A DNA stretch of 64,000 nt from an uncultured Halieaceae bacterium (GTDB lineage Bacteria; Pseudomonadota; Gammaproteobacteria; Pseudomonadales; Halieaceae), in NCBI GenBank assembly GCA_964022665.1, contig CAXIDF010000002.1, forward strand, positions 207,797-271,796. The letters are read 5' to 3'. The translations under genes and the position numbers were made by a program. Positions 1 to 64,000 of the stretch are shown here, piece by piece. Position 1 is the first letter of the stretch; every line of letters begins with the position of its first letter. Below the pieces are notes generated by a model. That model was given only the letters and a program-made list of their open reading frames with translations, was not told where the DNA came from and did not search any database.

Positions 1-282
1 CTTGGGCAGGCAAACCGTGTCCAGTCCCGGCGCCGCTGCCAGCGCCTGCAGATCATCGCGGCCCCACGGCGTTGACAGGTCATTGCAGCGCACCACCAGC
101 TGCCGGGCGCCATAGCCACCGGCAGCAAGTTGCGCAATGACCTGAGCACGCGCCGAGGTTTTTGCGTCAGGCGCCACGGCGTCCTCGAGGTCAAATACAA
201 TGGCATCGGCGGGCAAACCGCGCGCCTTATCCATGGCCCGCAAATTTGAGGCAGGCATATACAGCGCCGAGCGCGGTGTCAT
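1..282 (-). CDS. HpcH/HpaI aldolase / citrate-lyase beta (CitE)-like lyase, N-terminal 94 codons only (gene runs off the left edge)
   Basis: Not in the ORF track because it is truncated. My reverse-strand translation from the ATG at 282 gives MTPRSALYMPASNLRAMDKARGLPADAIVFDLEDAVAPDAK..., the typical CitE/HpcH N-terminus with the DLEDAV motif. The frame stays open to base 1. It starts 2 nt after the stop of the upstream cytochrome c gene. Confidence 0.55.
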   Translation of the reverse strand, partial: MTPRSALYMPASNLRAMDKARGLPADAIVFDLEDAVAPDAKTSARAQVIAQLAAGGYGARQLVVRCNDLSTPWGRDDLQALAAAPGLDTVCLPK

Positions 283-284
283 TC

Positions 285-713
285 TCATTCTTGTGGCTGC
301 TCCTCTATGGGTGGACGCACGGATGCGCGCTTCAGGTAAGCGACAAGATCCGCACGCTGCTGGGGGTCGGGAATGCCGCGGGCCATCATCGTGGTGCCGG
401 GGAACATGGCCAACGGATCCGCCAGCCAGAGGTAGAGCAACTGTGGGGTCCACACGAACTCGGCATTGCGGAAGGTCTCCGAGTAGTAGTCAAAGCCGGA
501 TTGCTTGCCGGCCACCTGGCCAAAAATACGGTACAGGCTGGGTCCGTTGTTATGGCCGACCTCCGGCTCGGGATAATGGCAGGTACGGCACTGGCCAAAC
601 ACCAGCCGGCCGCGCTCGGCGTCACCCTCCGGCATCGCCGCCGGATCGGCTGGCACCTGCGCCCGCGCCGTTAATGCAGACAGCACAAGCAATAGCAGCG
701 CAAAACGCTTCAT
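285..713 (-). CDS. Periplasmic class I c-type cytochrome (monoheme, c2-like)
   Basis: Sec-type signal peptide MKRFALLLLVLSALTARA. Single heme-binding CxxCH motif (CRTCH). Conserved PGTTMM region that could supply the Met ligand. 4-nt overlap with the upstream flavoprotein gene. Confidence 0.8.
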   Translation of the reverse strand: MKRFALLLLVLSALTARAQVPADPAAMPEGDAERGRLVFGQCRTCHYPEPEVGHNNGPSLYRIFGQVAGKQSGFDYYSETFRNAEFVWTPQLLYLWLADPLAMFPGTTMMARGIPDPQQRADLVAYLKRASVRPPIEEQPQE

Positions 714-2233
714 CCTGATACCTCACTGGCCGCTGCAACGCCGGCACGACGGCCGAAGAACGTGCAGTCACCCACAGACAGGCCACTGGCGATGTAGGGT
801 GCCACCGGCAAGCCCGCCGTGGTGCGCCCGGCCGCGTACAAACCGGGGATTGGCTCACCGAAGCCGCTGATCACACGCGCGTCGATATCGGTGTGCAGGC
901 CGCCGAAGGTATGGGCGGTAAAGAAGGCGCGCTTGACCGAGAGGTCCCAGGCCTTGAACGGTGGCTTGTCCAGTGGGCGCAGATACTGCGCCTGTTTGTG
1001 GAACAGCGGATCCCGGCCGATATCGGCAAAGCGGTTGTAGTAGGCCACGGTATGCTGCAACGCCCCTTGGGGGAAGTCGGTGCGCGCCGCCAGATCGCCG
1101 ATGGTGGGTGCTTCAGCGACCGGCAGGAAGTTATCCTGGGGGTAGTCGAAACTGCTGCTGGCGTCAGTGATGAGCCAGGCCCGCCCCTCCTGCTGGTAAG
1201 CGATAGCATCGCCCAACACGCCGTAGTAGCTGTCCTCCGGGACAAAGCGCTGTGCGTTGGCGTTGACCACAATACCCGCCAGCGTGGACTCCGGGGGGTA
1301 AATGGGCGTGATGGCAAATCCCTCGTGCATGTGCAGGGTCTCGCCACCCACGCCGGCGCCCATCAGAATGCCCTGACCCAGGTCCCCCGCATTACCCCAG
1401 GGCGCCGAACAGTCGAACAGCGCGGGGGCATGGCGCTGCACCATGTCCCGGTTGTGAATGAAGCCACCGCAGGCGAGTACCACGCCGCGCAAAGCGCGAA
1501 TATTGCGTGTTTCACCGCTCGCAACCACCTGCATGCCGGCCACGCGGCCGTCGGACTCCACAATCAGGCGCTGACCAGCGACGCCCGAGCGCATCGCCAC
1601 ACCGGCCGCCACCGTCTGTGCCAGCAGCGCCTCCATCAGGGTGCGGCCACCGGTCATGCCGGGCGTACCAGGCACGTGGCCGCGAGGCACCGGGCGCGCA
1701 TTCTCCCGCGCCGGCCAGGCCAGCTCGTTCCCGGAGTAGTACAACGACTCATCGCCCAGGGTGAGTTCCTTCACCGCTGTGAAGCGGTCGTTATAGGGCA
1801 CTCCCATCGCGACCAGCCAATCGAAATGCGCCACGCTCTCTTCGCAATAGAGCTGTATCTTCGCCAGCTGGGGGTGGCGGCCGCTGTTGCCGGCGATAAA
1901 GCGGTACATCTCTTCCACGCTGTCCTCAAAGCCCGCGGCCTTCTGCAGGGCGGTGCCGCCACCGGCGTATACTACGCCCCCTGACATGGCCGAAGACCCG
2001 CCGAATTTCGGCAACGCTTCGATGAGGAGCACCCGCGCGCCCATGCGGCGGGCCTCAATGGCGGCACTGCAGGCCGCCGAGCCAGAGCCTGCTACCAATA
2101 CATCCGTGGTTTCGTCCCAGCTGCCCGCCTCACGCGGGCTCAGCGCTGCAGCGGGCCCCGCTGCCAGGAGGCCCACCGAACCCGCAGCCAGGCCGGCAAG
2201 CAGTTCGCGGCGACGCCAGCGTGATGCACTCAT
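710..2233 (-). CDS. Tat-exported FAD-dependent oxidoreductase (soluble fumarate reductase / 3-ketosteroid dehydrogenase-like flavoprotein)
   Basis: Twin-arginine signal SRWRRRELLAGLAAGSVGLLAAGPAAA. N-terminal dinucleotide fold DVLVAGSGSAACSAAIEA. C-terminal GLYAAG motif typical of the FAD_binding_2 family. 507 aa. Confidence 0.8.
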   Translation of the reverse strand: MSASRWRRRELLAGLAAGSVGLLAAGPAAALSPREAGSWDETTDVLVAGSGSAACSAAIEARRMGARVLLIEALPKFGGSSAMSGGVVYAGGGTALQKAAGFEDSVEEMYRFIAGNSGRHPQLAKIQLYCEESVAHFDWLVAMGVPYNDRFTAVKELTLGDESLYYSGNELAWPARENARPVPRGHVPGTPGMTGGRTLMEALLAQTVAAGVAMRSGVAGQRLIVESDGRVAGMQVVASGETRNIRALRGVVLACGGFIHNRDMVQRHAPALFDCSAPWGNAGDLGQGILMGAGVGGETLHMHEGFAITPIYPPESTLAGIVVNANAQRFVPEDSYYGVLGDAIAYQQEGRAWLITDASSSFDYPQDNFLPVAEAPTIGDLAARTDFPQGALQHTVAYYNRFADIGRDPLFHKQAQYLRPLDKPPFKAWDLSVKRAFFTAHTFGGLHTDIDARVISGFGEPIPGLYAAGRTTAGLPVAPYIASGLSVGDCTFFGRRAGVAAASEVSG

Positions 2234-2940
2234 TCAGCCACCTCGCGGATATACTCCAGCTGGTTTTCTATCATGTAGGTGCGATGGCGCGGCCCACTTA
2301 CTGACTCCGACACGCTCTCGTATCCGGCGTCGTCCTCGTACAAAAAGCACACACCGCCCTCTAGCAGGATCATGCGCGGTGCATAGCGCCGGGGCCTGCG
2401 CTTACGCAGCGCGTGCTGCGCGGAAACACAGTCGGCAAATTCAGCCAGATCGACAAGGCTGACAAACGTGGGGGGCATAAGGCGAAACGGGCTGGCGGTA
2501 TCCCGTATCTCTGCGAAAGCGTCCGCCGGACGTACCCAGCGGTGCGCAGAGATCTCACCACCGTCTACCGTGATTTCCTGATCGGCCGGCAACACAGCGA
2601 GAAAGAACCAGGTGCTGTAGCGACGGCGGGCACCTTCGGGGGTGGTCCAGTGCGACAGGAAGTGCAGCTGCTCTGGCTGTATGCATACGCCCGCTTCCTC
2701 TTGCGTTTCCCGCATCGCCGCCTCCAACGCGGCACGATCGTGGTCTCCCGGCACCCGGTAGTCCGCCGGATCGATGCGACCACCCGGAAACACCCACTCC
2801 CCGCCCATGTGCTTCAGGGCCACATTGCGCTGCAGCAGCAGCACTTCAAGCCCTGTTGGGCCGTCGCGCACCGGCACCACAGTCGCTGAGGGCACGATCG
2901 GCACCTCGCCAGTACCCATCTCCAACATGCTGCGACTCAA
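2230..2940 (-). CDS. NUDIX hydrolase
   Basis: Nudix box readable: GGEWVFPGGRIDP...ALEAAMRETQEEAGV. 4-nt overlaps with both neighbours. Confidence 0.8.
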   Translation of the reverse strand: MSRSMLEMGTGEVPIVPSATVVPVRDGPTGLEVLLLQRNVALKHMGGEWVFPGGRIDPADYRVPGDHDRAALEAAMRETQEEAGVCIQPEQLHFLSHWTTPEGARRRYSTWFFLAVLPADQEITVDGGEISAHRWVRPADAFAEIRDTASPFRLMPPTFVSLVDLAEFADCVSAQHALRKRRPRRYAPRMILLEGGVCFLYEDDAGYESVSESVSGPRHRTYMIENQLEYIREVAE

Positions 2941-3392
2941 GGAAAGAAACGGCTGATGGTGTCGATGACACAGGCGGGACGATCACTGCCCTCCACCTCG
3001 ATGGTCACTCTCACCACGACCTGCACACCGCCCTTCACTTCCTCCGCAGCAAGAATTTCACCGCACCCCCGCACCCGGCTGCCGACGGGTACCGGCGCCG
3101 GGAAGCGCACCTTGTCACAGCCGTAATTCACACCCATGGACACGTTGTTCACCTGCAGCAGCTGCGGCAGAAACAGGTTCGCCAGCGACAGGGTGAGGTA
3201 ACCGTGGGCGATGGTCTTGCCAAAGGGGCCTGTGGCCGCGCGCTCGGGATCGACGTGAATCCACTGGTGGTCGCCGGTTGCCTCGGCAAACAGATCGATA
3301 CGCTCCTGCTCGATCTGCAACCAGTCAGTGCAGCCCAGCGCTGTTCCTTCGGTGCCCAGCAACGCAGCGGGGTTTTCAAATACTGTGGTCAT
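2937..3392 (-). CDS. MaoC-family (hot-dog fold) dehydratase / R-specific enoyl-CoA hydratase-like
   Basis: Hydratase-2 motif region FAEATGDHQWIHVDPERA followed by TIAHGYLTLSL. 151 aa, the typical size. Confidence 0.8.
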   Translation of the reverse strand: MTTVFENPAALLGTEGTALGCTDWLQIEQERIDLFAEATGDHQWIHVDPERAATGPFGKTIAHGYLTLSLANLFLPQLLQVNNVSMGVNYGCDKVRFPAPVPVGSRVRGCGEILAAEEVKGGVQVVVRVTIEVEGSDRPACVIDTISRFFP

Positions 3393-3571
3393 GCGGCCTT
3401 TCCTGTGACAAAAAACATGTAACGGGGACTATAACACCGGCGGCGCGGGCCGACAGCGACCGTGGTTTAACGTTTCCCACCACCCAGGGGCCCCGCACCC
3501 AGGACCAGCCGGCCTGCAGGGTCGGCGGTATTGCGGTATATTGACGGCACTCACACACAGGAGGCCAGAAC

Positions 3572-4390
3572 ATGCTTGAGAATCTCGACCTGAACGAGCT
3601 GCTACAGCTCTACGTTATCCCCTGGGGCACGCGCATCATTTTCGCCATCGTCATATTTTATGTGGGCCGCATAGTGGTGGCGGCCGTTTCGCGCTGGGTC
3701 GAGAAATTCATGCATGCAAGGCGCATGGATGAAGTGCTGGTCAAGTTTCTCACCGCCATCCTGCACTGGGTTCTGTTGCTGTTTGTCATCATCGCGGCGC
3801 TCAGCAAGCTAGGTATTGATACCACATCGATGGTCGCTCTGCTCGGTGCGGCGGGCCTGGCCATCGGCCTGTCCCTGCAAGGGTCGCTCGCTAACCTGGC
3901 AGCAGGTGTGCTGCTGATCCTCTTCCGCCCTTTTACCAAGGGCAATTTCGTGGAAGCGGGTGGTGCCATGGGCACGGTGGAGAACATCAGCATTTTCACC
4001 ACCACGCTCACCACGCCGGACAACAAGGAAATCATCGTGCCCAACAGCGCGGTGCTGGGCAACAACATCACCAACTTCTCTGCGCGCCCCACGCGCCGGG
4101 TCGACCTGGTCTTCGGCGTTTCCTACGGCGACGACTTGCGCAAGGCGAAGCAATTGCTGGAAGAAATCATTGCGGCGGACGAGCGCGTGCTCAGCGACCC
4201 GGCTCCCACCATCGTGGTCGGCGAGTTGGCCGACTCCAGCGTGAACTTCCTGGTGCGCCCCTGGGTAAAGTCGGAGGACTATTGGGCCGTTTTCTGGGAT
4301 ACCACAGAAGCAGTCAAGCTGAAGTTCGACGACGCCGGTATCACCATCCCGTTCCCGCAGATGGAGGTACACACGCCGCAGCAGGATTGA
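3572..4390 (+). CDS. mscS: Small-conductance mechanosensitive channel (MscS family)
   Basis: Three N-terminal TM helices, then the conserved MscS beta-domain GTVENISIFTTTLTTPDNKEIIVPNSAVLGNNITNFS. AGGAGG RBS precedes the ATG. Confidence 0.85.
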   Translation: MLENLDLNELLQLYVIPWGTRIIFAIVIFYVGRIVVAAVSRWVEKFMHARRMDEVLVKFLTAILHWVLLLFVIIAALSKLGIDTTSMVALLGAAGLAIGLSLQGSLANLAAGVLLILFRPFTKGNFVEAGGAMGTVENISIFTTTLTTPDNKEIIVPNSAVLGNNITNFSARPTRRVDLVFGVSYGDDLRKAKQLLEEIIAADERVLSDPAPTIVVGELADSSVNFLVRPWVKSEDYWAVFWDTTEAVKLKFDDAGITIPFPQMEVHTPQQD

Positions 4391-4464
4391 CGCAAGCGAG
4401 TGTATTAACAGTATTTCACAGCCTGTAGCGGTGCCTATGTGATATAAAGGCCGCTTCGTGCCCC

Positions 4465-4497
4465 CTCTGGTTGCTCGCCTGTGGCGGGCAACCAGAG
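4465..4497 (+). terminator. Strong 15-bp stem-loop between mscS and the RND adaptor gene (possible terminator or translational element)
   Basis: CTCTGGTTGCTCGCC-TGT-GGCGGGCAACCAGAG, with one G-U pair. There is no clear U-tract. The GTG start proposed for the next ORF (4481) lies in the loop. Confidence 0.35.
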
Positions 4498-5794
4498 CAT
4501 CAGAACGGTAAAACATGTGTCCACTGTGAAGCGTCAATTCGTTGTTGCCTGCGTGCTATTGCTGGCAGCAGCCCTCATCACCGCACTGCTATACACGATG
4601 CGGCCAGACACTGAAATCAGCGAACCGGTCTACGTGCCGATTACCGTAGACGTGGTTGTGGCGGAAAAAGAAACCATCCGCATCCCCATGCAGGCGCAGG
4701 GCACTGTGTCCCCGCTGCAGCAAACCACCCTGCTGGCTGAAGTGCAGGGACGCATTGTGGCGGTGTCGGAGGCCTTCAACGTTGGCGGTTTCGTCAATCA
4801 GGGAGATGTGCTGCTGCGCATCGACCCGCGAGACTACCAGGCGCGTCTGGCGCGGGCCGAGGCGGCATTGCGTTCCGCGGAAAGCGAGCAGCTGCAGGAG
4901 CGTGGTCGCGCCGACGTGGCCAGGCGGGAGTGGGAAAAACTGCCAGCGGGCAGCCAGCGCACCGACGAGGCGCGTGACCTCTACCTGCGCAAGCCACAAC
5001 TGGCCCAGGTTGAAGGACAGCTGCTGGCTGCCCGCGCCGACCTGCAAACCGCGCAGGATGATCTTGACAGAACCATCGTACGCGCCCCCTACAGGGCGTT
5101 GATCGGTGCCAAACACGCCGAGGTGGGGCAGTTCGTGACGCCCGGCACCCAACTCGCAGAGGTGTTCTCGGTAGAGCTCGCGGAAGTGCGCCTGCCTATC
5201 CCGCAAACGCGCTTGCCCTACCTCGACTTGCCCGGTGTGGGCTCCGGCAAGGCCGGCGCTGCCATCGACCTGTACACTGACGTCAACGGCGATGTCACCC
5301 ACTGGCCCGCCACGCTACATCGCAGCGAGGGTGTCTTCGACGAACGCTCCAGGGCACTGTACGTGGTGGCGCGTGTCGAAGACCCCTACGGCCTGAGCAG
5401 CCCGGAGCCGCAGCCCCTGCGTATCGGTACTTTTGTGACGGCAAATATTGCTGGCCGGCCAATGCCCGGACTGGTTGCCCTGCCCCGCTATGTTGTGCGC
5501 GCGGGCGACAACGTAGCGGTAGTGGACGACAACAACCTGGTGCGTAACCGTGCGGTAACCACCCTGAACACCGGCGGTGATTTCGTCTATGTATCGGCCG
5601 GCCTGGAGAATGGCGACGAGGTGATACTTACCACACTCGACAGAACACTCACCGGCGCCGAAGTCAGCGTGGTCTCGCGCGTCAGCAGTCGCGAACTGCG
5701 CCAGCGCAACCAGGCCGATGGGCGCCAGGCCACCACTGGCGATATTGCCGCTGATGCCGCTACTGCAGTACCCGGTGAGGCACCCCCCGCATGA
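4481..5794 (+). CDS. RND efflux periplasmic adaptor (membrane fusion protein, HlyD family)
   Basis: N-terminal membrane anchor VVACVLLLAAALITALL. Coiled-coil hairpin region (ARLARAEAALRSAESEQLQ...LQTAQDDLDRT). 4-nt overlap with the RND permease gene. The start is uncertain: in-frame GTGs occur at 4481, 4517 and 4526. Confidence 0.85.
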   Translation: MAGNQSIRTVKHVSTVKRQFVVACVLLLAAALITALLYTMRPDTEISEPVYVPITVDVVVAEKETIRIPMQAQGTVSPLQQTTLLAEVQGRIVAVSEAFNVGGFVNQGDVLLRIDPRDYQARLARAEAALRSAESEQLQERGRADVARREWEKLPAGSQRTDEARDLYLRKPQLAQVEGQLLAARADLQTAQDDLDRTIVRAPYRALIGAKHAEVGQFVTPGTQLAEVFSVELAEVRLPIPQTRLPYLDLPGVGSGKAGAAIDLYTDVNGDVTHWPATLHRSEGVFDERSRALYVVARVEDPYGLSSPEPQPLRIGTFVTANIAGRPMPGLVALPRYVVRAGDNVAVVDDNNLVRNRAVTTLNTGGDFVYVSAGLENGDEVILTTLDRTLTGAEVSVVSRVSSRELRQRNQADGRQATTGDIAADAATAVPGEAPPA

Positions 5795-8700
5795 ACACGC
5801 ATCGCCAGGGCGGCGTTATCGCCTGGTTTGCCCACAACCCCGTTGCCGCCAACCTGCTTATGGCCATCATTCTGGTGGTCGGCCTGGGCTCCGCCTTCAA
5901 CATCCAGCGCTCGATCTTCCCCTCTTTCGACATCGAACTGATCTTCATCAACATGTCCTATCCCGGCGCCTCCCCGGAAGAAGTGGAACAGGGCATCGTG
6001 TTGAAAATCGAAGAGGCCATCAACGACCTGGACGGCATCAAGCGGGTAGAGTCCGACGCACTGGATTCACACGCACGGGTGATGGTGGAGCCCCAGGAAG
6101 GCATCGATATGAACGCCCTGCTGGGCGACATCAAGAACCGCATCGACGCTATCCAGCACTTTCCGGCCAACGCCGAGAAAGCCATCATCAGCCAGCCCGA
6201 GCTACAATTTCCTGCGCTGCAGTTACAGCTCTCCGGTGAGCTGGATGAACGCAGCATGAAAACCCTGGCAGAGGATATCCGCCGCGACCTGCTGACCTTG
6301 CCAGAGGTATCGGCGGCGGAAGTGGTTGGCGCGCGCGACTACGAAATCTCCATCGAAATTTCCGAGTCGCTGCTACGTGAATACCACCTGACCCTGAGCG
6401 ATGTGGCCGACGTGATTGCGCGCTCGTCGCTGGACCTGCCAGCCGGCTCCCTGCGCACACGGCAGGGCGATATTCTGCTGCGTACGCAGGGGCAGGCCTA
6501 CGTGCAGCAGGATTTCGAATCCATTGTGCTGCGCAGCTTCGCGGATGGCACCCGGCTCTTGCTCGGCGATATTGCAACCGTGCGTGACGGCTTCGTCGAG
6601 GACAGCGGCTTTGCACGCTTCAACGGCCGCTACTCCCTTGGCATTCAGGTGTTTGCCATGGGCAAGCAGGACATCCTCGACACAGCGAAAGCGACACGCG
6701 CCTGGGTTGAGCAGAAGCAGGGGCAGCTGCCCGCGGCGGCCAGTCTGGACATCTGGTCGGATATCACCTTCTACCTGGAAGGCCGCCTGGGCATGATGCT
6801 GAAAAACCTGGCCATGGGCGCACTGCTGGTGTTCATCGTGCTGGCGCTGTTTCTGGAAATCAAACTCGCGTTCTGGGTGATGCTGGGTATCCCCGTCTGC
6901 TTCCTCGGTGCCATGGCACTGATCAACACACCGTATATTCATGCCAGTCTCAACATGATCAGCCTGTTCGGCTTCATTCTGGTACTGGGCATTGTGGTGG
7001 ATGATGCCATCATCATGGGCGAAAGTGCCTACACCGAACAGGAGCGTCACGGCCACAGTATCCAGAGTGTGGTCAACGGCGTGAACAAGGTTGCCGTACC
7101 CGCCACCTTCGGCGTACTCACCACCATCGTCGCCTTCGCGCCCACGCTGTTCATGGAGGGTGTGTTTGCCGCATTCCCCGAAGCCTGTGGCTGGGTGGTT
7201 ATTCTCTGCCTGGTGTTCTCACTGGTGGAATCCAAGTGGATTCTGCCCGCCCACCTGGCGCACAGCACACCCACACGCAACCGTTTTCTGCTCGCCGTTG
7301 ACCGGCGTCAACAGAAGGTCAATCACGGCCTCAAGCGCTTTGTCGAACAGCGCTACAGCCCCCTGATGCAGCGCTGCATCCGCAACCGCTACGTTACCCT
7401 GGCCGCATTTATGGCGCTGCTGGTGCTGTGCAGCGGGCTGGTCGCGGGCGGGATTGTGCGCACGGTCATTGCCCCGGATGTACCCGGCGAGTTTATCTCC
7501 GTGCAGCTGGAAATGACCGAGGGTACCCCCGAGGAACGCACACTGGCGACCATTGAGCATATCGTGGCAGCGCTCGACTCGGTCGAGGCTGAACACCACG
7601 AGGCAACGGGCGGCAAGGAACACCTGGTCAATCATGTGTTCGCCTACGGCAGCGGCCGCACCATCGGTGGCGTGGATATCGAACTGACCAAGGAAGACCA
7701 GCGCAGCATTTCCACCCGAGAGGTGGAGCGTCGCTGGCGCGAGGCGGTAGGTGTGCTCCACGGTACCAAGGTGCTGTCCATAACCAGCGCCGATGGCCCG
7801 GGCTTTGGACCCGCGATCGCCTTTGACCTCATGCACCGGGATTTTTCCACGTTGCGCGCGGCGGCGGCAGAACTGGAATCAGCGATTCAACGCTACGACG
7901 GCGTGTATGACATACGCAATGGCGCCAGCGATACGGCAGATGAGTTCCACATTGAACTGCTGCCTGAAGGCGAGGCCCTGGGGTTGTCGCGCTACGCCGT
8001 GGCGAACCAGGTGCGCAGTGCTTTCTACGGCGCCGAGGCCCAGCGCATGCAGCGTGGCCTCGACGAAGTCAAGGTGATGGTACGCTACCCGCGGGCCGAC
8101 CGCGAAGCCGTCGACACACTGCAGGGGATGTATATCCGCACACCGGATGGCCAGGCAATCCCCTTCCAGACCGTCGCCACAATGGAGGTCAAGCAGGGCC
8201 TGCGCAAGGTCACGCACATCAACTACCAACGTGCCGCCGAGGTGACTGCTGAGGCCAACAAGGACCTGGTGGAGCCGGCGCGCATTGTCGCCGACCTGAA
8301 AAAGTCCGTACTGCCCAACCTGTTGCAGAAGTATCCCGGACTCAGCTATGCCGTTGCCGGCATGGCTGACGAGGAAAGCAAGATGGTAAACAGCATGCTG
8401 ATCGGCTTTGGTCTCGCCCTGTTTGGCATCTATGCATTGCTGGCCATTCCTACCCGATCCTACCTGCAGCCGTTGATCATCATGGGGGTGATACCGTTTG
8501 GCATGATCGGCGCTGTTGTCGGCCACTGGCTCACGGGCTACCCCCTGAGCATGATGTCACTAATGGGCGTGATTGCCCTGAGCGGCGTGGTGGTGAATGA
8601 CAGCCTGATTCTGGTCGACCACATCAACAATGCGATCAAGAGCGGTGTGGAACCTCTGCGCGCCGTGGTGGAGTCGGGCACGCAACGCTTCCGTGCCATT

Positions 8701-8922
8701 CTGCTCACCTCCCTGACCACGTTTTTCGGCCTCGCACCGATGCTGCTGGAGCGCAGTGCCCAGGCGCAGGAAATCGTGCCGATGGCGGTATCCCTGGCCT
8801 TCGGCATCGTGTTTGCCACGGTGATTACGCTGTTGCTGGTCCCCGCCCTTTATATGATCCTGCTGGACTTGAAGCACTGGCGCAGGCCCGTCACCGGAAA
8901 CGACCCCCTACCGGCGCAATAA
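5791..8922 (+). CDS. RND efflux permease (AcrB/AcrD/AcrF family)
   Basis: 1043 aa with the canonical N-terminus IAWFAHNPVAANLLM. Two large periplasmic loops and 12 predicted TM segments. Translationally coupled to the adaptor. Confidence 0.9.
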   Translation: MNTHRQGGVIAWFAHNPVAANLLMAIILVVGLGSAFNIQRSIFPSFDIELIFINMSYPGASPEEVEQGIVLKIEEAINDLDGIKRVESDALDSHARVMVEPQEGIDMNALLGDIKNRIDAIQHFPANAEKAIISQPELQFPALQLQLSGELDERSMKTLAEDIRRDLLTLPEVSAAEVVGARDYEISIEISESLLREYHLTLSDVADVIARSSLDLPAGSLRTRQGDILLRTQGQAYVQQDFESIVLRSFADGTRLLLGDIATVRDGFVEDSGFARFNGRYSLGIQVFAMGKQDILDTAKATRAWVEQKQGQLPAAASLDIWSDITFYLEGRLGMMLKNLAMGALLVFIVLALFLEIKLAFWVMLGIPVCFLGAMALINTPYIHASLNMISLFGFILVLGIVVDDAIIMGESAYTEQERHGHSIQSVVNGVNKVAVPATFGVLTTIVAFAPTLFMEGVFAAFPEACGWVVILCLVFSLVESKWILPAHLAHSTPTRNRFLLAVDRRQQKVNHGLKRFVEQRYSPLMQRCIRNRYVTLAAFMALLVLCSGLVAGGIVRTVIAPDVPGEFISVQLEMTEGTPEERTLATIEHIVAALDSVEAEHHEATGGKEHLVNHVFAYGSGRTIGGVDIELTKEDQRSISTREVERRWREAVGVLHGTKVLSITSADGPGFGPAIAFDLMHRDFSTLRAAAAELESAIQRYDGVYDIRNGASDTADEFHIELLPEGEALGLSRYAVANQVRSAFYGAEAQRMQRGLDEVKVMVRYPRADREAVDTLQGMYIRTPDGQAIPFQTVATMEVKQGLRKVTHINYQRAAEVTAEANKDLVEPARIVADLKKSVLPNLLQKYPGLSYAVAGMADEESKMVNSMLIGFGLALFGIYALLAIPTRSYLQPLIIMGVIPFGMIGAVVGHWLTGYPLSMMSLMGVIALSGVVVNDSLILVDHINNAIKSGVEPLRAVVESGTQRFRAILLTSLTTFFGLAPMLLERSAQAQEIVPMAVSLAFGIVFATVITLLLVPALYMILLDLKHWRRPVTGNDPLPAQ

Positions 8923-8928
8923 ACCCGG

Positions 8929-10769
8929 TCAGGGCGCCACACAACCCACGCAGCGCATGTACCGATGCGTGGGGTCATTGAGCTCGGTGAGTGTGCGCGC
9001 CGCCGTTGCCACGGGCTGCAATAACTGCTGTAACCCCGTATCCATGAAGGGCAAGCTGCCCGACATACCGACCCGAGAGGCGAGCTGTCGCAGCAGCATG
9101 TCGCGGGGTGACAGGGGTTGTTGCACGTACTCTACCGCGTGGTTGCTGCGGTCCAGGCCGCCGAGCTCCGCCGCTGCCGCGACCGCCTCGCGCAGTGAAC
9201 CGAGTTCATCAATCAGGCCCAACGCCTGGGCATCGGGTGCACTCCACACCCGGCCACCGGCCGCAGCCTGCACGGCCTCCTCGGTCAAACCACGGCCATT
9301 GGCGACAATGCCCAGAAACTCCCGGTAGGTGAAATTCACCCCCGTCGCCAGCGTTGCCGCCACCTGCGGATCCAGCGGACGATCCAGGCGCAGCGACCCC
9401 GCCAGCTCAGTGGTGCCTACACCATCGGTACTGACCCCGAGGCGATCCAGTAGACGTTCGAAGGTCGGAAAAGCAGCGAAGACGCCGATACTGCCGGTGA
9501 TGGTGGTGGGCGTCGCCCAGATCTCATCCGCCTCCGCCGCGATATAGTAGCCGCCCGATGCCGCGATGGCGCCCATGGAGATCACCACCGGCATGCCGGC
9601 TTCGCGAATGCGCCCGATGGCCTGCCGAATACGCTCGGCGGCCAGCACGCTGCCGCCGCCGGTATTCACCCGGATCACCAGGGCCTTCACCCCCGGCTGT
9701 TCGGCAGTCTGGCGCAGCAAGCGCGCCAGGGAGTCGCCACCGATGGTACCAGGGGGCTGTTCACCGGTCATGATATTGCCCTCGGCAGTCACCACGGCTA
9801 CGCGGTCCTCCATGATGGGCGTCAGCCCCATAGGGCGCTTGCTGTTGATATAAGACTCAAAGAAAACGGCCTCATAAAAGCCTTCTTCATTCGCCGCACC
9901 CACCTGCTCCACCAGGTAATCGTTGGCGTCTGGCCGCGACAGCAAGGTGTCAACCAGGCCCTGCTCCTGCGCCACACGTGCCGCATCACCGCCCGCCGCC
10001 GCCATACGCTCGGCGTAACGGTTGATATAACGCTCGATACTCCCGGCCGGGAGGTTGCGCCGGGACTCCACTACGCCGACATATTCCCCCCACAGGTCCT
10101 GCAACCAGGCCGATGTGATGACTTTCTCTGCCGGCGACATGTCGTCGCGAAGGAAGGGCTCGGCCATCGACTTGTGCTCGCCGGCATGAAACACATGCAT
10201 GGAGACCAGGGCTTTATCCAGTGCCTCACGGAAGTGATTGCGGTAGCTGGCGAACCCCTCCAGCGGCACCGCGCCCATGGGGTGGAGAATCACCTCATCT
10301 GCCTGGCTGGCCAGCAGATACTGGTCTTGCGTGAAATAGTCCCCGAGGGCGATCACCGGCTTGCCGCTGGCCTTGAACGCATCGATCGCCGCCGAAATCT
10401 CCATACTCTTGCTGATACCTGCCGACACCAGGAAGTCGAGCTCCATGACGAGCGCAGTGATGGCTGGGTCCTGTGCCGCCTCGCGTACCGCATCCAGCAC
10501 ATCGCGCAGCGCGATCTCGCGATCCGCCGGAGAGGGCTCGCCGGCAAGTGCCTGCAGCGGATTCACGTCCGATTTTTCTTCCACCAGCGTGCCACTCAGG
10601 TTCAGCAGCAGAGCGGCTTTTTCCGGCTGGGGCGGTGGCCCGCCGCTGAAATACAGCGCATAAATGAGCACAAGAAAAGCCAGAAACAGCAGGTTCGACA
10701 GGGCCAGACGAAACCAGGTCAACCCACGCCAGAGGGCGGAGAAGAAGCGGCGTATCGGCGAAGGGCGGC

Positions 10770-10773
<4 letters not shown>
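8929..10773 (-). CDS. sppA: Signal peptide peptidase SppA, 67K type
   Basis: Duplicated S49 peptidase domains, the second containing MGAIAASGGYYIA. N-terminal membrane anchor. I prefer the ATG at 10773 (MSRPSPIRRFF...), which forms an ATGA overlap with the upstream stop, over the track start at 10815. Confidence 0.85.
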
Positions 10774-12126
<1,353 letters not shown>

Positions 12127-12257
12127 GGAAAACTCCCCACAGAAAACGGCATATATTATAGCAAAAGGAATGCGTGCGGCGCCGCCATCCAATCATGGCA
12201 TACTGCGTCCGCCCGCTATGAACCCGCGCCATAAACGACGAGAGGAGTGCAACACCC

Positions 12258-12698
12258 GTGAGAACCGCCTGCCTGACCCTGCTACTGCTGACGCTGGCAG
12301 CGTGCCAGCCATCCGCACCCCAGAGCAATGCCGACCTCCTGCGCGATCTTCGCGGCCAGTGGGTTGTGATCAACTACTGGGCCGAGTGGTGCAAACCCTG
12401 TATCAAGGAAATACCGGAACTGAACGCGCTGGACAGTGACTACGACGCAATCACCGTGCTGGGCGTAAATTATGATGGCGCCACTGGCGAAGACCTGCAA
12501 ACACAACTGGAGACACTGCAGGTCGGTTTCAGAACACTGGCAGAGGACCCGGCGGCAATGCTCGGCCTCAATCGGCCCACGGTACTGCCCACCACGCTGA
12601 TCATCAATCCCGAGGGGGAACTGCTGGATACCCTGATCGGGCCACAAACGCTGAAGTCACTGCTTGCGGCGACGGTGCATGCACAGGGAGCAGACTGA
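12258..12698 (+). CDS. TlpA-like thiol:disulfide oxidoreductase lipoprotein
   Basis: Lipobox LLTLAAC. Thioredoxin active site WCKPC. GTG start with an AGAGGAG RBS. Confidence 0.75.
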   Translation: MRTACLTLLLLTLAACQPSAPQSNADLLRDLRGQWVVINYWAEWCKPCIKEIPELNALDSDYDAITVLGVNYDGATGEDLQTQLETLQVGFRTLAEDPAAMLGLNRPTVLPTTLIINPEGELLDTLIGPQTLKSLLAATVHAQGAD

Positions 12699-12716
12699 GC
12701 GGCTCCGACGGGAAAG

Positions 12717-12744
12717 CGGGTCGGCGCTACGGCGCACCGACCCG
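12717..12744. terminator. GC-rich hairpin between the convergent tlpA-like and sat genes
   Basis: CGGGTCGGCGC-TACG-GCGC(A)CCGACCCG, with one bulged base. No strong U-tract on either side. Confidence 0.4.
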
Positions 12745-12751
12745 GCAAGGC

Positions 12752-13933
12752 TTACAGGCTCTGGTAGTAGTCCATAAGGATTTTCGCCACTTCCGGACGC
12801 GAGAACTCGGGCGGTGGCGCAATGCCGTTACCCAGCATTTCACGCACCTTGGTGCCTGACAGCAGCACGAAGTCCTCCGGACTGTGGTCGGGCGCATCAC
12901 GCATCATCACCACCCGGTCCAGTTTCTTGCTGTAGGCCGTGTGATCCGCACGGTAGATCTCCAGCTGCAGCGCGCCAGCGGGCACTTCTTCATCAAAAAT
13001 GGTCTGCGCGTCGAAACCGCCGTAGTAGTCACCCACCCCGGCGTGGTCACGGCCGACGATCAGGTGTGTGCAACCGCAGTTCTGGCGGAAGACTGCGTGC
13101 AATACTGCCTCGCGTGGCCCCGCGTAGAGCATGTCAAAGCCGTAGCCTGTCACCATCACCGTATTGGGTGGGAAATACACATCGACCATTTTGCGAATGG
13201 AGGCGTCGCGCACGTCCGCAGGAATATCGCCCGGCTTCAGCTTGCCCAACAGCATGTGAATGAGGATGCCGTCCGCATCCAGGTCTTCCATGGCCATGCG
13301 ACAGAGCTCTTCGTGAGCACGGTGCATGGGATTGCGGGTCTGGAAGGCCACCACCTTGTTCCAGCCGCGCGAGGCAATTTCCGCGCGAATATCGACCGCG
13401 GTGCGGAACGTGTCAGGAAACTCGCCGGGGAAGTAAGAGAAGTTGAGCACCTCAATCGGCCCGGAAAGCAGCGTGCGCCCCAGGGACTTGAAGGTGGCAA
13501 CGCCCGGGTGTGAAGGATCCAGCGTACGGAACACCTTCTCGGCGATAAAATCGATCTGCTCATCCGCGACATGCTCGGCCGCCTCCACCTGCATCACCGC
13601 CAGCACCGGGTGGCCATCCACGTTGGGGTCGCGCAGGGCGATGCGACTGCCGGACTGAATGTCGGTAGCCTCTGTCAGGTTGACGATAGGTACAGGCCAG
13701 AACAGACCCTCAGACGTCTGTAGCTTCTCCGCTACGCTCATGCTATCGGCCAGGTTCATATAACCCGTCAACGGGTTGAAATAGCCGGCGCCGAGCATGA
13801 CGGCGTTCGCGGCCGCAGCGGAGTTCAGCAGCAACGACGGCAGTTGCTCGGCCTCCTTGAGCAGCGCCTCGCGAGGGGCGTCATCGGCAACGTATAAGGC
13901 TTGCAGCTCGTCTGAGCCGTGTGGCTTGATCAT
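12752..13933 (-). CDS. sat: Sulfate adenylyltransferase (homo-oligomeric ATP sulfurylase, Sat type)
   Basis: QTRNPMHRAHEEL and GRDHAGVG signature motifs. 393 aa. Confidence 0.9.
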   Translation of the reverse strand: MIKPHGSDELQALYVADDAPREALLKEAEQLPSLLLNSAAAANAVMLGAGYFNPLTGYMNLADSMSVAEKLQTSEGLFWPVPIVNLTEATDIQSGSRIALRDPNVDGHPVLAVMQVEAAEHVADEQIDFIAEKVFRTLDPSHPGVATFKSLGRTLLSGPIEVLNFSYFPGEFPDTFRTAVDIRAEIASRGWNKVVAFQTRNPMHRAHEELCRMAMEDLDADGILIHMLLGKLKPGDIPADVRDASIRKMVDVYFPPNTVMVTGYGFDMLYAGPREAVLHAVFRQNCGCTHLIVGRDHAGVGDYYGGFDAQTIFDEEVPAGALQLEIYRADHTAYSKKLDRVVMMRDAPDHSPEDFVLLSGTKVREMLGNGIAPPPEFSRPEVAKILMDYYQSL

Positions 13934-13957
13934 GATTGTCTCCGTTCGGGGTAAAGG

Positions 13958-14575
13958 TCAGGACTTGATGATGCCGCGCTCGCGCAGCAGGGCAATGATG
14001 GCATCCACCTCTTCAGCCAGCGTCTGCTGGTCCGAGTGCAGGTGCACCTCCGGCTTGAACGGGGCCTCGTAGGGGTCATCAATGCCTGTGAAGTTCTTGA
14101 TTTCACCGGCGCGCGCTTTCTTGTACAGGCCCTTGGGATCGCGGGCTTCAGCCGCTTCCAGGGAGCAGTCGACGTGGATTTCAATAAAATCCATGCCCGC
14201 CGCCTCGTGCAGTTCACGCACCTGATTGCGATCGCTGGCATAGGGGCTGATAAAGCTGCTCAGGGTAAGGATACCGCAATCCACAAACAGCTTGGAGATT
14301 TCCCCGATGCGACGGATGTTTTCCGTGCGGTCGTCAGCGCTGAAACCGAGGTTGCGGTTGATACCCAGACGCACGTTATCGCCGTCCAGACGATAAGCGA
14401 GTACGCCCATCTCGTTCAGGCGACCTTCCAGCTCGACCGCCACCGTGCTTTTGCCACTGCCGGACAGACCGGTAAACCAGAGGGTTGCCCCCTTGTGGCC
14501 CAACAGCTTCTCCCGGTGCTCACGGGTGATGTCACCCTCGTGCCAGTGGACGTTTGTCGCTTTTTGCTCTGCCAT
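13958..14575 (-). CDS. cysC: Adenylyl-sulfate (APS) kinase
   Basis: P-loop GLSGSGKST. LDGDNVR and FISPY motifs. RBS AGAGGGAG. Confidence 0.9.
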   Translation of the reverse strand: MAEQKATNVHWHEGDITREHREKLLGHKGATLWFTGLSGSGKSTVAVELEGRLNEMGVLAYRLDGDNVRLGINRNLGFSADDRTENIRRIGEISKLFVDCGILTLSSFISPYASDRNQVRELHEAAGMDFIEIHVDCSLEAAEARDPKGLYKKARAGEIKNFTGIDDPYEAPFKPEVHLHSDQQTLAEEVDAIIALLRERGIIKS

Positions 14576-14632
14576 GTGCTCCCTCTCGTGCAGTGATGCA
14601 GGTTGTTCGCCGCTCGCCCGGCGAAGGTGGTG

Positions 14633-15808
14633 TTACTTCAGGATAAAGGCTTCGCGATAGCCCTTGAATTGTTCCTTGAGTCCTTCCTCGGTGAGGCCGA
14701 ACTGGTCCAGGGTATAGGCGTGGGCCGGGCGCAATTCACGTCGATTGGAATCCTGCCAGCGCGCCATTTCCACACTCGCCTGGGGCGTCAGGTCCATACC
14801 GAGGAAATCATAGACGCGACCAATCTCCACCAGCGGCTGGCTTACCGTATCCTTGAACCAGAGGTCGAGGAAGCGTTCGGGGCCGAGCTCGCGGCGCACG
14901 TCGATCGTATGCTGCATGCCCTTGGCAAACTTGCGCGCCCACTGCCGACCCACTTCCGTGGGATCGGCGGAGTCGGAATAGACCTTCCACACGTTGGCAA
15001 TCATGCTGGCCAGCGAGGGAATGGTCTCGACCGGATCGCGGTGCGATTGTACCACGCGGGCGTCCGGGAAGATGCGAAACACGAGGTCCATGTAGTGCAG
15101 GTGATGCGGCGCCTTCAACGCCCAGCGTTCACCGCTCTGGCCACTGCGCTTCTTCTGCCACTGCAGGAATTGCAGCAGCAACTTCAGGTATTCGTAGCCG
15201 ATGGTGTGGTCCTGCGCTTCAATCCAGGCATCAAAACTTGGCACATGCGCCAGCGCCTGGATATTGAAACTGTAGAAGGACTGTTCCAGCAACATGATGT
15301 CCTCGTCCGGCTCCATCGCATCCAGCGGATGCACGGCGAGCAGGTCGGGGTTGCTGTCGACCATCATTTTCACTTCGGCCTTGGCATCACGTATGCGACG
15401 ATCGCCAGCGGCCGTGAAGTCCCAGTCGAGGTCCGGGCAGGGAAAGCGTGTTTCGTACCACAGGGGGGCGTACATGCGAACGTCCGCCGCAATCGTGCGA
15501 TGCAGCATGGTAGTGCCAGTGCGTGGCAAGCCGACAATCACCAGGGGAGCAACAATCTCTTCATCGCGAATTTCCGGGTGGCGACGCAGCCACTCCTGCA
15601 CGCGCAGCCGGGTGGAAAGAATATCCAGCAGCCGTTGTGCCATTGCCGGGCGCCCGATGGCGTTCAGGTCTGCCTCGTTCACCAGTGACCAGACCAGCCG
15701 CTCCAATGGTTCGCGATAACTGTCATCGCCGAAATCCTCGAGCCCATCTACCGCTTTCGCGGCGGCAACCAGTGCATCGGCATCCAGCGCCAGCTCACTT
15801 GTGGTCAT
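14633..15808 (-). CDS. PAPS-dependent sulfotransferase family protein
   Basis: 5'-phosphosulfate binding loop GLPRTGTTMLH. 3'-phosphate binding region SHRDPVETIPS. I prefer the ATG at 15808 (MTTSELAL...), preceded by AGGAG, over the track start at 15841. It overlaps the upstream gene end by 14 nt. Confidence 0.75.
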   Translation of the reverse strand: MTTSELALDADALVAAAKAVDGLEDFGDDSYREPLERLVWSLVNEADLNAIGRPAMAQRLLDILSTRLRVQEWLRRHPEIRDEEIVAPLVIVGLPRTGTTMLHRTIAADVRMYAPLWYETRFPCPDLDWDFTAAGDRRIRDAKAEVKMMVDSNPDLLAVHPLDAMEPDEDIMLLEQSFYSFNIQALAHVPSFDAWIEAQDHTIGYEYLKLLLQFLQWQKKRSGQSGERWALKAPHHLHYMDLVFRIFPDARVVQSHRDPVETIPSLASMIANVWKVYSDSADPTEVGRQWARKFAKGMQHTIDVRRELGPERFLDLWFKDTVSQPLVEIGRVYDFLGMDLTPQASVEMARWQDSNRRELRPAHAYTLDQFGLTEEGLKEQFKGYREAFILK

Positions 15809-16919
15809 TGAGTTCTCCTGCCTTGAGTGTGTCCAGCGCAACTACGCGTGTGCGCACCGGAGGATGATCGGAGGCTTCCACATAGCGCAGCAGCATGCTG
15901 CCGCAACGGTGGCCAGCGGTACTCAGCCAGTTGGGGAAGGCACTGCCGGGGTTTTCGCTGGCCACGACGATGCGCACGCTGCCATCCGCCTCGTAGCGCG
16001 CACCACTGCGGTTGATGTGAATGCGCTGGAAGCGGTAATCCAGCGACTCCATCCAGAAATTGGATAACTGAAAGTTCCATGTGCGGCAGTCACTGGGCGG
16101 CGTGAACTCGATCACCAGTGCCTCGTCCGGTGCGAGTTGCCAGTAACTGTTGTGGTAGAAAATGGCCGGGTCGCCGCCGGCACGCAGGCACATCTGCTGA
16201 TCGTTGGGCGGCAGTTCGTTGATGTGCTCGGCAAAGCCCAGCATCCAGTTGCGGAACAGCCCGGCCGTGCCGTTGACGAAGGGCACCACACGCTGCAACT
16301 GGCTGGCGAACTCTACGGGGTCAAGTACCGGCGCAACCTGCTGATCCAGGCATTCAATACGCAACTCGAGCTTGGGCTCCCGCGCGCGATCGCGAAAAGT
16401 CTGACGCACCAGGATATTGTCTGACGCCTCGGTCATGGGCAGCCAGTTTCCCGGTTGCGGCGTGGCGCTGACCAGCAGCTCAAACTCGCCATTGGGGCCC
16501 AATTCCAGATCATCCAGGGTGACATGCCCGGTGGGCGCCATATCACCCTGCCCGGCGAAGGAGCCGGCCTTGGTTTCCATGCTCAGGTATTCCACCTGGC
16601 CCGCGTTACCGGTAATACGATAGCTGCGCTGCCCATCCACCGCACAGTTCTGGTAGAAGTTGTCGGGATTGTCATTGCCGATCTTGGCGGTTTCGTGAGA
16701 CAGGGAATAGAACTGGGGGCACGCTGGATCGTTGAACTCCAGGTGTTTCTCCAGGCTCAGGCGCAGCAGGCGCGTCAGGTAGCGGTAACCCTCAGCCCGG
16801 CTGAGATCATCCTCGGGTACGCCAGCGGCGAGAATTTCCTTGCCGGCACTTTTCAGGCCTTCACAGAATTCATCCCACAACTGGCCACTGCGCAATGCTT
16901 CGAGTTCGGACGTCGACAT
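15795..16919 (-). CDS. Conserved protein of unknown function (DUF1214-like)
   Basis: The N-terminal pattern WDEFCEGLKSAG...RAEGYRYLTRLLRLSLE...GNDNPDNFY matches my memory of DUF1214-domain proteins; this is unverified. ATG at 16919 with a GGGAGG RBS. Confidence 0.5.
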   Translation of the reverse strand: MSTSELEALRSGQLWDEFCEGLKSAGKEILAAGVPEDDLSRAEGYRYLTRLLRLSLEKHLEFNDPACPQFYSLSHETAKIGNDNPDNFYQNCAVDGQRSYRITGNAGQVEYLSMETKAGSFAGQGDMAPTGHVTLDDLELGPNGEFELLVSATPQPGNWLPMTEASDNILVRQTFRDRAREPKLELRIECLDQQVAPVLDPVEFASQLQRVVPFVNGTAGLFRNWMLGFAEHINELPPNDQQMCLRAGGDPAIFYHNSYWQLAPDEALVIEFTPPSDCRTWNFQLSNFWMESLDYRFQRIHINRSGARYEADGSVRIVVASENPGSAFPNWLSTAGHRCGSMLLRYVEASDHPPVRTRVVALDTLKAGELNDHK

Positions 16920-17013
16920 AATCAGCCTCCCCGGGGGCAACCATACTTATTATCGGAACGTGGCAGTGTGCAGCTTTTTGCGCCCGAGCGCATCACCCTG
17001 AAGGGTGACCCGT

Positions 17014-17190
17014 CTACCAGTACTGGCTGGCGAGAGACAGCAGTAACATCAACCCCACCAGCGGCAAGAGCCAGCGCTGCAGGCGCCGCACCCGCTCCGC
17101 CGGCATGGGCCGGGCAAAACGTTCACCCAGCACTACCATAAGCGCGACGGCGCTGAACACCAGCACCAACAGCAGCAACAATTGCGTCAC
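17014..17190 (-). CDS. Candidate small membrane protein (58 aa, GTG start), absent from the ORF track
   Basis: My translation is (M)TQLLLLLVLVFSAVALMVVLGERFARPMPAERVRRLQRWLLPLVGLMLLLSLASQYW*. That is two hydrophobic helices joined by a basic loop. It fills the otherwise unexplained 275-nt gap inside the operon. A G-rich stretch lies upstream of the GTG. Confidence 0.3.
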   Translation of the reverse strand: MTQLLLLLVLVFSAVALMVVLGERFARPMPAERVRRLQRWLLPLVGLMLLLSLASQYW

Positions 17191-17215
17191 CCGCCGCCCC
17201 CTGCCCCGCCAGCTT

Positions 17216-18148
17216 TCAGGCGCCAGACTTGAGCAAATGTGGCGAGAGTGCTGCGACCATGTTGCGCACCCCTTCGCGCCAGTCCACGCGGGTCGGACCG
17301 ATCAAGTCATGCATACGGGTGGTGTCGATCGCCAGGCTGCCGAAGGCGGTGGGGCTGTCGCGAAACTCGGGCTCCAGCCCGGTCAGCTCGGTCAGCCAGG
17401 CACACCAGTCCTCGATGCTGACGGCCTGCGAGCCGCCAAAGTTCACGGTGGTCACCTCGTTGCTCGCAGCACCGAGCAGTAGCGGCAGCTTTTCGATGTA
17501 ATCATCCGTATGCAGGAGGTTGTACAGATTTGGGCGTTCGGGATGCACGTCAATGGGAACGCCCTGCTCCATCATCAACAAGTGGTACCAGGGCCAGCCG
17601 CCGTTGTTGCCGTAGGGTACGCTGAGTCGGGCGATCGTTGCCGGAATGCCGAACTGGTGGGCCACGAAACGGCACACGGTTTCCGCAGCGATCTTGCTGA
17701 TGCTGTAGGTCGGGAACATGGAGCGGTGGTTGTCGCCCAGCGGCGCGTCCTCGGCCCGCGGTGCATGGCCGGCGTACTCATACACTGCAGTTGACGACAG
17801 GTGCAGGAAGGCCTTGACGCTGCGGCAGTGCAGCATCAGCCGCCCCAACCCCTCGGCATTCGCGGCCAGGTCGTAATCAAAACTGTCGGTTTTCACCACG
17901 GCAAAGTTCAACACGTAATCGAAGTCGTCGGCCAGGCCGTTCAGCGCCGTGGGGTCTGCGAGGTCGGCCGCCACGCAGCGAACCCCCTTTTCCTCCAGCG
18001 CGCTGCGCTGCGCGGGATCACTGAAGCGTGCCAGCGCGGTCAGTTCCGCTTGCCCGGCCCAGGCGTCAATGACCGGTGCCGCCACCTGCCCGGTAGGGCC
18101 CGTGATAAGGATTTTACTGCCGGCGATATTTACTGGCTGGGCTGTCAT
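17216..18148 (-). CDS. NAD-dependent epimerase/dehydratase (extended SDR)
   Basis: Rossmann motif ILITGPTGQVA. Catalytic YSISK (YxxxK). AGGAGG RBS. Confidence 0.8.
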   Translation of the reverse strand: MTAQPVNIAGSKILITGPTGQVAAPVIDAWAGQAELTALARFSDPAQRSALEEKGVRCVAADLADPTALNGLADDFDYVLNFAVVKTDSFDYDLAANAEGLGRLMLHCRSVKAFLHLSSTAVYEYAGHAPRAEDAPLGDNHRSMFPTYSISKIAAETVCRFVAHQFGIPATIARLSVPYGNNGGWPWYHLLMMEQGVPIDVHPERPNLYNLLHTDDYIEKLPLLLGAASNEVTTVNFGGSQAVSIEDWCAWLTELTGLEPEFRDSPTAFGSLAIDTTRMHDLIGPTRVDWREGVRNMVAALSPHLLKSGA

Positions 18149-18221
18149 GGCTTACCTCCTGTGGATGCTCAGGGCGCAGTCTAGCCTGCCGGAGCCCCCT
18201 ACGGCTCACCCGTTCGGGGGA

Positions 18222-18875
18222 TCAAAAGTCCTCGCGGTCCGGCAGTACACGGTACACTTCGGATATCTGTTCAGGGCCGGTCACCGTGCATTGTAGATCC
18301 TGGATGAGACCGTCCTTGAGGCTGTACACCCAACCGTGTACCGACAGCGCCTGATTGCGCGCCCACGCGTTCTGCACAATGGTGGTATGGCACACATTCG
18401 ACACCTGGCTGATGACGTTGAGCTCACAGAGAAGGTTCACCCGCTCTTCGTCGCTCTCGAGTGCGGCAATGCGTCGACGGTGGCGTTGCTGAACATCCTT
18501 GATGTTGCGCAGCCAGTTGTCGATAAGGCCGTTGTCGCGATTCTCGAATGCGGCGCGCACGCCGCCACAATTGTAGTGCCCCACCACCAGAACGTGTTTT
18601 ACCCGCAACACATCCACGGCGTACTGCAACACGGTCAGGCAATTGAAGTCAGTATGCACGACCATGTTGGCGACGTTGCGATGAACAAACACCTCGCCTG
18701 GCAGGAGGCCGACAATCTGGTTGGCCGGCACGCGGCTGTCCGAGCAGCCAATCCACAGATACTCCGGGCTTTGCTGGTTCGCCAGCTTCTCGAAGAAATC
18801 GGGATCAGAGGTTTTTACGGACTGCGCCCAGGCACGGTTGTTGTCAAAAAGGTCGTCGATACTCCTCAAGGGCAC
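18222..18875 (-). CDS. can: Beta-class carbonic anhydrase
   Basis: Zinc-ligand motifs CSDSRVP and GHYNCGG. GTG start with a GGAGA RBS, 15 nt after the upstream stop. Confidence 0.85.
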   Translation of the reverse strand: MPLRSIDDLFDNNRAWAQSVKTSDPDFFEKLANQQSPEYLWIGCSDSRVPANQIVGLLPGEVFVHRNVANMVVHTDFNCLTVLQYAVDVLRVKHVLVVGHYNCGGVRAAFENRDNGLIDNWLRNIKDVQQRHRRRIAALESDEERVNLLCELNVISQVSNVCHTTIVQNAWARNQALSVHGWVYSLKDGLIQDLQCTVTGPEQISEVYRVLPDREDF

Positions 18876-18890
18876 AGCCTGTCTCCAAGG

Positions 18891-20033
18891 TCAAATCATC
18901 AGGGTGGAGAGACGGCCGAGTTTGAGTTGATTACCATTACCCGCAACCGCGCTCTGTACAGCTTTCGAGCTGGCACTCTGCATTTGCCGCGCCAGCTGCG
19001 CCATGTCAACCGCGGGATACTGCTCAGGCTCCCACGTGACAAGACCGAGGCTAAGCGTAACCTGAAGCACCGCGCCACGGCCATCATCTATCAGGAAATT
19101 TTCGATGTCCCGGCGAATGCGTTCTGCCACATCGATGGAGGGTGACTCACTGGTGCCAGGCAGAAGCACCGCCAGGCGGGAGTCCGACAGGCGGGCGAGG
19201 TAGTCGGTGGCGCGCAGGCCTGATGAGACGCGCTCGGTGACCTTTTTCAACACGAAACGGCCCGTGATCTCGCCGTAGTGCCGATACAGCTCTTCAAACT
19301 CATCGACCTCCAGCATGAGTACGGACAGGGCCTCATTGCCGCGCCTGGCGCGGGCGATCTCGCGTGCAATATCTTTCTCGAAGCCGCGCAGGTTACTGAT
19401 CTGGGTGAGCGGGTCCAGCATGGTCAGGCGGGAAATCTGCTGCCGACTCACCGCATTCTTGAAGCTCTGGGATACCACCGAGGCCAGATGGGTTACCACC
19501 TCGCCATCCGCCGGGGTGGTTTCCATGGGCCGGTCGACAAAACCACAGTGATAGCTACCCAGGAGCCTGCCCGAATCCATCAGGGGTACCAGCAGTGCAT
19601 GCTGAATACCCTGGTCCGTTTTCAACACCTCAAACATGCGGGAATCGGTGGCGTCCAGCAAAATCACCTCGGGCTCCATGTCGTAGAGCTCCTGCATTTC
19701 GAAGACATCGTGATGCAGCTGCAGGTACTCGCCGTAGCGATGACCCGATACCATCAGGCCCGCCAGCACATTCTCGGGGTCATAGAGCCAGAGCTCCGCA
19801 ATACGGAACCCGAAATGCCGGGGCATGCTGACCAGCAGCACTTCAAGCAGTGCGCCGAGATCAGGCGCGTCGAGCATCATGCGTTGCATCTGCCTGGCCT
19901 GATCGACCAGCCAGCGGTTCAGCTGGATGGTTTCGGAACGGCGCTGCTCGCGCACTTCCGCAGGGCTGGCAGGTGCTGGCGCCGCTTCAATTTCCTCGCC
20001 AGGGAACACATCGTACACAGAGTCATCCGACAT
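18891..20033 (-). CDS. GAF domain protein with a degenerate GGDEF domain (RxxD I-site retained)
   Basis: The C-terminal domain aligns to GGDEF (DPLTQISNLRGF ... LEVDEF ...). The active-site GG(D/E)EF is replaced by SDSRL (19173..19187). RATD sits exactly at the I-site position. I prefer the ATG at 20033 to the TTG at 20072. Confidence 0.75.
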   Translation of the reverse strand: MSDDSVYDVFPGEEIEAAPAPASPAEVREQRRSETIQLNRWLVDQARQMQRMMLDAPDLGALLEVLLVSMPRHFGFRIAELWLYDPENVLAGLMVSGHRYGEYLQLHHDVFEMQELYDMEPEVILLDATDSRMFEVLKTDQGIQHALLVPLMDSGRLLGSYHCGFVDRPMETTPADGEVVTHLASVVSQSFKNAVSRQQISRLTMLDPLTQISNLRGFEKDIAREIARARRGNEALSVLMLEVDEFEELYRHYGEITGRFVLKKVTERVSSGLRATDYLARLSDSRLAVLLPGTSESPSIDVAERIRRDIENFLIDDGRGAVLQVTLSLGLVTWEPEQYPAVDMAQLARQMQSASSKAVQSAVAGNGNQLKLGRLSTLMI

Positions 20034-20179
20034 TCGGGATCCCGCCGTTAGCAGGACAAAATACGCCTGCAATGGACACAGTTATTGGCTTGTCAGTGTA
20101 AGCGGCCTATACTCGCGTTGCAAACACAGCCCGCCTTGCAATGTAACAATCTGTTACCCAGAGTCGGCGGGCATGTTTG

Positions 20180-20270
20180 CAAACCTGGGGGTGGCTTCGG
20201 CCTGAGATACCGCTTGCGGTAAACCCTTTGAACCTGACCCGGTTAGGACCGGCGTAGGGATAGGTGCACG
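20180..20270 (+). promoter_or_regulatory. TPP (THI-box) riboswitch
   Basis: GGGGTGGCTTCGGCCTGAGATACCGCTTGCGGTAAACCCTTTGAACCTGACCCGGTTAGGACCGGCGTAGGGA carries the conserved CUGAGA, ACCCUUUGAACCUGA and CGUAGGGA elements in canonical order. It lies in the 5' leader of the TonB-dependent receptor gene. Confidence 0.85.
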
Positions 20271-20328
20271 TCTCCTGTTCATTCCGCATATCCAACCGGT
20301 TCTCTTGCTGTTCTTAATGGAGAACCCG

Positions 20329-22437
20329 ATGAAGACATCTTACACGTTTGGCACCACGCTCCTAACCACCCTGCTCGCCGCTACCACGGCCACGTCGCAA
20401 GAACTGAGCGAGGTTCTGGTCACGGCTGAGTGGCGCGACACACCGCTTTTGAGCCAGTCCACGTCGACCAGCGTGCTCACCAGCGACGGCTTGCGCGAGC
20501 GCGCTGCACAGCATCTCGAGGAGGTGCTCAATGTCATTCCGAACCTCAACTACGCGAGCGGCGCCGCGCGCGCACGCTACTTCCAGATCCGCGGCATTGG
20601 TGAGCGCAGTCAGTTTCAGGAACCCCTCAACCCGTCTGTGGGATTGTTGATCGACGGCATTGATTTCAGTGGACTCGGTGGCATCGGCACTTTGTTCGAT
20701 ATCGCCCAGGTCGAGGTACTGCGCGGACCCCAGGGCACGCTGCATGGCGCCAACGCCCTCGCCGGCCTGGTGAACATCCGCAGCGCCGCACCCGAGGCCA
20801 CACCGGGGCTGCGTCTGGAGGCGACCCTCGCCGACTACAACACGCAGGCAATGGGCGTGGTAGGCACTGGCCCGCTGGCGGGTGAACAGCTGCTTTACCG
20901 CGTGGCGGTGCAGCAATACCGCAGCGACGGCTACTACAGCAATGACTTCCTGCAACGCGACGACACCAATGAGCGTGACGAGACGACTGTGCGTGCGCGC
21001 CTGCGCTGGCTGGCCTCCGATTCGGACACACTCGACCTGAGCCTTGTGCTGGCCGACATCGACAACGGTTATGACGCGTTCTCGCTGGATAACACGCGTC
21101 GCACGCTGTCCGATGAACCCGGTCGCGACCGGCAGGAGACCAGCGCTGGCAGCCTCGAGTGGAAAGCCGCACGCTCGTCGCTGGATATCGAGGCGCTGCT
21201 GACCGTCGCCACAACCGACACCGAGTACAGCTTCGACGAGGACTGGAGCTTTGTCGGCATCGCGCCGGAACTGGAGTACAGCTCTTTCGACCGCTATCTG
21301 CGCGAGCGCGACAGCGTCAGCGGCCAACTGAGGTTACTGTCCAACGAGCAGTCGCGCCTGTTTGACGGCCGTTCAGACTGGGTCGCAGGCCTCTATTGCC
21401 TGGGCGACCGCGAGGACCTGGATCGCCAGTACACCTACCTCGACGCGCCGTTCAACAGCCGGTACGACACCGACACAGCGGCCGTGTTCGGGCAGCTGGA
21501 TACCCGCCTCAGCGACAGCCTGACACTGTCCAGTGGCCTGCGTCTGGAGCAACGCCGCACGGACTACACCGATAGCAATGGCGTTGACGAACAGGTTGAA
21601 AAGAATCTGTGGGGCGCGCGCCTGGCACTCGAGTACCAGCCCGCTGACGGCGCGCTGTGGTACGCCAGCATCTCGCGCGGTTACCGCGGCAACGGCGTGA
21701 ATGCCGTCGTTCTAGCCAGTGCGGGCACAGCAGCCAACCCCGAACAGGAGGCTCTGCTGGCTGGCCTCGGCCGTTTTGACGAAGAGACACTGCTCAACTA
21801 CGAGCTAGGCTACAAGGCCGAGGCACTCGACGGCAGGTTGCGGAGTCGATTGGCCCTGTTCTACATGGACCGCAGCGACCAGCAGGTGAAAGGCTCCGTG
21901 CCTTTGCCGCGGGAGGACGGCAGTACCGCGTTTTTCGACTACATCAACAACGCCGCCCGGGGGCACAACTATGGACTGGAGCTCGAACTCGACTGGCTGG
22001 TGAACGCGTCGCTGGAACTCTACGCCAACCTGGGGCTACTGGATGCCAGCTTCGATCGCTACATCAACGCCGACGGCGTCGACCTTGCGGGTCGCGAGCA
22101 AGCGCATGCGCCGAGCTACCAGGCGGCGGTGGGCGGCCGCCTCGCGCTGACCGAACATCTTTATGCGCGTATGGATGTGGAGGCACGCGACAGTTTCTAC
22201 TTCTCTGACCGTCACGACGTGCGCTCGGGGGCCTACGAACTGGTGCACCTGCGCCTGGGCTGGGCCGCCGGCAACTGGGACGTAGCACTGTGGGCCCGCA
22301 ACCTCGGCGACAGGGACTACGCCACGCGAGGCTTCGGTGCCTTTGGCAACGACCCCCGCAATGGCTATGCGGTTGAACCCTACTACCAGTTCGGTGAACC
22401 ACGCCGCGTTGGTGTGAGCGCGAGCTACCAATTCTAG
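20329..22437 (+). CDS. TonB-dependent outer-membrane receptor (thiamine-related by riboswitch context)
   Basis: Signal peptide. TonB-box-like LSEVLVTA. Plug domain motifs (VEVLRGPQGTLHGANA). C-terminal beta-barrel ending in ...SASYQF. ATG at 20329 follows a GGAGA RBS. Confidence 0.9.
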   Translation: MKTSYTFGTTLLTTLLAATTATSQELSEVLVTAEWRDTPLLSQSTSTSVLTSDGLRERAAQHLEEVLNVIPNLNYASGAARARYFQIRGIGERSQFQEPLNPSVGLLIDGIDFSGLGGIGTLFDIAQVEVLRGPQGTLHGANALAGLVNIRSAAPEATPGLRLEATLADYNTQAMGVVGTGPLAGEQLLYRVAVQQYRSDGYYSNDFLQRDDTNERDETTVRARLRWLASDSDTLDLSLVLADIDNGYDAFSLDNTRRTLSDEPGRDRQETSAGSLEWKAARSSLDIEALLTVATTDTEYSFDEDWSFVGIAPELEYSSFDRYLRERDSVSGQLRLLSNEQSRLFDGRSDWVAGLYCLGDREDLDRQYTYLDAPFNSRYDTDTAAVFGQLDTRLSDSLTLSSGLRLEQRRTDYTDSNGVDEQVEKNLWGARLALEYQPADGALWYASISRGYRGNGVNAVVLASAGTAANPEQEALLAGLGRFDEETLLNYELGYKAEALDGRLRSRLALFYMDRSDQQVKGSVPLPREDGSTAFFDYINNAARGHNYGLELELDWLVNASLELYANLGLLDASFDRYINADGVDLAGREQAHAPSYQAAVGGRLALTEHLYARMDVEARDSFYFSDRHDVRSGAYELVHLRLGWAAGNWDVALWARNLGDRDYATRGFGAFGNDPRNGYAVEPYYQFGEPRRVGVSASYQF

Positions 22438-22457
22438 CGACAGAGAGGATTCCCAGC

Positions 22458-22715
22458 ATGGACGTTACCGCAGAACTCAGCCTGTACCCGCTTCAGGAGG
22501 ACTACATTCCCGTCATCCAGCGCTTTATTGAGCAACTGGCCGCGGCGGGCGATAGCGCCGTCGTGACCAACGCGATGAGTACGCAAATCAGCGGCGATGC
22601 CAGTACCGTATTCGGCATCGTGCAGGCGGCGCTGGAGGCGAGTTATCGCGACTTCGGCAAGCAGGTCCTGGTCTGCAAGTTCATCCCCGGATTGCTACCC
22701 ATTCAGTCGCCATGA
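22458..22715 (+). CDS. MTH1187/YkoF-family small thiamine-binding protein (DUF77-like)
   Basis: 85 aa with no signal peptide. The pattern MDVTAELSLYPL...MSTQISGD...VCKF resembles the single ACT-like YkoF/MTH1187 fold. ATGA overlap with the PnuC-like gene. Confidence 0.6.
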   Translation: MDVTAELSLYPLQEDYIPVIQRFIEQLAAAGDSAVVTNAMSTQISGDASTVFGIVQAALEASYRDFGKQVLVCKFIPGLLPIQSP

Positions 22716-23344
22716 CAACCGACACCTGGCTCGCACAGCTGACCGCCGCTGCCGCCAGCCTCTCCGGGTGGGAGCTGGCTGCCGTTCTGCTGGGCGTCGC
22801 CTACCTGCTGCTGGCGGTGAGGGAAAGCCTGTGGTGCTGGTACGCAGCCTTCGCCAGCACGGCCATTTTCCTGTGGCTGTTCTGGCAGGTGGGGCTACTG
22901 ATGGAGTCCGCGTTGCAGGTGTACTATCTGGCGATGGCACTCTACGGCTGGCATCAGTGGCGCGGCGGCAGCGCGACAGCTGCGGCGCTCCTGCAGCCAT
23001 TGCCCATCGGCACATGGCCCCTGCGTCATCACCTGCTGGCTGTTGCCGCAGTCCTGGTTGCCAGCGCGACCAGCGGCTTTCTCCTGGAACGCCACACGGA
23101 TGCGATGTTGCCCTATGTGGATTCATTGACTACCTGGGGTAGCATTCTCACCACGTGGATGGTGGCGAGAAAACTGCTGGAGAACTGGCTGTACTGGCTG
23201 GTGATAGACAGCGTTTCCATTTACCTCTATCTGGAGCGCGGGCTGTTTCTTACCGCCGCACTGTTCGCTGTATATCTGGTTATCGTCGTCTTCGGCTACC
23301 GACAGTGGCGCAAGCAATACCTTCTGCAATGCTCGAGCGGCTGA
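22712..23344 (+). CDS. PnuC-family transporter (PnuT-like, probable thiamine/vitamin uptake)
   Basis: About 7 TM segments. Conserved PnuC features AVRESLWCW and YGWHQW. Confidence 0.8.
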   Translation: MTTDTWLAQLTAAAASLSGWELAAVLLGVAYLLLAVRESLWCWYAAFASTAIFLWLFWQVGLLMESALQVYYLAMALYGWHQWRGGSATAAALLQPLPIGTWPLRHHLLAVAAVLVASATSGFLLERHTDAMLPYVDSLTTWGSILTTWMVARKLLENWLYWLVIDSVSIYLYLERGLFLTAALFAVYLVIVVFGYRQWRKQYLLQCSSG

Positions 23345-24189
23345 ACCGGGCTCTGCAGACCTGGCGTGACTGGCAGGTCGCGGATCTGCACACAGCGCCG
23401 CGCCTGCTGCGACAACTGGGTTGCGGCCTGAACAATCACAGCTATCTCATCGCCAGCGATAGCCGGCGGTTTGCGTTGCGGCTCGCGGGCAAGAAGTTGG
23501 CGGCAAACCCCGCATGGCAGCGCACAGAATGGCAGGCGCTGGCCCTGGCCCACAGTGCCGGTCTCGCGCCCGCACCGCGCCATCTCGACACCAAAGCCGG
23601 CGTGCTTGTGTGCGACTACCTGTCCCCGGATGCGAACGTTGCGGAGAACCTTGCGACAGTGGGCGCCCTGCTGCGTCGAATCCACGCGTTGCCGCAACTC
23701 ACACCGGGGCCGACGCTGGCCGAGCGCTGCGAGGCTGCTGCCAGCGCCGTGCGCTCTGTACAGCCCGGCACCTGGCAGCAGCTGCAAGCACTGGCGGCAC
23801 GCGTCGGACCGCTGCTCACCCGGCTCGAGGACACGGGCCCGCAAGGGCTTTGCCACAACGACCTGTTGCGCGCCAACCGCGTTACCAGTGGCGGTGAGCT
23901 GTGGGCAATCGACTGGGAGTATGCCGCCACCGGCCCCGTGTGGTTCGACCTCGCCGCGGTGTGCGCGGGCGATGAGCTCGACAGTCCGGCACGCCACGCG
24001 CTGCTGACGGGCTACCTGCACACCGCACCTGCGGCGCCGGACTGGCAACGCCTGAATCTGTTCGAGTGCGGCTACCGCTACCTGGAATTACTCTGGCACA
24101 TCGAGACTGCGACCGATCCCGCTGCCGCGCCACTGGTGGAAAAACAGTCTCGTCTTGCGCAGTGTATAGACGCTACCGAGGCCCACTGA
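23329..24189 (+). CDS. APH/choline-kinase-fold phosphotransferase, ThiK-like thiamine kinase candidate
   Basis: Catalytic loop CHNDLLRANRV and DWEYA motif. The ATG at 23329 (MLERLNRAL...) overlaps the pnuC end by 16 nt. The operon sits under the TPP riboswitch. Confidence 0.65.
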   Translation: MLERLNRALQTWRDWQVADLHTAPRLLRQLGCGLNNHSYLIASDSRRFALRLAGKKLAANPAWQRTEWQALALAHSAGLAPAPRHLDTKAGVLVCDYLSPDANVAENLATVGALLRRIHALPQLTPGPTLAERCEAAASAVRSVQPGTWQQLQALAARVGPLLTRLEDTGPQGLCHNDLLRANRVTSGGELWAIDWEYAATGPVWFDLAAVCAGDELDSPARHALLTGYLHTAPAAPDWQRLNLFECGYRYLELLWHIETATDPAAAPLVEKQSRLAQCIDATEAH

Positions 24190-24230
24190 GCGGTAGCGCT
24201 GGACGGTTCAGCGCCAGAAGCAGCCTCGCA

Positions 24231-24713
24231 TCAATCGCGGAAGTTGATGAACTGCAGCGGGAGGTCGATGTCGCATTGACGCAGGAGCGCAATGGCCTGC
24301 TGCAGGTCGTCACGCTTCTTGCCTGTTACCCGCACCTGATCGCCCTGCACTTGTGCCTGCACCTTGAGCTTTGCTTCCTTGAGCTGCTTGACGATGGATT
24401 TGCACTGCTGGCTGTCGAGCCCGTTGCGCAAGGTCACGGTCTGTCGAACCACCTTGCCACTGGCAACCGCATCACCCACTTCCATGGCTTGCGGGTCGAT
24501 GTCGCACTTGATCAACGCACTGCGCAACATGTCTTCCATCTGCGCCAGCTGGAATTCCACCTCCGCGTGCAGCGCGACAGTGTGCCCGTCGCGCTCGAAA
24601 CCGGCATCGATACCCTTGAAGTCGAAGCGGTTGGCAACAATGCGCGAGGCTTGATCCACGGCGTTGGTCAACTGGTGCAGGTCGACTTCCGATACAACGT
24701 CGAAAGATGGCAT
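24231..24713 (-). CDS. yajQ: YajQ-family nucleotide / cyclic-di-GMP-binding protein (UPF0234)
   Basis: MPSFDVVSEVDLHQLTNAVDQASRIVANRFDFKG is the highly conserved YajQ N-terminus. 160 aa. Internal ATG at 24713 chosen over the track start. Confidence 0.85.
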   Translation of the reverse strand: MPSFDVVSEVDLHQLTNAVDQASRIVANRFDFKGIDAGFERDGHTVALHAEVEFQLAQMEDMLRSALIKCDIDPQAMEVGDAVASGKVVRQTVTLRNGLDSQQCKSIVKQLKEAKLKVQAQVQGDQVRVTGKKRDDLQQAIALLRQCDIDLPLQFINFRD

Positions 24714-24798
24714 AGTGCATTTCCCCAATTCAGGCGATGAGACAGGACCAACATGGTAATCGGCCGGCACCGCATTGCAATCCCTGCAGACCGCTAAT

Positions 24799-25722
24799 AT
24801 GCACGAGCGCCACTGGCATATCCTTGGCGCCGGCGCCATCGGCAGCCTGTTCGCCTGCCTGTTTCAGGAGGCCGGCATTCGCTGTTCCCTGCTGCTGCGA
24901 GAGGGGCATGCGGCACCGGAGAAGGGCACCCGGCAAATATGCCTGCAGGAAGGCGAGCAGAGTCGCGCGCACATATTCGAGGCAAGCCCTGCCGCAGGCA
25001 CCGAACCCATTCACTATCTGCTGGTGTGCACCAAGGCCTACGACCTGCTTGCAGCGCTCACCAGCGTGCAGCCGTGCCTGGCCAAGGGCGCCGTTGTTCT
25101 GCTGCTCGCCAACGGCCTCGGATACCAGCAGCGCATCAGCGCGCAATGGCCGGAGCTTACCGTGTTCAGCGGCAGCACCACCGAGGGAGCGTTCCGCGAA
25201 GGCGGCGACTGCGTACGTCGCGCCGGACGGGGAACCACCTGGCTTGGCAGCAGTGGCCTGATGCGCCCACCCGCGTGGTTCAGCGACTGGCAGGCACTGG
25301 ACGCAGATTGCAGCTGGGCAGCAAACATCGACACCATCCTGTGGCGCAAGTTTGCCATCAACTGCGCAATCAACCCGCTCACGGCGCTACATCGCTGCCG
25401 CAACGGGCTGCTCGCGGACGACAGCGCACTCACCGATCAGGTGCGGAACCTGTGCCTGGAAATTGCCGCCGTTGGCGCGGCGGCGGGGCAGCACGAAGCC
25501 GTGTCCAACCTGTATGCCTCGGTGATGGAGGTGGTTGCCGCCACCGCACACAACCGCTCCTCCATGCTTCAGGATGTACTCGCCGGGCGCCGCACCGAGA
25601 TCGACTATCTCACCGCCTTCCTCGTGGCAACAGCAGACAGGTTGGGCCTTGCCGTACCGTATAACCGCGCCGTACTCGCCGCCCTGCGCACAGCGAGGAC
25701 GGCTATGCCGCAGCCCGACTGA
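24799..25722 (+). CDS. panE: 2-dehydropantoate 2-reductase (ApbA/PanE family)
   Basis: Rossmann fold HILGAGAIGSLFA. ApbA-family C-terminal domain with SMLQD and TEIDYL motifs. The start is either the ATG at 24799 or the TTG at 24775. Confidence 0.8.
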   Translation: MHERHWHILGAGAIGSLFACLFQEAGIRCSLLLREGHAAPEKGTRQICLQEGEQSRAHIFEASPAAGTEPIHYLLVCTKAYDLLAALTSVQPCLAKGAVVLLLANGLGYQQRISAQWPELTVFSGSTTEGAFREGGDCVRRAGRGTTWLGSSGLMRPPAWFSDWQALDADCSWAANIDTILWRKFAINCAINPLTALHRCRNGLLADDSALTDQVRNLCLEIAAVGAAAGQHEAVSNLYASVMEVVAATAHNRSSMLQDVLAGRRTEIDYLTAFLVATADRLGLAVPYNRAVLAALRTARTAMPQPD

Positions 25723-25723
25723 A

Positions 25724-27145
25724 TCAGGGGTCCGCCGCGAACAGCTCCGCTACGGCCCTGCCAGTCAGTTCCTGCCATCGATGTGCGGGCGACCCCTGCG
25801 GCACCAGCGCCTGCCGGTAGCGATACGCCCCGCCACGTTCCCGTTCAAGGCCGAGCACGCACAGTGCCGGAGAACAGTGCAGCGTGATCTGCAGCGTTTC
25901 CTCCGGCGGACGCCGGGTATGGTCAAGTGTGCTGGGATAGAACGGCGCCGATTCTCCCTGGAACAGCAGCCCCGGCCTCACGTCCAGCATTTGTTCGCGC
26001 AAGGTCATCAGCAGGCCCTCAACACCATCACTCCCGGGCAGGGCTGCGTGCGCGGGCTCCAGTACAACCAGCGGCCGCGGCACGGCAAGCCGCTGATCCC
26101 GCGGCCAGAGCGCAAACAGCACTACCGCTAGCGCACAGGCCACTGTAGCGGTCGCCGTGAGCCAGTGCCGCCGCCGCCAATACCGGCCAAAACCGAATAC
26201 TGCCCATTCACCCGGCCGCGGCGGCATGCGCGAGCGCGCCTGACGGCTGAGGCTGCGCGGAATCTGCAATGGCAGATCGTCACTGACCTCTTGGCGAAAA
26301 TACGGCCCGGCTTCATCGCGCAACGGCGAGCGCAACTGCCGTGGTTGTGCCGCCGCCATCGCCTGCAGTTGACGCCGTACCGCGTGCGTATTTGAGGGCC
26401 TGTCTTCAGGATTCGCCGCCAACAGGCTTGCGACCAGCGGCGCCATGCCACTGGGCACCGAGGCGCCATCCGGCAGCGCCGCCGGCAAAGGAGGCGCAGC
26501 GCCGTGCAACAGGGCATCGGCATCCAGACCGTGACGCCCCTGAAAGGGATGGCGGCCCGCTACCAGGCGATAGAGCAGGCAACCCAGGGCAAACAGATCC
26601 GAGCGAACATCCTGCGGCTTGCCCAACAACTGCTCGGGCGAAATACAGGAGAGGCTGCCACGTGCCGTAGCGACAGAGCCCTGCTCCGCTGCGAGACCAA
26701 AGTCGGTCAGCTTGACACGCCCTTCCGCCGTGACCAGCACGTTCCCCGGCTTGATATCCCCGTGCACGATACCGCGCTGGCGACCCGCAGCAATCGCCGC
26801 TGCCACGTCACTGGCCACAATCAGAATGCTGGCAAGGGAGAGCTCTCGCTCAGCGAGCAGCTCCTCCAGGTCGCACCCGGGCACGTATTCCATGATCATG
26901 GCCAGATGCGTATCGCCAACGATCACGTCGTGCATCTTGACCACACGCGAGCTGTCCAAAGCGGCGACGGCCTGAGCCTCGCGCAGGACTTTGCGGCTGC
27001 GCGCCGGCTCTGCTGGCAGCGCGTGTATCTTGGCGACGATGCGTCGACCCAGGCGTTCATCAACACCGAGGAACACCGAACCCTGACCACCACGCCGAAT
27101 AAGCCGGAGAATGCGGTAGGGCCCGATGCGCTCAGCGCCCCTCAA
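25724..27145 (-). CDS. Hanks-type Ser/Thr protein kinase with one TM helix and a C-terminal extracytoplasmic domain of unknown fold
   Basis: Gly-loop RRGGQGSVF. VAKI lysine. Catalytic loop HGDIKPGN (non-RD). DFGLA. SPE in place of APE. TM helix WLTATATVACALAVVLFALW, followed by about 125 aa. TTG start overlaps the upstream stop (TTGA). Confidence 0.85.
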   Translation of the reverse strand: MRGAERIGPYRILRLIRRGGQGSVFLGVDERLGRRIVAKIHALPAEPARSRKVLREAQAVAALDSSRVVKMHDVIVGDTHLAMIMEYVPGCDLEELLAERELSLASILIVASDVAAAIAAGRQRGIVHGDIKPGNVLVTAEGRVKLTDFGLAAEQGSVATARGSLSCISPEQLLGKPQDVRSDLFALGCLLYRLVAGRHPFQGRHGLDADALLHGAAPPLPAALPDGASVPSGMAPLVASLLAANPEDRPSNTHAVRRQLQAMAAAQPRQLRSPLRDEAGPYFRQEVSDDLPLQIPRSLSRQARSRMPPRPGEWAVFGFGRYWRRRHWLTATATVACALAVVLFALWPRDQRLAVPRPLVVLEPAHAALPGSDGVEGLLMTLREQMLDVRPGLLFQGESAPFYPSTLDHTRRPPEETLQITLHCSPALCVLGLERERGGAYRYRQALVPQGSPAHRWQELTGRAVAELFAADP

Positions 27146-28719
27146 TCTGCGCTATCCATCCCGACCCGCGCAACGCTACGGTGCGCCAGTCGACTGCGCA
27201 GTGCGATCGCCGACACCCGCAAGTCGCGTGCAGCGGCGGTGACATCCTGCCCGGTGCGCGCAAGCGCCTCGTCCAGTTCCACGTCGGGCACCTGTGCGGC
27301 TAACCGCAAGCCCAGCGAAGGCAGTCGCCGGTACAGGGCCTGTCGACTCATACCCGCGCGCCGCGCTGCGGCGCTCACCTCATAGCGCTCCTGTTTGAGC
27401 AGGGCGCGCAGGGCTTCGTCACCAAGCTCTACCGGGGCTGAGGCTGGCTCCTCCACCGGGGTATCAGCCACGCCCTCTGCCCCCTCCTGCCACACCAGCG
27501 CTGGGGGTAGGCCATCCTCTGCATGCAGAACAAGCTGACGTGCGCAATTGCTCAACTCGCGCACGTTGCCGGGCCAGGCGTGGCGCTGGCAGTGGTAAAA
27601 CAGCTCGGCCCAGCGGGCAATGCGCAGCGGGTCCTCCGATGATGTGGGCAACACCGATATTGAGCCGATTTCCGCACAGGCCCGCTGCAGAAAAAGGCGG
27701 AGCAATTCACCGATGTCTTCAGGGTGCTCGCGCAGCGGGGCAACACGGATTTCCGCACTACCCAGCCGGTGTCGCAGGGCGCTGCGAAAGCGGCTATCGG
27801 GCCCGTCCAGGGCGGCATCCGTCGCCGAGATAACCCGCACGTCCACTTTGCGCAGAGGCCCGCCCACGGGTTGTACCTCGCGTTCCTGCAGGGCGCGCAA
27901 GAGCTGCGGTTGAACCTCTTCCGGTGTATCTCCCACTTCATCCAGAAACAGGCTGCCACCCTCCGCCTGCTGAAAATAACCAACACTGTTGCGCTCTGCA
28001 CCGGTGAACGCACCCCGGGCGCTACCAAAAAGCACAGCAGCCGCTACGCCCGCAGGAATCGCCGCCATGTTCACCGGCACCAACGGACCGACTGCTCGCT
28101 CACTCTGCGCATGCAGGGCGCGCGCTACCAGCTCCTTGCCGCTGCCGGTTTCACCGCGAATAAGCACATCCAGGCCGCAAGCGGCGACCCGCGCGATGTC
28201 GCGACGCAGGCCCTGCATATAATCACTGCTGCCACACAGCTCGTCGTCTGTGTCGGCCGACGCCGTGCGCGATGATGATGCGCCGGCGGCAGCCGGCAGC
28301 TCGCGCAGTAGCAGGACCACGCTGTGAGCAAGTTGCAGCACGATCCCCCGGCGCAGGTCAGCGGCGGAAAATTCACGAGCCCCCTGCGCCCACTCCCCGT
28401 TGAAGCGGCAACGGCAGGCACCGGGCAGGGGCGTGAGGGTGACACCCGCTTTGTGAAACTGGATGCGCAGCGCCTGTCGACTGATGTAGGGGTCAGCGAG
28501 GGGGGCGCCACTGGCGCTGCCTGAGCGGGTAAACGCGGGAGACTGCCGCCCCAGGACCGCAGCCTTGCGGCTCACCCCCTGAAACAGTACGCGCTCGCCT
28601 ATGCGCGCAACGTCGGGATGGAATACCAGCGTCAACGCACGCACTTGACGCGCCGGACTGGCTGTAAGCTGCGCAAATACAGAGGGTAGCGTGGTATCCG
28701 CGCGAATATCTTCCGGCAT
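27142..28719 (-). CDS. Sigma-54-dependent transcriptional activator (bEBP) with an N-terminal FHA-like domain
   Basis: Walker A GETGSGKE. Intact GAFTGA loop. Walker B LFLDEVGD. N-terminal approx 140 aa carries FHA-like landmarks (LGRQ ... ISRQAL ... NGE). The C-terminus has two Fis-type HTH motifs. Confidence 0.85.
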   Translation of the reverse strand: MPEDIRADTTLPSVFAQLTASPARQVRALTLVFHPDVARIGERVLFQGVSRKAAVLGRQSPAFTRSGSASGAPLADPYISRQALRIQFHKAGVTLTPLPGACRCRFNGEWAQGAREFSAADLRRGIVLQLAHSVVLLLRELPAAAGASSSRTASADTDDELCGSSDYMQGLRRDIARVAACGLDVLIRGETGSGKELVARALHAQSERAVGPLVPVNMAAIPAGVAAAVLFGSARGAFTGAERNSVGYFQQAEGGSLFLDEVGDTPEEVQPQLLRALQEREVQPVGGPLRKVDVRVISATDAALDGPDSRFRSALRHRLGSAEIRVAPLREHPEDIGELLRLFLQRACAEIGSISVLPTSSEDPLRIARWAELFYHCQRHAWPGNVRELSNCARQLVLHAEDGLPPALVWQEGAEGVADTPVEEPASAPVELGDEALRALLKQERYEVSAAARRAGMSRQALYRRLPSLGLRLAAQVPDVELDEALARTGQDVTAAARDLRVSAIALRSRLAHRSVARVGMDSAD

Positions 28720-28836
28720 AGGCAGACCTGGCGTTCAGAGCACTCCGCTGGGTTTTATTGGAAGTCTAGCAGCTGCTGCGCCTGTTTGCGCCTGGGCGGT
28801 CACATCTGATGCATCGCGCCAGCCGACGGGCAGGCA

Positions 28837-29676
28837 TCAGCCGGCAATGGCCAGCAGTGCGATAACCAGCACCCAAACCACAGCGCTGCGCGCAAGCAGT
28901 GCACCCAGTGCCCGCGCTTCACCGGCCGCCGTTCCCGCATCAAACCCGTCAGCCGCGGTCTGCGCCGCTGCCGCGCCGACAGCCCCCAGCATTGCGCTGG
29001 CGTCACGTGAGGAATCCATTAACGCATCGCGCATCGCGTCACGGCTGAGCATGAAGTTGCCGACCAGGGCGAAGGTCAACCCCAGGAGCCGCGCAGGCCC
29101 CCAATCGACCACAAACAGCACGCGCGCGGCGCCCGGCCCGTTGGCCTGCTGCGCATACAATTGCAGCAGGCGGTAGGCAAAAGCCCAGGCGGGCCCCAGC
29201 ACGATGAACAGCAGCACCACGGCAAACCAGCGCTGGTAACCTTCGTACAACAGTCGGCCCTGCAGCTGCGCATAGGCGTCATCGATCTCACCTGGGCCGG
29301 AAGCCAGAGCCAGGTCATCTGCCCCCAGTGCATCACAGAGATAGAGCCAACCCGTTTCCACGTTCCCGCGTTCACAGTGGCCACAGTACTGCGCCACCAT
29401 CGCCTCAAAGTCACCGCGACCAAAGCTGAACAGCAACACCAGGGCCGCGAGCAGTATCCAGGACAAGCCGAACAGCAGTGGTGCCAGCGCGGCCAGCAAC
29501 AGGCTCAACAGCAGCGCGGGCAGCAACACCACCAGCACCAGCTGGACCGCATCCAACAGCCCATGCGCTACAATTCGCTCGCGGTAATGTTGCCACCAGT
29601 GGTCGCGATGCAGCCAGGGCTCGGCGCCGCCCAATTGTCGCAGCGCCAGCGCAAGAATCAGGGCGAGAAAGGTCAT
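28837..29676 (-). CDS. ampE: AmpE-like inner-membrane protein
   Basis: [15 protein letters not shown]... polytopic protein of 279 aa. ATGA overlap with ampD, the classical ampDE arrangement. Confidence 0.7.
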   Translation of the reverse strand: MTFLALILALALRQLGGAEPWLHRDHWWQHYRERIVAHGLLDAVQLVLVVLLPALLLSLLLAALAPLLFGLSWILLAALVLLFSFGRGDFEAMVAQYCGHCERGNVETGWLYLCDALGADDLALASGPGEIDDAYAQLQGRLLYEGYQRWFAVVLLFIVLGPAWAFAYRLLQLYAQQANGPGAARVLFVVDWGPARLLGLTFALVGNFMLSRDAMRDALMDSSRDASAMLGAVGAAAAQTAADGFDAGTAAGEARALGALLARSAVVWVLVIALLAIAG

Positions 29677-30239
29677 GCGGTATCTCCTGCGGATGCCAGG
29701 CTGGCGCGGTAGCGCGACCAGTCGAAAGCGGGGCCGGGGTCTGTTTTTCGCCCCGGAGCAATATCGGCGTGGCCGGCCAGGTGGTCGTGACACAACCCGG
29801 GATAATAGGCGATCAGTGCATCGGTGAGGGACGTGAGCGTTGCATATTGCGCGTCGGTGTAGGGCACCTCGTCGGCCCCCTCCAGCTCGACGCCGATGCT
29901 GAAGTCATTGCAGTTCTCGCGCTCACGCCAGCAGGACAGGCCGGCGTGCCAGGCGCGCAAATCGGTGGCGACAAACTGCACCAGCTCGCCACAGCGGCGA
30001 ATCAGGAAGTGCGCGGAAACCTCAAGCCCGCAGATTTCGGCGTAGAAAGGGTGCGCCGTCCAGTCCAGGCAGTTGGTAAACAGTTGCTCAATAGCGTCGC
30101 CGCCAAAGCAGCCCGGCGGCAGGGAGATATTGTGGATCACCAGCAGGTCGACAACCGTGCCGGCCGGGCGCGGCCCGCAGTTCGGCGAAGGCACTGCGCG
30201 CGCCTGTTGGACCCAACCCCTATCGAGCGTATAGCGCAT
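29673..30239 (-). CDS. ampD: 1,6-anhydro-N-acetylmuramyl-L-alanine amidase AmpD
   Basis: Amidase_2 family features: [46 protein letters not shown]. Confidence 0.85.
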
Positions 30240-30346
30240 GCGAACCCCACTGCGTAAGCGCCCATCATAATGCAGCCCCCGCGGGGGCTCAACGCACCGC
30301 CGGCGGGCTGCTACAATTGCGCCCTGTTCTCACCCGCTCAATCATC

Positions 30347-31198
30347 ATGGACGCACACCCTATGCCCGCGCTTACCGACAACGATATACAAGACAACGTG
30401 CGCGCCGCGCTGGCGGAGGACGTGGGCGGTGGCGATATCACGGCGGCACTGATTCCCGCCGCTGCGGTGGCGACGGCGCGCGTCATCACCCGTGAGGACG
30501 GCGTGCTTTGCGGACGCGCCTGGGTCGACGCCGTGTTCGCCGCAGTGGACCCCGACCTGCAACCGGAGTGGTCCAGCGCAGATGGCGAGCTGATTACCGC
30601 TGACAGCACCCTTTTCACGGTGCGCGGGCCCGCACGCGCCCTGCTCACCGCGGAGCGCAGCGCGCTGAATTTCCTGCAGTTGTTATCCGGTACCGCGACC
30701 CGCTGCCACCACTATGCCACGTTGGTTGCCGGCACCGGCGTACGCCTGCTGGATACCCGCAAAACCATTCCCGGACTGCGCAAGGCACAGAAGTACGCCG
30801 TGCGCTGCGGCGGTTGCCACAATCACCGCATCGGCCTGTACGACGCCTTTCTGATAAAGGAAAACCACATCAACGCCTGCGGGGGTATCGCCGCTGCCGT
30901 GCGCGAAGCGCACAAGGTTGCTCCGGGCAAGCCAGTGGAAGTGGAAGTGGAAACCCTGGCCGAACTGGAGCAGGCCCTCGGGGCGGGCGCAGACCGGGTC
31001 ATGCTCGATAATTTCACGCTGCAGGCCATGCGCGATGCGGTGGCGCTGGTGGCCAAACGCCTTGAACTGGAGGCATCTGGCAACATCACAGAAACCACGC
31101 TGCGCAGTGTGGCGGAGACAGGTGTCGACTTTATCTCCATTGGGGCACTCACCAAGGACACCCGGGCCCTGGACCTCTCCATGCGCCTGCTGGACTGA
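30347..31198 (+). CDS. nadC: Nicotinate-nucleotide diphosphorylase (carboxylating), quinolinate phosphoribosyltransferase
   Basis: [46 protein letters not shown] region. ATG at 30347 preferred over the TTG at 30317. Confidence 0.9.
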
Positions 31199-31216
31199 AG
31201 TGGGCGTTTTTGCCGC

Positions 31217-31696
31217 CTAGATGAGTGGTACAGCGCTGATCACGATGCCGTTGTTGTCGGCGTAGACATAGTCCCCCGGCGCGATACGTGCACCACCGAA
31301 CTGCAGCGCAATATCGCGCTGCCCTTCTCCCCGTTTCTCGGTTTTCAGCGGCGTCGCGCCGAGGGCCTTGACGCCCAGCGGGGTTGCGGCAATCTCGTCC
31401 ACATCGCGCACGGCGCCATTGATCACCAGGCCGCTCCAGCCGTTGCGTGCCGCCTCCTCCGCCAGCATGTCGCCCAACAGCGCGCGACGCAGGGAGCCGC
31501 CGCCGTCCACTACCAGCACCCGTGCTTCACCGGGCTCGGCAACGGCCTGTTTCACCAGCGAGTTATCCTCGTGGCACTTGATCGTGACCGCCCGTCCGGC
31601 AAAGCAGGGATGAGCGCCAAAATCGCGGAACTGCAATTCAATCACCAACGCCTCGGGGGCGGCATCAGTCAGGTCCGGCGTGGAAAAAAGCGGCAT
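31217..31696 (-). CDS. rraA: RraA-family protein (RNase E regulator / 4-hydroxy-4-methyl-2-oxoglutarate aldolase fold)
   Basis: MPLFSTPDLTDAAPE...VLVVDGGGSLRRALLGDMLA...GAVRD motifs. ATG at 31696 with an AGGAGG RBS. Confidence 0.8.
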   Translation of the reverse strand: MPLFSTPDLTDAAPEALVIELQFRDFGAHPCFAGRAVTIKCHEDNSLVKQAVAEPGEARVLVVDGGGSLRRALLGDMLAEEAARNGWSGLVINGAVRDVDEIAATPLGVKALGATPLKTEKRGEGQRDIALQFGGARIAPGDYVYADNNGIVISAVPLI

Positions 31697-31704
31697 ATTG
31701 CCTC

Positions 31705-33474
31705 CTAGAGCCAGTCGACAGGATAGCTGGCAAGCGCTTCGGGGCCCGCGGCGATGGCGCTGGCGTGCGCCCGACAACGCGGTAACACCTGGTCAGCGTA
31801 GAAGCGTGCGGTGGCGATCTTGCGCTCGTAGAAGGGGTTATCCGAACCGCCGGCGATTCGCTCCCGAGCCACCAGGGCGGAGCGCGCCAAATGCCAGCCG
31901 CCAAATAGATAGCCGCACTGCATCAGGTAATCGAAAGATGCGCCCAGCGCCTGCTCCGGCGCCGCATCCAGTGCAGCAACAAGCTGCCCCGTTGTCTCCT
32001 CCGCGCCCGCGAGGGCTGCTGCCAGAGCCTCTGCAATAGCCACCAGAGCCGGCTGTTCCGTCGCACGCAAAGCCTCCACCGTCACCGCAACGTCGGCCAG
32101 CGCATCGCGCATGGCTCCGCCCTGATCGCGCCCCAGCTTACGGGACACCAGGTCCGCCGCCTGAATGCCGTTGGTGCCCTCGTAGATCGAGGTGATGCGC
32201 ACGTCACGCAGGAACTGCGCCGCGCCCGTTTCTTCTATGTAGCCCATGCCGCCGTGCACCTGCACGCCGAGTGATGTCAGCTCCTGGCCGACCTCGGTCA
32301 TCCACCCCTTGATGACCGGAATCATCAGGTCGATACGGAACTGGTGCCGGGCGCGCTCGGTTTCTGCGCCGCGGTGCGCCAGGTCCATGGTAACCGCTTC
32401 TGTGTACACCAGCGCGCGCATGGCTTCGATCAGCGCGCGCATCGTGAGCAGCATGCGCCGCACATCCGGGTGCTCGATGATGGGCACGCCGCCCTGCACG
32501 CGCTCACGCGCATAGGCCACCGCCTTCTGGTAGGCGCCCTCCGCGGCTCCCAACCCCTGCACACCCACCTTCAGGCGTGCTTCATTCATCATGGTGAACA
32601 TGCATGCAAGACCGCGGTTCTCTTCACCCACCAGGTAACCCAGGGCGCCTTCCTTGTCGCCAAACGCCATCACACAGGTGGGACTGCCATGAATACCCAG
32701 TTTGTGTTCGGTGGACACCGGGTACACATCGTTCCGCTCACCCAGGCTGCCATCGTCATTGACGAGAAACTTGGGCACCAGAAACAGGGAGATACCACGG
32801 CTGCCTTCAGGCGCATCGGGCAATTTCGCCAGCACCAGGTGGATGATGTTGTCGGTCGCGTCGTGGTCGCCCCAGGTAATGTAGATTTTCTGGCCGTGGA
32901 TGCGGTAGTGGTCTCCCTCGGGCACTGCCCGGGTTTTCATCACCCCGAGATCCGAGCCGGCGCCGGATTCCGTGAGGTTCATGGTGCCGGCCCATTCCCC
33001 GGAGTGCATCTTCGGCAGGTAGCGCTGCTTCAACGCTTCGCTGGCATGGGCGTGAATCGCCAGCGCCGCACCCGAGCTCAGCATCGGTGCCAGGCCGAAG
33101 GCGAGGTTGGCACTGTTCCACATCTCGCAGGCGGCTGTGGCATAGAGCTCCGGCAAGCCCTGACCACCGTAGGCGGGATCCGAGGAAATACCCATCCAGC
33201 CGCCAGCGCCCAGCTGTTGCAAGGCCTCGCCGTATCCGGGGCTCAGGGTGATCGCACCATCGGCGCAGGTTGCCGGGTGCTCGTCCCCCACCCGACGCAG
33301 CGGTGCCAGCACATCGCCTGCCAGCCGCGCCCCTTCATCGAGCAGTGCAGTACTCAGCTCCGCCCCTACCCCAAGGTCTTCGAAGGCGGGCAATGCACCG
33401 AGGATTTGCCCGACATCCAGTAACTCATCAATCAAAAACGTCATGTCCTCAATCGGGGCGCGGTAGCTGCTCAT
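31705..33474 (-). CDS. Large acyl-CoA dehydrogenase (FadE-like, with C-terminal extension)
   Basis: 589 aa. ACAD N/M/C-domain motifs (TESGAGSDL, KIYITWGDHD, YEGTNGIQA). ATG at 33474 chosen. Confidence 0.85.
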   Translation of the reverse strand: MSSYRAPIEDMTFLIDELLDVGQILGALPAFEDLGVGAELSTALLDEGARLAGDVLAPLRRVGDEHPATCADGAITLSPGYGEALQQLGAGGWMGISSDPAYGGQGLPELYATAACEMWNSANLAFGLAPMLSSGAALAIHAHASEALKQRYLPKMHSGEWAGTMNLTESGAGSDLGVMKTRAVPEGDHYRIHGQKIYITWGDHDATDNIIHLVLAKLPDAPEGSRGISLFLVPKFLVNDDGSLGERNDVYPVSTEHKLGIHGSPTCVMAFGDKEGALGYLVGEENRGLACMFTMMNEARLKVGVQGLGAAEGAYQKAVAYARERVQGGVPIIEHPDVRRMLLTMRALIEAMRALVYTEAVTMDLAHRGAETERARHQFRIDLMIPVIKGWMTEVGQELTSLGVQVHGGMGYIEETGAAQFLRDVRITSIYEGTNGIQAADLVSRKLGRDQGGAMRDALADVAVTVEALRATEQPALVAIAEALAAALAGAEETTGQLVAALDAAPEQALGASFDYLMQCGYLFGGWHLARSALVARERIAGGSDNPFYERKIATARFYADQVLPRCRAHASAIAAGPEALASYPVDWL

Positions 33475-33640
33475 GGCGATGCATTCCTTGTGGGTACGGG
33501 TGAACGGGAGTGGCACAGTATAGCGCCTGTGTGCCCGCGTCACGGACAGCACAACAATGCCCCTTGGCAATTCTAGCGAAGGGCCTATAATTTTCACAAT
33601 CTATCGTCTGCATCCCCGCCATTCTCATGATGAATACACT

Positions 33641-34603
33641 ATGTCCACCAAACTGAACCGCATCGATCTCAACCTGCTCGTCTACCTGGATGCCCTGCTG
33701 CGTGAGCGCAACGTGACCCAGGCCGCACACCAGCTGAACCTGTCGCAACCCGCCATGAGTAACGGCTTGCGCCGGCTGCGGGACCTGTTCGACGACCCGC
33801 TGCTGGTACGCACCTCCGACGGCATGACGCCCACCGAGCGCGCGCTTGAACTGGAGCCCCAGGTGCGCGACGTGTTAATGAACATTGAACAGGCCGTGCA
33901 GCCGCGCTCGGCGTTCGCACCCGAACAGGCGCAACGCGTTTTCCGCATCATGGCCAGTGACTACGCGGAGTCCACCCTGCTGCCGGCGGTACTGGGCAAA
34001 CTGCGACTGCAGGCGCCGGGCCTGACGCTGGATATCATGACCCCGTCCGATGTGAGTTTCCTCGATGTGGAACGCGGCAAGGTGGATATGGTGATCAACC
34101 GCTTCGACTCCATGCCGCAGTCCTTCCACCAGATTCACCTGTGGAACGACAGTTTTTCCTGCCTGCTAAGCCCGGAAAACCCGGTGCTGGAGGACTTCAC
34201 TCTGGAAAACTACCTGCAGGCGAAGCACATCTGGGTGAGCAAAACCGGCATGGGTGTTGGGGTGGGCGTGGATCCCGACGATGTACAGCGCCTCGGCTGG
34301 GTAGACAGTGCGCTGGCACGGCTGGGCAAGAAGCGTCAGATACGGGTGTTTACCCGCCACTACCAGGCTGCCATGACGCTGGCGGAGCAGAACGACCTGA
34401 TCGTGACCCTGCCCACGCGCGCCGCACGCCTGAAACGCAACAACCCGCGCGTCGTACTGCGCGACCCGCCACTGGACATCCCGCCGCTGGAGTTGAAGAT
34501 GGCCTGGAGCCCGTTGTTGCAGCACAATCCCGCCAACCGCTGGCTGCGTAAACTGATTGCCGACACGGCACGCGAAATGGACAACCAGCCACCGCTGCCG
34601 TGA
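33641..34603 (+). CDS. LysR-family transcriptional regulator
   Basis: N-terminal wHTH LNLLVYLDALLRERNVTQAAHQLNLSQPAMSNGLRRLR. Divergent from the acyl-CoA dehydrogenase gene. Confidence 0.85.
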   Translation: MSTKLNRIDLNLLVYLDALLRERNVTQAAHQLNLSQPAMSNGLRRLRDLFDDPLLVRTSDGMTPTERALELEPQVRDVLMNIEQAVQPRSAFAPEQAQRVFRIMASDYAESTLLPAVLGKLRLQAPGLTLDIMTPSDVSFLDVERGKVDMVINRFDSMPQSFHQIHLWNDSFSCLLSPENPVLEDFTLENYLQAKHIWVSKTGMGVGVGVDPDDVQRLGWVDSALARLGKKRQIRVFTRHYQAAMTLAEQNDLIVTLPTRAARLKRNNPRVVLRDPPLDIPPLELKMAWSPLLQHNPANRWLRKLIADTAREMDNQPPLP

Positions 34604-34638
34604 GCGCGGGCACCTTTATTCAATTCGAGAATGACCGT

Positions 34639-34662
34639 GATAAAAACGATAAATTGGATAAA
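34639..34662 (+). promoter_or_regulatory. Three phased GATAAA direct repeats upstream of glcB (candidate operator or UP-like element)
   Basis: GATAAA occurs at 34639, 34648 and 34657, an exact 9-bp register, inside the only AT-rich patch between lysR and glcB. Confidence 0.3.
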
Positions 34663-34738
34663 TTAAGCCCTCAGGCCGTAGACTAGCCTTTTTCCGGTGG
34701 GCGCAGAGCGCGCCCCACAGCCAGAGGAATGAACCCCC

Positions 34739-36934
34739 ATGAGCGAGCGCATCATCGAAGGCGGCCTGCATGTTGCAACGGCCTTGCACAACCTCCTGGA
34801 ACACGACATTGCACCCGGCACCGGGGTGAGCCCCGCACAGTTCTGGCAAGGGCTGGATGCTATTGTGCGCGACTTCGCGCCCCGCAATCGCTCACTGCTG
34901 TCCACCCGCGCCGCCATGCAGGAGGAGATCGACAACTGGCACCGCGCCCACCCCGGTGCCAACTACGACCGGGCCCAGTACAAGGCATTTCTCGAAGACA
35001 TTGGCTACCTGCTCCCCGAACCGGCGGACTTCACAATCACCACCGAGAATGTCGACCCGGAGGTCGCCACACTCGCCGGGCCGCAGCTGGTGGTGCCGGT
35101 CATGAATGCGCGCTACGCATTGAATGCCGCAAACGCCCGCTGGGGCAGCCTCTACGATGCCCTCTATGGCACTGATGTAATCCCCGAGACCGACGGAGCC
35201 GAGCGCGCCGGCGGCTACAACCCTGTTCGCGGCGAGCGCGTTATCACCTGGGCCCGGCAATTCCTCAACGCCCACTGTCCGCTGTCAACCGGCGACCACA
35301 GCCAGGCCACGGCCTACACCGTGGTCAACGGCGCTCTGCAGGTGGTGCTGAGCGGCGGCCAGATCAGTTCGCTGGCCACGCCGGCACAGTTTCGCGGCTA
35401 CCGCGGCGAAGGCAACGCACCGACCAGCGTGCTGCTGCAGCACAATGGCCTGCACATCGAGATCCTGATCGACCCCCTCAGTGATATCGGTGCTACCGAC
35501 CCGGCCGGCGTCAAGGACCTGGTGCTGGAGGCGGCACTGACCACCATTCAGGACTGCGAAGACTCCATCGCCGCAGTGGATGCCGCCGACAAGGTGGTGG
35601 TCTACCGGAATTGGCTGGGGCTGATGCGTGGCGACCTGGAAGATTCCTTCCGCAAGGGCGAGGCGACTTTGACCCGTCGCCTGAACCCGGACCGCGTATT
35701 CATCGCGGCCGATGGCAGCGAGCTGGTGCTGCCTGGCCGCAGCCTGATGTTTGTGCGCAACGTCGGTCACCTGATGACCAACGATGCGATCACCGACGAC
35801 GATGGGCGAGAAATCCCCGAAGGCATCATGGACGGCATGTTCACCGCCATGATCGCCCTGCACGACCTGCGCGGCGAGGGCCCCCTGCATAACTCCCGTA
35901 AAGGCAGCATTTACATCGTCAAACCGAAAATGCATGGCCCGGATGAAGTCGATTTCACCTGTGCGCTGTTCGACCGCATCGAGGACGCGCTGGGCCTGCC
36001 GCGGTACACAATCAAACTCGGCATTATGGATGAAGAACGCCGCACCACCGTCAACCTGAAAGCCTGTATTGAGCGCGCCAAAGAACGCCTGGTGTTCATC
36101 AACACCGGCTTTCTGGACCGCACCGGTGACGAAATCCACACCAGCATGGAAGCCGGCGCCATGACGCCCAAGGGCGCAATGAAACAGGAACCCTGGATCA
36201 ACGCCTACGAAGACTGGAACGTGGATACGGGGCTGGCCTGCGGTTTGCTTGGAAAGGCGCAGATCGGCAAGGGCATGTGGGCCATGCCAGACCTCATGGC
36301 GGACATGCTGCAGGCGAAAGTGGCGCACCCCAAGGCGGGTGCGAGCACGGCCTGGGTGCCTTCACCCACCGCTGCCACCCTGCACGCCACGCACTACCAC
36401 GATGTCAATGTGGCCGCGCGCCAGCAGGAACTCCAGGCGCGGCCACGCGCCTCGCTGGACGATATCCTGACCATTCCCTTGAAGGGCGCTGCCGGCCTGA
36501 GCGCTGACGACATCCAGCGCGAACTGGATAACAACGCCCAGGGCATCCTCGGTTACGTGGTGCGCTGGATTGATCAGGGGGTGGGCTGCTCCAAGGTCCC
36601 GGACATCCACGACGTGGGGCTGATGGAAGACCGCGCCACCCTGCGCATTTCCAGTCAGCACATTGCCAACTGGCTGCGCCATGGCGTTTGCAGTGAGGCG
36701 CAGGTGCTGGAAACCCTGCAGCGTATGGCGGCTGTGGTTGACCAGCAAAACTCGGGAGACCCGGTCTACCGCAACATGGCACCGGATTTCGACGACAGCA
36801 TTGCCTTCAAGGCCGCACTGGAGCTGGTGTTACAGGGGTGTGAGCAGCCCAGCGGCTACACCGAGCCCGTACTGCATGCGCGGCGCCGCGAGGCCAAGGC
36901 CAAGCACGGCGGCTCAGAGACGCGGCCCCGCTAA
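34739..36934 (+). CDS. glcB: Malate synthase G
   Basis: 731 aa, the size and N-terminus typical of GlcB. Conserved [15 protein letters not shown] and MDEERRT(T)VNL motifs. Confidence 0.92.
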
Positions 36935-36946
36935 CGCGGGGTAAGA

Positions 36947-38071
36947 TCAAACCAGATTGCGCAGTGCCTGCATCGGCTCCATGAACGGAAGGCCCAGGGC
37001 CTCCGCCACCGCCGCATGGGTCACCTGCCCGGCATGCACGTTGAGGCCGTTGCGCAGGTGCTCATCCTGTTCCAGCGCGGCGAGCACACCGTGCCGGGCC
37101 AGCTTCACCGCATAGGGCAGCGTGGCATTCGTTAATGCCATGGTGGAGGTTCTGGCCACCCCACCTGGCATGTTCGCCACACAGTAGTGGACCACGCCGT
37201 CCACCACATAGGTCGGGTCCTGATGCGTGGTCGCCCGGCTGGTTTCGAAACAGCCACCCTGATCAATGGCCACATCCACCATCACCGCGCCCTTCTTCAT
37301 TTTCGCCACCAGGTCGCGACTGATCAGCTTGGGCGCTGAAGCGCCCGGGATGAGCACAGCACCGACCACCAGATCAGCCTGCAGCGCATAGCGCTCCAGC
37401 GCCTCCTTGGTGGAGTAGACGGTTTTCAGACGGCCGCCAAACAGCATATCCAGTTCCTTCAGGCGGTTGAGGTCGCGGTCCAGCAGCGTGACATCCGCGC
37501 CCATGCCCATGGCCATGCGCGCGGCGTTGATGCCTACTACGCCCCCACCGATCACGATGACCTGCGCAGGCTCCACGCCCGGTACGCCGCCCAGCAGTAC
37601 GCCATTGCCGCCCTGGGCCTTTTCCAGGTTGTGCGCACCGGCCTGAATGGCCATGCGACCCGCTACTTCGCTCATGGGGGCCAGCAGGGGCAGACCGCGG
37701 TTCACCGAGGTAACCGTCTCGTAAGCGATGCAGGTGGCGCCGGATGCCAGCAGCGCCGCTGCCTGTTCCGGGTCGGGCGCCAGGTGCAGGTAGGTAAACA
37801 AGAGTTGGCCGGGGCGCAGCATGCGGCATTCAATCGGCTGCGGCTCTTTAACTTTGATGATCATTTCCGCCTCCGCGAATATCGCTTCGGCGTCAGCAAT
37901 GATGTCGGCACCCGCATCCCGGTACTGGGCATCGTCAAAGCCTATCGGCTCGCCGCCATCACGCTGCACCAGTACACGGTGGCCATCGTGCACCAGTTCT
38001 CCCACACCGGCCGGCGTGAGACCAATGCGATACTCGTGATTCTTGATTTCCTTCGGTACGCCAATCAGCAT
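36947..38071 (-). CDS. ald: Alanine dehydrogenase
   Basis: [21 protein letters not shown]-terminus. NAD fold [15 protein letters not shown] at 38071 with a GGAG RBS. Confidence 0.9.
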
Positions 38072-38231
38072 GTGCCACTCCAAAAGCAGATTAAACTACC
38101 CGGCATGCTAGACGGGCTGGTTGCGTTGTTGCAAATATGCCTGAATCGAAACCCGAAAGAAATTTTGCAGCTGAAAATGGAGCAAATTGAGGCCACCTTG
38201 ACGCCGCAGCGACCCGAAGGAGCAATGACAC

Positions 38232-39104
38232 TCAATCCAGGTCGTGATCGATGTCCTTGTACTGCAGGTTGGTCAGCTGCTCGGCGATCAAACCGATGAA
38301 AAACACCACCAGACCCGCCAGCAGCAACAGGGAGCTCATGTTGCTGAAACGCAGCAGCCCGCTGCCGAACGCGCCCAGCAGATAGTTGGCCAGCCCCAGG
38401 CCCGCCAGCAGCACTGACAGCGGAAAGTACACCTTGAGTGGGGAGTACAACGTGCCGATCTTGAAGATGATCAGGAAAAAACGCACCCCGTCTCGCAGGG
38501 GGCTGATGTGGCTCTTGCCCACCCGCTGTTCTACCGCGATGGGCACAAAGCCCACCGAATAGCCCGCGCGGAAGAAGGCCATGGTCGACGTGGTGGGGTA
38601 ACTGAAGCCGTTGGGCAGGAGGTAGAGAAAGCTCAGGAACTTGCGCCGGTTTACCGCCCGAAATCCGGAGGTGAGGTCGTCAATGCGCCGGTTCACCATC
38701 CAGCTGGCCAAGCGGTTGTACAACGTGTTGGCGCTCCAGCGCGCAATGCTCGCCTGGGACGACAGCCCCGAGCGCGCACCCACGACCATATCATAACCCT
38801 GAGCCATGGCCGTGAGCAGACTGGCGATATCCGCCGGGTCGTGCTGGCCATCACCGTCCATGAACACCAGTACATCGCCCGTTGCCACACGCGCGCCGGA
38901 CTTGATCGCGGCACCGTTGCCCTTGGGGTAGGGGTGCGAAACCACCGTTGCCCCCGCACTGCGGGCCACCGCGGCAGTGTCGTCCTCGGAGCCGTCGTTG
39001 ACGACAATCAGCTCGGCGTCGGGATAGAGGGTGCGTAGGCGTGGCAGAATCGGCGCCAGCCCGAGTTGCTCATTCCTGGCGGGTATTACAATGGAAATTC
39101 GCAA
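38232..39104 (-). CDS. GT2 polyprenyl-phosphate glycosyltransferase (GtrB / DPM1 / ArnC-like)
   Basis: ISIVIPARNE. DxD region VFMDGDGQHDP. TSGFR. Two C-terminal TM helices ending in GLIAEQL, the GtrB/ArnC-like topology. TTG start immediately follows the upstream TAG. Confidence 0.8.
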   Translation of the reverse strand: MRISIVIPARNEQLGLAPILPRLRTLYPDAELIVVNDGSEDDTAAVARSAGATVVSHPYPKGNGAAIKSGARVATGDVLVFMDGDGQHDPADIASLLTAMAQGYDMVVGARSGLSSQASIARWSANTLYNRLASWMVNRRIDDLTSGFRAVNRRKFLSFLYLLPNGFSYPTTSTMAFFRAGYSVGFVPIAVEQRVGKSHISPLRDGVRFFLIIFKIGTLYSPLKVYFPLSVLLAGLGLANYLLGAFGSGLLRFSNMSSLLLLAGLVVFFIGLIAEQLTNLQYKDIDHDLD

Positions 39105-40985
39105 CTAGTCAGTCTCCAGGTAAAGCGCGAGTGTCTCTTGGTCTACAACAGACAACGCTCCAGCGTCCTGCAGCGTCAACAACTGCTGCTTGAGCCCGTC
39201 AGCCTCGTCCACTTTACCCAATGCAGTACTGAAATGCAGCTGCATTAAGAGCCCTCTCGTTGCCTGGGGCGACTCGGCGAGAAATCGTGCCGTGTATTCA
39301 TAGGCATTGGCATAGCGGCCCAGCGCGTTTTCCAGCACCGCGAGCAAGGCGTAGATATTGCCTGAAGCGGTCGCTTCTGCCTGAGGCTGCAAATATACCG
39401 CTGCAAACGTGTCTGCCAGTGCAGGACCGTCCAACAGGCGGCACTCGTTGTTTTGCAACATCTTCACCAGGGTGTGCAACGTGGGTACGGAGCTCAAAGG
39501 TCGCTCGGCCAAAAGTGCCTGCCGATTCGGCTCACGCGCTGCCGACAGCGGTTGGTCGGCAATACAACTGAGCGCAAGATTGCGCATGTAATGGTCGCCA
39601 GCCCGCTCTCGCGTGTAGTCATGCGCACGCGCGGAGTATTCGAGCGCACGTTCGAGGCTACCCACTCTCGCATACATCACAGCCATATCAGCATTGGCAC
39701 GAAAAGAAGTGGGGTGTGCATTGATCTGATTGAAACGCAGCAGGTAACTGTTTGACCAGATCTCCACCTGGGAGCTGGTATTGAAACTCAACACAACCAG
39801 ACCGAGCGCAAGATACGCCATGACCGGCGGTGCCACCCTGGGCCACCGCTGCTGCAGCTCGGCGAGCAAAAGTGCCGCCAGCAGGAAAACCGCGATCCCC
39901 GGGAAATAGTTGCGGTGTTCAAAATACAGTTCCAATGGCAGCACACTCGACTCGACGCTTTGCCCCACCAGATAGAAAAGAATACAAAAGGCCACTCGGC
40001 GCCCAGGCACGAAGACGGACGACACCGCGACTGCAATCAGAACCCCACCCCAGGCAAGCAGCGCATGCAGCGTTGTTACAGGGTTCGTTAATGAATGAGA
40101 TAGCAGAACATCGTCGTGATAAAGCCCCATGCGTGCTGTCTGCGGCCACACCAGCTGAGCGAGGTAATCCCACAGAATTCTGCCTTGCGTCAGCAACCGC
40201 TGCTCAAGGGTGAATTCGCGCAAGGTGTAGTGCGCCAGAAAGCGCTCGGGGGCCAGCAGGAAAACCGAGACAACCGATACCGCCCCCAGGACCAGGAGAC
40301 CCAGCGCGATGGCACACAGTCTGCGATCAACAACCCCGGAGCGCCGACAACCAAACCAGAGCAGCTCGAGAAGCAGCAACACAGGAAGAACCACAATGCC
40401 GTTCTCCTTGGCGAATACCGCCAGCGCTGCACAGACAGCAACAACGGTCATGCGCCAGATGCCACGCTGCCCGCGAACATAAGCCGCTCGCCAGTGCAGA
40501 TAGGCGATCAGCGTCAGCAGCATGAAGGTGCACGCCAGCATGGCCATGCGTTGCACGGCGTAGAGCACCGTACTCACCCACAACGGCGACACCAGCCACA
40601 GACCTGCAGCCAGCAGTGCTACCGCCAGACTGCGCGCATACCCGGAGCCACGCAGCAGCAAAAAAATAAACCACGCAAGCAACACGCCATTGACCACATG
40701 CAGCGCAATGTTGATCGACTTGCTCCAGCGCAAATCCGCACCCAGCAGCGCGCGCTCGGCAACGAAGGTGGCCATTGTCACAGGCCGCCCCAGCGGCCCT
40801 GAGCCGTCACCCAGTACCTGCTCAACGAGCTGTCGGGAATCCACGTCCGTTTCCAGCAAGGTGACGCTGGTCCGGTCATCGAGCAATGCCGGGCCGTGAA
40901 TGCCCGGGGCATACAGCCATGCCGTAGCAGCCAGTAGCAAGCCGAACGTTGCAATCAACCAGAAGTTGGTGAAACGAACTGACAT
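39105..40985 (-). CDS. GT-C-like polytopic membrane protein with C-terminal TPR domain (TMTC/PMT-like), paralog B
   Basis: First-loop acidic motif ALLDD. GPLGRPVTMATF. VSTVLYAVQRMA. KENG. FEHRNYFPGIAV. C-terminal TPR-like repeats. The ATG at 40985 overlaps the paralog A stop (TGATG). Confidence 0.7.
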   Translation of the reverse strand: MSVRFTNFWLIATFGLLLAATAWLYAPGIHGPALLDDRTSVTLLETDVDSRQLVEQVLGDGSGPLGRPVTMATFVAERALLGADLRWSKSINIALHVVNGVLLAWFIFLLLRGSGYARSLAVALLAAGLWLVSPLWVSTVLYAVQRMAMLACTFMLLTLIAYLHWRAAYVRGQRGIWRMTVVAVCAALAVFAKENGIVVLPVLLLLELLWFGCRRSGVVDRRLCAIALGLLVLGAVSVVSVFLLAPERFLAHYTLREFTLEQRLLTQGRILWDYLAQLVWPQTARMGLYHDDVLLSHSLTNPVTTLHALLAWGGVLIAVAVSSVFVPGRRVAFCILFYLVGQSVESSVLPLELYFEHRNYFPGIAVFLLAALLLAELQQRWPRVAPPVMAYLALGLVVLSFNTSSQVEIWSNSYLLRFNQINAHPTSFRANADMAVMYARVGSLERALEYSARAHDYTRERAGDHYMRNLALSCIADQPLSAAREPNRQALLAERPLSSVPTLHTLVKMLQNNECRLLDGPALADTFAAVYLQPQAEATASGNIYALLAVLENALGRYANAYEYTARFLAESPQATRGLLMQLHFSTALGKVDEADGLKQQLLTLQDAGALSVVDQETLALYLETD

Positions 40986-42964
40986 CAGGGGTTCGCCCCG
41001 GCGAAGAGCTGACGTTGCAGTGGTAGCTGCCGACGATTTGTGTCGTACTGCATCCATTGCCCGGCGGAGCGCAAGAGTCCTTCGGCGTCACCGAGCTCAC
41101 TGTACTGGGCGAGCAGATACGGGTAATAACTCAGCTGTCCCGGTGCGCGTGCAAGCGCATCCTCAAGGACGGCAAGCAACTCGCCTGGCGGTGCGCCACT
41201 GGCTTGCAGGTACGAGTAACGGAGGCTGTCAAGATCAGACGGCGTAAGAGAATAGCGCCCCAGCGCTGCAAATAACCTGTCCACCTCGTCTTCCTCCGTA
41301 GCGCACTTGCCGTCACCCATACACTCGGCCAACACCTGCAGGGCATTCCTGTCCGATGCCTTGAGTACGCGGCCAGGCAAGGCCGCCTGCAGCGTTGAAA
41401 GCCAGTCGGTTTGCGCACCCAGTTCCGGGAAGAAAAGGCTATCCAGGTAGTACAGCATCACCAACGCACCGATATCCGCCGGGTCCCGCTGGTGCATCAG
41501 CTCCATATAGTGTCGCCCAATGGCCAGGCTTGCTTGTGCATCCTCCGCGGAAAGACCCAGCGACTCACGCAAGCGATATTGGCGCAACAGGGCATTGCCA
41601 TAGAAATAGTTGGAACGCACCGAGGCCGGATGACGAGCAACGTTGGTGCGCGACAAGGTGAAGTCATCGGACCAGGTGTGACTGCGCACACCCAACAGCA
41701 GGGCAAACACCGCAACCAAGGCAACGGACGCTGCTGCACAACGGGCAGGCGATAAACGGCGCAGCAGTTCAACCAGCGCAAAACCCAGCAGCAGGCACAC
41801 GCCAATACTCGGCAGATAGTTGCGATGCTCGTAAACCATCTCCAGGGCGAGAAAGCTGGACTCCATGCTGTGGCCAACGAGATAGATCAATACCGCCAGC
41901 AACAACAGCGGCCAGCATGAGCGCTGCCAGATGGCCAGCACCAGCAGCGCCACCCAGGCAAGCACCGCAATCAGCGTCGACACGGGATTGAGCCAGCCCG
42001 ACGACAACACAATATCATCGTGCTGAAAACCCATGCTCAGAATATTGGGCCAGGCGATCCAACCCACATACTGCCACAGCACACGGGACTGTGTGAGGAG
42101 ACGCTCCTCCAGCGTAAAATTACGCTGCGCATACCCCCCCAGAAACGTTTCCGGCGAGAGCCAGAAAATCAGTGCAATCAACGCCAGCGGCAGCAACAGC
42201 AAGAACCAGCCGGCGAACGCCAGTAGCGGCTGGCGACGCCCCGCCCAACGGCCACGGTATACCGCAACCTCCACCGCGGGCACCAGCCACAGCAGCAGCG
42301 CACCATTTTCCTTGCTCAGCACGGCAAACATCACCACCAGGAACAGCCAGAGCGCCGCGGCGACCACCTCTTCAACACCCGCGCCCTGCACCGCCCAGCG
42401 CGAACGCCAACGCACAAACAGGAACAGGCCCAGCACGACGAACAGCGTCGACAACTGCGCCATGCGTTGCACGGCGTAGAGCACTGTGGACACATGCAGC
42501 GGGTGCAGCAGCCACAGCCCCGCTGCCACGGCTGCGACCCATCCAACGGAAGTGTGTAAACGGCCTTGCGACACCCATTCCGCGAGCAGTGTGCGAAAGA
42601 GAAAAAACAGTAATACGCCAATCGTAAGGTGAATGGCGATATTGCCCAGCTTCAGGGAGCGCGCGCTGAAACCATCATCAAGCGCGTGCTGCAGGGCAAA
42701 GGACAGCATGGTCAAGGGGCGGCTGAGCGGGCCTGCATTGGAGCTGAATGCCGCCGTGCGCCACTCGTCAAATCGCGCGCCGGATATCTGTACCAATTCG
42801 TTGCCGCTGAGTGCGGGTGTGTCGTCAAAGAGGAAGTCGCCACCGGCGTTGAGCATATAAAGTGCCGCTGCAATACCCAGCAAGAGCGCCACCAACCCGT
42901 GGGGTTGGGCACTTTTGACGACAGTTGCCAAGGTACTGGGTTGCACGTGGCATTCTCTAAACAC
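40985..42964 (-). CDS. GT-C-like polytopic membrane protein with C-terminal TPR domain (TMTC/PMT-like), paralog A
   Basis: FLFDDTPAL first-loop motif. GPLSRPLTMLSF. VSTVLYAVQRMA. KENG. YEHRNYLPSIGV. C-terminal TPR-like repeats. Clearly paralogous to 39105..40985. Confidence 0.7.
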   Translation of the reverse strand: MFRECHVQPSTLATVVKSAQPHGLVALLLGIAAALYMLNAGGDFLFDDTPALSGNELVQISGARFDEWRTAAFSSNAGPLSRPLTMLSFALQHALDDGFSARSLKLGNIAIHLTIGVLLFFLFRTLLAEWVSQGRLHTSVGWVAAVAAGLWLLHPLHVSTVLYAVQRMAQLSTLFVVLGLFLFVRWRSRWAVQGAGVEEVVAAALWLFLVVMFAVLSKENGALLLWLVPAVEVAVYRGRWAGRRQPLLAFAGWFLLLLPLALIALIFWLSPETFLGGYAQRNFTLEERLLTQSRVLWQYVGWIAWPNILSMGFQHDDIVLSSGWLNPVSTLIAVLAWVALLVLAIWQRSCWPLLLLAVLIYLVGHSMESSFLALEMVYEHRNYLPSIGVCLLLGFALVELLRRLSPARCAAASVALVAVFALLLGVRSHTWSDDFTLSRTNVARHPASVRSNYFYGNALLRQYRLRESLGLSAEDAQASLAIGRHYMELMHQRDPADIGALVMLYYLDSLFFPELGAQTDWLSTLQAALPGRVLKASDRNALQVLAECMGDGKCATEEDEVDRLFAALGRYSLTPSDLDSLRYSYLQASGAPPGELLAVLEDALARAPGQLSYYPYLLAQYSELGDAEGLLRSAGQWMQYDTNRRQLPLQRQLFAGANP

Positions 42965-43015
42965 GGAGGTCCGGGAGTGTATACCGCTTTAGGGAGCAGG
43001 CAAAAATTCGGGGCG

Positions 43016-43039
43016 AAAAAAAGCCCGGCGATGCCGGGC
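43016..43039 (-). terminator. Rho-independent terminator downstream of pilA
   Basis: GCCCGGC-GAT-GCCGGGC stem-loop, followed on the minus strand by seven T. It lies 23 nt after the pilA stop. Confidence 0.65.
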
Positions 43040-43061
43040 TTTTCGGTACTTCAGCTAACTA

Positions 43062-43514
43062 TTAGCCGCGGCAGTTGGCCGGCAGGTATTTCACTTCAAC
43101 TTGGCTGGTGGTACCGGGCTTGCATTTCCAGTCGATAGAACGATCGGCTCGGGTAGTCCCTGAGAGAACGAACGAATCACCGCCGCCACCGGGGATCACA
43201 CCCGGCTGTACCTTCGCACGCAGCAAAGGACCAACGTTAGCAGTGCTCGTATAAATGATCGACGCTACGATTTCCTTGTCGGGGTTGCCGTTGATACCGG
43301 CCGCCGCTGCAGTGGGGAGGTTACCATTGGCTGCGTAATACTCCGCAATCGTGGTCTTCGCTTCAGCCAGCGTCGCCAGCGGCTCAGACATCTTCGCACG
43401 CACTGTGTAGTCCTGATACGCCGGCAGCGCGATGGCAGCCAGAATACCCACGATCGCGATAACGATCATCAGTTCGATCAGGGTGAAACCCTTTTGTACA
43501 TTCTGCATTTTCAT
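43062..43514 (-). CDS. pilA: Type IVa major pilin
   Basis: Leader MKMQNVQKG followed by [28 protein letters not shown]-terminal Cys...Cys loop ([18 protein letters not shown]). ATG at 43514 with an AGGAG RBS. Confidence 0.9.
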
Positions 43515-43587
43515 GTTCCTTACTCCTGTCCCCTGCGGGGTGTTTGGTCCGCACGCTTGCTCGGAGAGCGCGTAGCCAGCGGAACGA

Positions 43588-43603
43588 AGCATGAAACGTG
43601 CCA
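43588..43603 (-). promoter_or_regulatory. Candidate sigma-54 (-24/-12) promoter of pilA
   Basis: The minus strand reads TGGCACGTTTCATGCT. GG and GC have the exact consensus spacing (TGGCACG-N4-TTGCW). About 75 nt upstream of the pilA ATG. pilA is RpoN/PilR-dependent in Pseudomonas. Confidence 0.55.
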
Positions 43604-43731
43604 CATGCAATCAAGCTCAGTAGATGCAGATATTTTTCAATTAAAACAATACGTTAAGGTATGTGATCGAGCGCAGGCCGCGGCGGCTCCGGCGCTGGCC
43701 TGCCCATTTTGGGTCATAGAGCGACCGGATG

Positions 43732-43746
43732 TGACAATTTTTGTCA
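43732..43746. promoter_or_regulatory. Perfect palindrome TGACAA-TTT-TTGTCA in the pilA/pilB intergenic region (candidate enhancer or operator)
   Basis: Lies about 130 nt upstream of the putative -24 element. It contains TGTC half-sites like those reported for PilR binding. Confidence 0.35.
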
Positions 43747-43919
43747 TAGTTTTACAGTCGCGGTTTGGCTCCGCCGTCAGAAAACGACAGCCGAAATCGG
43801 CAAAAATCCATATAAAATCATGCTTTTACAACGTATTCAGGGTATTAGCATGAACTTTCTGTGGGTATACTTGTTGGAGAGTCAACGAAAATAATGCGAC
43901 CCCCAGGGATGCAGGCAGG

Positions 43920-45638
43920 ATGAACGAGAGAGCAATTGGGCAGCTGAGTGGCCTGGCAGGACGCCTTGTCGTTGAGGGGCTACTGAGCGCAGAGGCGGCC
44001 AAGGAAGCACAACGCGAGTCAACGTTTCAGCGTGTGCCTCTGGTCAAGTACCTCGTTGACAAGCTCGACCTCGACAGCCACAAAATTGCCGAGGTCGCCT
44101 CCAATGAGTTCGGTGTACCCCTGTTCGACATCCACGCTTTCAATATGGCCACTCTGCCCACCGGCCTGGTCGACATCAACCTCGTTACCAAGCACCACGC
44201 ACTGCCACTGTTTCGCCGTGGCAACCGCCTGTTCATTGCCGTTTCCGACCCCACCAATCTGGCCGCGCTCGACGAAATCAAGTTTCACACTGGCGTAAAC
44301 ACCGATGCCATCCTGGTGGAGGAGCGCAGCCTCAACACGGTCATTACCGAGTGGACGGAATCGCAGGACAATCTCTCCGAAGGCCTGGGCGACCTGGAGT
44401 CGGAAGACTTCGAGAACATCGATATCTCCGGGGGCGAGGACAGCAGCAAGGAGGATTCAGGGGCCGAGGCGCTGGATGAAACCCCCATCGTGCGCTTTAT
44501 CAACAAGGTGCTGATCGACGCCATCAAGCAGGGCGCTTCGGATATTCATTTCGAGCCCTACGAGAAAAACTACCGGGTGCGCTTCCGCACCGACGGCATT
44601 CTGCGCGAGGTGGTGAAGCCACCCAAGAACCTGTCCGCACGTATGGCGGCACGCCTGAAAATCATGTCGCAGATGGACATCTCCGAGCGCCGCGTGCCGC
44701 AGGACGGTCGCATTCAGATGAAGCTGTCACGCAACCGGGCCATCGATTTCCGGGTGAACACCCTGCCCACTCTGTTTGGCGAAAAGGTGGTGCTGCGTAT
44801 TCTGGACCCGAGCAGCGCGCAAATGGGTATCGATGCACTGGGCTACGAAGAAGACCAGAAGCAGATGTACCTGGACGCCTTGAGCAAACCGCAGGGCATG
44901 ATTCTGGTCACCGGCCCCACCGGCTCAGGTAAAACGGTGTCGCTGTACACGGGCATTAACCTGCTGAACCAGCCGGAACGCAATATCTCCACCGCGGAAG
45001 ACCCGGTGGAAATCAATATGGAAGGCGTCAATCAGGTACACGTGAACCCCAAGGTGGGGCTCAATTTTGCCGAGGCCCTGCGCTCCTTCCTGCGCCAGGA
45101 CCCGGACGTGATCATGGTGGGTGAGATCCGCGATCTGGAAACCGCTGAAATCGCCATCAAGGCGGCGCAGACAGGCCACTTGGTGTTATCCACCCTGCAC
45201 ACCAACAGCGCCGCAGAAACCGTGACCCGTCTGCTCAACATGGGGGTGCCCTCGTTCAACCTGGCCACTTCCGTCAACCTGATTATCGCCCAGCGTCTGG
45301 CCCGCCGCCTGTGCAAGGAATGCAGTGAGCCGGCCGAGCTGCCCACTGAGGTTCTGCTGAAAGCCGGCTTCACCGAGGAGCAGCTGGAAGGCGCCGATAT
45401 TCGCCGCGCCGTGGGCTGCGACCTCTGCACAGATGGCTACAAGGGCCGCGTCGGGATTTACGAGGTGGTGCGCGTCACCCCGACCATCGCCCAGCTGATC
45501 CTGTCCCAGGGCAATGCCATGGAAATCCACAAGCAGGCCAGGGCCGAGGGCTTCCACGACCTGCACCAGGCGGCACTGGTCAAGGTGCTCAAGGGCATGA
45601 CCAGCCTGGAGGAAGTACACCGGGTGACCACCGATTAG
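43920..45638 (+). CDS. pilB: Type IV pilus assembly ATPase PilB
   Basis: GspE/PilB family. Walker A GPTGSGKT. Tetracysteine CKEC...CDLC. 572 aa. Confidence 0.92.
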   Translation: MNERAIGQLSGLAGRLVVEGLLSAEAAKEAQRESTFQRVPLVKYLVDKLDLDSHKIAEVASNEFGVPLFDIHAFNMATLPTGLVDINLVTKHHALPLFRRGNRLFIAVSDPTNLAALDEIKFHTGVNTDAILVEERSLNTVITEWTESQDNLSEGLGDLESEDFENIDISGGEDSSKEDSGAEALDETPIVRFINKVLIDAIKQGASDIHFEPYEKNYRVRFRTDGILREVVKPPKNLSARMAARLKIMSQMDISERRVPQDGRIQMKLSRNRAIDFRVNTLPTLFGEKVVLRILDPSSAQMGIDALGYEEDQKQMYLDALSKPQGMILVTGPTGSGKTVSLYTGINLLNQPERNISTAEDPVEINMEGVNQVHVNPKVGLNFAEALRSFLRQDPDVIMVGEIRDLETAEIAIKAAQTGHLVLSTLHTNSAAETVTRLLNMGVPSFNLATSVNLIIAQRLARRLCKECSEPAELPTEVLLKAGFTEEQLEGADIRRAVGCDLCTDGYKGRVGIYEVVRVTPTIAQLILSQGNAMEIHKQARAEGFHDLHQAALVKVLKGMTSLEEVHRVTTD

Positions 45639-45672
45639 AAACAGCGTAACCACGTGCTGAACGGACGAGACT

Positions 45673-46890
45673 ATGGCAACCAACGCGGCAAAAAACGTAT
45701 TTGTGTGGAACGGCGTCGATCGCAATGGGCGCACCACGCAGGGTGAAATCACCGCCCAGAGTTCGGGGGTAGCCCGCGCCCAACTGCGCACCCAGGGCAT
45801 CAAACCGAAAACGGTCAAGAAAAAGGCCAAGCCCCTGTTCGGCGGCAGCGGCAAGCCCATCAAGCCCGCAGACATTGCCATTTTCACCCGGCAACTCGCC
45901 ACCATGATGAAGGCGGGTGTGCCTCTGGTGCAGAGTTTTGACATTGTTGCCGAGGGGCTGGACAAGCCGCGCATGCGCGAACTGGTGGTCAGCATCAAGA
46001 ACGATGTGGCCTCCGGTTCCGGCCTGGCGCCCTCGCTGGCCAAATATCCACGGCAGTTCGACGATCTCTTCTGCAGCCTGGTGGCCTCGGGTGAAGCCTC
46101 CGGTACGCTGGAAGTGATGCTGAGCCGGGTGGCAACCTACAAGGAAAAAACCGAGCAGCTCAAGGCCAAGATCAAGAAGGCCATGACCTACCCCACCGCC
46201 GTGGTAGTCGTGGCCATCGTTGTGACAGCCATCCTGTTGATCAAGGTCGTGCCGCAGTTTGCGGAAACCTTCCGCAGTTTCGGATCGGACTTGCCCGCGT
46301 TCACACTGATGGTACTGGGGCTATCGAATTTTGTGCAGGAGTGGTGGTTCATCATCCTCATTGGCTTGATCGCTGCTGGTTTTGGTTTCAAGGAAGCCAA
46401 ACACCGCTCCGTGGCTTTTTCGGAGGCACTGGACCGATTGGCACTGCGCCTGCCCGTGGTTGGCGGCATCGTGCACGATGCGGTCGTGGCCCGTTTCTCG
46501 CGCACACTGGCCACAACCTTCGCCGCGGGTGTGCCGCTGGTGGATGCGCTGAACTCTACAGCCGGTGCCGCCGGCAACTCGGTGTACAGCAAGGCGATTT
46601 TGCAGATCCGCGATGACGTCACCACCGGTACCACGCTCTACCAGGCCATCCGCGCCACCGGACTGTTCCCCAACATGCTCCTGCAGATGGTTTCCATTGG
46701 CGAGGAATCCGGCGCCCTGGACGACATGCTGGACAAGGTTGCCCAGCATTACGAAGAAGCGGTTGATAATGCGGTGGACAGCCTGAGCTCACTGATGGAG
46801 CCGATCATCATGTCGGTACTCGGCGTGCTGGTGGGCGGGCTCATGATCGCCATGTACCTGCCGATCTTTATGCTGGGTTCGGTCATCTGA
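45673..46890 (+). CDS. pilC: Type IV pilus platform protein PilC
   Basis: Duplicated GspF/T2SSF domains. 405 aa. Follows pilB. Confidence 0.92.
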   Translation: MATNAAKNVFVWNGVDRNGRTTQGEITAQSSGVARAQLRTQGIKPKTVKKKAKPLFGGSGKPIKPADIAIFTRQLATMMKAGVPLVQSFDIVAEGLDKPRMRELVVSIKNDVASGSGLAPSLAKYPRQFDDLFCSLVASGEASGTLEVMLSRVATYKEKTEQLKAKIKKAMTYPTAVVVVAIVVTAILLIKVVPQFAETFRSFGSDLPAFTLMVLGLSNFVQEWWFIILIGLIAAGFGFKEAKHRSVAFSEALDRLALRLPVVGGIVHDAVVARFSRTLATTFAAGVPLVDALNSTAGAAGNSVYSKAILQIRDDVTTGTTLYQAIRATGLFPNMLLQMVSIGEESGALDDMLDKVAQHYEEAVDNAVDSLSSLMEPIIMSVLGVLVGGLMIAMYLPIFMLGSVI

Positions 46891-46902
46891 GGACAACGCC
46901 GC

Positions 46903-47769
46903 GTGCTTGACGTCTTCCTTGAGCAGCCCGGGTGGCTGGCCACCTGCCTGCTGCTGTTCGGGCTGGTCGTCGGCAGCTTTCTCAATGTGGTGGTGTACCG
47001 GTTGCCCCTGATGATGCAGGCGCAATGGCGCAGGGATTGCTGCGAACTATTGGAGCAGCCCGCGCCCGAGACTGCGCCACTCAGCCTGGCCGCACCCAAC
47101 TCCCATTGCCCCCAATGCAAGGCGCCCGTGCGCCCCTGGCAGAATATACCGGTCGTCAGCTACCTCTTGCTCGGCGGGCGCTGCGCCCAGTGTCGTGTGC
47201 GTATCTCCCCGCGCTACCCCATCGTGGAAGCCGTCACCGGGCTGACGACACTGTGGCTGGGGCTGCACTATGGCCCCACGTTACAGCTGGCCGGCGCTGT
47301 GCTGCTGACCTGGGCGCTGATCAGCCTCACCCTCATCGACTTCGACACCCAGCTCCTGCCCGATGACATCACCCTGCCGCTGCTCTGGCTGGGCCTCGCA
47401 TTCAACCTCTCGGGCACGTTCGTGCCCATCGCGGACGCTGTCCTCGGCGCCATGGCGGGCTACGGCATTCTGTGGAGCGTGTACTGGCTGTTCAAGCTGG
47501 CCACGGGGAAGGAAGGCATGGGCTATGGCGACTTCAAGTTGCTCGCAGCGCTGGGCGCCTGGCTCGGCTGGCAGGCGATGCCGCTGGTGGTTCTGCTCTC
47601 GTCGCTGGTGGGCGCGGTGGTGGGTATTGTGCTCATCGTGGTGCAGCGCCGTGGCCGCGACATCCCCATGCCCTTCGGCCCTTATCTGGCCGCGGCTGGC
47701 TGGCTGGCGCTGATCTGGGGTGAACCCATTCTCGATGCCTGGCTCGGTGCCAGCGGCCTGCCCGGGTAA
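46903..47769 (+). CDS. pilD: Prepilin peptidase / N-methyltransferase PilD
   Basis: N-terminal CxxC...CxxC (CPQC, CAQC). Catalytic GMGYGDFKL motif. GTG start. Confidence 0.9.
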   Translation: MLDVFLEQPGWLATCLLLFGLVVGSFLNVVVYRLPLMMQAQWRRDCCELLEQPAPETAPLSLAAPNSHCPQCKAPVRPWQNIPVVSYLLLGGRCAQCRVRISPRYPIVEAVTGLTTLWLGLHYGPTLQLAGAVLLTWALISLTLIDFDTQLLPDDITLPLLWLGLAFNLSGTFVPIADAVLGAMAGYGILWSVYWLFKLATGKEGMGYGDFKLLAALGAWLGWQAMPLVVLLSSLVGAVVGIVLIVVQRRGRDIPMPFGPYLAAAGWLALIWGEPILDAWLGASGLPG

Positions 47770-47794
47770 CGGCATGCAGACCAGGAAAGAGCCC

Positions 47795-48409
47795 ATGCGT
47801 TTTATTGTAGGGATCACCGGCGGTATCGGCAGCGGCAAGACGGCGGTGACCGACCGCTTCGCGCGCCACGGTATTACCGTGGTTGATGCGGATATCGTGG
47901 CACGCATCGTGGTGGAGCCGGGCACGCCGGCACTGGCGGCGATCGCCGAGCGCTTCGGCGCCGAACTGTTGCAGCCCGATGGTGGCCTGGACCGCGCCGC
48001 CCTGCGTCGCATCGTGTTCGCTGACCCGGCGCAACGCGCATGGCTGGAGCAGCTGACGCACCCGCTTATCGGCGAGGAAATCCAGCGTCAGCTGGCCGCC
48101 TCGCGCAGCCCCTATACCCTGCTCAGTTCACCCTTGCTGCTGGAGTCCGCCACGCAGCGCGCGCTAACATCGCTGGTGGTGGTGGTGGATGTCCCCGAAG
48201 CAGTACAACTCGCCCGCACCGTGCAGCGCGACAGCAATGACGCGGATCAGGTCAAGCGCATCATGGCGGCGCAGCTACCCAGAGCACAACGGCTGGCGCT
48301 GGCGGACATCGTGCTTGATAACAGCGGCCCGCTGGACGCGCTGGATGGGGTGGTGGCTGAGCTTCACAAAGAGTTTCTGCAGCGCGCGGAGGAAGCGCGC
48401 CAGGTCTGA
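47795..48409 (+). CDS. coaE: Dephospho-CoA kinase
   Basis: MRFIVGITGGIGSGKT P-loop. ATG at 47795 with an AGGAAAGAG RBS. pilBCD-coaE synteny. Confidence 0.9.
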   Translation: MRFIVGITGGIGSGKTAVTDRFARHGITVVDADIVARIVVEPGTPALAAIAERFGAELLQPDGGLDRAALRRIVFADPAQRAWLEQLTHPLIGEEIQRQLAASRSPYTLLSSPLLLESATQRALTSLVVVVDVPEAVQLARTVQRDSNDADQVKRIMAAQLPRAQRLALADIVLDNSGPLDALDGVVAELHKEFLQRAEEARQV

Positions 48410-48432
48410 TGCACCAGGTCTGATGCGCCAGT

Positions 48433-48846
48433 TCATGTGCCGAAGGAGGCGTGTGCCAGATGCTGGCGCACAGCAGACACGATCGGTGCATTGGCGGCAG
48501 GAAACTCATAGCGCGATAACTCATCAGCGCTGACCCAACGCAGCGGCTGGCCCTCCAGCCCGCGCGCTTCGCCCGCAAGCGCCGTAACCAGGTGTACATC
48601 CAGCAACACGGCCTTGTCGCCATAATTGAACGGCACCAACAGCAGCGGCCGGGATGCCGCAAAACCTATGCCGAGCTCTTCGCGCAACTCGCGCGCGAGG
48701 GCGTGTTCCACTGACTCACCAGGCTCTACCTTGCCGCCCGGGAACTCCCACAGCCCGCCCTGGTGCGCCGCACTGGCGCGGCGGCTGATAAGAATATTAC
48801 CTTGCTCGTCCAGCAGCACACCGACGGCGACATGCACTGCCGCCAT
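48433..48846 (-). CDS. mutT: MutT-type NUDIX pyrophosphohydrolase (8-oxo-dGTP diphosphatase-like)
   Basis: Nudix box GGKVEPGESVEHALARELREELGI. 137 aa. Confidence 0.8.
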   Translation of the reverse strand: MAAVHVAVGVLLDEQGNILISRRASAAHQGGLWEFPGGKVEPGESVEHALARELREELGIGFAASRPLLLVPFNYGDKAVLLDVHLVTALAGEARGLEGQPLRWVSADELSRYEFPAANAPIVSAVRQHLAHASFGT

Positions 48847-50073
48847 TCAGGTACGGTACTCCGCATTGATGCGCACGTAGTCGTAGGAGAAGTCGCTGGT
48901 CCAGACGGTGGCTGCGGCAGGTCCGCGCTGCAGTTGAACACGGATGGTGATGTCCTCTGCGGCCATGGCAGCGGCGCCCTGCTGCTCTGTATAGCTCGCC
49001 GCCCGGCAGCCCTGCTCGGCGATCAGCACATCGTTCAGGTAGACGGCCACACGCGTCACATCAAGATCGTCCAGCCCGGCGCGGCCGATAGCGGCCAGCA
49101 GGCGGCCCCAGTTGGGGTCGGAGGCGAACAGGGCGGTTTTCACCAGCGGCGAGTGGGCAATGGTAAAGGCCACATCAAGGCACTCCTGCTCATCGCCACC
49201 ACCGTTAACCTGCACCGTGACAAACTTGCTGGCGCCTTCGCCGTCGCGCACCAGTCCCTCGGCCAGCGTCACGCAGGCTTCCTGGAGGGCATCGCGCAGC
49301 GCCGCGTAGAGCGGCTCATCGGTCGACTCCAGCAGGGTGTTGCCGGCCGCACCGGTCGCCACCAGCATGCAGGCATCATTGGTGGAGGTGTCGCCATCTA
49401 CCGTTATCCGGTTGAAGGACATTTCCACCGCGTCTGCCAGCAGGGCCTGCAGCAATGCCGGGCTTACCGCCACATCCGTGGCCAGATAGGCCAACATGGT
49501 GGCCATGTTGGGCCGCAGCATGCCGGCGCCCTTGGCCATACCCGTGAGCACATGGCTACGCCCGTTACAGCTGAAACGGACCGAGCAGGCCTTGGGCCGG
49601 GTGTCGGTGGTCATGATGCCGTGCGCCGCATCGAGCCAGCCGTCTTCACGCAGTTCGGCCAGCGCCTGTGGCAATACATCCACAATCTTCTGTACCGGCA
49701 GCGGCTCACCGATCACGCCGGTGGAGAATGGCAGCACCGCTTCAGTGGGCACCCCGGTGAGCTCGGCAACGGCGCCGGCACAGCGCCGCGCGTCCGCCAG
49801 GCCGGGTTCACCGGTGCCCGCATTGGCGTTGCCGGTGTTCACCAGCAAGTAGGCGCACCGTTGCTGGCTGGCCGCGAGGTGCGACCTGGCCACCACGACC
49901 GGTGCCGCACAAAATGCGTTGCGGGTAAACACGCCGGCGACATGACTGCCAGGCGTCAACGCCATCAGCACAACATCCCTGCGCCCGGGCTTCTTGATAC
50001 CCGCCGACACCGTGGCCAGGCGCAAGCCCGCTACCGGCAGCAATTCACCAAGGTTTGCTTCACCCACCGCCAT
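48847..50073 (-). CDS. argJ: Bifunctional glutamate N-acetyltransferase / amino-acid acetyltransferase ArgJ
   Basis: GMLRPNMATMLAYLATD autoprocessing-site region. 408 aa, ending in the conserved ...INAEYRT. Confidence 0.9.
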   Translation of the reverse strand: MAVGEANLGELLPVAGLRLATVSAGIKKPGRRDVVLMALTPGSHVAGVFTRNAFCAAPVVVARSHLAASQQRCAYLLVNTGNANAGTGEPGLADARRCAGAVAELTGVPTEAVLPFSTGVIGEPLPVQKIVDVLPQALAELREDGWLDAAHGIMTTDTRPKACSVRFSCNGRSHVLTGMAKGAGMLRPNMATMLAYLATDVAVSPALLQALLADAVEMSFNRITVDGDTSTNDACMLVATGAAGNTLLESTDEPLYAALRDALQEACVTLAEGLVRDGEGASKFVTVQVNGGGDEQECLDVAFTIAHSPLVKTALFASDPNWGRLLAAIGRAGLDDLDVTRVAVYLNDVLIAEQGCRAASYTEQQGAAAMAAEDITIRVQLQRGPAAATVWTSDFSYDYVRINAEYRT

Positions 50074-50102
50074 AGGCGTTCTCTCCCGCTATGCTGCCTG
50101 CG

Positions 50103-52823
<2,721 letters not shown>

Positions 52824-52906
52824 TAGGAAATCACTGCGTTAGACATCAGGGCATCACCCACCCGGCTCAACACCCGGCGGGGAACAAATTCAGCGGTAGT
52901 GAAAAT

Positions 52907-53839
52907 TCAGCGTCGGGTGCGATGCACGTAGCTGGAAGGGTCGACCGGACGGCCGTGTTTGTAGACCTCGAAGTGCACATGCGGGCCCGTGGCGCGGCCA
53001 CTGGAACCCATGAGGGCGACAGCCTGCCCCTTGCGCACAAGATCGCCAGGCTCAACGAGGTTGGATTGATTGTGTGCATAGCGCGTGAGCAGACCATCGC
53101 CGTGGGAGACCTCGACCATCATCCCGTAGCCGTTGCTGTCGTTGCCGGCAAAGGTCACGACGCCACCGGCTACGGCGATCACATTCGAGCCGGCCTTGCC
53201 CGCATAGTCGATACCGTAATGGGCGGAGCGCTTGCCGGAAAAGGGGTCCGTGCGCACGCCAAAGCCGGAAGACACCCAGCCCTTCTCCACGGGCCGCCCG
53301 GAAACCCAAGCTTCGTCGTCCAGCTTGCGGTGGGTCAACAGCGACTCGAGTATCTCCAACTGCTGTTCGCGTTCGGTGAGACGCTCGGCAAAATGCTGCA
53401 GCTCGCCGGTCAGGTCGGGCGCCAGATACTCCACGCTGAAGTCTGCGGCCAGAGGACCACCCACGGCGGGCGGCTGGCTGAAATCGAACTCGCCGTCCTG
53501 CAGGTCGGCCATGACGGTGAGGTGCTCGCCCAACGCGTCAAGGCGTGTCATGCGTGCCTGCAACTCGGCAAGGCTCAGGGTCATGGCCTGCAGCTTGCGC
53601 TCGGCCTCTAACCGAAGCCCTTCGAGTTCAGTGGATTGGGTAGCGAGTTCGTCCTGCAGGCTGTCCAGGGAGTTGTCGCGTACATCGCGTGCCTGCGTCT
53701 CCTGGCCCACGAAGTACCCGAGCGCAACCATACCCAGCGGCAGCCCCAGACAGCACAGGGACAACAGGGCACGGGACCAGCGACCCAACTCCAGGGAGCG
53801 GGACCCGCCGTGCTTGCGGCTTATCAGAATGACTTTCAT
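52907..53839 (-). CDS. M23-family peptidoglycan metalloendopeptidase with coiled-coil region
   Basis: C-terminal LytM domain (HYGIDYA ... GATGPHVHFEV). N-terminal anchor and coiled coil. ATG at 53839 preferred over the TTG at 53845. Confidence 0.85.
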   Translation of the reverse strand: MKVILISRKHGGSRSLELGRWSRALLSLCCLGLPLGMVALGYFVGQETQARDVRDNSLDSLQDELATQSTELEGLRLEAERKLQAMTLSLAELQARMTRLDALGEHLTVMADLQDGEFDFSQPPAVGGPLAADFSVEYLAPDLTGELQHFAERLTEREQQLEILESLLTHRKLDDEAWVSGRPVEKGWVSSGFGVRTDPFSGKRSAHYGIDYAGKAGSNVIAVAGGVVTFAGNDSNGYGMMVEVSHGDGLLTRYAHNQSNLVEPGDLVRKGQAVALMGSSGRATGPHVHFEVYKHGRPVDPSSYVHRTRR

Positions 53840-53975
53840 TGGCAACCGGTTGCAATGAACTGACGCGCGAGTGTGCCATAGTCACGGGAATATTACCAAT
53901 GACAATTTCCGCGTCAGGCACCGCGGGCAGACGCCGCAGGCCCCCGCTGCCCTGTCCCTGCTGGCGGGCCGGCTA

Positions 53976-54887
53976 TCAGGCTGCCGCAGGGCTCAATGAG
54001 TAGGAAATGGGGGCCGTCGCTTCATCTTCAAAGGTCACCATCTCCCAGGCATCCGGCTGGGCGATCAGGGCGCGCAGGGAGGCATTGTTGAGTGCGTGGC
54101 CGGACTTGTGCGCCCGATACTCGCCGATGACACTGTAGCCGAGCAGATAGACGTCACCGATGGCGTCGAGAATCTTGTGCTTCACGAATTCATCATCGTA
54201 ACGCAAGCCGTCCTGGTTCAGGATGCGGTATTCATCCACCACGATCGCGTTGTCCACGCTACCGCCACGGGCGAGGCCCTGAGAGCGCAGATACTCGATT
54301 TCGTGCATGAACCCGAAAGTGCGCGCACGGCTGACTTCCTTGACGAACGAGGTGCTGGAAAAATCGATTTCCGCATGCGGCGAGCGCTCGCGGAACACCG
54401 GGTGATCGAACTCGATGGAAAACGAGACCTTGAAGCCATCAAAGGGGAGAAAGCTGGCTGTCTTGTCCCCGTCTTCCACCGTGACCGGACGCTTGATGCG
54501 GATGAATTTCTTCGCCGCCGGTTGCTCCTCAATCCCCGCAGACTGGATGAGGAATACAAACGGGCCCGCACTGCCATCCATGATAGGCACTTCCGACGCA
54601 CTGACATCGACGAACGCGTTATCGATACCCAGCCCCGCCATGGCTGACATCAGGTGCTCGACCGTCGACACCTTCTCGCCATTGGCGATCAGGGTGGTAG
54701 ACAGCGTGGTTTCCCGCACATTTTCCGCGCGGGCCGGAATTTCCACCACCGGGTCGAGATCCACCCGGCGGAATACAATCCCGGCGTCTACTGGCGCGGG
54801 CGAGAGGGTGAGGTACACCTTTTCGCCCGTGTGCAAACCAACACCTGTTGCCTTGATGGCGTTGCGTAATGTGCGCTGTCGAATCAT
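53976..54887 (-). CDS. lpxC: UDP-3-O-acyl-N-acetylglucosamine deacetylase
   Basis: [25 protein letters not shown]-terminus. EHLMSA and HKILD motifs. Confidence 0.92.
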
Positions 54888-54953
54888 GCCTTCACCCATC
54901 TCCTCTGCCCCGAATCCACCGAGGCAGCCGATCGGTGTGTCGATCCTGCCTCG

Positions 54954-56111
54954 CTAGTCCGCCTGGCGCCGCAAAAACGCGGGGATGTCAAAATAATCGT
55001 CGCTCGCCATCGCCGCGGCCTCGCCACCGGCAGACATGGCGCGACGCATCTTGGTCGGCCGCTCCAGATCGCGGTAATCGGGCTCTTCATCCGCCGCTGC
55101 AACCGCCGCGCGTGGAGCCGAATTCACCACCTGCAGCGGTGCCGCTCGCGCCACCTCGCTGCCCAGACCCGTCGCCACAACCGTCACTTTCAGCTCGTCG
55201 GTCATGTTCGGATCAATCACGGTGCCGACCACTACTGTGGCGTCATCCGATGCAAATTCCTCAATTGTGTCGCCAACTTCGGAAAACTCTCCGAGCGACA
55301 AATCCAGGCCTGCCGTAATATTCACCAGGATACCGCGCGCCCCGCGCAGATCGATATCATCCAGCAGCGGGCTGTTGATGGCGCGTTCCGCTGCTTCCCG
55401 GGCCCGGTTTTCACCGCGCGCAGAGCCGGTACCCATCATCGCCATGCCCATCTCGGACATGACCGTGCGCACATCGGCAAAATCCACGTTGATCATGCCG
55501 GGGCGGATAATCAGGTCAGCGATACCCTGAACTGCGCCCAACAATACATCATTCGCTTCTTTGAAGGCATCCAATAAACTGGTACTTTTTCCGAGCACTT
55601 CCAGCAACTTTTCGTTGGGAATGGTGATCAGGGAATCAACGTGTTGCTGCAATTCCTGCACCCCGTCCAGCGCAATCGCCAGGCGCTTCTTGCCCTCGAA
55701 CGGGAACGGACGGGTGACTACAGCAACCGTGAGAATACCCATCTCGCGGGCCACTTCGGCCACAATCGGTGCACCGCCCGTGCCGGTACCGCCGCCCATG
55801 CCGGCGGTGATGAACACCATGTCGGCTCCGCGCAGGGCATCGGCAATGCGCTCGCGGTCCTCAAGCGCAGCGGCACGCCCGATTTCCGGGTTTGCGCCGG
55901 CACCGAGCCCCTTGGTGATGGCACCACCCAACTGCAGCACGGTCTTCGAACGGATGTCCGAGAGCGCCTGCGCGTCGGTATTGGCACAGATGAAATCCAC
56001 ACCTTCCACGGAATTCTCGATCATGTGCTTGACCGCGTTGCCGCCGCCACCGCCAACACCAATGACCTTGATGACCGCGTTCTGTGGTACGTTGTCGATA
56101 AGTTCAAACAT
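54954..56111 (-). CDS. ftsZ: Cell division GTPase FtsZ
   Basis: Tubulin signature GGGTGTGG. N-terminus VIGVGGGGGNAV. C-terminal DIPAFLRRQAD. Confidence 0.95.
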   Translation of the reverse strand: MFELIDNVPQNAVIKVIGVGGGGGNAVKHMIENSVEGVDFICANTDAQALSDIRSKTVLQLGGAITKGLGAGANPEIGRAAALEDRERIADALRGADMVFITAGMGGGTGTGGAPIVAEVAREMGILTVAVVTRPFPFEGKKRLAIALDGVQELQQHVDSLITIPNEKLLEVLGKSTSLLDAFKEANDVLLGAVQGIADLIIRPGMINVDFADVRTVMSEMGMAMMGTGSARGENRAREAAERAINSPLLDDIDLRGARGILVNITAGLDLSLGEFSEVGDTIEEFASDDATVVVGTVIDPNMTDELKVTVVATGLGSEVARAAPLQVVNSAPRAAVAAADEEPDYRDLERPTKMRRAMSAGGEAAAMASDDYFDIPAFLRRQAD

Positions 56112-56173
56112 AGCGTTTCTCCCCTTTCCTTTATGTTGCCACGCCGTGGCGTGACGGTTTACCGCAAAAAATT

Positions 56174-57412
56174 CTAGAAATTGCTCTGGATCCAGTTGCG
56201 CAGGCGGGCCACCAGGCCATCGCCGCTGGCCGCGCTGCGCTGGGCACTGCCGGCGCGCTCTCCCGCCTGCTTCTGCCCGTACTGCAACAGGCCTACCCCG
56301 GTGGAGTAGATCGGGTTGCGCACAATGTCGTTCAAACCCTTCACCGACTGCGGGTAACCCACTCGCACCGGCATATGAAAAATCTCTTCGGCCAGCTCGA
56401 CCACACCTTCCATCTTGGAGGTGCCACCGGTGAGCACGACACCGGCCCGAATGGCTTCTTCGTAGCCACTGCGGCGTAGTTCGCCCTGGATCAGTGTGAA
56501 CAGCTCGTCGTAACGTGGCTCCACCACCTCGGCCAGCGACTGCCGGGAGAGATCCCGCGGCGGGCGGTCGCCCACACTCGGCACCTTGATGGTTTCGTCC
56601 GGGCCGGCGAGCTGCGTAAGGGCGCAGGCATACTTGATCTTGATCTCTTCGGCATGCTGCGTGGGCGTGCGCAGCGCGGTGGCGATATCGTTGGTGACCT
56701 GGTCACCGGCAATCGGGATAACGCCGGTGTGGCGAATGGACCCTTCTGTAAAGATGGCGATGTCCGTGGTGCCACCGCCTATGTCCACCAGGCACACGCC
56801 CAGCTCGCGCTCGTCTTCCGTCAGCACGGAGTAGCTGGAAGCCAGCTGCTCGAGAATCACCTCTTCCACTTCCAGGCCACAGCGCCGAATGCATTTCTCG
56901 ATGTTCTGTGCCGCATTCACCGCACAGGTTACGAGGTGCACCTTGGCCTCGAGGCGCACGCCGGACATGCCCAGGGGCTCCTTGACGCCTTCCTGGTTAT
57001 CGATCACGTATTCCTGGGGCAGGATGTGCAGCACTTTCTGATCGGCGGGAATGGCCACCGCCTGCGCCGCGTCCAGCACCCGCTCGAGGTCGGGCGGCTG
57101 CACCTCACGATCACGAATCGCCACAATGCCGTGCGAGTTCAGGCTGCGGATGTGACTGCCGGCGATGCCCACGTACACCGAGTGGATCTGGCAGCCCGCC
57201 ATCAGCTCCGCCTCCTCCACGGCACGCTGGATGGACTGCACGGTTGACTCGATATTGACGATCACGCCCTTTTTCATGCCCTTGGACGGATGAGAGCCGA
57301 TGCCCACGACTTCCAGCCCACCTTCAGCGCCGATCTCCCCCACCAGGGCCACCACCTTGGATGTGCCGATATCCAGCCCTACGATCATCCTTTTGTCCTG
57401 AACGCTGCCCAT
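56174..57412 (-). CDS. ftsA: Cell division protein FtsA
   Basis: Actin-like fold. VGLDIGTSKV and DIGGGTTD motifs. ATG at 57412 with a GGGGAG RBS; the track ORF has a spurious 62-aa extension. Confidence 0.92.
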   Translation of the reverse strand: MGSVQDKRMIVGLDIGTSKVVALVGEIGAEGGLEVVGIGSHPSKGMKKGVIVNIESTVQSIQRAVEEAELMAGCQIHSVYVGIAGSHIRSLNSHGIVAIRDREVQPPDLERVLDAAQAVAIPADQKVLHILPQEYVIDNQEGVKEPLGMSGVRLEAKVHLVTCAVNAAQNIEKCIRRCGLEVEEVILEQLASSYSVLTEDERELGVCLVDIGGGTTDIAIFTEGSIRHTGVIPIAGDQVTNDIATALRTPTQHAEEIKIKYACALTQLAGPDETIKVPSVGDRPPRDLSRQSLAEVVEPRYDELFTLIQGELRRSGYEEAIRAGVVLTGGTSKMEGVVELAEEIFHMPVRVGYPQSVKGLNDIVRNPIYSTGVGLLQYGQKQAGERAGSAQRSAASGDGLVARLRNWIQSNF

Positions 57413-57434
57413 GGCAGTGACACTCCCCACTGAA

Positions 57435-58274
57435 TTATTTATCGACCACACTGGCCAGTTGCGCGGCTTCTGCTTCCGGCTCGCGGAACGCCACCGCCAG
57501 TCCGCTCTCGTAGCGCAGGTCCACCCGCTCCACTTCGCTCCAGCGCGCCGCCAGCTCGCGGTGGTAGACCGTTGCAAACCGCTCGAGGCGATCGCCAAAA
57601 TCCACGTTACCCAGAGCCAGTCGTGTGCCGCTATCGAGCTCGGCGCTCAGGTGCCCGCGATCGTCGAGTGACAGGGCGTGCAGCACCAGCCCCATCGGTT
57701 GCAGCAGGTCACCCAGCTGCTGGTAGCTGACGATCAGCTCGCGCGCTGAGCCCGGCGGGCCGTCGAGTCGCGGCAGCGAGTCTTCACCCGTCACGCTGGC
57801 AGACTGGAACACCTCACCCTCGTGATTCAAAAAGCCCCCCTGCCCCCAACGGGCGATGGGCAGCTGCTCCTGCACGCTGATCTCCAGAGTGCTGGGCCAG
57901 CGCCGGCGCACACTGACCCGATAGATCCAGGGCAGGTCCTGCAGCCGGGCGCGCACCTCGTCCAGGTTCGCGCTCAGGAACCCGCCCACCAGAGCGGGCT
58001 GGACCATGTCCTGCACCACCTCGGTCTGGGTGCGGTGCAGCGAACCGGTCACCGCGATGCGCTGCACCGGTATCTCCTGCAGGGCAATCCATCCACGCAG
58101 GCCGACCACACACACCACGCCGGTGGCGAGCAGGACCAGCAGGCGGTTGACCCAGCCGTCGAGCAGGCGCAGTCCCGGCTGCACGCCCGGACGCGGCGCA
58201 CGCACGGGCCGCCGGCGTGTTGCCCCCGCTGAACTGCGGCGCCGTGTGGTCGCTGCCTTGCGCGGCTCAACCAT
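57435..58274 (-). CDS. ftsQ: Cell division protein FtsQ
   Basis: Basic N-terminus, a single TM helix and a POTRA-like region. Positioned between ddl and ftsA. Confidence 0.8.
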   Translation of the reverse strand: MVEPRKAATTRRRSSAGATRRRPVRAPRPGVQPGLRLLDGWVNRLLVLLATGVVCVVGLRGWIALQEIPVQRIAVTGSLHRTQTEVVQDMVQPALVGGFLSANLDEVRARLQDLPWIYRVSVRRRWPSTLEISVQEQLPIARWGQGGFLNHEGEVFQSASVTGEDSLPRLDGPPGSARELIVSYQQLGDLLQPMGLVLHALSLDDRGHLSAELDSGTRLALGNVDFGDRLERFATVYHRELAARWSEVERVDLRYESGLAVAFREPEAEAAQLASVVDK

Positions 58275-59196
58275 GCGCGCGGCCCTCCCAGCTCAATTCG
58301 ACAATGCGCTGTACCAGCGCTTCGATGGACATGCCCACCGCGCGCGCGGCCATCGGCACCAGGCTGTGCGAGGTCATGCCGGGGATGGTGTTGACTTCCA
58401 ACACATAGAACCGTCCATCGCTGTCGCGCATCAGATCCACGCGACCCCACACAGAGCAGCCGAGGCTGCGGAACGCCGCCAGCGCCAGCGCGCCCGCTTC
58501 TGCTTCATCCGCGGCGCTCAGACCACTGGGACAGTGATAGCGCGTTTCGTCCGACAGATACTTCGCCTCGTAGTCGTAGAACTCGCGATCGGTTTCCATG
58601 CGGATCGACGGCAGCGTGCTCTCACCGAGCACCGCCACGGTGTATTCCGGACCCTGGATAAACTGCTCCGCCAGCACGGTGCCGCCAAACGCGGAGGCCT
58701 TCTGCCATGCCCCGGCGAGCGCCTCCGCCGAAGCAGCCGGTGCCATGCCGACGCTGGAACCTTCACAGGCCGGTTTGACAAACACCTTGCCGAAGCGCGC
58801 TATCACCGCCGCCCAATCGCTGTCTGCGTCGAGCATCACAAAGCCGCCGGTGCTGACGCCAACACCCTGCCAGAGCTGCTTGCTGCGCTGCTTGTCCATG
58901 GCCAGCGCAGAGCCCAGGACGCCGGAGCCGGAATAGGGAATCTGCAGGGTTTCCAGCGCACCCTGAATCACGCCGTCCTCACCACCCGGCCCGTGCAGGG
59001 CATTGAAGGCAAAGGTCACGTTGTCCAGCTGTGTCACCCACCCGGGCACTGCGGGGTCCACCTCGCGCACCTCACAGCCCAGCGCGCGCAGGGCAGTGAC
59101 AATCGTCGCACCGCTCTGCAGCGATACGTCGCGCTCGGCAGAGCGCCCACCCAGCAGCACCGCCACGGTGCCAGCACTCGCCTGCTGCCAGCTCAT
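58267..59196 (-). CDS. ddl: D-alanine--D-alanine ligase
   Basis: ATP-grasp fold. [17 protein letters not shown]-terminus. C-terminal EVNTIPGMT motif. Confidence 0.9.
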
Positions 59197-60629
59197 GCGC
59201 GCACCTCCGCCAGGTTTCCCAGGGCCAGCAGGTCCTGGGCCAGCCGCGCGATGTTGCCAGCGCCCTGGGTGAGCACAACATCACCGTCGCGAAGCATACC
59301 GCCAAGCACGTGCGCCACTTCCTCAATACTTTCCACAAACACCGGTTCTACCTGCCCGCGCTGGCGGATACTGCGGGTCAGGCTGCGGCTGTCTGCGCCG
59401 GAGATGGGCTCTTCGCCCGCCGGGTAGACGTCCAGCAACAACAACGCATCACAGCGCGAGAGCACCGCAACGAAATCTTCATACAAATCGCGCGTACGCG
59501 AATAACGATGCGGCTGGTAAACCATGACTACGCGACGCTCTGGCCAGGCCTGGCGCGCCGACTCCAGCGTGGCGCGCACTTCAGTGGGGTGATGGCCATA
59601 ATCATCCACCAGCAGCACACTGCCCTGTGCAACCTGCAGGTCACCGAGCACGCTGAAGCGGCGCCCAACGCCGGCAAAGCCTGCCAGACCGCGCTGGATT
59701 GCCGCATCATCCACGCCTTCATCGCAGGCCACGGCGATCGCCGCAGTTGCGTTCTGCACATTGTGCTCGCCGGGCATATTCAGCTGCACTGGCAGCGGCG
59801 GCAAATCACCGGGACGCAACACCGTGAATTCAGTCGTCAGGCCCAGCTTGCGCACGTTGGTAATGCGGTAGTCTGCCGCGTCATCAAAACCATAGGTCAG
59901 GAACTGGCGCGACAGATCCGGCAGCATCCCGGCGACCACCGGGTCGTCGATGCACATGACTGCCAGGCCGTAGAAAGGCAGGTTGTGCAGGAACTCCAGG
60001 AAGGTGCCGCGCAGGGTCGCAAAATCACCGCCATAGGTTTCCATGTGGTCGGCTTCAATATTTGTCACCACGGTGACCATGGGCTGCAGGTGCAGGAACG
60101 AGGCATCGCTTTCGTCGGCCTCTGCCACCAGGAAACGGCTGGCGCCCAGCTGCGCGTTGCTACCCGCGGAGTTCACCAGGCCGCCAATAACGAAGGTCGG
60201 GTCCAGCCCCGCTTCGGCAAACACCGCAGCGATCAGGCTGGTGGTGGTGGTTTTACCGTGCGTGCCCGCCACCGCGATGCCGTGGCGGTAACGCATGAGC
60301 TCCGCGAGCATCTCGGCGCGCGGCACCACCGGTACGCGTGCGCTGCGCGCGGCCACAACTTCCGGGTTGTCCGCACGTACGGCGCTGGAACTGACCACCA
60401 CATCGGGATCGCGCACGTGCTCAGCGGCGTGTCCGATAAACACCTCGATACCCAGCTGCTGCAGCCGCGCGGTCACCGAACTGGGACGCAGGTCAGAGCC
60501 GGACACCTGATACCCCAGGTTAACCAGCACTTCGGCAATCCCGCTCATCCCCGTACCGCCCACACCGATCATGTGGATCCTGCGGATACGACGCATTTCA
60601 GGTACCGCATAGGCGCTGCGTTCAGTCAT
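59193..60629 (-). CDS. murC: UDP-N-acetylmuramate--L-alanine ligase
   Basis: [28 protein letters not shown]-loop. 478 aa. Confidence 0.92.
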
Positions 60630-61722
60630 GGCGAATCAGCTCCTCACACAGGTCGGCAACTTGCGCCGTCGCGTGCGGCTGCGCAGCGGCCGAGGCCGCT
60701 GCTGCCATCGCCGCGAGACGCCTGGGATTGGTGATGTAGCCAGCCAGCGTGACGGCGACATCCTTGGCGGAAAGCTCTGCCTGGCGCAGCATCAAAGCCG
60801 CGCCGCGATCGGACAGCGCACGCGCGTTGGCGGTCTGGTGGTCGTCGATGGCATGCGGCAGTGGAATCAGCAACGAGGGGCGCCCCATGATCGCCAGTTC
60901 GGCCACGGTCAGTGCCCCGGCACGGCAGATCACCACATCAGCCCAGGCATAAGCTGCCGCCATATCTTCAATAAAGGCGCTGACTTCGACGCGCTCGTCG
61001 AGTTGCACACCGTAATCGGCGCGCAGGGTTTCCACGTGCGCCTGCCCGGACTGGTGCCACACCCGCACGGCGTCGTCACCCAGCCGCTTGCGTACATGCC
61101 GCAACACCTCGGGCATCAAGGTATTCAGCGGCTGCGCACCCAGACTGCCACCCAGCACCAGCACCTGCAGCGGACGCTGCCCGTGGTAATCCCACAGCTG
61201 TTCGTCTGCCGCTTGCAACAACGCCCGACGCACCGGGTTACCCACCACTGCCACCGTGTGCTCACGCGGGAAGGCCGCCGGAAAACCGGCAGCCACCCGG
61301 CTGGCCAGGGGCGCCAGCAGGCGGTTGGTGGTGCCAGCCACAGCATTCTGCTCGTGGATCAGCAGGGGTTTGCGCAACAACCAGGCCGCCAGCCCCGCGG
61401 GCCCCGCCACATAGCCCCCCATGCCCACAACACAGGCCGGCGCAAGCCGCCACACCAGATACACCGCCCGCAGGCAGGACCAGAGCAGCAGAATCGCGCC
61501 GAGTGCCGTTGCCGCGACATTCTTGCCGCGCACACCGCGCACGGGCAGCAGGTGCAACGGATACCCCGCCGCTGGCACAACCCTCGCCTCAAGTCCGCGC
61601 GCCGTGCCCGTCCAGGCGATCCGGTAGCCGCGCTCGCGCAAGGTATCGGCAACGGCGAGCGCCGGATAGACATGCCCTCCGGTACCGCCGGCCATGATCA
61701 ACACGAGAGGTGCCTCACTCAT
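60622..61722 (-). CDS. murG: Undecaprenyldiphospho-muramoylpentapeptide beta-N-acetylglucosaminyltransferase
   Basis: The ATG at 61722 gives [25 protein letters not shown], with an ATGA overlap to ftsW. The track ORF carries an 88-aa spurious extension. Confidence 0.9.
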
Positions 61723-62873
61723 GAGCGACCTCCTTTGCCGGCGGCGAGGGGCGCTGCTGCGGGCAACTCGTTGCCGACGCGCAGAACCAGCGCCAGCATG
61801 CAGCAGCAGATAATGAGGCTGGTGCCGCCATAACTGACAAATGGCAGGGTGAGCCCCTTGGTGGGGAGCAAGCCGGCGCTCATGCCCATGTTCACGAAGG
61901 CCTGACCGGAAAACACCAGAGCCACGCCGTAGCACACATAGGCGCCAAACAACTGCCCCGCGGCCTCCGCCTGTCGCGCAATCCACAGGATGCGGGCAAT
62001 AAGTGCTGTAAACAGCAGAATGACTGCGAGAGCTCCCACGAACCCGGTTTCCTCAGCCCAGATGGAAAACACAAAGTCCGTGTGCGCTTCCGGCAGATAA
62101 AACAGTTTCTGCACACTGTTACCGAGGCCGACACCCAGCCATTCACCGCGCCCGAAGGCGATCAGGGACTGAATGAGCTGAAAACCGCTGCCATACGGGT
62201 CCGCCCAGGGGTCAGTGAACGAGGTCAGGCGCTGCATACGATAGGGCGCGGCAAAGACCAGGGCACCGACCACCACCGGGCTCAGCAGCACAATCGACAG
62301 GAAATGCGTGATTTTCATACCGGCGAGGAACAGCATGCCAAACGATGTCGCCACCACAATCACCGTGGCGCCGAAATCCGGCTCGGCAAGCAGCAGCAAC
62401 GCCACCAGCGCGAGTACACCCATGGGCTTGAAGAAGCCACTCCACTGCTCACGCACCTCACGCGCCTGGCGCACCAGATACCCCGCCATATAGATCACGA
62501 CCGTAAGCTTGGCGAACTCGGAGGGCTGAAAGGTAAACGGGCCCACCGGCAACCAGCGCTGTGCACCCTTCACTTCCTTGCCGATGCCGGGCAGCAGTAC
62601 CAGCACCAGAAACGCCAGCCCGACCAGCAGCCACATCCAGCCTGTTCTCAGCCAGAAACTGGACGGAAAACGGTAGACCACGGCCGCAGCCACGACTGCA
62701 AGCACAATGTAAACGAGGTGGCGTCGGGTCAATTGCCAGGCGTCCTGGTAGTGCCAGTCCGCGTATTCCACCGACGCCGAACCAATCGCCACAAGGCCAA
62801 CCAGCAACAGTGACAGCGCGAGCAGAAACAGGGTCGGATCCAGCGCGAAGGTCACGGGTTGGGCGAGCCTCAT
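61719..62873 (-). CDS. ftsW: Peptidoglycan glycosyltransferase FtsW (SEDS family)
   Basis: 10-TM SEDS protein. LPEAHTDFVF and PFVSYGG motifs. Confidence 0.9.
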   Translation of the reverse strand: MRLAQPVTFALDPTLFLLALSLLLVGLVAIGSASVEYADWHYQDAWQLTRRHLVYIVLAVVAAAVVYRFPSSFWLRTGWMWLLVGLAFLVLVLLPGIGKEVKGAQRWLPVGPFTFQPSEFAKLTVVIYMAGYLVRQAREVREQWSGFFKPMGVLALVALLLLAEPDFGATVIVVATSFGMLFLAGMKITHFLSIVLLSPVVVGALVFAAPYRMQRLTSFTDPWADPYGSGFQLIQSLIAFGRGEWLGVGLGNSVQKLFYLPEAHTDFVFSIWAEETGFVGALAVILLFTALIARILWIARQAEAAGQLFGAYVCYGVALVFSGQAFVNMGMSAGLLPTKGLTLPFVSYGGTSLIICCCMLALVLRVGNELPAAAPLAAGKGGRS

Positions 62874-64000
62874 GCCTCACCTCCCCGGTCCAGACCCTGT
62901 ACTGCGGCCGCAAACGCGTCTCCGCGGGCCGGATAGCCGCTGAACATATCGAAGCTGGCACAGGCGGGTGAAAGCAATACCACATCACCCGCCTCGGCAC
63001 AGTCAGAGGCCAGGCGCACGGCATCGGCCATATCCTGCGCCCGCTGTACCGGCAGCAGATCACCCACGGCGCGCGCGATTTCATCGGCCGCCTCACCGAT
63101 CAGGATCAATGCCTTGGCGGTTGACTGCAGGGCCTGCCGCAGGGGACGGAAGTCCTGGCCCTTGCCCACACCGCCCGCGATCAGCACCACCTGGGCGCCC
63201 TCGCCAAAGCCGCGCAGCGCCGCCGCCGTCGCGCCCACATTGGTCCCCTTGGAGTCATTCACGAAGCGCACCCCGGCGTGTTCTGCCACCAGCTGGCACC
63301 GATGTGGCAGGCCCCCGAAGGAACGCGCTGCCGACAGCATCGCGGGCATGGGCAAACCGGCGGCGTGGCCGAGCGCAAGCGCGGCGAGGACGTTGGCGAC
63401 GTTGTGGCGACCCGGCATACCCAGCTCATTCACCGCCATCAGGGCATCGAAGCCCAGGCACAACATCTCTTGCCCGTCCATGAGGCGCAAACCAAAACCG
63501 TGCAGCTCGGGCTCTTTCATGCGCCAGCTGGAGACTGCCGTCTCCGCGCCAACCAGCGGCAGCGTCAGCGGGTCATCGCGATTGACAACGGCGTGTGCAC
63601 AACCGCGGAAAATACGGTGCTTGGCCTGGTGGTAGTGCTGCAGACTTCCGTGACGATCCAGGTGATCTGCCGACACATTGAGCACCGTGGCCACGGCGAG
63701 CCCAAGGCTGCCCGCGCGCTCCAGCTGGAAGCTCGACAGCTCCAGCACGTAGAGCTCGCGCTCCGCTGCCAGCAGATCCAGGGCCGGCACACCGAGATTA
63801 CCGCCCACGCCCACGTTAAGGCCTGCTTCTGCAGCCATGGCGCCGAGCAGTGCCGTCACGGTGGATTTGGCGTTGGAACCGGTGATGCCCACCACGGGCG
63901 CACTGGCTGCGCGCATGAACAGGTCGATATCGCCACTTACCTGCGCGCCAGCCGCGAGCGCGCGCGCTACCACCGGGTGATCCAGAGCGATGCCGGGGCT
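62870..64000 (-). CDS. murD: UDP-N-acetylmuramoylalanine--D-glutamate ligase, C-terminal approx 377 codons (N-terminus beyond the right edge)
   Basis: ITGSNAKSTV P-loop (reads GxNGKST-like). Mur ligase middle and C-terminal domains. The frame stays open to base 64000. dcw order murD-ftsW-murG-murC-ddl. Confidence 0.85.
   Translation of the reverse strand, partial: SPGIALDHPVVARALAAGAQVSGDIDLFMRAASAPVVGITGSNAKSTVTALLGAMAAEAGLNVGVGGNLGVPALDLLAAERELYVLELSSFQLERAGSLGLAVATVLNVSADHLDRHGSLQHYHQAKHRIFRGCAHAVVNRDDPLTLPLVGAETAVSSWRMKEPELHGFGLRLMDGQEMLCLGFDALMAVNELGMPGRHNVANVLAALALGHAAGLPMPAMLSAARSFGGLPHRCQLVAEHAGVRFVNDSKGTNVGATAAALRGFGEGAQVVLIAGGVGKGQDFRPLRQALQSTAKALILIGEAADEIARAVGDLLPVQRAQDMADAVRLASDCAEAGDVVLLSPACASFDMFSGYPARGDAFAAAVQGLDRGGEA

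Follow-up and report, generated by a model that had tools for sequence, protein, structure and literature searches.

A DUF1214-like protein and a PAPS sulfotransferase encoded upstream of the single cysC-sat unit of a Halieaceae bacterium

Does a sulfotransferase gene lying next to sat and cysC draw on a PAPS supply of its own, or on the one that serves the whole cell? The question is raised by a string of six genes in the window, i.e., the whole 64,000-nucleotide stretch that was analysed, from an uncultured Halieaceae bacterium, a marine member of Haliea. A previous reading of the sequence alone had described these genes as an operon coupling a private PAPS supply to a sulfotransferase, rather than serving assimilation. 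Our results point to another reading, which we consider probable: cysC-sat would be the single housekeeping unit of the cell, and the DUF1214-like gene and the sulfotransferase gene that follows it would form a portable sulfation module placed upstream, the expression of the sulfotransferase being tied to PAPS production.

Layout and gene content of the locus

The six ORFs were confirmed, all on the minus strand, between positions 12752 and 18148 with the boundaries proposed previously, and their spacings (24, 57, -14, 94 and 25 nt, in order from sat to the SDR gene) agree with the tight packing already described. The final gene of the string, sat (12752..13933), encodes a 393-aa protein with PUA_2 (PF14306, 1.8e-34) and ATP-sulfurylase (PF01747, 2.2e-76) domains. 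It scores 395.9 bits with TIGR00339 (NCBIfam cut-off, 322.95) and is of the homo-oligomeric Sat type, not CysDN. cysC (13958..14575), located 24 nt upstream of sat, encodes a 205-aa APS kinase (PF01583, 1.4e-67; NF003013, 282.5 bits for a cut-off of 163), with a readable P-loop, GLSGSGKST.

The sulfotransferase (14633..15808, 391 aa) belongs to the Sulfotransfer_3 family (PF13469, 7e-40, 138 bits for a cut-off of 27) and matches PDB 2Z6V over its full length (E 1e-40) and PDB 2ZQ5 over residues 10-383 (E 4e-47). The latter structure, deposited as 'Putative uncharacterized protein', is presumably that of Mycobacterium tuberculosis Stf1. Both PAPS motifs noticed earlier are present, as the 5'-PSB loop PRTGTT and the 3'-PB motif SHRDP...S, with PRTGTT and HRDP aligned with those of 2ZQ5. 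Judging from its domain, its PAPS motifs and an N-terminal extension of about 100 aa, the protein is a predicted Stf1/Stf9-type enzyme; an orthologue is found in all 14 genomes of the same genus. Its ATG overlaps by 14 nt the stop codon of the upstream, DUF1214-like gene (15795..16919), whose own ATG at 16919 is preceded by a GGAGG ribosome-binding site.

This DUF1214-like partner (374 aa) is predicted to be cytoplasmic. In Pfam, it matches PF06742 over residues 283-352 only (33.5 bits for a cut-off of 25), and no DUF1254 domain is detected. Among its paralogues and more distant homologues, it is instead the N-terminal half that matches the DUF1214 model, which suggests that the protein consists of two DUF1214-like halves, each made of helices and a beta-sandwich. 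Its sequence is 50% identical, over the full length, to that of PDB 6ANS, a 'putative uncharacterized protein' of Burkholderia cenocepacia (E 5e-114), and its AF2 model (pLDDT 96.3) superimposes on the 6ANS crystal structure with a TM of 0.94. The partner is a 6ANS orthologue, in the family of M. tuberculosis Rv3531c. TM values are only about 0.5 with PDB 3U07 and 2P3Y. Canonical DUF1254-DUF1214 proteins, such as VPA0735 and VPA0106 of Vibrio parahaemolyticus, have an N-terminal DUF1254. None of the proteins structurally similar to the partner has been characterised. About 15 polar residues are nearly invariant among 80 sequences of 28% mean column identity, and one of them, R172, is fully invariant; they would form a precise polar site. 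Our literature search returned no paper linking DUF1214 to sulfotransferases.

Upstream of the partner gene lies a small ORF (17014..17190) with a GTG start, encoding a 58-aa protein with two hydrophobic segments, which has no Pfam match and matches only unnamed Atlas clusters. Next comes the SDR gene (17216..18148, 310 aa). The protein falls in the Pfam Epimerase family (3e-21) and had been read as an epimerase/dehydratase. Its nearest solved homologue is, however, not a sugar epimerase but the 'TerB Oxidoreductase' (PDB 6ND7/6D2V; E 1e-59, residues 7-308, i.e., full length). With a Rossmann TGxxGxxA motif (ITGPTGQVA) and a catalytic YxxxK (YSISK), both kept in this alignment, it is best described as a predicted extended SDR, TerB-like and of the ketoreductase type. 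TerB belongs to the terphenyl (terfestatin) pathway, where it works together with an NTF2-like dehydratase; the window contains no NTF2-like partner gene.

The same-strand run extends upstream of the SDR gene, with a beta-carbonic anhydrase gene (18222-18875, gap of 73 nt) and then a GAF-GGDEF gene (18891-20033, gap of 15 nt), both identified by Pfam. Both could be transcribed together with the six other genes, but they lie outside the sulfation function. In runs labelled as metatranscriptomic, the whole of 12710-20063 is covered by one 7.6-kb contig from a close relative, a weak hint of one transcript. Promoter and terminator scans of the locus gave hits at chance level only.

A portable pair recurrently placed beside PAPS genes

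The partner gene and the sulfotransferase gene recur together far beyond this family. We analysed 80 partner loci from at least seven phyla, including Halieaceae, Myxococcota, Burkholderia, Cupriavidus, Comamonas, Gordonia, Longimicrobiales and Acidobacteria, among others. In 67 of them, the partner gene is directly followed by a sulfotransferase gene of the same orientation (median HSP gap, 42 nt), and an SDR gene is often found beside the pair. The two proteins even occur as a natural fusion (P0391) in the same order, with identities of 50% (partner) and 47% (sulfotransferase). Another fusion, P0218, joins a DUF1214-like protein to SnoaL_2. The genome under study contains five more such pairs, 29-35% identical to the window proteins, three of which include a classical SDR (contigs C3, C10 and C20); the neighbours of these paralogous pairs are ADH, thiolase, thioesterase, PhyH, TetR and MFS genes. 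These comparisons show the pair to be a widespread, portable cassette with a near-constant order, and, translationally coupled, it would be the functional core of the locus. Stf1-type enzymes thus come with a near-obligatory partner whose structure is solved.

Is the proximity of this pair to cysC-sat meaningful? The pair could sit there by chance and have been inherited vertically in Halieaceae, the sulfotransferase simply using PAPS as any other would. The family data leave some room for this. All five same-genus genomes with examined flanks show the order small ORF-DUF1214-like-sulfotransferase-cysC-sat, and so do five other Halieaceae genera, so the arrangement itself is not due to chance. 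Conservation of the six-gene block was observed for these five genes and not for the SDR gene, which is absent or displaced in six genera (g2, g4, g5, g6, g9 and g10) and is only loosely linked to the pair. However, the surrounding backbone, GGDEF-carbonic anhydrase-(SDR)-small ORF, keeps its synteny throughout the family regardless of its content: the small ORF, 49-65% identical across genera at the protein level (tblastn), is constant in it, with or without the pair or cysC-sat behind, although it is absent from one strain of about 95% identity. Furthermore, the pair and cysC-sat lie apart in G022, the nearest sulfotransferase orthologue of G024 does not adjoin cysC-sat, and our locus scans revealed no regulatory element common to the pair and cysC-sat. 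Within Halieaceae, the place of the pair beside cysC-sat could thus be inherited synteny.

Outside the family, the evidence goes against mere neighbourhood. The pair adjoins sat-cysC in gammaproteobacteria (including the loci L143, L091 and L144), a second cysD-cysNC set in betaproteobacteria, whose genomes also have a cysH-cysD set at another place, and cysC in mycobacteria, where a cysC-like gene lies within 0-4 kb of the pair in 8 of 16 loci. In total, a cysC-domain gene is found at 6 kb or less in 28 of the 80 loci, a proximity that should rarely arise by chance with about one cysC-type gene per genome of several Mb. In the tree, the pairs linked to PAPS genes are scattered over several separate clades. 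The physical coupling of a PAPS sulfotransferase and a DUF1214-like protein to PAPS-synthesis genes, first noticed in this window, is thus confirmed and recurs in unrelated lineages; as it does so with non-homologous activation genes, we consider it functional and not accidental, and chance neighbourhood improbable. The pair has come to lie next to genes making PAPS several times in evolution.

Shared or private sulfate activation

A functional coupling does not imply a private supply. In its strongest form, the sequence-only reading held that the six genes are self-contained, sat-cysC producing PAPS solely for this sulfotransferase and, through it, for a sulfated metabolite of a specialised kind, like nodPQ-nodH. 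The tight packing on one strand and the absence of cysH and cysI from the window, which is correct, as both are found on other contigs, are in its favour, and so are the orthologous pairs of betaproteobacteria, to which a second cysD-cysNC set is indeed dedicated.

The whole genome gives a different picture. A profile search of the 99.2%-complete assembly yields a single match each for PF01747, PF01583 and PF01507 and no CysD, so that the separate cysDN/cysH set that might have relieved sat-cysC of assimilation is not there: one Sat, one APS kinase and one CysH make up the whole. That sat-cysC might be the only activation genes, and be required for cysteine prototrophy, had been named as an outcome that would count against a private supply; the first part is what is observed, and the second is predicted. 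The single CysH has two Cys only, with a C-terminal ECGLH, and lacks the CC...CxxC Fe-S motif. It scores higher with PAPS-reductase models (119 and 111 bits) than with the APS model (70 bits). As its score with NF002537 is just under the NCBIfam cut-off (146.8 vs 154 bits), we only infer that it is PAPS-type. With sat and cysC as sole copies, no CysD and such a CysH, sulfate assimilation should need both genes; a sulfite reductase is encoded on contig 9. In addition, the genome contains about 15 further Sulfotransfer_3 genes, whose products are expected to use the same PAPS pool.

The relatives agree with this picture. In each of the 24 family genomes, Sat occurs just once, the small ORF-cysC-sat segment is retained in relatives devoid of the sulfotransferase, and cysC and sat remain neighbours throughout the order, genomes free of the sulfotransferase included. 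A dedicated supply of the nodPQ type consists of a second activation set, and a single one is present here. As sat and cysC are the only copies in the cell, the supply is shared and housekeeping rather than private. The opposite claim is largely refuted already, and we regard it as highly improbable. For annotation, this serves as a warning: sat-cysC adjoining a sulfotransferase gene does not in itself speak for a private PAPS supply, and the whole genome needs to be checked.

Possible role of the pair and comparison with known systems

According to the reading that we favour, cysC-sat would make APS and PAPS both for cysteine synthesis, via the presumably PAPS-type CysH, and for all the sulfotransferases of the cell. 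The pair, directly upstream and behind the small conserved membrane ORF, would have its sulfotransferase expression tied to PAPS production by its placement in the cysC-sat string. The sulfotransferase would move sulfate from PAPS to a small hydrophobic molecule with a hydroxyl, for instance a lipid, a steroid, a terpenoid or an aromatic alcohol, and the neighbouring ketoreductase could be the enzyme that produces this hydroxyl. As an obligate second component, the DUF1214-like protein would either bind or present the acceptor, or act catalytically on it or on its sulfate ester. A hydrophobic alcohol is the most likely acceptor, as suggested by the SnoaL-like and SRPBCC genes of the Comamonas and Burkholderia cassettes and by the KstR-type operator upstream of the mycobacterial triad. 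The P0218 fusion, the neighbours of the paralogous pairs and the TerB-like SDR point to a hydrophobic acceptor as well.

Sulfate could alternatively be a transient leaving group. The sulfotransferase would then activate a poorly reactive lipid or steroid alcohol and the DUF1214-like enzyme would convert the resulting ester through elimination, substitution or isomerisation, in a catabolic process without any stable sulfated product. The sulfotransferase domains of olefin synthases offer a precedent for sulfation-driven elimination; in this analysis, only a weak match with PDB 4GOX ('Polyketide synthase') was obtained. The many invariant charged residues of the partner are typical of enzymes, the pairing is strict and sometimes goes as far as fusion, the mycobacterial copy belongs to the KstR regulon of lipid and cholesterol catabolism, and the paralogous pairs lie among ADH, thiolase and thioesterase genes. 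Yet structure comparison reveals no resemblance of the partner to the folds or motifs of lyases, sulfatases or hydrolases, one PAPS would be spent per turnover, and no catabolic genes flank the pair in the window. We therefore consider a leaving-group role unlikely, and sulfation of a hydrophobic alcohol remains our preferred reading.

To our knowledge, few bacterial sulfated metabolites have a defined genetic basis. Among the loci that do carry their own PAPS genes are the rhizobial nodPQ-nodH genes, for Nod factors. As here, sulfate-activation genes are physically linked with a PAPS sulfotransferase gene. However, they are duplicated beside a housekeeping set, whereas a single set exists here; moreover, nodPQ-nodH has no DUF1214-like partner, its sulfotransferase is of another family, and its acceptors are known.

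For mycobacterial Stf1, we know of no identified acceptor. In the Rv3531c-Rv3530c-Rv3529c operon of the KstR regulon, both families are present and arranged as in the window, the DUF1214-like gene first and the Stf1-type sulfotransferase gene after it, Rv3529c being Stf1 (PMC8882603). We made the comparison on Mycobacteriaceae loci other than M. tuberculosis itself: the partner family is present in 106 of 151 sampled genomes, 13 of 16 loci have the order DUF1214-like-SDR-sulfotransferase, and in one of these loci the DUF1214-like gene is preceded, at 48 nt, by the KstR operator published for Rv3531c/Rv3532, with 2 mismatches. The window differs in several respects. Identities to the mycobacterial proteins are only 26-32% (partner) and 28-35% (sulfotransferase). 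In Pfam, the six-gene string has no classical SDR (adh_short) gene, either between the two genes or elsewhere, and its SDR is of a different class, TerB-like, extended and encoded upstream. Finally, KstR context is lacking, and the housekeeping cysC-sat comes downstream of the pair.

One possibility, which we put forward tentatively and at low probability, is that Stf1-type sulfotransferases are two-component enzymes, the 6ANS/Rv3531c protein being a so far unrecognised catalytic partner that processes the sulfate ester, with sulfation as a transient activation of hydrophobic alcohols (steroids, isoprenoids and lipids, for example) in the course of their breakdown or remodelling. If true, this would explain the 20-year-old puzzle of the role of the KstR-regulated stf1 operon of M. 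tuberculosis, as well as the placement of PAPS synthesis beside the pair. As the pair is present in harmless bacteria that can be cultured, such as Haliea, Cupriavidus necator and Comamonas testosteroni, its acceptor and the role of the partner could be found in these bacteria and carried over to the stf1 operon.

The 6ANS cassette of Burkholderia, Cupriavidus and Comamonas differs from the window by its own second cysD and cysN-cysC, a truly dedicated PAPS supply, and by a classical SDR, two SnoaL-like proteins and an SRPBCC protein, none of which is encoded in the window. It nevertheless contains the partner orthologue followed by a sulfotransferase 44-48% identical to that of the window, and its two proteins are closer to those of the window than are the paralogues encoded by the same genome.

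Sulfate-activation genes in the minus-strand gene string

The six packed minus-strand genes proposed by the sequence-only reading are all found, with identical spacings (24, 57, -14, 94 and 25 nt from sat to SDR). They are sat (12752-13933; PUA_2 and ATP-sulfurylase domains, TIGR00339 at 396 bits against a cut-off of 323), cysC (13958-14575; APS_kinase, NF003013 at 282 bits against a cut-off of 163), a sulfotransferase gene (ST, 14633-15808; Sulfotransfer_3, 7e-40), the gene of a DUF1214-like protein, hereafter the partner (15795-16919; PF06742 at 33.5 bits against a cut-off of 25, in the C-terminal part only), a small ORF of 58 aa with two hydrophobic segments and no family (17014-17190), and an extended SDR gene (17216-18148; Epimerase family, 3e-21). 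The Pfam matches bear out the earlier naming of ST and its partner, and the PAPS-binding motifs read in ST are present as PRTGTT and SHRDP...S, both of which align with the solved enzyme 2ZQ5, which we take to be Rv3529c/Stf1. Upstream of the SDR gene, the minus-strand run goes on with a beta-carbonic anhydrase (CA) gene and then a GAF-GGDEF gene.

The window's genome assembly (3.82 Mb, 47 contigs) yields a single ATP-sulfurylase match, the window sat, a single APS-kinase match, the window cysC, and a single PAPS_reduct match, on a contig other than the window's; there is therefore neither CysD nor CysDN in the whole, 99.2%-complete genome. Neither sat nor cysC has a second copy, and of the separate cysDN/cysH assimilation set that the sequence-only reading had left to be looked for, only the PAPS_reduct gene on the other contig is present. 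The CysH-like protein that it encodes (L001:1411-2031, a locus on contig C5 of the window's genome, G000) is 206 aa long, with two cysteines only and a C-terminus reading ...RECGLHTAA, and shows no CC...CxxC Fe-S motif of the kind found in APS reductases. It scores 146.8 bits with the NCBIfam phosphoadenylyl-sulfate reductase model, just under the cut-off of 154, and, with other models, 119 and 111 bits as a PAPS reductase versus 70 bits as an APS reductase. The protein is unusually short, and its gene lies between an NMO/FabK-like gene and that of a TPR protein, not in a cys operon. As Sat and CysC are single, CysH is probably of the PAPS type and sulfite reductase is located elsewhere, on contig 9, assimilation likely runs from Sat through CysC and PAPS reductase to sulfite reductase, requiring both window genes, and prototrophy would depend on them. 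A dissimilatory Sat (reverse APS pathway) was considered improbable, since cysC lies immediately before sat and the genome has a CysH that is probably of the PAPS type.

A private PAPS supply, in which sat-cysC would be dedicated to this ST, was the earlier interpretation of the six-gene operon. It is very improbable, and wrong for this genome, given these sole copies, the lack of CysD, the single PAPS_reduct match and the 17 Sulfotransfer_3 matches (16 above cut-off), enzymes that all use the same PAPS. Exactly one Sat is found in 24/24 Halieaceae genomes, and the cysC-sat adjacency is kept across the order, including in genomes devoid of this ST. The gene identities are established, and the genome has a single, housekeeping activation set.

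Scans of the string for consensus promoters and terminators remain at chance level, and Rfam finds no element inside it, the only one being a neighbouring TPP riboswitch, whose leader lies at 20177-20278 on the plus strand (RF00059, 70 bits). None of the runs on record as RNA contains the locus. In two seawater runs, labelled metatranscriptomic and flagged as probably DNA, positions 12710-20063 are covered by one 7.6-kb contig of a strain with ~95% identity. Adapter sequence closes this contig at 20063, 30 nt ahead of the ATG at 20033, and a further contig begins at 20102, within the divergent intergenic region. Four junctions of the string are bridged by short contigs from another study. Contigs flagged as probably DNA would at most fit a single long transcript that begins at the GGDEF gene and runs through sat, and the breaks at 20063 and 20102 could be the 5' ends of this string and of the TPP-riboswitch leader.

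Conservation of the block in Halieaceae

ST orthologues are present in 14/14 same-genus genomes (at least 64% identity); seven other genera in the family also carry them (at least 47%), and they were not found in three genera. The genus and five further genera share the order small ORF, partner, ST, cysC, sat. The SDR link is variable: Haliea and its close kin alone have this gene right next to the others, and elsewhere it is 0.7-1.3 kb away or absent. Partner proteins are 81-91% identical in Haliea MAGs and 66-71% in Parahaliea, Sediminihaliea and Halioglobus, which assigns the window to a Haliea species, within the marine OM60/NOR5 group of Halieaceae.

In the three genera without the partner-ST pair, the gene order is (GGDEF)-(CA)-small ORF-cysC-sat; the behaviour of the pair is therefore that of a two-gene indel at the small ORF/cysC junction. 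One genome (G022) has small ORF, partner and ST together, and cysC-sat on a different contig. The small ORF, 49-65% identical across genera, is by its conservation a real gene and is part of the local backbone, belonging to neither module. In the ~95%-identical strain of the two seawater runs, 207 nt (window 17019-17225) are replaced by the 8 nt GAGCGTCG, a change that takes out nearly all of the 58-aa ORF and, from the SDR gene, the final codons with the stop. Though conserved across genera, the small ORF is thus dispensable to this close relative.

The partner-ST pair and its recurrence next to PAPS genes

The partner-ST pair is an obligate, portable unit. It recurs in its own genome, as detected by tblastn with the six proteins of the string, on contigs C2 (118-121 kb), C12, C10, C3 and C20 (loci L056, C2:118496-120786; L057, C12:51855-54445; L058, C10:48228-51701; L059, C3:285377-288217; L060, C20:3-2609). 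Both gene orders occur among these five paralogous pairs, and three of them include a classical SDR, placed either between the two genes or behind them. Their neighbours encode Zn- and Fe-alcohol dehydrogenases, a thiolase, a thioesterase, a PhyH dioxygenase, a CoA-transferase, TetR and PadR regulators and an MFS transporter. With 17 Sulfotransfer_3 matches in 3.8 Mb, this Haliea looks like a case of marked expansion.

A scan of species-representative genomes with an alignment of the closer partner homologues returned 80 loci. ST is directly downstream on the same strand in 67 of them (median HSP gap 42 nt), and one further locus leaves no room downstream for ST. The hosts include Halieaceae, Myxococcota, Burkholderia, Paraburkholderia, Cupriavidus, Comamonas, Rhodocyclaceae, Nevskiaceae, Oceanococcus, Gordonia, Longimicrobiales/Gemmatimonadota, and Acidobacteria and Spirochaetes MAGs; the partner family as a whole is large, a library clustered at 50% yielding 3188 representatives at E <= 0.001. 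Both proteins are even found as one chain, with the gene order kept, in P0391 (772 aa; residues 8-367 and 401-764 are 50% and 47% identical to the partner and ST, respectively), and a second metagenomic protein, P0392 (674 aa), also fuses a DUF1214-like protein to a sulfotransferase. Such fusions are rare, and singletons of this kind may result from a sequencing frameshift over overlapping genes. The DUF1214-like partner of ST is without published description: no paper joining DUF1214 and sulfotransferase, and no functional study of DUF1214, was found in the literature. The pair lends itself well to further study.

The Gordonia partner (loci L110 and L125) is 63-70% identical to Salinisphaeraceae, Pseudomonadales and Gemmatimonadota proteins, and on the tree it clusters with these, well away from the mycobacterial clade of Rv3531c type; its homologue search gives no Mycobacterium names among the matches listed, the nearest being proteobacterial and Gemmatimonadota proteins. 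These relatives and this grouping suggest horizontal transfer of the pair.

The placement of the pair next to PAPS genes is recurrent, a cysC-domain gene lying within 6 kb of it in 28/80 loci; an ST beside PAPS genes is an already known kind of arrangement. In Burkholderia, Cupriavidus and Comamonas, a CysN-CysC fusion with an adjoining CysD is found beside the pair, and as these genomes have another cysD elsewhere, next to cysH, their pair truly has its own, dedicated second activation set. In two other gammaproteobacterial loci (L143 and L091) the order is partner-ST-cysC-sat. In Mycobacteriaceae, a cysC-like, APS-kinase-domain gene is located 0-4 kb from the partner-SDR-ST triad in 8/16 loci (L185-L188, L192 and L197-L199); in M. 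tuberculosis itself, the APS-kinase gene is presumably not near the Rv3531c-type triad. On a quick, unrooted and only indicative FastTree of 104 partner proteins, PAPS-linked copies fall in several clades, namely Halieaceae, L143 with the betaproteobacterial copies, L144, and Mycobacteriaceae. The window pair is closer to the betaproteobacterial pair (partner 48-50%, ST 44-48% identity) than to its own-genome paralogues (27-46% and 29-35%, respectively). The proposed coupling of sulfation to PAPS supply thus holds across the family of pairs, but the supply in this genome is not private. Mere synteny, in which the pair would lie next to cysC-sat by neighbourhood alone, is distinctly unlikely, as PAPS genes accompany the pair in betaproteobacterial and mycobacterial loci as well.

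The partner protein, the acceptor and known cassettes

The partner has a solved homologue, PDB 6ANS (E 5e-114), and its AF2 model (pLDDT 96.3; TM 0.94 to 6ANS) consists of two halves, both of which begin with a long helical segment and continue into a beta-sandwich. As the DUF1214 Pfam model matches the N-terminal and not the C-terminal half in paralogues and distant homologues, an internal duplication seems likelier than the canonical arrangement DUF1254-DUF1214. A signal peptide is absent. Foldseek, run against PDB only, gives no neighbour of known function, the next ones being the uncharacterised V. parahaemolyticus VPA0106 and VPA0735 (TM about 0.5). Over 80 partner sequences (28% mean column identity), R172 is invariant, and conservation reaches at least 90% at about 15 polar positions (E43, R46, R50, N84, D86, Y89, Y100, N234, E291, D294, N303, D312, N330 and R345), alongside five tryptophans. 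With these polar residues, a precise polar site, of an enzyme or for a specific ligand, would fit better than a loose lipid chaperone. Were the partner an enzyme processing the sulfate ester, sulfation would be transient; this is rather unlikely. We favour instead that ST would sulfate a hydroxyl of a hydrophobic small molecule, that the partner would work with it as a second component, and that location in the cysC-sat string would couple ST expression to PAPS production.

Several contexts bear on the acceptor. The window SDR is a full-length homologue (E 1e-59) of the oxidoreductase TerB, presumably the reductase of a quinone-like terphenyl intermediate; no literature was found for TerB together with terfestatin. 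The cassettes of Comamonas testosteroni (L133:8285-11297) and Burkholderia contaminans (L145:9046-11114) contain one or two SnoaL_4 (NTF2-fold) proteins and an SRPBCC (Polyketide_cyc2) protein and look like compact tailoring clusters for a hydrophobic molecule; a classical SDR is also present in the Comamonas and Cupriavidus cassettes. In the metagenomic protein P0218 (539 aa), a DUF1214-like protein is fused to a SnoaL_2 domain. The partner family is present in 106/151 sampled Mycobacteriaceae genomes, with the order partner, classical SDR, ST in 13/16 loci, and in 8/16 a KstR-type operator (TAGAAC..GTT..A) precedes the partner gene by no more than about 100 nt. One mycobacterial locus has the published Rv3531c/Rv3532 KstR operator (PMC1995591) with 2 mismatches, 48 nt ahead of its partner gene; the 29 nt of this operator with at most one mismatch are absent from the 151 Mycobacteriaceae genomes. 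Taken together, the SnoaL/SRPBCC cassettes, the SnoaL_2 fusion, the KstR context and the TerB-like SDR suggest that the acceptor is an alcohol of hydrophobic nature, probably cyclic or lipidic.

Stf1 is Rv3529c (PMC8882603), and Rv3530c and Rv3531c are listed as an oxidoreductase and a hypothetical protein, respectively (PMC6429209). From these gene identities, the order DUF1214-like protein, SDR, ST and the KstR operator, the Rv3531c-Rv3530c-Rv3529c operon, an unexplained part of the cholesterol/lipid regulon, is the same cassette as partner, SDR and ST.

Follow-up and report, generated by a model that had tools for sequence, protein, structure and literature searches.

In a 64,000-nucleotide stretch of DNA from an uncultured Halieaceae bacterium (hereafter the window), the pilin gene pilA is followed by three genes that probably form a dedicated pilin O-glycosylation module using a lipid-linked monosaccharide. 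The genes encode two paralogous membrane proteins, MP1 and MP2, with a predicted GT-C fold, and a GtrB-like glycosyltransferase, GT2. The initial annotation had proposed a lipid-linked monosaccharide pathway that O-glycosylates the pilin or other periplasmic proteins, and the family of GT2, the predicted fold of MP1 and MP2 and the linkage to pilA all lent support to this proposal. Neither a non-GT-C fold nor a location at unrelated loci, which that annotation had named as computational grounds against it, was found.

Organization of the pilA locus

The gene order is pilA, terminator, MP1, MP2 and GT2, all on the minus strand (Table 1). The divergent genes encode the pilus assembly ATPase (pilB), the platform protein (pilC) and the prepilin peptidase (pilD). 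The MP1 stop codon and the MP2 start codon overlap by one base (cccTGAtgtca, TGATG), and the GT2 start codon abuts the MP2 stop codon (gacTAGTTGcga, TAG-TTG). Both the ORFs and these junctions agreed with the earlier description of three coupled genes 3' of pilA on the same strand. The probable true start of MP1 is a GTG at 42946, giving 653 aa, because close MP1 homologues are 653 aa long.

Table 1. Features of the pilA locus, in positions of the window.
Feature	Position	Strand	Basis and description
pilA	43062..43514	minus	ORF call; 150 aa
MP1	40985..42964	minus	ORF call; predicted GT-C-fold glycosyltransferase, 11 TM and C-terminal periplasmic TPR
MP2	39105..40985	minus	ORF call; 626 aa; MP1 paralogue, identical architecture
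GT2	38232..39104	minus	ORF call; 290 aa; TTG start
pilB, pilC, pilD	43920..47769	plus	ORF call; divergent from pilA
Intrinsic terminator	43016..43044	minus	Folding; between pilA and MP1
Candidate sigma-54 (-24/-12) promoter element TGGCACGTTTCATGCT	43588..43603	minus	Pattern match, 2 mismatches

PilA is a type IVa major pilin with the leader MKMQNVQKG/FTLIELM, and it matched Pfam Pilin (1.1e-14) and N_methyl (9.8e-11). A disulfide loop is present at its C-terminus, and it shares the tail KYLPANCRG with the pilins adjoining related modules. The candidate sigma-54 element lies about 75 nt upstream of pilA; matches to this pattern were not enriched across the window, and its position weakly suggests that it might serve as the pilA promoter.

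Folding confirmed a strong terminator (-21.1 kcal/mol, z -3.05), in which a run of seven U comes after a 12-bp stem. The initial annotation had raised it as a caveat to co-expression of pilA and the module. The terminator itself is real, but it does not count as an objection, as terminators after pilA have been described as standard in pilin-accessory cassettes (PMC11841053). It probably attenuates read-through rather than blocking it fully, and the accessory genes would then be expressed through partial read-through.

GT2 and the predicted glycosyltransferases MP1 and MP2

GT2 matched PF00535 in Pfam at 1.8e-26. It contains a DxD motif (DGD within FMDGDGQHD) and two hydrophobic C-terminal helices. 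Searches against PDB sequences returned ArnC (2e-12), DPMS (1e-11) and Synechocystis GtrB (5ekp, 2.4e-11), the last aligning to GT2 residues 2-280. Among E. coli proteins, GT2 resembled GtrB (E 8e-16) and ArnC (E 7e-19). By these alignments, GT2 is a full-length polyprenyl-phosphate sugar synthase of the GtrB/ArnC/DPMS type, membrane hairpin included, in keeping with its earlier reading as GtrB/DPM1-like with a DxD motif and two C-terminal TM helices. GT2 reached no NCBIfam equivalog cut-off (AglJ, 124 vs 325 bits; Dol-P-hexose transferase, 85 vs 375; PpgS, 78 vs 370; ArnC, 55 vs 529) and was hence not assigned to a specific sugar. A phmmer search of the window, a weak test, found no homologue of GtrA, ArnE or ArnF, as had been noted before for a GtrA-like flippase.

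The module could also act in Gtr-type seroconversion, in which O-antigen, core or exopolysaccharide would receive a side-chain sugar in the periplasm. Periplasmic O-antigen glucosylation classically pairs a GtrB-like synthase with a GT-C enzyme (PMC11127046), and the best phage-family match of GT2 was phrog_841, 'GtrB-like O-antigen conversion' (2.5e-26, covering 2-289 of 309 profile positions). However, the classic Gtr GT-C enzymes are serotype-specific, and their genes accompany gtrA and gtrB in prophage regions; the E. coli example, yfdGHI, has no link to pilA. HMMER found no similarity of MP1 or MP2 to E. coli YfdI, no gtrA was found in the window, and the linkage to pilA would be left unexplained. 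We therefore consider this function very unlikely.

MP1 and MP2 share 34% identity across about 600 aa (pairwise alignment, E 1e-54). Every block listed by the initial annotation for these two paralogues of approximately 630-660 aa was aligned: FLFDD/ALLDD, GPLSRPLTM/GPLGRPVTM, VSTVLYAVQRMA, KENG and YEHRNYLPSI/FEHRNYFPGI. The acidic first-loop motif described in both proteins was borne out, its DD pair being invariant and directly following TM1 (D47/D48 in MP1 and D36/D37 in MP2). The motif residues were invariant in 26 family members and common in 134 relatives; in MP1 the invariant residues are D47 D48, R82 P83, K218 E219, H315 D316, and E379 H380 R381 Y383. All the invariant polar motifs (DD, RP, KE, HDD, EHRNY) were predicted to be periplasmic, judging by the basic residues and acidic loops.

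The membrane domains of MP1 and MP2, of 26 family members and of 10 distant homologues had no match in Pfam or NCBIfam, and MP1 and MP2 had no sequence match in the PDB. DUF1736 (PF08409) was not matched at E <=1 in the 26 family members, and a Wzy_C or O-antigen ligase Pfam domain was absent from MP1, MP2 and 26 relatives. HMMER detected no similarity to ArnT or to PMT-like neighbours. With hhalign, the MP profile matched E. coli ArnT at 2% probability. A profile of 133 MP sequences aligned colinearly, at a probability of 57% (E 1e-4), with PMT-like neighbours that are Pfam-positive; another comparison with such neighbours gave 18%. Database names of MP orthologues include 'protein O-mannosyl-transferase' (JGI, many) and 'Glycosyltransferase RgtA/B/C/D-like' (UniRef, one). 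The HMM checks proposed for MP1 and MP2 against PMT_2, DUF1736 and ArnT were thus negative or weak, and for this reason we assigned the GT-C class from the predicted fold, topology and motifs.

AlphaFold models of MP1 (pLDDT 86, pTM 0.85) and of the MP2 membrane domain (pLDDT 80.8, pTM 0.87) were obtained. In the models, 11 TM helices are followed by a TPR solenoid. Foldseek searches of the PDB paired the C-terminal part of MP1 with TPR proteins and its membrane part with STT3. With the predicted MP2 membrane domain as query, STT3A (8b6l_I) was matched at a TM-score of 0.52 (probability 1.00, E 3.5e-3), followed by yeast STT3 (0.48), AglB (0.39), the GT-C-like PIG-U (0.37) and Pmt1 (0.35). Neither MP1 nor MP2 had a PDB match at E 1e-3. 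Among the 50 matches listed, only GT-C folds reached a probability of at least 0.87, with TM-scores of 0.35-0.52, and no Wzy_C or O-antigen ligase fold appeared; all other hits, MFS and ABC transporters among them, stayed below 0.2 in both TM-score and probability. GT-C folds appear to be the sole plausible counterpart of the modelled membrane domain. The C-terminal domain was modelled as an all-helical solenoid with TPR proteins as top structural matches, upholding the TPR-like domain claimed earlier. Pfam TPR scored below cut-off in MP1 and MP2 and above cut-off in distant homologues.

These results also bear on the idea that MP1 and MP2 are non-catalytic pilin chaperones or assembly factors, as has been proposed for TfpY. 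They would then use their TPR domains to hold pilins, and GT2 would be unrelated. The accessory genes TfpX, TfpY and TfpZ at this position are indeed non-enzymes (PMC11841053), and no curated glycosyltransferase profile matched MP1 or MP2. Against this idea, the invariant acidic, basic and histidine motifs lie on the periplasmic face in a GT-C-like layout, and the predicted fold is GT-C-like. Furthermore, the MP genes are translationally coupled to the gene for a lipid-sugar synthase, and an orthologous GT2 gene was found within 7 kb of the MP gene in 54 of 69 loci. A purely non-catalytic role is, in our judgement, highly improbable.

In the glycosylation mechanism that we favour, GT2 would work on the cytoplasmic side of the inner membrane, loading undecaprenyl phosphate with a sugar taken from a nucleotide sugar. 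The lipid-linked sugar would then be flipped to the periplasm by a flippase encoded outside the locus. MP1 and MP2 would be GT-C transferases whose periplasmic active site is formed by DD, RP, KE, HDD and EHRNY. They would pass the sugar to Ser/Thr residues in the periplasmic head of PilA before the pilin is released from the inner membrane, with their periplasmic TPR domains holding it. MP1 and MP2 might serve different sites or steps, or form a heterodimer.

Linkage to pilin genes in related genomes

Of 78 related loci that could be evaluated, 68 had a pilin gene immediately upstream of the MP gene and on the same strand. These loci came from Halieaceae, Xanthomonadales-type genera, Moraxellaceae, Thiotrichales and others. 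The remaining 10 loci had no pilin gene immediately upstream, and six of them had none within 1.5 kb; another two loci also lacked a nearby pilin but had too little upstream sequence to be counted among the 78. Hence the neighbourhood survey that the initial annotation had called for indicated that the trio tracks with pilin genes and does not sit at unrelated loci. The order pilD-pilC-pilB / pilA-MP-MP-GT2 recurred, with Pfam assignments. The MP gene was often duplicated in tandem, and a bona fide PMT/PMT_2 gene was found inside or beside the module in six loci. The arrangement of pilA with the trio is recurrent in many Gammaproteobacteria and has hitherto not been studied.

We also examined the divergence of the locus. 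Relative to one related locus, L007, identity was 71-83% for the MP domains and 65% for the PilA head, and reached 95% for GT2 and 94% for PilB. MP1, MP2 and the PilA head diverged much faster than GT2 and PilB/C/D. The fast divergence of MP1 and MP2 could be due simply to membrane proteins being less constrained.

From the synteny with pilin genes we infer that pilin is the acceptor. Alternatively, MP1 and MP2 may be general periplasmic O-glycosyltransferases, like actinobacterial PMT or eukaryotic TMTC, that modify many envelope proteins, with pilin being only one of the substrates or none; the adjacency to pilA would then stem from co-regulation or history and would not indicate specificity. 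TPR domains are able to bind varied partners, the wider MP family is huge (65,698 representative clusters at E <=1e-3), and the 10 loci lacking an immediately upstream pilin gene fit such a function. On the other hand, the same-strand pilin gene immediately upstream in the 68 loci spans several orders, the MPs diverge at a rate near that of the variable pilin head, and TfpW, the closest characterised protein by architecture, glycosylates pilin. A general transferase is accordingly unlikely, and we retain the dedicated pilin module as the preferred interpretation.

Comparison with known glycosylation systems

The pilin glycosyltransferase TfpO resembles the present system in its gene position after pilA and in the outcome, O-glycosylation of pilin. 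However, TfpO/PilO and PglL belong to the unrelated Wzy_C / O-antigen ligase family and transfer preassembled oligosaccharides linked to undecaprenyl pyrophosphate, whereas no Wzy_C domain was detected in MP1 or MP2.

In Gtr systems, a GtrB-type enzyme makes an undecaprenyl-phosphate sugar that is used by a periplasmic GT-C enzyme (PMC11127046). GT2 is GtrB-like over its full length, and we propose the same donor logic here. Gtr systems comprise the flippase GtrA, the synthase GtrB and a GT-C enzyme (Gtr*), and no GtrA was found in the window. MP1 and MP2 also differ in their TPR domains and in their linkage to pilA, and their acceptor is probably a protein instead of O-antigen.

In TMTC1-4, eukaryotic O-mannosyltransferases of the GT-C/PMT clan, 11 TM helices precede a TPR region that lies on the non-cytoplasmic side (PMC7801869), as in the models of MP1 and MP2. 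Their conserved motifs are DD and SHKSYRP (loop 1), RxD, KE(T/Q)xxT (loop 3), DW (loop 4) and ERxxY (loop 5, between TM9 and TM10) (PMC7801869). By inspection against these published motifs, FDD, GPLxRP, SKENG and EHRNY of the MPs lie in corresponding loops, and their order reproduces four of the six TMTC motifs (DD, RP, KE, ERxxY). In contrast, loop 4 has HDD in place of DW, and no clear counterpart of RxD was seen. The MPs also lack Pfam DUF1736, and no profile test gave homology. The predicted carrier is undecaprenyl phosphate rather than dolichyl phosphate, and the presumed acceptor is pilin rather than cadherin domains. It is possible, if somewhat doubtful, that MP1 and MP2 are members of a very large and uncurated family of bacterial GT-C enzymes that resemble TMTC and act naturally on the type IV pilin. 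In that case, monosaccharide O-glycosylation of pilin, with the family paired to its own GtrB-type synthase, would be common in environmental Gammaproteobacteria rather than a rarity of a few pathogens, and the recurrent duplication in tandem would suggest obligate heterodimers, comparable to Pmt1-Pmt2. The TMTC class is poorly understood, and such a family would then offer a bacterial model for it that is genetically tractable and has a known substrate.

TfpW is the pilin D-arabinofuranosyltransferase of P. aeruginosa group IV (Pa5196, PA7). It is a 646-aa protein assigned to GT-C, with 11 TM helices, a periplasmic C-terminal TPR domain and a conserved DD(x) in the first periplasmic loop, and has been proposed to form a dimer (bioRxiv 10.1101/2020.04.19.049825). 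The donor of TfpW, polyprenyl-phospho-D-arabinofuranose, derives from a PRPP/DprE1/DprE2 pathway encoded elsewhere, whereas here a GtrB-like GT2 is part of the operon, which implies a sugar derived from a nucleotide sugar. Among ORF clusters within 7 kb of MP genes (84 loci, most clusters being unannotated), no recurrent one resembled PPPRS, DprE1 or DprE2. Since P. aeruginosa encodes its arabinofuranose pathway elsewhere in the genome, the lack of such genes near the MP genes does not settle the matter. The YX6PFX7P motif of TfpW was missing from all 134 MP relatives, MP1 retaining only Y-x6-P within YEHRNYLP, and a search with a Moraxellaceae MP returned no Acinetobacter- or Pseudomonas-named protein among the best 120 matches. 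The transferase gene is also often duplicated here. Despite these differences, the MP genes are located 3' of pilA, as tfpW is (directly so), and encode proteins of similar length (626-653 aa). They also share with TfpW the 11 TM helices, the periplasmic C-terminal TPR domain and the DD in periplasmic loop 1. Matched by published architecture, TfpW thus appears to be the closest characterised system.

Organization and conservation of the pilA locus

The pilA gene is followed on the same strand by genes for two large membrane proteins (MP1 and MP2) and a lipid-sugar synthase (GT2); we refer to the last three as the module. The genes pilB, pilC and pilD run divergently from pilA. Protein identity to Haliea salexigens and H. 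alexandrii, the nearest cultured relatives (MPs 91-93% identical), marks the source as a Haliea-like bacterium within the Halieaceae. GTG at 42946 was taken as the likely start of MP1 because the resulting length fits that of its closest homologues. The translational junctions of the initial annotation were re-read in the sequence and found exactly as written: the MP1 stop and MP2 start share one base (TGATG), and the TTG start of GT2 abuts the TAG stop of MP2 without a gap. The good terminator it had placed after pilA also folded well. A sigma-54-like -24/-12 element, TGGCACGTTTCATGCT, is a weak candidate upstream of pilA, suggested by its position only; several related loci, e.g. L069, have PilR-type sigma-54 activators upstream of pilA. 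A TPP riboswitch unrelated to the module was also found in the window.

Positions of features in the window and, where prefixed with a locus number, in related loci of other genomes
Feature	Position	Strand	Remarks
pilA	43062..43514	-	150-aa type IVa major pilin; Pfam Pilin and N_methyl domains
Intrinsic terminator	43016..43044	-	3' of pilA; -21.1 kcal/mol, z -3.05; 12-bp stem, then seven U
MP1	40985..42964	-	Likely start GTG at 42946, giving 653 aa
MP2	39105..40985	-	626 aa
GT2	38232..39104	-	290 aa
Candidate sigma-54-like element TGGCACGTTTCATGCT	43588..43603	-	~75 nt upstream of pilA
Short ORF	10773..11264	-	164 aa stop-to-stop; 3 predicted helices; only ORF of up to 230 aa in the window with several predicted hydrophobic helices
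TPP riboswitch (Rfam RF00059)	20177..20278	+	70.1 bits vs gathering score 54.3
Three tandem transferase copies	L042:4957-10761	+	
Extra GT-C gene	L019:8809-10203	-	~420 aa; Pfam PMT and PMT_2, without TPR
Extra GT-C gene	L024:8846-10513	-	~420 aa; Pfam PMT and PMT_2, without TPR
Extra GT-C gene	L029:8949-10541	-	~420 aa; Pfam PMT and PMT_2, without TPR
Extra GT-C gene	L003:12820-14205	-	~420 aa; Pfam PMT and PMT_2, without TPR
Extra GT-C gene	L046:1859-3406	+	~420 aa; Pfam PMT and PMT_2, without TPR

The strongest evidence on the function of the module came from its genomic context elsewhere. At least 594 related stretches turned up in a genome set with a single representative of each species, and four Halieaceae contigs showed the identical order pilD-pilC-pilB followed by pilA-MP-MP-GT2. 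The best 80 loci included Halieaceae, Lysobacter, Marilutibacter, Rhodanobacter, Moraxellaceae, Thiomargarita, Thioploca, Sedimenticola, Pseudohongiella, Arenicellales, Methylococcales and other groups. When 84 loci were compared, a pilin gene in the same orientation lay directly upstream in 68 of the 78 that could be evaluated, and a pilin gene lay within 1.5 kb in 72 of them, so the linkage to pilA pointed out in the initial annotation holds well outside this genome. Of 69 loci, 54 had a GT2 orthologue (at least 45% identity) no more than 7 kb away, and several of the others carried a different GT2. We consider the module most likely to act on the pilin; O-glycosylation of proteins in general by MP1 and MP2 is an unlikely reading.

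The number of transferase copies varied among the 84 loci, with one copy in 36, two in 47 and three in one (L042). A neighbour-joining tree without support values suggests that the Halieaceae pair arose by one old duplication with a fixed gene order, and that several independent duplications took place outside Halieaceae. Several non-Halieaceae loci have two copies that pair up in the tree (L050, L055, L056, L061, L073, L074, L076, L081, L067 and L083). In six loci a further, bona fide PMT/PMT_2 gene lies within the module or adjoins it, and its product may be a third enzyme that draws on the module's lipid-linked sugar; in three loci such a gene is flanked by MP2 and GT2 and runs in the opposite direction.

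Comparison of close relatives showed much faster divergence of the MPs and the pilin head than of GT2 and PilB/C/D, a pattern that fits co-evolution of the MPs with the pilin, short of proof. The G+C content is 0.57-0.60 over pilA-MP-GT2-pilB (38000..46000) and 0.62-0.65 in the flanks. Low G+C and fast PilA/MP divergence may reflect a variable pilin cassette, perhaps swapped between genomes.

Sequence and predicted structure of GT2, MP1 and MP2

By sequence, GT2 belongs to the GtrB/ArnC/DPMS-type polyprenyl-phosphate sugar synthases. Among PDB sequences it best matched ArnC (2e-12), Pyrococcus dolichyl-phosphate mannose synthase (1e-11) and Synechocystis GtrB (2.4e-11); the last alignment spanned GT2 residues 2-280 and therefore included the C-terminal membrane hairpin. 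The phage family 'GtrB-like O-antigen conversion' matched at 2.5e-26 over 2-289 of 309 profile positions, and E. coli GtrB and ArnC matched with E values of 8e-16 and 7e-19, respectively. These searches bear out the GtrB/DPM1-like assignment made initially. The equivalog cut-off of no NCBIfam model was passed, so the assignment stops at this enzyme type, short of a particular sugar.

A GtrA-like flippase gene had been noted as missing, and we likewise found none by phmmer, a weak test in this case: E. coli GtrA, ArnE and ArnF gave no match among all window ORFs. A scan of the window for short ORFs (up to 230 aa) with several hydrophobic helices returned one unrelated candidate, which showed no similarity to GtrA, ArnE or ArnF. 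Longer GT2 genes at other loci were examined for a GtrA fusion and proved not to be such fusions.

MP1 and MP2 are clearly paralogous (34% identity over ~600 aa, E 1e-54), and all the conserved blocks listed initially were present in their alignment. In a 26-sequence alignment including both paralogues, D47, D48, G78, R82, P83, K218, E219, H315, D316, E379, H380, R381, Y383 and P385 were invariant, and the same motifs were common in 134 relatives from the 84 loci. The short loops are basic and the long loops acidic, which fits an N-in, C-out topology; all the invariant polar motifs and the TPR domain are therefore predicted to be periplasmic. Such invariant periplasmic motifs, together with the coupling to a lipid-sugar synthase, clash with a role of the MPs as non-catalytic chaperones, which we regard as highly improbable.

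Searches of Pfam and NCBIfam with the window proteins, 26 relatives and 10 distant homologues gave no match to the MP membrane domain and yielded only weak TPR signals, with Pfam TPR matches exceeding the cut-offs in the distant homologues. PDB sequence searches with single MP sequences and two profiles also left this domain unmatched. A smaller MP-family profile (A2) reached 18% probability against five Pfam-positive PMT-like neighbours and 2% against E. coli ArnT; a 133-sequence profile aligned colinearly with the PMT-like neighbours at 57% probability (E 1e-4), and HMMER connected the family with none of ArnT, YfdI and the PMT-like neighbours. These profile results are insufficient to claim sequence homology. 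Of the profile searches proposed initially, those with GT2 recovered GtrB and ArnC, and those with the MPs (PMT_2, DUF1736, ArnT) were negative or weak. An O-antigen-ligase-type transferase was excluded as the identity of the MPs, as the Wzy_C domain is absent. An exhaustive search of representatives indicated a very large family, of which the best 150 matches listed were all close relatives and included no named remote member; PADLOC and plasmid searches returned no matches and no homologues, respectively.

AlphaFold gave confident models of full-length MP1 (pLDDT 86, pTM 0.85) and of the MP2 membrane domain (pLDDT 80.8, pTM 0.87), with 11 predicted TM helices and, after them, a purely helical solenoid, which Foldseek paired with TPR proteins in the PDB. 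For the membrane domain, the only high-probability matches were GT-C-fold proteins: STT3A (TM-score 0.52, probability 1.00), yeast STT3 (0.48), AglB (0.39), the GT-C-like PIG-U (0.37) and Pmt1 (0.35). Every transporter match had a TM-score and a probability below 0.2. No match reached E 1e-3, so we grade this evidence for the predicted GT-C fold as supportive, short of conclusive; the modelled architecture agrees with that anticipated in the initial annotation. A Gtr-like modification of a surface glycan would follow the same logic of GtrB plus a GT-C enzyme (PMC11127046), but it accounts for neither the pilA linkage nor the TPR domains and is very unlikely.

Proposed mechanism and comparison with known systems

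Pilin O-glycosylation via a lipid-linked sugar is the most likely reading, and we consider its full mechanism probable. The initial interpretation is supported, and the observation behind it is real. GT2 would load a sugar onto undecaprenyl phosphate at the cytoplasmic face, and a flippase would carry the product across the membrane. MP1 and MP2 would then pass the sugar, in the periplasm, to Ser/Thr residues in the head of PilA while the pilin is still membrane-anchored, with their TPR domains gripping the substrate. The two paralogues could each serve a site or step of their own, or pair as a heterodimer; PMT enzymes function as dimers (PMC7759382), and the authors of the TfpW work depict TfpW as a dimer (bioRxiv 10.1101/2020.04.19.049825). 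The accessory genes are probably expressed by partial read-through of the pilA terminator, which is described as the norm for pilin-accessory cassettes (PMC11841053). In this scheme we infer the sugar and its attachment sites, the flippase, and how the two paralogues share the work.

Pilin glycosylation alters pilus surface chemistry, and in Pseudomonas it shields against pilus-specific phages. To our knowledge, few types of pilin-glycosylating enzymes are known, namely TfpO/PglL-type transferases and TfpW. If the module works as proposed, it would constitute a third, widespread route, consisting of a dedicated lipid-monosaccharide synthase and one to three TPR-bearing GT-C transferases. Because Pfam and NCBIfam omit the MP membrane domain, these genes are now labelled 'hypothetical' or 'TPR protein', and a curated model would rename them in many genomes. 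In the literature searched, the pairing of a pilA-linked GT-C/TPR enzyme with a GtrB-like synthase was not described.

The cyanobacterial pilin glycosyltransferase Ogt was rejected, being a soluble GT41 enzyme. Sll1696 of Synechocystis (pilA1-pilA2-sll1696), a protein of unknown function often encoded beside cyanobacterial pilin genes, has been proposed to be necessary for PilA1 glycosylation, and mutation of the pilA1 terminator raises glycosylation (PMC8546353); this system may be analogous to the module. By inspection, four of the six motifs quoted for the eukaryotic TMTC O-mannosyltransferases (PMC7801869) have counterparts in the MPs in the same order: loop 1 holds DD and ...RP, loop 3 holds KE, and ERxxY precedes the final two helices. 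The loop-4 motif is HDD in the MPs and DW in TMTC, and nothing corresponding to the TMTC motif RxD was identified. The module could offer a simple bacterial setting in which to study TMTC-like enzymes and to engineer protein glycosylation.

Among characterised systems, TfpW of P. aeruginosa group IV strains comes closest. This 646-aa protein has 11 TM helices, a TPR domain at its periplasmic C terminus and DDx in loop 1; its gene lies just after pilA, and it is required for pilin arabinosylation (bioRxiv 10.1101/2020.04.19.049825). The TfpW motif YX6PFX7P is absent in all 134 module relatives examined, and a homologue search from a Moraxellaceae family member returned no protein named Acinetobacter or Pseudomonas among the best 120 matches. 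The donor enzyme of the module is a GtrB-like GT2 within the operon, whereas TfpW draws on a separate arabinofuranose pathway; the transferase is also usually duplicated in the module, unlike TfpW. The MPs form a large, uncurated family closely associated with pilins, whose principle already has a precedent in TfpW: judged from the published description of TfpW, the two systems would work similarly.
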